Source of the DNA: a virus
Lineage: Duplodnaviria > Heunggongvirae > Uroviricota > Caudoviricetes
Virus record (IMG/VR): IMGVR_UViG_2579778894_000014
Coordinates: 1-15,503 of that record
Direction: 5' to 3' (one strand)
Length of the DNA: 15,503 nucleotides
The notes under the pieces are model-generated. The model was given only the letters and a program-made list of their open reading frames with translations, was not told the DNA's origin and did not search any database. A program made the translations under genes and the position numbers. Below are positions 1-15,503 of the stretch, piece by piece. The first letter of the stretch is position 1. The number at the start of each line of letters is the position of its first letter.

Positions 1-189
1 ATCAATATTACGCGGGTCCGTTGTCATGCCCCAGTCGATGATGAACTGAGCCGGATTGGTTCGGTAAAACTGCTTCAATACGGGCAATATTTCAGGATTC
101 TGGCGAATGCGCTGTAGGCGTTCCATCCGCCATTCAAAAACCATCTGGTAATCAGGATGTTTAAAATCGAAGGGGAATGGTAACGGCAT
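1..189 (-). CDS. Phage terminase large subunit, N-terminal fragment (gene continues beyond the left edge)
   Basis: Minus-strand ORF running off the window edge. ATG at 189-187 lies 3 nt after the small-terminase stop. Translation starts [63 protein letters not shown]. Call rests mainly on position directly downstream of terS; only 63 aa are visible. Confidence 0.5.
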
Positions 190-191
190 AC

Positions 192-764
192 TTAGCCCAT
201 CATTTTTCTATACGCCTCTGCAGCCTGCTCCGGCGTTAAGTTGGTAATTTCTGTTCTGACGGGTCCTCCATCAGCGCCAGTCACTTCATTTTTGACGTTG
301 TCTTTAAACGCCTGAACAGAAACATGACGCCCAAGCAACTCAAGGTTTTTAACCTTATCAGGCCACTTAATCTTTTTAAGGATCCCGACCATTTCTCTGT
401 CATCTCCTCGCCCCTCAAACATTTCAGCGAGGTTAAATCCACTCAGGTACCGACGCCACGATTCCGGCCACGCAGACAGAGGCTTAATACTTAAATCGTC
501 CTCCAGGATGTCAGCCACATCGAGCCTGTCGATCTCAACCAGTCGCATCAGCACATAATTCGCATCAATGCCCAGTTGATCAATACGCTCCTGCTTTAGC
601 TCGTTAATACGGGCGCGTATCTCAGGTTTACCGTATAGTTCAGCCCCCGTAACATGTGCTCGACTGGAGACGTAGCCTGCGCGAATAGCTGCTTGTGTAG
701 CATTCAGATCGACAAGAAACTCGCGACAAAACACCTCGTGTTTTGCTTTCAGCTTCTTAGTCAT
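192..764 (-). CDS. Phage terminase small subunit (Terminase_2 / P27-like family)
   Basis: 190-aa ORF. The N-terminus [31 protein letters not shown] matches the conserved DNA-binding N-terminal region of small terminase subunits as I recall them. Located between the lysis cassette and the putative large terminase. Confidence 0.8.
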
Positions 765-825
765 TTTATTTTCCAGTTATCAGGTCATTATCGAAGCCCC
801 TCCTGGAAGAGCTTCTGTAATGCTA

Positions 826-1350
826 TTACCGGGACTGTTCTATTTGTCGGACACCAGCCAACTGGTTATTCGCCTTCTCGATGGCAGCCAACAATGGGTT
901 AATCCACAGAACAGCCTGGCAATATGTCAACGTTCTGGTGGTAGTGGCACGATCACCGGCTGAGTCAATGTCCCCGGAATCGGCGTGCAATGCGCTGGCG
1001 CGTAAACGGTTCGCGTAGTTGAGCAACCCGACAGCAATATCAACAGGAACAGGGAAATCACAGTTCTTTTCACGGAGCAGAACCTCACGGTATTTGATGA
1101 CTGTCTTCTCGTGACCGATGTCGACCAGAGAATTTAATCGGCTTGCGTTTTCTGCTATCTGGTTAAAACGATTGAAGTTTAATGCCTGATTAGCTATCAC
1201 TTTCCCTTGATATTCAGCTTCACCTTCCGCTTTATCAGCCCGCAACTTTTCTGCCTGATACTTGCTGTGGTAATGGTTTGCAGACCAGACGAGCGCCCCA
1301 AAGGCAGAGAAGAAAAATGCCGCGATGACAATCTTATAAGTCAGCTTCAT
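826..1350 (-). CDS. Rz: Rz-like i-spanin (lysis protein)
   Basis: 174 aa with an N-terminal transmembrane segment (KIVIAAFFFSAFGALVW) followed by WSANHY, resembling the start of lambda Rz, then a charged/helical periplasmic region. Start codon overlaps the 3' end of the endolysin gene by 17 nt, and a lipoprotein ORF is embedded in the +1 frame, as in lambda. Confidence 0.75.
   Translation of the reverse strand: MKLTYKIVIAAFFFSAFGALVWSANHYHSKYQAEKLRADKAEGEAEYQGKVIANQALNFNRFNQIAENASRLNSLVDIGHEKTVIKYREVLLREKNCDFPVPVDIAVGLLNYANRLRASALHADSGDIDSAGDRATTTRTLTYCQAVLWINPLLAAIEKANNQLAGVRQIEQSR
927..1073 (-). CDS. Rz1: Rz1-like o-spanin (outer-membrane lipoprotein) embedded in +1 frame of Rz
   Basis: Not in the ORF track (under 60 aa). 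Manual translation of the minus strand from GTG at 1073 gives MKRTVISLFLLILLSGCSTTRTVYAPAHCTPIPGTLTQPVIVPLPPER (48 aa), ending at TGA 929-927. It has a basic n-region, hydrophobic core, lipobox LSGC and a Pro-rich mature part with a second Cys. GAGG lies 9 nt upstream. Start codon choice (GTG) is uncertain. Confidence 0.55.
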   Translation of the reverse strand: MKRTVISLFLLILLSGCSTTRTVYAPAHCTPIPGTLTQPVIVPLPPER

Positions 1351-1810
1351 TTACCACCCCACCAGCATCTTTAAACCTGGAAATCAGGTCACCGATTTTA
1401 TGTTCATACTGACCGTAACCTGCACCAGGTAACGACGCCCAGATATTGCTGCAACGGTCGATTGCCTGACGAATATCGCCACGGTCAATCATCGGTAAAG
1501 CGCCACGCTCTTTAATCTGCTGCAGCGCCACAGCGTCCTGACTTTCTGGCGAAAAATCTTTCAGGCCAAGCTGCTTACAGTAGGCATCCCACCAGCGTGA
1601 AAGAAGCTGATACCGGCCTGCGGCTGTTGATTTAAGCTTCGGGTTTAGCGTGACAAGTTTGCGAGGGTGATCGGAGTAATCAGTGAACAACTCACCTCCG
1701 ACGATAACGTCATAACCGTGATTACGTGTCGGTTGTCGCCCGTTATCCGTTCCTTCTGACCATGCCACCATATCCAGGAAAGCTTTACGTTGGGAATTTA
1801 GTGTCTGCAT
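1334..1810 (-). CDS. R: Endolysin, lambda R-type lytic transglycosylase
   Basis: 158 aa, the same length as lambda R and nearly identical to it as I recall the lambda sequence (QRKAFLDM.AWSEGTDNGRQ.TRNHGYDVIVGGELFTDYSDHPRKLVTLNPKLKST.AGRYQLLSRWWDAY.KQLGLKDFSP.SQDAVALQQIKERGALPMIDRGDIRQAIDRCSNIWASLPGAGYGQ). GGAG Shine-Dalgarno 7 nt upstream. Follows the holin gene with a 3-nt gap. Confidence 0.95.
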   Translation of the reverse strand: MQTLNSQRKAFLDMVAWSEGTDNGRQPTRNHGYDVIVGGELFTDYSDHPRKLVTLNPKLKSTAAGRYQLLSRWWDAYCKQLGLKDFSPESQDAVALQQIKERGALPMIDRGDIRQAIDRCSNIWASLPGAGYGQYEHKIGDLISRFKDAGGVVNEADL

Positions 1811-1813
1811 GAA

Positions 1814-2155
1814 TTACTCCTTAGAGCCACCAAACTTGTTACCGATTACTCGCATTGCAGCCCCACGAATAGCATCGACACCGATCAGCCCAACACCACC
1901 ACCAATGGCAACAGAAAGCGATTTAGGCCATCCGACATACTCAAGAGCGGATGCAAAAGTCAGCGTCAGAGCACCACAGAGCAAAATCTCAAGCGTTTTT
2001 CGTTTCCAGCCGCCGCCACCGCCAAAATAGGCAATGCGCAAGCCAGCCATAACAATTGACATAACCACTGCGCCCAACGGCGTATCTCCACGCCACCAAC
2101 TTTGTAAGAGTTCCAGTAAGTCAGGCCAGGAATGAGGAGCATTGTGCATTTTCAT
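1814..2155 (-). CDS. Holin with MKM dual-start motif
   Basis: The track ORF starts at 2173, but GGAGGT (complement of 2162-2167) lies 6 nt upstream of the ATG at 2155, and the protein then begins MKM with a second in-frame ATG at 2149, the same dual-start arrangement as lambda S. The product has hydrophobic TM segments, Gly-rich stretches and a charged C-terminus, and directly precedes the endolysin. The sequence is not lambda S itself. Confidence 0.75.
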   Translation of the reverse strand: MKMHNAPHSWPDLLELLQSWWRGDTPLGAVVMSIVMAGLRIAYFGGGGGWKRKTLEILLCGALTLTFASALEYVGWPKSLSVAIGGGVGLIGVDAIRGAAMRVIGNKFGGSKE

Positions 2156-2255
2156 ACTTCCCACCTCCGCCATTACGGGGTGTTGTTGAAAGGCGGGCCC
2201 TGCGTATACGCCCGTAGGATTGGGTTATGAGCCGTCCTTCGGTGGGCCCTGAATA

Positions 2256-2279
2256 CAAAAAAAGTTCGCCATAGCGAAC
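2256..2279 (-). terminator. Intrinsic terminator (candidate tR'-like) about 100 nt upstream of holin
   Basis: Read on the minus strand: GTTCGC-TATG-GCGAAC (6-bp perfect stem, 4-nt loop) followed by TTTTTTT. On the plus strand this is A7 at 2257-2263 then the hairpin at 2264-2279. Confidence 0.5.
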
Positions 2280-2506
2280 CTTGTTAAATTTGTTAAAAAA
2301 GGAGGTTATTTAACATAATGTACGTTATAGGAACCACACGATCCCCGCTCGCAATAGATTTGCGATGAAAGGCCTATTTAATCAACTTAAGTGGTCCAGA
2401 ATGACGAAATTCGAGTGAATAAAAGGTGCATAAAAAAGGGCAAAAACTGCATAGCGTTTTTTCGCAGCGAAAGCCCTGTTTTATTAACTTTTCCCCAGAA
2501 TGGGGC

Positions 2507-2533
2507 AATAAAAAAGGCCCCCTTGCGGAAGCC
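2507..2533 (-). terminator. Intrinsic terminator downstream of the 113-aa ORF
   Basis: Read on the minus strand: GGCTTCC-GCAA-GGGGGCC (7-bp stem including two G-U pairs, GNRA-type loop) followed by TTTTTTATT. Confidence 0.45.
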
Positions 2534-2600
2534 TCTTCGTGATGAACTGTTTTCAACAGATATCAGGCTAATCGGCTTTTTGGAATTCCACAACTATTTT

Positions 2601-2942
2601 TTATCTTACCTTGATGCCTGATGCCGTCAGATGTTTACGACAGTCCTGAATACCTTCGTTATAACCCGCATCGTAGAAGCTATCCGGCTTTGCCTTCAGC
2701 GCAGGAAGCGTAACGCTGGTAGCTCTTCGTTCGGCCAGAACACCTGCCTGAAAGAGTGTCCACATCAACTGAACTGCTGAATCACAGTAAGTAACATCTT
2801 CACTGTACAATTCTCGTTCAATCCTGATGCCAAGTTGAGCCTTCATTGATGCGCCAATATTACCTTTGACCTGCAACGACAGGTCTGGGTACCTCTGTTC
2901 CATGAAGCTTTCAAATCTGTTGCGAACGCTGATCAGAGCCAT
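2601..2942 (-). CDS. Hypothetical protein in the Q-to-lysis gap
   Basis: 113-aa ORF starting 31 nt after the Q stop, with a GGGAA-type SD a few nt upstream. No signal peptide and no family recognised by me. Plausible protein composition. Confidence 0.6.
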   Translation of the reverse strand: MALISVRNRFESFMEQRYPDLSLQVKGNIGASMKAQLGIRIERELYSEDVTYCDSAVQLMWTLFQAGVLAERRATSVTLPALKAKPDSFYDAGYNEGIQDCRKHLTASGIKVR

Positions 2943-2973
2943 CTGGTTCCCTTACGTGATTGATTGCTGGATA

Positions 2974-3396
2974 TTATGCCGCCGAGCAGCTCCTACGCAA
3001 AGTCCTGATAGCCTGAGGCTTTGACTGAACCGACTGATCCATTTCGAGCACCACATCCAGCATGGCTAAGCAACCGTCAATAAATCCCTCTGCCGCCTGA
3101 AGCCTCTTCAGAACGTGGGTGTGAGATACGCCGAGCTTCTCACCCATCGCCCGCACGGGCATGGCCTGGACGTAATGCCACTCAAGGAGCGTGCACAGAT
3201 ACGGATCTTTTTTCTTCAGGCAGCTCATAGCGGAGTTGATGATAAGACCGTCATTGTCACTGCATTTCAGCCTTCCAGACTGCGTCGCGGGTAGCAGATT
3301 CTTAAACCCGGCTGCAACAGGAGGAAAGTAGACGCTACCACCTTCACTCGCTGCCCAGCCACCCCAGCGCTCTAAAACCTGTTGAATATTACGCAT
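2974..3396 (-). CDS. Q: Late-gene antitermination protein Q (Phage_antitermQ family)
   Basis: 140 aa. N-terminus MRNIQQVLERWGGWAA...AAGFK and later KRLQAAEGFIDGCLAMLD resemble E. coli prophage Q proteins (QuuD-like) as I recall them. GAGGT SD upstream. Lies upstream of and co-directional with the lysis and packaging genes. Confidence 0.8.
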   Translation of the reverse strand: MRNIQQVLERWGGWAASEGGSVYFPPVAAGFKNLLPATQSGRLKCSDNDGLIINSAMSCLKKKDPYLCTLLEWHYVQAMPVRAMGEKLGVSHTHVLKRLQAAEGFIDGCLAMLDVVLEMDQSVQSKPQAIRTLRRSCSAA

Positions 3397-3441
3397 AGCT
3401 CTGACCTCTACGTTTTGCTACGTTTGGAAATTTTCTACTAC

Positions 3442-3672
3442 TCAATACTCGTTGAATGTCAGGTGGCCGCTAACACTGACGTTTGGCCCGTCAGATAACA
3501 CAAGCTGGAAATTGTCGTCGCAAACAGAGCAGCCGAGGTCAATAACTACCGTTTTGTCGTGTTTATGCGCTCGCATGGCGACATCGCGAATAAACACGCT
3601 GTTACTAGCGCAGCGTGGGCAGGTAATTTCGTTATTTCCGTCGATATGATTTTTTAATCCTGAAACTTTCAT
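3442..3672 (-). CDS. Small zinc-ribbon protein (CxxC...CxxC), function unknown
   Basis: 76-aa ORF with GGAG SD 8 nt upstream of the ATG at 3672. Paired cysteine motifs CPRC and CSVC. Sits between the iteron array and Q. Confidence 0.6.
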   Translation of the reverse strand: MKVSGLKNHIDGNNEITCPRCASNSVFIRDVAMRAHKHDKTVVIDLGCSVCDDNFQLVLSDGPNVSVSGHLTFNEY

Positions 3673-3721
3673 GTTGTTTACTCCAGCTAGTTATTTGCAA
3701 ATATTTGCAAGTTAATTTCCG

Positions 3722-3987
3722 GGTGACGGCTAGGTGACGCGTAATTACATATCCGTCACCTGCTGCAAAGCGCGCCATATAAAGCCTGAAGATGTTTTAG
3801 GTGACAGGTGACGGTTGATTTTAGTTCTATATATATATAAGCGATCGTATAATACCTAAAATACACACTCTCGCGTATATAGTTTTAAATTCTGCCGTCA
3901 CCTGTCACCTTTAGCACATTCCCCATTGTTTTATATATACTTTTTAAGGTGACGCTTAAGCGTTTTGCCGTCACCTAGCCGTCACCT
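3722..3987. repeat. Mirror-symmetric iteron array (10 GGTGAC/GTCACC hexamers) flanking an AT-rich core; candidate replication origin
   Basis: GGTGAC at 3722, 3733, 3800, 3807, 3948; GTCACC at 3755, 3897, 3904, 3970, 3981. Outer pairs are spaced 11 bp, inner pairs 7 bp, and all positions are mirror-symmetric about ~3854. The outer arms are near-perfect inverted repeats (GGTGACGGCTAGGTGACG). The centre 3814-3896 is AT-rich with a TATATATATA run. TTGCAA boxes at 3695-3710 and 4002-4017 flank the array. It lies immediately 3' of the replication-protein gene. Confidence 0.6.
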
Positions 3988-3989
3988 TT

Positions 3990-6251
3990 TTACAATCCAG
4001 ATTGCAAAATTTCGCAAGATTTATATATTTCGCGCAATTCTTCGTTGCTGAAATCGTTATTTTTTACAAGAATCCAAATCCTATATACAAACCCGTCAAT
4101 TTTTACGCGTACGGGTTCCCGCTTTGTTCTTTCTTTCAAAATGCGAGTAATATGCTTCTGGTTAATTTCTACATCCATTCCTGCTTCTGCCAGTATTGCG
4201 TTAACAATTTGTTGATAAGTCATTGCTGGCACAGGCGGATTATCCAGGATTTCAATAAGAGCAGCCTCCACATCGCTCTTATTGCTTTCAATCATCAGAA
4301 GGCGTTCTTTCGTCTCGGGGGCGCGCTGCCAGTTAAAGCGAGACAGGTCAACGCCCATTAGATACCAGTACACCTGGGCGATAAAGTCGCTGTCGCTTAG
4401 CGCACCGTACAGGCTGGCGTAATGCTCTTCAGTTGCGGCGAAGTCAGGGCCCCCCAGCACAGCTATACGTCGGTCTTCCTCTGGCAGCGCCAGCGCATCA
4501 AAGTGGTTGGTGTAGAACAGAAAGCCGGTGTATATATCCATCGTTTTTTTGCTGCCATATTTGCGGTTCACTTCAAACCGTGGTTCTGTCAGCACGTCAC
4601 GGATCTTATCGTTCACCTCATACCGCTTATCGTTTTCGCGCACCTCGTCAATGGTGCATAGAAGTGTATTGTACAGATAGTCATGGAACTGGTTATCGCA
4701 CAGGATCTTCATGCGAGTACGAGCACAGTTCCACGGGCCAAGCACGCGCTCCATTAACTGACTGACCCATCCTCTGCCCGTACCATGTGCGGTAGCCACA
4801 TGCAGAATAGAAATCGGGCATCGACGCTCCGGACGCTGAACCATCCACCCCAGACGGGCGATGAAAAACTCGCGCTGCCAGGCATCAGGTACCAGATACG
4901 CCATATGATTAAGGAACGTGGACACCTTACTTGTATCCGCTGTACGTGGATGCTCAGGCATATAAAATTCGTTTATCTCAAACCGCCCGTCGAAACGCTC
5001 GATAATACGTCCCGCACCGGGCTTATAGCCTGTCGTCTCAGCAATCTTCTTATGCCGATGCTCTATCCACCGTTTGGTTGCGGGAGTTGGTTGTCCTTTC
5101 CCTTCTGGCGGGAACTGGTAAGGCGCCATCAGGTTTTTGAACGACTTCATATCCATCATGCACTGATATGGCGGTCGGCTAAGATCACATACCTGGTCAC
5201 CCTCGATGACGTAGATAAAGCGTTCCAGAAAATGAGCTGTCATATCTGTATTAATATCGGTAAATTCAGGCTTATCGCCATCTTCAGCCACCGTGAGATC
5301 TTCGAACAGGGATTGCGTATAGCCGTAGCCTTCCAGCCAGTCGGCATCAGTAAGCCCCGCATCGGTGTTGTGCATGCTTTTAAAATGTCCCTGTTCAAAT
5401 CCCCCCGTCCCTTTTGGGAAATACTTAATGGATGTTTCGCTGCAACCGTTGCTGTATTCTGACTCATCCCGAAACGGTTTCAGATTGCGGGAACCATCAG
5501 AGCTGACTGACAGAGTCCACCCGTTCGCGTCAAGCCAGTCGGCGACATCATCTGTCGCGGAAGGATCAACACAGGAAAGGTCACGCTGACGTCCTGCACC
5601 TGCGGTATAGCTGTCTTTCACGGGTAAGTTATCCGCCAGACGCTGCCACAGGCTTTCGAGCTGTTCAGATGTAATTTTCAGAGGTTCGCCGGGCAAACCG
5701 CTGTCCCACTGAATACGTTCGCCTGCCGGATGGGTACCACAAGCCACAAACTGCTGGCCCTTAGCGAGCAGCTCTATTTGTTTGTTTTCGCCTTCCAGGC
5801 GGTGACCACGTTTACGGTAGTCGCCATCAACAGCAATCAGGTACAGGCATTTATGACTGTCAGCCCGCCAGCGACGTGGCGGAAGTTCCCCCAGGCATGA
5901 TAGGATAATATTGCGTACGATCTCCTGCATCCCGGCGTCATTGATATCGCAGTCCAGAGCCACCACCCCGTCGCCAGTACGAACGCAAATACCGTAATCG
6001 GGTTCGTTCGACCACCGGGCAAAATCGTTTTCCGTAACAACATAGTTAGCCCAGTCGGGGATACCAACAACCTTACGTTGGCCATTGTAGCGACTGGGGG
6101 TTTTGCCGAAATTATGAGACAGCTTGCTATTAGGCGACAGTTCTGCACAGGGATTGGACACCACAGGTAAAAGCCTGTCTGTCATCCCCAACACCAGATC
6201 GAAGTAGAACCACTCATCGGGCGTAGCTCCCCATGGTTTGTTATCAGACAT
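3990..6251 (-). CDS. Replication protein, primase-like (primase-polymerase-type N-terminal region; P4 alpha-like size and context)
   Basis: 753-aa ORF whose start overlaps the stop of the Cro-like gene, suggesting translational coupling. The N-terminal region contains VVALDCDI (a DxD-type catalytic-like motif) and GTHPAG. hhhhDE-like TIDEV is present in the C-terminal half. I could not find a canonical Walker A GxxxxGK[ST], so helicase activity is not supported from sequence. Iteron array lies immediately downstream. Confidence 0.65.
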   Translation of the reverse strand: MSDNKPWGATPDEWFYFDLVLGMTDRLLPVVSNPCAELSPNSKLSHNFGKTPSRYNGQRKVVGIPDWANYVVTENDFARWSNEPDYGICVRTGDGVVALDCDINDAGMQEIVRNIILSCLGELPPRRWRADSHKCLYLIAVDGDYRKRGHRLEGENKQIELLAKGQQFVACGTHPAGERIQWDSGLPGEPLKITSEQLESLWQRLADNLPVKDSYTAGAGRQRDLSCVDPSATDDVADWLDANGWTLSVSSDGSRNLKPFRDESEYSNGCSETSIKYFPKGTGGFEQGHFKSMHNTDAGLTDADWLEGYGYTQSLFEDLTVAEDGDKPEFTDINTDMTAHFLERFIYVIEGDQVCDLSRPPYQCMMDMKSFKNLMAPYQFPPEGKGQPTPATKRWIEHRHKKIAETTGYKPGAGRIIERFDGRFEINEFYMPEHPRTADTSKVSTFLNHMAYLVPDAWQREFFIARLGWMVQRPERRCPISILHVATAHGTGRGWVSQLMERVLGPWNCARTRMKILCDNQFHDYLYNTLLCTIDEVRENDKRYEVNDKIRDVLTEPRFEVNRKYGSKKTMDIYTGFLFYTNHFDALALPEEDRRIAVLGGPDFAATEEHYASLYGALSDSDFIAQVYWYLMGVDLSRFNWQRAPETKERLLMIESNKSDVEAALIEILDNPPVPAMTYQQIVNAILAEAGMDVEINQKHITRILKERTKREPVRVKIDGFVYRIWILVKNNDFSNEELREIYKSCEILQSGL

Positions 6252-6254
6252 GGG

Positions 6255-6455
6255 TTACGCCTTTTGTCTAGCTGTCACTTCCTGAAAAAGCTTTTCTATC
6301 GCACGTACTGTAGAAAAGCGAGGGTCAGAATGAACCCCGGTGAGAAGCCGACTAATAGAAGACTGCTTCACGCCTGCAATTTCGGCAATTTGGTTTTGGG
6401 TATACCCTGAATCAATCAAGCTTTTGACCATCTCTTGTGGTGTTAGTCCGGACAT
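6255..6455 (-). CDS. Cro-like HTH (XRE-family) DNA-binding protein
   Basis: 66 aa with helix-turn-helix signature QNQIAEIAGVKQSSISRLL. GGAGA SD 7 nt upstream. Divergent from the CI-type repressor across a 141-bp region and first gene of the rightward replication operon. Confidence 0.75.
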   Translation of the reverse strand: MSGLTPQEMVKSLIDSGYTQNQIAEIAGVKQSSISRLLTGVHSDPRFSTVRAIEKLFQEVTARQKA

Positions 6456-6596
6456 ATTTAAGTCTCCACTTTCGTCTATAGCGCAAATTTATACGAAAAC
6501 GGATTATTCAGCAATACAGCAATTCTATATCATCCTGTATTAAAATATCCGATAACGCATAATCACCGTCCCTGTATACAACATGGATGAATCCAA
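6456..6596. promoter_or_regulatory. Divergent operator/promoter region of the immunity switch (OR-like)
   Basis: 141-bp AT-rich region between the divergent cro-like and cI genes. Contains ATAACGCATAAT at 6552-6563, a motif repeated twice at the promoter downstream of cI. Candidate -10 TATAAA (complement of 6488-6493) and -35 TTGCTG (complement of 6509-6514) for the cro-side promoter, but spacing is only 15 bp, so the exact promoter is uncertain. Confidence 0.55.
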
Positions 6597-7271
6597 ATGA
6601 TTGATACTACCGATATCCTTTCTCAAAACATCAAGTACCTGATGGACAAAACCAAGATAAGCTCGATAACTGAGCTGGCACGTCGGTTACAGCTGAACCA
6701 ACCAACGCTACACAGGCTGGTATCAGGAGAGGTGAAAGATCCGAAATACGCAACGTTAAAGCAGATCGCCGACTACTTCCACGTGTCACCAATAGACCTG
6801 GCAGAAAGGAGCCTTCAAGAAATGGAGAAAGAGGACGCGACAGGTATAAAAACGTATATTTCTCTTAGGTTTAATAAAGTACCTGTTTTGGGAAACACTC
6901 AGCTAGGCGTTGGAGGACTTTGGAGCGACACCCAATATTCAGTAGGTAGCAGTGATGGTTTCATATACTGGCCGACAAAGGATGAAGATGCATACGCCCT
7001 GAAATGTGTTGGTGATTCAATGATGCCTAGAATCAAAGAGGGTGAGTTCGTAATCGTCGAACCCAACCACGACTACACTCCTGGTGATGAAGTACTTGTG
7101 GTTACCCGGGACGGTGAGGTCATGGTTAAAACCTTCTTGTTCGAACGCGATGGCCTGTTCCATCTAATATCTGTAAATGAAGATCATCCACCAGTCAGAG
7201 TACCACGCGAAAACATTGAAAAAATCCATTACGTGGCGGGGATCGCCAAATCCGCGCTACGCATGTACTAA
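6597..7271 (+). CDS. cI: CI-type prophage repressor (N-terminal HTH plus C-terminal LexA-like S24 peptidase domain)
   Basis: 224 aa. N-terminal HTH (ISSITELARRLQLNQPTLHRL). C-terminal CVGDSMMPRIKEGEFVIV with the GDSM serine nucleophile and a downstream VMVKTF lysine, typical of LexA/CI autocleaving repressors. Confidence 0.85.
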   Translation: MIDTTDILSQNIKYLMDKTKISSITELARRLQLNQPTLHRLVSGEVKDPKYATLKQIADYFHVSPIDLAERSLQEMEKEDATGIKTYISLRFNKVPVLGNTQLGVGGLWSDTQYSVGSSDGFIYWPTKDEDAYALKCVGDSMMPRIKEGEFVIVEPNHDYTPGDEVLVVTRDGEVMVKTFLFERDGLFHLISVNEDHPPVRVPRENIEKIHYVAGIAKSALRMY

Positions 7272-7301
7272 CCTTTACAGTCTGATAACTTACCTCTGAT
7301 C

Positions 7302-7335
7302 AAACCGCTCTCCACAAGGGCGGTTTTCTTATTTG
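7302..7335 (+). terminator. Intrinsic terminator after cI
   Basis: AAACCGC (7302-7308), 11-nt loop, GCGGTTT (7320-7326), followed by TCTTATTT. Confidence 0.5.
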
Positions 7336-7355
7336 CAAAATAATTCATTTTCGTA

Positions 7356-7384
7356 TTGACACAAAATCCCATAACGCATATAAA
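7356..7384 (+). promoter_or_regulatory. Strong sigma70-type promoter, pL-like early-left promoter, overlapped by operator-like repeats
   Basis: TTGACA (7356-7361), 17-bp spacer, TATAAA (7379-7384). ATAACGCATA (7371-7380) overlaps the spacer and -10, and ATACCGCATAAT (7389-7400) sits just downstream. Confidence 0.5.
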
Positions 7385-7420
7385 TACGATACCGCATAAT
7401 TAATGCATTTTCTAATACCA

Positions 7421-7432
7421 GCTCTTTAACAA
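7421..7432 (+). promoter_or_regulatory. boxA-like antitermination element in the early-left leader
   Basis: GCTCTTTAACAA matches the rrn/lambdoid boxA core (UGCUCUUUAACAA) as I recall it, about 30 nt downstream of the predicted transcription start. Confidence 0.45.
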
Positions 7433-7577
7433 ACAGAACCGCGTGACAGGTAAGCCGCAGTGCTCCTGGCAAAACGAAATAGCACCCGATGGGATCGAGG
7501 TAAGCGCCGAGTCCGTATGCGTACGGTAAGCGTAGAGGACAACACCGCGACGAACTGATAAGTCACGCAAGTTGAAA

Positions 7578-7606
7578 CGCCCCGATGATGGGGCGCTTAG
7601 TTCCTT
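7578..7606 (+). terminator. Hairpin with weak U-tract (possible leader terminator or pause site)
   Basis: CGCCCC-GATGAT-GGGGCG (6-bp stem) followed by CTTAGTTCCTTT. Confidence 0.3.
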
Positions 7607-7698
7607 TAACTCTGGGTGACCGGAAGGGTACCCATGCTTAAAGAAATTACTGGTTGTAAGGATCGTAATCCGTGATTGCCTTCCCCGGATTTTCATCT

Positions 7699-8217
7699 TC
7701 AGAAGGCAGTCGGGCCTCTAAAGCATTTCGGGTTGAACAGATAGGAAGCCCTACAGTACGAACAAACCATATTAACGACTCGCCCAAGGCCTGGCTTAGT
7801 AACCAGACCTTCCGCTTGCAATATAGATTTTCTCTTTTGCTCGTAGCAATTGGGACAAATATAAACCGGAGATTGGTCAGCATCTGCAGAAAGCTTGCTG
7901 CGATAGACCAGAGTACCCCGCATAGGCTGGTAAAGTTCATAGCTCGCCGCTTCAGCGGCCCAGTTCTCTTGCTTTACTTTCTCATTTTCCAGTTCAACAA
8001 TTTTCTCCTTAGCCGCAATCAGCAGCTCCTGAAGCGACATTTGCTGCATCTGAACATCCATTAGCTTATCGAGTAAGATGTGCGTCTTCTCTTTAACTGC
8101 ATAGTCGACAGTCAGATTCTGAATCTCTCTTGCTGCTCCAACCGCGCTTTTAATTGCTCCTCCCACACCGGATAACGATTCAGTTATCCGGGAAAGAATT
8201 CCTTTTTCTTCAGACAT
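7699..8217 (-). CDS. Hypothetical coiled-coil protein with C-terminal zinc-ribbon (CPNC...CSYC); cI-adjacent accessory gene
   Basis: 172-aa ORF on the strand opposite to the early-left transcript. Central heptad-like region (LQELLIAAKEKIVELENEKVKQENW) and C-terminal CxxC...CxxC. GAGAGA SD-like sequence upstream. Its promoter region carries two direct repeats ACTGTAGGGGT at 8234-8244 and 8268-8278. Confidence 0.65.
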   Translation of the reverse strand: MSEEKGILSRITESLSGVGGAIKSAVGAAREIQNLTVDYAVKEKTHILLDKLMDVQMQQMSLQELLIAAKEKIVELENEKVKQENWAAEAASYELYQPMRGTLVYRSKLSADADQSPVYICPNCYEQKRKSILQAEGLVTKPGLGRVVNMVCSYCRASYLFNPKCFRGPTAF

Positions 8218-8356
8218 ATCTAATCTCTCTCAAACTGTAGGGGTGAAGAGATATTAGACGATTTCTCACTGTAGGGGTACAAGGAGAACCACCTCGCCTG
8301 ATGTGGTTAAAAGCAGGCACTCGATGATATCCATGTAATTGCTGTGTGTAGTCTTT

Positions 8357-8382
8357 GCCCGCCGCAAGTGACGGGCTTTTTT
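8357..8382 (+). terminator. Intrinsic terminator on the plus strand upstream of the early-left genes
   Basis: GCCCG (8357-8361), 10-nt loop, CGGGC (8372-8376), followed by TTTTTT (8377-8382). Confidence 0.45.
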
Positions 8383-8420
8383 ATGTCTGAAAGCGCACTC
8401 GCAACAGCGTGCTCCCCGAT

Positions 8421-8591
8421 ATGAAAAAAGGAATACAACCGATGAAACCTGAACACATCCATCGACTGACGGGGCGCGATGTTCTCCGTTATCGCCGTAA
8501 AAACTTCGATTTGATGACCGGTCTGGCCGTTGCCACTGCGCTCGGTCTGATCATCACTTTCATTCTCCTTGTAGCGAGGACCACAGTATGA
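8421..8591 (+). CDS. Small membrane protein (single C-terminal TM helix)
   Basis: ATG at 8421 (the track used GTG at 8409); an alternative in-frame ATG at 8442 is preceded by AAGGA. C-terminal hydrophobic segment LAVATALGLIITFILLVA. Stop overlaps the next ATG (ATGA), suggesting coupling. Confidence 0.5.
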   Translation: MKKGIQPMKPEHIHRLTGRDVLRYRRKNFDLMTGLAVATALGLIITFILLVARTTV

Positions 8592-9490
8592 GTTTAGAAA
8601 CCAGTCTAGAACTTAATAATCAACTTCTGGCACAACATAATGCGCTGCTTGAACGTCTTATCCGCACAATGGCATCAGGTATTGTTATGCATCCTGACAC
8701 GATTTCACGAGTGCAGGAATGTCGGGATACAGCAACTGAAACTGAAAATATGTCAGCGGCAATGACACTGGATGATCTGGAGTTCAGCGACGTTATCGCA
8801 CTGGCTGGTTTCTACCCGGTAGCCACCCCTATCACAGAAGATATGCTGCAACGTGCTGTTGCCTACCGTGATGCTGAAGGCGATAAACGAGTAGTTCAGA
8901 TTGATGCTCTCGACAGCGCATTGCAGGGCGTCAAACGAGCCAGGGCGCTGCTTAAACCTGCTCTCCTGGACCTGTCCCGTAACATCCTTAAGTTCTGGGA
9001 CGACCTGCCAACCATCGGCGAGCGACGTGCTTTTGCCGAGCAGCTACTTGATGCACCTGCAGATGGGCGTGATGAAGTTAAGCCGAAAAAGGCCAGTAAC
9101 AAAGATGGAGAACGCACGGGGCCGTTTTACGTCAAAAATGTATCCGGCACAGCAGCCAGTGAACTCCACACCTTACGCAAGTTGAACGAGATGCTTAAAA
9201 AAGGCCATATCGAGATCAACCGTGTTGAGTACCTTCAGCTGCAGGAAGAATTTGCACGCAGAGACGCAGCAAATTCCAGCCAGAATAATGACGCCAAAGA
9301 TGACCATACAATTGATTTCGCGGCACTACGCAAACAAGCTGAAGGGTTGATCCTCCAGTTAGCAAAAGGGGGCTACCGGGCAGAAGCTATTGCAATTCTG
9401 GAAAAACAGGGAGCCAGGAAACTTGGTGAAGTAACGGATGAAAATCTCGCTGAAGTAATCACCCTGGCTGAAAAAGCACTGGAGGGTTAA
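8588..9490 (+). CDS. Hypothetical protein
   Basis: 300-aa ORF, translationally coupled to the flanking genes. Acidic, helical-looking composition. No family recognised. Confidence 0.7.
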
Positions 9491-9492
9491 TC

Positions 9493-10794
9493 ATGCCAGA
9501 CGTTCACGCACAACTTTCTCCATCATCAGCGCATCGATGGATGCGCTGCCCAGGAAGTCTGGCGCTGGAGGCCACACAACCGGATAAAGAAACAACTTTT
9601 GCAATCGAGGGCACTACAGCGCACGCGCTTGCTGAAAAAGTTCTACGAAACAGGCAAAGCCACCCGGAACACTACGCCGGATGCAATGTTTCTATGTTTC
9701 TCGGCTCATACCCCCTTCGCGAAAATCCTGATGATACATCTGGCCCACAGGTGGATGATGAAATGGTCGAAGCCGTCGGCCGGTATGTTGATACGGTCTG
9801 GACTCTTGCACAGAATAATGAACTATTGGTTGAACAACGTGTTGATTTCTCACATATAACGGGTGTGGAAGAATCTTTCGGAACTGCCGACGGCATAATC
9901 ATCGCTGGTAACGAATTACAAATCCACGACCTGAAATATGGCAAAGGCGTCCGCATTGATGCAGAACAAAATGAGCAACTACAACTGTATGCTCTGGGTG
10001 CTCTCGAACAATTCAGCATGCTGTATGACTTTGAGACTGTAAGATTATTTATTCACCAGCCAAGGCTCAACCACGTTTCAGAATGGTCGTTAACCGTACA
10101 GGAACTTCAGTCTTTCGGTGAACGGGCACTGGAGGCCGCAACCAGTGCGATCCTTGTTCTCAATATTGCTGAATGCGAAGGCATTGAGACACTACCGCTG
10201 GAAAACTTCATACCTGGAGAAAAACAGTGCCGCTTCTGTAAAGCAAAAGCTATTTGCACTGCCCAGAAAATGCAGCATTTACAAACAGCGGCCAGCGATT
10301 TTGAAGATCTGACAAAGCCTGTCAGCGAAATAATCACCAATGCCAGCGCACGTGTACCTCTGTTAACCATTGAGCAGCTTGCAGAGATCTATAGCCAGGC
10401 CGACTTTATTGAATCCTGGCTAAAGGCAGTACGGGACCGGGTTCACGATGAACTCAATGCCGGACATCCGGTACCGGGGTTTAAACTGGTAACAGGAAAA
10501 CAAGGTAACCGGGCCTGGAGTGATGAAGAGGCAGCTCGCGCACTTCTGAAGGACCAGTTCAGGTACAAAACTGAAGAAGTATTCGACTTTAAACTTATTA
10601 GTCCCACAAAAGCCGAAAAACTTATCAAAAAGGCCAGTCCGCGCCGTTGGTCAAAAGTCGAGGCACTGATAACACGAGCTGATGGAAAACCCACCGTCGT
10701 TCCCGAGTCAGACCCACGCCCCGCACTCAATATCAACCCTGTAAATGATTTCGACGACGTATCCGACGATACGCTAACCGCAGACCTCATCTGA
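9493..10794 (+). CDS. PD-(D/E)XK nuclease, DUF2800-like (Cas4-like phage exonuclease)
   Basis: 433 aa. N-terminal [14 protein letters not shown] is characteristic of DUF2800 proteins as I recall them. [23 protein letters not shown] fits a D...D-x-K nuclease core, and the [10 protein letters not shown] cysteine cluster is Cas4-like. GGAGGG SD upstream. Confidence 0.75.
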
Positions 10795-10809
10795 TTTAAG
10801 GAAATACCC

Positions 10810-11358
10810 ATGAAACTGAAGCTGAACAATGTTCGTCTGGCCTTCCCGTCTCTGTTTGAAGCTAAAACTGTAAACGGCGAAGGCGATCCGCGTTTCTCCG
10901 CAGTATTTTTAATGTCTCCCAAACACCCACAACTGGAAGAAATCCGTAAAGCTATGAAGCAGGTAGCGAAGGAAAAATGGGGAGAGAAGTGGGAGCCCAT
11001 TTATAACCAGCTGGAGAAAAAACTCAATCTGTGCCTGCATGATGGTGATGAAAAAGCAGAGTATGAAGGCTTCCCCGGTAATTTCTTCCTGAATGCTGCT
11101 AACAAAGCGCGCCCAGCTGTTCTTGATCGCGATCGTTCGCCACTTATTCAGGCTGACGGACGTCCCTATGCAGGGTGCTATGTAAACGCCGTTATCGATA
11201 TCTGGGCACAGGACAATAATTTCGGTAAACGCATTAATGCCTCACTCGGCGGAGTCCAGTTCCTGCGAGACGGCGATGCATTCGCTGGCGGCGGAGTGGC
11301 AAGCGCTGACGATTTCGACGATATCAGCGAAGGTGCTGATGCTGAAGCACTAATTTAA
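10810..11358 (+). CDS. DUF2815-like phage protein (proposed ssDNA-binding protein)
   Basis: 182 aa. N-terminus MKLKLNNVRLAFPSLFEAK resembles DUF2815 family members, which typically pair with DUF2800 and a family A polymerase. Acidic C-terminal tail DDFDDISEGADAEALI. AAGGAA SD upstream. Confidence 0.7.
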   Translation: MKLKLNNVRLAFPSLFEAKTVNGEGDPRFSAVFLMSPKHPQLEEIRKAMKQVAKEKWGEKWEPIYNQLEKKLNLCLHDGDEKAEYEGFPGNFFLNAANKARPAVLDRDRSPLIQADGRPYAGCYVNAVIDIWAQDNNFGKRINASLGGVQFLRDGDAFAGGGVASADDFDDISEGADAEALI

Positions 11359-11373
11359 CCCTACTTCATAGAC

Positions 11374-11392
11374 GCCCGGTTAAACACCGGGC
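11374..11392. other. Perfect 7-bp stem-loop between convergent genes (possible factor-independent terminator lacking a U-tract)
   Basis: GCCCGGT-TAAAC-ACCGGGC, located between the DUF2815 stop (11358) and the stop of the reverse-oriented membrane gene (11411). Confidence 0.3.
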
Positions 11393-11410
11393 TACTGATT
11401 AGGCGTATAA

Positions 11411-12040
11411 TCACTCAGGAATCTTAATCTTTCTCAATTCTTTATTTAGTTCACAGATCTTTTTCTTAGACGGGAAAGTATCATACATCCAAAAACCAAC
11501 AGTCTCTAAAACTATTATCATAACCATATACACAAGATAATTTAAAAGGCCTTCATTTTGCCCTATGGAAATAATGCAGATAATAGAAAAAAGGGTAAAC
11601 AGCACAAAACACAGAAAGGAAAACAGACGACTAATAATAAATAAAAAACCTGAAAAATCAACATTAATAAAAAACACTCCGTTATCTTTCTCTATATAAT
11701 TCTGAAGCTTAATCAACTGATTTATATACTGTCTTTTTTCTAATCTATTGCAAATGTAAATAACATCTCTTCGGTTATAAGATGATTGCAATTTCAGCGC
11801 ATCACGAATAATTTTATCATTTATTCTTTTTTCTATGGCACTCTTATCCTCCTCATCCAGATAACGTTCATACTTAACTAAATATAAAATTAACTTCTTA
11901 ACATATTTAGGCTCTTTATACTTATAATTAAAAATGATCTTTCTTATCCAGACTCCCATAACAATCAAACATGAAAAAATATATCCAGCTATTTTCTCCA
12001 GATGCTCTGTATGGTCAATCAAGTATTGGATCATATGCAT
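11411..12040 (-). CDS. Membrane protein of unknown function in an AT-rich inserted segment (moron)
   Basis: 209-aa ORF on the opposite strand to the flanking replication genes. The segment ~11400-12080 is conspicuously AT-rich (roughly 30% GC by eye) against ~50-55% in the neighbours. Predicted N-terminal TM (IAGYIFSCLIVMGVWI), a Lys/Glu-rich middle region and 2 C-terminal TM helices (FLFIISRLFSFLCFVLFTLFSIICIISI; LVYMVMIIVLETVGFWM). Confidence 0.65.
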   Translation of the reverse strand: MHMIQYLIDHTEHLEKIAGYIFSCLIVMGVWIRKIIFNYKYKEPKYVKKLILYLVKYERYLDEEDKSAIEKRINDKIIRDALKLQSSYNRRDVIYICNRLEKRQYINQLIKLQNYIEKDNGVFFINVDFSGFLFIISRLFSFLCFVLFTLFSIICIISIGQNEGLLNYLVYMVMIIVLETVGFWMYDTFPSKKKICELNKELRKIKIPE

Positions 12041-12086
12041 AATTAATCTTTTAATCAGTTAATAGAATAAAAACCAAGGTAAACAC

Positions 12087-14150
12087 ATGTCCAATATACT
12101 ATGGGGCGACCTGGAAACCTATTGCGAAATCCCTATTACGAACGGTACCCATGCGTATGCCGAAGGCGTTGAAGTGATGCTTTTCGCATGGGCTATCAAC
12201 GACGGGCCAGTAAACGTGTGGGATATCACTGCCGGTGGTGGTATTCCACACGGCTTATACGAAGCAATCGCAGACCCTGAAACCCTGCTTTATTTCCATA
12301 ACTCTCACTTCGACCGCACCGTTCTGCGTTATGCAATGCCGCGCCTGGCACCGCCAGTCGAACGTTGGCGCGACACAATGGTGCAGGCGCTGGCGCACGG
12401 CCTCCCGGGGTCTCTGGGGGAACTCTGCGAAATACTCGGCGTCCCGCAAGACAAAGCGAAGGACAAAGAAGGTAAAGCGCTGATCCAGCTGTTCTGTAAG
12501 CCACGCCCGAAAAACAGCAAACTGCGTCGGGCCACCAGTAAAACCCACCCGGAAGAATGGCGGCGCTTTGTTGCTTACGCCGGACTGGATATCGAGGCAA
12601 TGCGCGAAGTCTATAAACGTCTGCCGAAGTGGAATTATCAGGGGACAGAACTGGCGCTCTGGCATCGTGATCAGCAGATCAACGACCGGGGCGTCTGCAT
12701 GGACATTCAACTCGCGCGCGCTGCGATCGAAGCGGTAGACCAGGAGCAAAAGCGCCTGGCAAAGCGTACACAGGAAATGACTGATGGCGAAGTGCAGGCA
12801 GCCACACAACGAGACGCGTTGATTAAGCACATTGTTGAATCCTACGGTGTGGAGCTACCAGACATGCAACGCAGTACTCTGGAACGTCGTATTGCCGACC
12901 CCGATTTACCATCTGCCGTGAAAGAACTGCTGGCTATCCGCCTGCAGGCCAGTACTACCAGCACCAGTAAATACAAGGCACTGATGAAAGGCGTAAGCCA
13001 CGACGGGCGCTTACGCGGTACGCTACAGTTCTGCGGGGCGTCACGTACCGGTCGTTGGGCCGGACGGCTATTCCAGCCCCAGAACCTTCCCCGCCCTTCA
13101 CTAAAACAGGAACAAATAGACGAAGGCATCGAAGCACTGAAAGCCGGATGTGCAGACCTGCTGTTTGACAATATCATGGAACTAACCAGTTCAGCGTTAC
13201 GTGGCTGCATTATCGCGCCAACAGGCAAAAAGCTGGTGGTAAGTGACTTGTCGAACATTGAAGGCCGTATGCTGGCATGGCTGGCGGGAGAAGAATGGAA
13301 ACTGAATGCATTCAGAGAGTACGACGCCGGAACGGGTCCGGACTTATATAAACTGGCGTATGCAAAAGCTTTCGATATTGCACCAGATGATGTTGATAAA
13401 CACATGCGTCAGATCGGTAAAGTCATGGAACTCGGTCTGGGTTATGGTGGTGGTGTGTCGGCCTTCATCACTTTTGCACTGGTTTACGGTCTCGATCTCG
13501 ACGAGCTGGCGAACGCCGCACTACCAAACATTCCCCGCGATGTTATCCGCGAGGCGAAAAGCTGGTACGACGAATCGGTTAAACGCAAGTCAACCTACGG
13601 GCTTTCTGAACGGGTATTTATCGCCTGCGACTCACTTAAACGTCTCTGGCGCCGGGCGCATCCCGCGACCTGTGATTTCTGGTACGAACTGGAGCGCACC
13701 GTCCGCACTGCAATCGCCACACCGCAAAAAACATTGTATTGCGGTTATCTTAAAATCCGCCGCGATGGCGCGTGGCTGCGCATACAGCTACCATCCGGAC
13801 GCGCTGTATGCTACCCGTCTCCGGTTATCGAAAAAGGGAATATCACCTACATGGGGGTTAACTCTTATTCGCGTAAATGGCAACGACTCAAAACCTACGG
13901 CGGAAAGCTGGTGGAGAACATCACCCAGGCGGCCGCCCGCGACATTCTGGCCGGAAACATGCCGCTTATCGAAGATGCCGGTTACAGCATTGTGCTGACG
14001 GTACACGACGAGGTGATCACCGAAGCACCTGACACAGAAGATTTCAACGATAAAGCGCTTTCCGCGCTTCTCTCCACTGACCCCGAATGGGCGCCCGATA
14101 TCCCACTGAACGCTGGCGGTTTTGAGGCGTACCACTACAAAAAAGATTGA
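12087..14150 (+). CDS. Family A DNA polymerase (PolA-like) with N-terminal 3'-5' exonuclease domain
   Basis: 687 aa. Exo motif WGDLETY near the N-terminus. Polymerase motif A ([20 protein letters not shown]), motif B ([16 protein letters not shown]) and motif C (VHDEV). Confidence 0.9.
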
Positions 14151-14214
14151 TATAACTCACCTTATCGAGCTATGGCGACATGCTGAATTCGAGTAAATTA
14201 AAGGAACAATACTT

Positions 14215-14976
14215 ATGCAGGAACTAACTGAAATGCCGATCACCTATCCATACCCGAGAGAAACTTTTCCTGACTTTTTGAGGGAGTGTGGGTTCACCAA
14301 TTTTTCCCACGAACAGCGTGAGACTTGTGACTGCTATCGTTTAACGAATGGCGTAATTGTTAACCTTTACACCACCCGGACCATTCAGTTTCAAGGTAAC
14401 CCTCAAGAACGTCCCAATGTTGAAACTGCAATAATGACCCATTTAGGAACGCCGCCCACGGCAACACCACTAGCCGTAGAACAGCCATCTGAGCTCCCCA
14501 AAAAGATATTCATTGTTCACGGCCATGACCATACTGCAAAGGAGCAACTTGAGCTAATCCTTCATAAACTTGGATTACCAGACCATTTCATTTTGCAGAA
14601 TACGGGAGGGACTGGACTCACCATTATTGAAGAGCTTGAACGTGAAATTGGGCAAGGACAAACTGCTACCCGTTTCGGGATTGTTCTTTTGACACCTGAT
14701 GATATGGGATACTCAAAGCGCGCCGGTGAAGCAGAAATCCAACCCCGCGCAAGACAGAACGTTGTACTCGAGATGGGTATGCTTCTTTCGTCCTTAGGGC
14801 GCAGCAATGTAGCAATCCTTCAGAAACAGCACCTAGAACAGCCTTCTGATGCTAACGGGATTTTGTATCTGAATTTCAACGACCATGTACGTGAAACAGT
14901 TCCTCGTCTAGTGCAACGGTTACAAAATTCTGGTTTCGAATTTACACAAGCTCAAATAGCTAACGCTTCCTCGTAA
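14215..14976 (+). CDS. Two-domain protein: unknown N-terminal domain plus C-terminal TIR-like Rossmannoid domain (CAP12/PycTIR-type family)
   Basis: 253-aa ORF with AAGGAA SD upstream; last gene of the operon before a strong terminator. The C-terminal ~150 aa contains KKIFIVHGHDH, GGTGLTIIEELE, FGIVLLTPDD and NVVLEMGMLLSSLG, which I recognise as the pattern of prokaryotic TIR-like nucleotide-binding domains (conserved Glu followed by Gly). The N-terminal ~95 aa has no recognised family. Domain assignment is from memory, not a search. Confidence 0.6.
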   Translation: MQELTEMPITYPYPRETFPDFLRECGFTNFSHEQRETCDCYRLTNGVIVNLYTTRTIQFQGNPQERPNVETAIMTHLGTPPTATPLAVEQPSELPKKIFIVHGHDHTAKEQLELILHKLGLPDHFILQNTGGTGLTIIEELEREIGQGQTATRFGIVLLTPDDMGYSKRAGEAEIQPRARQNVVLEMGMLLSSLGRSNVAILQKQHLEQPSDANGILYLNFNDHVRETVPRLVQRLQNSGFEFTQAQIANASS

Positions 14977-14999
14977 TTACCCCTTATTGTTGATTACAA

Positions 15000-15023
15000 C
15001 CCTGCATCGCGGGGTTTTTTATT
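15000..15023 (+). terminator. Intrinsic terminator ending the early-left operon
   Basis: CCCTGC-ATC-GCGGGG hairpin (15000-15014) followed by TTTTTT (15015-15020) and ATTT. Confidence 0.6.
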
Positions 15024-15210
15024 TGGGAATAAAAACCCTATGTCATTTAAATACCGGGACAGTCCGCTTTATTACCGGACTGTGCGGGAGGCTTTGCACC
15101 TTGAACAGTCCGGCGGGTACGACCGGGCGATGCAGGTCTGGGCCAAAGCGAACGTCGGTTTGATTTTTGTCTGATGCAGAACATGCGCGAAAAGCGTAAG
15201 GAGGTGGACG

Positions 15211-15405
15211 ATGTCTAATATCGATAATAAGGGTTGGGGGTTCCCCGCTCTGTCAAAAAAAGCACATTTCTTTAATTCGGGGGAAGCCATATCACTATGC
15301 GGAAAATGGATGTTCATAGGTATCAGGATTGATGAATGGCATGACCATCCTGAGAACTGCGCTATCTGCATGAAGAAACGCAAAAAGCAGGAAGGCGAAA
15401 GCTAA
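15211..15405 (+). CDS. Small Cys/His-rich protein (putative zinc-binding), function unknown
   Basis: 64-aa ORF with a near-consensus SD TAAGGAGGT 6 nt upstream of the ATG. Contains C...H-x-H...C-x2-C (CGKW...WHDHPENCAICMKK) and a basic C-terminus. Preferred over the overlapping minus-strand 103-aa ORF. Confidence 0.55.
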   Translation: MSNIDNKGWGFPALSKKAHFFNSGEAISLCGKWMFIGIRIDEWHDHPENCAICMKKRKKQEGES

Positions 15406-15503
15406 GTAAGCGACTCGTCAGAACCGTATTGATATTTACTGAGAGCTCAGATCAACTTTCCAGGGCAACAGATCGCGTACCCGGTTTGCCGGCCAGTCCT
15501 GGA

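What the first reader, a model, noticed from the sequence alone, without database searches (positions are those of the whole stretch)
14215..14976. Phage-borne TIR-like domain protein with an unrecognised N-terminal domain at the end of the early operon
The C-terminal half carries the motifs of prokaryotic TIR-like nucleotide-binding domains (IFIVHGHD, GGTG.TIIEELE, IVLLTPDD, NVVLEMG). That family includes NAD-depleting effectors of Thoeris, CBASS (Cap12) and Pycsar (PycTIR). Here it is fused to a ~95-aa N-terminal domain (MQELTEMPITYPYPRETFPDFLRECGFTNFSHEQRETCDCYRLTNGVIVNLYTTRTIQFQGNPQ) that I cannot place. The gene is the last in the operon, appears lower in GC than the polymerase gene by eye, and is followed by a strong terminator, so it looks like a cargo gene. 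It could be a single-gene prophage defence or abortive-infection effector, or a phage counter-defence enzyme acting on nucleotide signals.
Basis: partly seen in the sequence, partly recalled or inferred. Interest (0 to 1): 0.8.

Follow-up and report, generated by a model that had tools for sequence, protein, structure and literature searches.

The report
Prophage cargo TIR defence-candidate gene
A temperate E. coli phage carries, as an optional 0.9-kb insert, a single gene joining a small domain of the kind that recognises RNA/DNA hybrids to an NAD-destroying TIR domain; it is most likely an untested anti-phage "suicide" switch, already catalogued only as a candidate.

Summary

The whole protein matches PADLOC candidate family PDC-S35 (E=7e-109). 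I found no paper that tests it.

It is cargo. Only 37 of the 159 E. coli genomes that carry this prophage polymerase have it, and ~0.9 kb (gene plus terminator) is a clean insert between PolA and the next gene. It is not the last gene of the operon.

Homologues occur sporadically across many phyla, in prophages, integrative elements and defence islands, with no universal partner. New here:
- 12 of 80 loci have an RNase HI gene directly adjacent.
- The same N-domain is also fused to dCTP-deaminase defence proteins and to a multi-pass membrane protein.

Most likely function: a single-protein abortive-infection NADase. The trigger may involve RNA/DNA hybrids or RNase HI; that part is inferred, not shown.

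The parts
14151..15036 (+). ~0.9-kb moron cassette (intergenic leader, TIR gene, own terminator). It is absent from most related E. coli prophages.
   Evidence: blastn against TIR-less relatives L015 and L016 aligns the window up to 14138 and resumes at 15037. The junction alignment shows that the PolA stop codon is followed directly by the ANR gene in TIR-less prophages.
14201..14205 (+). Shine-Dalgarno-like AAGGA, 9 nt before the ATG
   Evidence: Read directly from the sequence. 'aaaggaac' is also present upstream of the Serratia copy L011.
14215..14976 (+). 253-aa ORF, a member of the PDC-S35 family (TBP-like domain + TIR)
   Evidence: PADLOC PDLC05003 E=6.8e-109 over res 10-253; PHROG 16442 E=2.4e-109
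14236..14445 (+). N-terminal TBP-like domain (res 8-77; alpha-beta4-alpha), the putative sensor
14446..14502 (+). Low-complexity Pro/Thr/Ala-rich linker (res 78-96), variable in length and sequence
   Evidence: pLDDT <50 at res 80-92. The linker is the most variable and gapped part of the alignment.
14503..14973 (+). CAP12/Pycsar-clade TIR domain (res 97-253), the predicted NADase effector
14770..14772 (+). Codon GAG for Glu186, the predicted catalytic glutamate (motif RQNVVLEMG)
   Evidence: Invariant in 39 sequences. It aligns with the Glu of RDNVVFEFG in Cap12 (7un8, 9lmq) and of RDNVHLEFG in PycTIR (8jsj).
14998..15024 (+). Intrinsic-terminator-like hairpin (8-bp stem, 3-nt loop) plus T-run, inside the cassette
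   Evidence: The Serratia and Providencia prophage copies have their own hairpin + T-run after the gene.
12087..14150 (+). Context: phage family-A DNA polymerase, directly upstream, marking the left edge of the insertion slot
15040..15174 (+). Context: ANR-family regulator remnant (frameshifted), marking the right edge of the insertion slot
   Evidence: RefSeq annotates it as frameshifted. It has 83-88% nucleotide identity to the intact ANR gene of TIR-less relatives.

Best explanation
The gene is optional cargo (a moron) of a temperate E. coli prophage integrated beside yfhL. It encodes a one-protein anti-phage defence candidate of the PADLOC PDC-S35 family.

Shown:
- The architecture is a TBP-like N-domain of the RNase HIII-N / RnlA type, a flexible linker, and a CAP12/Pycsar-clade TIR domain with the conserved glutamate intact.
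- The gene is an insertion present in about a quarter of related prophages.
- Homologues occur sporadically across many phyla in mobile elements and defence islands, with no universal partner gene.

Inferred:
- In a lysogen the N-domain keeps the TIR domain off until a superinfecting phage supplies a cue.
- The cue lets the TIR domains oligomerise and hydrolyse NAD+, which aborts the infection.
- The cue is most likely connected with RNA/DNA hybrids or with RNase HI. The nearest structural relatives of the N-domain bind RNA/DNA hybrids. Its nearest sequence relative, the RnlA/LsoA NRD, binds RNase HI. In 12 of 80 loci the gene is directly adjacent to an RNase HI gene.
For: - Glu186 is invariant and aligns with the Glu of three solved NADase TIRs.
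- The model has a beta-hairpin (res 163-178) before the catalytic helix. This matches the C-C loop hairpin that bioRxiv 10.64898/2026.04.30.722052 describes in SfTIR-STING.
- Family: PDC-S35 full length, E=6.8e-109.
- Cargo: TIR gene in 37 E. coli genomes against polymerase in 159; clean insertion with its own terminator. Divergent copies sit in the same or a nearby slot in Serratia, Providencia, Salmonella and other E. coli prophages.
- Defence or mobile contexts elsewhere: integrase with Mrr and PemK; DUF4062 with a reverse transcriptase and toxin-antitoxin pairs; a TrwC element; HsdM neighbours.
- No universal partner in 80 loci.
- Sensor-like behaviour: mean identity is 34% in the N-domain against 75% in the TIR domain. 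The same N-domain is fused to dCTP-deaminase defence proteins, a multi-TM protein and unknown C-termini.
- RNase H link: PF00075 genes abut the TIR gene in 12/80 loci from four phyla, in otherwise unrelated neighbourhoods and in both gene orders.
- Literature: the RNase H3 N-domain binds only RNA/DNA hybrids (PMC4132731). RNase HI binds the RnlA NRD and is needed for RnlA activation (PMC5308261). TBP-like domains are fused to bacterial Schlafen defence nucleases (PMC13056530).
Against: - No experiment on this family was found. PDC-S35 is only a candidate.
- No sigma-70-like promoter is detected in the cassette leader (manual reading is equivocal). The gene is co-directional with the replication genes, so expression in the lysogen is unproven. 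It may be transcribed only with the early lytic operon.
- The N-domain is neutral to acidic (net charge -6 to +4; -2 in the window), unlike a typical nucleic-acid binder.
- Only 2 of the 5 hybrid-contacting residues of Ta-RNase H3 are conserved, and that alignment has E=1.6.
- The window itself has no linked RNase H gene, and 68 of 80 loci lack one.
- The inter-domain arrangement in the model is uncertain (pTM 0.54).
Confidence: 0.6

Rival explanations
1. A phage-beneficial lytic-cycle or counter-defence enzyme. It would be transcribed with the early replication operon, and its TIR domain would degrade NAD+ or NAD-derived or nucleotide immune signals, or exclude competitors during lytic growth, rather than protect the lysogen.
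For: The gene is co-directional with the polymerase gene, directly downstream of it, with no recognisable promoter of its own. It holds the same slot in Serratia, Providencia and other E. coli prophages.
Against: It is absent from ~77% of closely related prophages. Only 3 of 50,697 phage records carry it. Most homologues lie in non-phage bacterial islands across many phyla. The full-length match is to a defence-candidate model.
Confidence: 0.12
2. A signal-producing TIR of the Thoeris ThsB type, which makes a cyclic ADPR-type messenger for an effector encoded elsewhere.
For: TIR domains with the same catalytic Glu can be signal generators (bioRxiv 10.64898/2025.12.03.692087).
Against: No conserved effector gene lies beside it in 80 loci or in the window. 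The TIR belongs to the CAP12/Pycsar effector clade PF10137, not to ThsB_TIR.
Confidence: 0.08
3. A role in nucleic-acid metabolism or in prophage maintenance rather than immunity. For example, a hybrid- or RNase HI-linked regulator of replication, or an addiction toxin that stabilises the element.
For: It lies in a replication module. An RNase HI gene is adjacent in 12/80 loci. The N-domain is shared with RNase HIII.
Against: It is dispensable in most related prophages. Its distribution is sporadic, in the manner of horizontal transfer, with defence-island neighbours. No antitoxin-like partner is conserved, and the antisense ORF is open in only 25/77 homologues.
Confidence: 0.1
4. A catalytically inert nucleotide-binding or adaptor TIR-like protein.
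For: Sources name it 'nucleotide-binding protein'. TIR-like and SLOG relatives can act as sensors (PMC9503650).
Against: The Glu186 motif and the surrounding residues are invariant across phyla. That argues for a conserved active site.
Confidence: 0.05

Closest known systems
PADLOC PDC-S35 (single-gene phage defence candidate; model PDLC05003)
   Same: Full-length match over res 10-253, E=6.8e-109. Same two-domain architecture, same length and single-gene organisation.
   Different: None at the sequence level; this gene is a member. The family has no published test or mechanism that I could find.
CBASS Cap12 (TIR-STING) and Pycsar PycTIR effectors
   Same: Same TIR clade (PF10137), conserved Glu, a beta-hairpin before the catalytic helix, and a sensor domain fused to the TIR domain.
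   Different: There is no STING or cyclic-nucleotide-binding domain and no cyclase gene nearby. The NCBIfam Cap12 score is 34.8 against a cut-off of 450. The sensor is N-terminal and TBP-like.
RnlA / LsoA (RNase LS) anti-phage toxins
   Different: The effector is a TIR domain, not a HEPN RNase. There is one TBP-like domain instead of two. There is no RnlB/Dmd-type antitoxin gene.
RNase HIII (RNase H3) N-terminal substrate-binding domain
   Different: There is no RNase H catalytic domain. Glu27, His28 and Arg32 are not conserved. The domain is not basic.
SpbK (ICEBs1) and other single-protein TIR abortive-infection systems
   Different: The N-terminal domain and the TIR clade are both different. 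SpbK is triggered by a phage protein (from my own knowledge, not checked in the paper). The trigger here is unknown.

Membership tests
Pfam PF10137 CAP12/Pycsar TIR domain | HMM score above the gathering threshold | tested here: met
   108.4 bits against a cut-off of 24.7, res 97-222, profile positions 1-118 of 119
Pfam PF10137 CAP12/Pycsar TIR domain | TIR (flavodoxin-like) fold | tested here: met
Pfam PF10137 CAP12/Pycsar TIR domain | Conserved catalytic glutamate | tested here: met
   E186 is invariant in 39 sequences and aligns with the Glu of Cap12 and PycTIR.
Pfam PF10137 CAP12/Pycsar TIR domain | NAD+ hydrolase activity on oligomerisation | not testable with these tools
   Needs biochemistry.
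PADLOC PDC-S35 | Full-length match to the family HMM | tested here: met
   PDLC05003 E=6.8e-109, res 10-253 against profile positions 3-245 of 245
PADLOC PDC-S35 | Single-gene system with no obligatory partner | tested here: met
   In 80 loci the commonest neighbour, RNase H, is adjacent in only 12.
PADLOC PDC-S35 | Anti-phage activity | not testable with these tools
   No published test was found.
CBASS Cap12 / Pycsar PycTIR effector | Cyclic-nucleotide sensor domain (STING, SAVED or cNMP-binding) fused to the TIR domain | tested here: not met
   The only other domain is the TBP-like N-domain. NCBIfam Cap12 scores 34.8 and 30.5 against a cut-off of 450.
CBASS Cap12 / Pycsar PycTIR effector | Adjacent CD-NTase or pyrimidine cyclase gene | tested here: not met
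   No such gene among the annotated neighbours or as a conserved neighbour in 80 loci.
Thoeris (ThsB) | Adjacent ThsA-type effector, and a ThsB-type TIR | tested here: not met
   No PF08937 hit and no conserved effector neighbour.
RnlA/LsoA toxin-antitoxin | HEPN RNase domain and an RnlB/LsoB antitoxin gene | tested here: not met
   Only the TBP-like domain is shared. The C-terminus is a TIR domain.
RNase HIII | RNase H2/3-type catalytic domain | tested here: not met
   Absent; the similarity is confined to res ~8-77.
TBP-like RNase HIII-N / RnlA-NTD domain superfamily | alpha-beta-sheet-alpha helix-grip fold with the aromatic...QG signature | tested here: met
TBP-like RNase HIII-N / RnlA-NTD domain superfamily | Binding of RNA/DNA hybrid or of RNase HI | not testable with these tools
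   Indirect evidence only: RNase H gene adjacency in 12/80 loci and 2 of 5 contact residues conserved.

The most novel reading that the evidence does not exclude
The small TBP-like domain is a general infection sensor of bacterial immunity. It either reads RNA/DNA hybrids or guards RNase HI, and it has been wired to at least four kinds of suicide effector: TIR NADase (this gene), dCTP deaminase, a multi-TM membrane protein, and HEPN RNase in RnlA/LsoA; Schlafen fusions are reported in the literature. On this reading, the long-puzzling dependence of RnlA on RNase HI and the RNase HI genes abutting PDC-S35 genes are two faces of one sensing principle. The prophage gene in this window would give an easy E. 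coli model in which to test it.
Probability: 0.3. Interest if true: 0.8.

Novelty: new variant of a known kind. Interest (0 to 1): 0.58.

Why it matters
Single-protein TIR NADases with a fused sensor are a known kind of bacterial immunity. For this widespread family (thousands of homologues in many phyla) neither the function nor the trigger has been tested.

Placing the N-terminus in the RNase HIII-N / RnlA family turns an anonymous candidate into a concrete hypothesis. So do the RNase HI gene adjacency and the fusion of the same domain to other effectors. The hypothesis is that the protein senses RNA/DNA hybrids or the state of RNase HI.

If that is correct, it would add a nucleic-acid-structure or guard-type cue to the short list of known phage-sensing mechanisms. 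It would also help to explain why RnlA needs RNase HI. The E. coli prophage copy is small, natural and easy to test genetically.

Tried and rejected
- Literature searches for PDC-S35, PF10137, COG4271, RnlA+TIR, TBP-like+TIR and RNase HI+TIR found no description or test of this architecture. SfSTING E84A was not found, so I do not cite a residue number for the catalytic Glu of SfSTING.
- The promoter scan found no sigma-70-like site upstream of the gene. Comparing the leaders of homologues by eye was equivocal, so expression timing stays open.
- The antisense ORF 14562..14807 (also called as a gene in Serratia locus L011) is open in only 25 of 77 homologues. I rejected it as a chance ORF.
- The Foldseek search of the N-domain against viral structures (BFVD) gave nothing at E<=0.001. 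The afdb50 library was unavailable.
- Pfam and PADLOC scans of the unannotated neighbouring ORFs gave no hits, so no hidden partner was found in the window.
- Membership of CBASS, Pycsar or Thoeris was rejected because there is no sensor domain or partner gene.
- GC content as evidence of foreign origin is weak. The gene is below PolA but near the window mean.
- The net charge of the N-domain does not support a generic nucleic-acid binder. I kept this as evidence against the hybrid-sensing idea.

Full report
**1. What is in the sequence**

The ORF 14215..14976 (+) exists as described and encodes 253 aa. An AAGGA ribosome-binding site lies 9 nt before the ATG. A terminator-like hairpin (14998-15016, 8-bp stem) with a T-run follows the gene.

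The gene's GC content is 45.7% (GC3 40.6), against 54.2% (GC3 57.3) for the polymerase gene. The window mean is 47.9%, so the contrast with PolA is real but is not a strong compositional anomaly.

**2. Where the window comes from**

The window is a temperate E. coli prophage.
- The TIR gene is 98.8-100% identical to chromosomal copies in 37 of 5,426 complete E. coli genomes, and to three Escherichia phage vB_EcoM records.
- In E. coli 357900 the element is integrated next to yfhL.
- The gene order on the + strand is: hypothetical, DUF2800 nuclease, DUF2815 ssDNA-binding protein, (reverse-strand ORF), family-A DNA polymerase, TIR gene, frameshifted ANR regulator, 64-aa ORF, VRR-NUC, SNF2 helicase, HTH. 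The integrase follows on the opposite strand.
- The TIR gene is therefore inside the replication module, not at its end.

**3. The gene is cargo**

- The polymerase gene of this prophage is found at 95-99% identity in 159 E. coli genomes, but the TIR gene in only 37 of them.
- In TIR-less relatives (L015, L016) the polymerase stop codon is followed 5 nt later by an intact ANR gene, then DUF4406 and VRR-NUC.
- blastn aligns the window to these relatives up to 14138 and again from 15037. The junction alignment shows a clean insert between the PolA stop and the ANR start.
- The insert of ~0.9 kb holds a 64-nt leader, the TIR ORF and its own terminator.
- More divergent copies occupy the same slot after PolA in related prophages of Serratia (70% identity), Providencia (63%) and other E. 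coli (72%). In Salmonella (57%) the copy sits in a different slot of the same module.
- The Serratia and Providencia copies also carry their own hairpin terminator.
- I found no convincing promoter (by eye). Whether the gene is expressed in the lysogen is open.

**4. The C-terminal domain**

- Residues 97-222 match Pfam PF10137 (CAP12/Pycsar TIR) with 108 bits against a cut-off of 24.7.
- An AlphaFold2 model built on 39 homologues has mean pLDDT 77.6.
- A profile of the family aligns the invariant Glu186 (RQNVVLEMG) with the Glu of RDNVVFEFG in two Cap12 structures and of RDNVHLEFG in PycTIR.
- The model has a beta-hairpin (res 163-178) just before the catalytic helix. A recent preprint describes such a hairpin in the C-C loop of SfTIR-STING, together with a catalytic glutamate and activation of CAP12/Pycsar TIRs by oligomerisation (10.64898/2026.04.30.722052).
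- The gene is not a CBASS, Pycsar or Thoeris component. It has no cyclic-nucleotide sensor domain, its NCBIfam Cap12 scores are far below cut-off (34.8 against 450), and no cyclase or ThsA-type gene is nearby.

**5. The N-terminal domain can be placed**

- Residues 8-77 fold as helix, four-stranded sheet, helix. The model of the domain alone has pLDDT 86.7.
- Sequence evidence is weak but points the same way. The N-domain profile's best PDB hits are the NRD of LsoA (E=0.039) and the N-domain of Aquifex RNase HIII (E=0.046). Pfam RnlA_toxin is matched by 11 of 30 family members and DUF3378 (the RNase HIII N-domain) by 4 of 30, all below the gathering score.
- One homologue carries a precomputed RnlA_toxin annotation (P0113).
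- The domain is therefore a TBP-like domain of the RNase HIII-N / RnlA NTD-NRD type.
- Residues 78-96 are a variable, low-confidence linker.

**6. What is published about that domain type**

- In RNase H3 the isolated N-domain binds RNA/DNA hybrid only. Tyr43 stacks on a deoxyribose and the Gly52 amide contacts a 2'-OH; Glu27, His28 and Arg32 also contribute (PMC4132731).
- The low-significance HMM alignment (E=1.6) to that protein puts the family's always-aromatic position (Tyr52 in the window) on Tyr43 and the invariant Gly61 on Gly52. The other three contacts are not conserved.
- In RnlA, TBP1 is needed for RNA substrate binding (PMC8266594).
- E. coli RNase HI associates with the NRD and is required for RnlA activation (PMC5308261).
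- TBP-like domains are also fused to RnlA-family HEPN domains and to 1.5% of bacterial Schlafen defence nucleases (PMC3710099, PMC13056530).

**7. The family as a whole**

- The protein matches PADLOC candidate PDC-S35 over its full length (E=6.8e-109) and PHROG 16442 of unknown function.
- About 2,700 cluster representatives are related.
- A scan of one genome per species found relatives in 237 genomes. The best 80 span Proteobacteria, Acidobacteriota, Verrucomicrobiota, Chloroflexota, Bacteroidota, Planctomycetota, Cyanobacteria and others, at 44-68% identity.
- The TIR domain is strikingly conserved (mean 75% identity to the window protein). The N-domain is not (mean 34%). That is the pattern expected of a constrained effector and a fast-evolving sensor.
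- Contexts outside the prophage are an integrative element with a TrwC relaxase, an integrase-Mrr-PemK island, and an island with DUF4062, a reverse transcriptase and two toxin-antitoxin pairs. HsdM methylases are neighbours in several loci.
- Only three phage records out of 50,697 carry the protein.

**8. New observations on partners and fusions**

- I clustered all flanking ORFs of the 80 loci. The TIR protein is the only widely shared gene.
- The next cluster is RNase H (PF00075, E~1e-43 to 1e-46). By tblastn it lies directly next to the TIR gene in 12 of 80 loci.
- It is downstream, with overlapping or abutting stop and start codons, in 11 loci: Verrucomicrobiota, Chloroflexota (Dehalococcoidia, Caldilineaceae) and Vicinamibacterales. 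It is upstream with a 37-nt gap in a Hymenobacter.
- The flanks of these pairs are unrelated, apart from two closely related genomes (L091, L093) and a short contig (L089). The pair therefore behaves as a two-gene module.
- PADLOC does not list the RNase H as a component.
- A profile of the N-domain alone finds 842 proteins in 1.84 billion representatives. Most of those I scanned are TIR fusions. Others join the same N-domain to the dCTP-deaminase defence protein (P0206, PADLOC E=7e-173), to a multi-pass membrane protein (P0264), or to unknown C-termini. One has tandem N-domains.
- The window itself has no RNase H gene. E. coli has a chromosomal rnhA (my own knowledge).

**9. Interpretation**

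Shown:
- a two-domain TBP-like + TIR protein with the conserved glutamate intact;
- its status as a PDC-S35 member;
- its status as prophage cargo with its own terminator;
- a sporadic, cross-phylum, mobile-element distribution with no universal partner.

Inferred:
- it is a single-protein abortive-infection NADase protecting the lysogen;
- the N-domain is the sensor that controls TIR oligomerisation;
- the cue involves RNA/DNA hybrids or RNase HI.

The last step rests on fold similarity, two conserved contact positions, the RNase H gene adjacency and the RnlA precedent. Against it stand the non-basic N-domain, the weak alignment and the absence of a linked RNase H in most loci. The lack of a visible promoter keeps a lytic-cycle or phage-beneficial role alive as the main rival.

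**10. Verdict**

- the N-domain is recognisable;
- the gene is not last in the operon;
- the family is already catalogued as a candidate.

It is a new variant of a known kind (sensor-fused TIR effector). I did not find the link to RNase HI and RNA/DNA hybrids in the literature searched, and it can be tested directly in E. coli.

Noticed in passing
L030, L071, L072, L083, L084, L089, L091, L093, L095, L096, L104 (about 6700-7250 in the full-length loci; 1060-1542 in L089 and 3655-4059 in L071); L088 5392-5868: An intact RNase HI gene (PF00075) directly abuts the TBP-TIR gene in 12 of 80 loci from four phyla. It is mostly downstream with overlapping stop and start codons, and once upstream. The neighbourhoods are otherwise unrelated. 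PADLOC does not list it as part of PDC-S35.
   Followed up: partly
P0206 (617 aa), P0163, P0222, P0264 (428 aa), P0201, P0231, P0248, P0171: The same TBP-like N-domain is fused to other C-termini: the dCTP-deaminase defence protein, a multi-pass membrane protein and unknown domains. One protein has it in tandem. This suggests a portable sensor module.
   Followed up: partly
window 11411-12040 (- strand): A 209-aa ORF on the opposite strand between DUF2815 and PolA is strongly AT-rich (28.9% GC) and has hydrophobic stretches. It has no Pfam or PADLOC hit. The same slot holds DUF4145 in Serratia, Mrr_cat in Providencia, and HNH, AntA or other genes in other E. coli prophages. It looks like a second variable cargo hotspot.
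   Followed up: partly
window 15040-15174; L015 7070-7581; L016 3615-4256: The ANR-family regulator after the cassette is frameshifted in this lineage. TIR-less relatives instead have an intact ANR plus DUF4406 after PolA, and a Nmad5 gene before it (putative nucleotide-modification genes). The two prophage lineages therefore differ by more than the TIR insert.
   Followed up: no
plasmid collection: 1,144 plasmid records (Klebsiella 615, Escherichia 366) encode relatives of the TIR domain. All but two places cover less than 80% of the query, so most appear to lack the TBP-like N-domain. They are annotated 'nucleotide-binding protein'. This is a large, apparently unstudied plasmid-borne branch of the same TIR clade.
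   Followed up: no
window 14215-14235: The first six residues (MQELTE) occur only in close enterobacterial prophage copies. Some close relatives, such as P0004, start at the equivalent of Met7, and distant homologues start near the equivalent of residue 10. The true start may therefore be the ATG at 14233.
   Followed up: no
window 14562-14807 (- strand): An 81-aa antisense ORF lies inside the TIR gene and was called as a gene in Serratia locus L011. The frame is open in only 25 of 77 homologues, so it is probably a by-product of the conserved sense sequence.
   Followed up: yes
window 2520-5632 and 7607-8180: These stretches (the antiterminator Q to primase region, and small ORFs right of the repressor) do not align to prophage L002, except for a 73-bp match at 3350-3422. 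L002 is otherwise 97-98% identical over most aligned segments (89% over 5632-7607). This is ordinary mosaicism of lambdoid-type modules.
   Followed up: no
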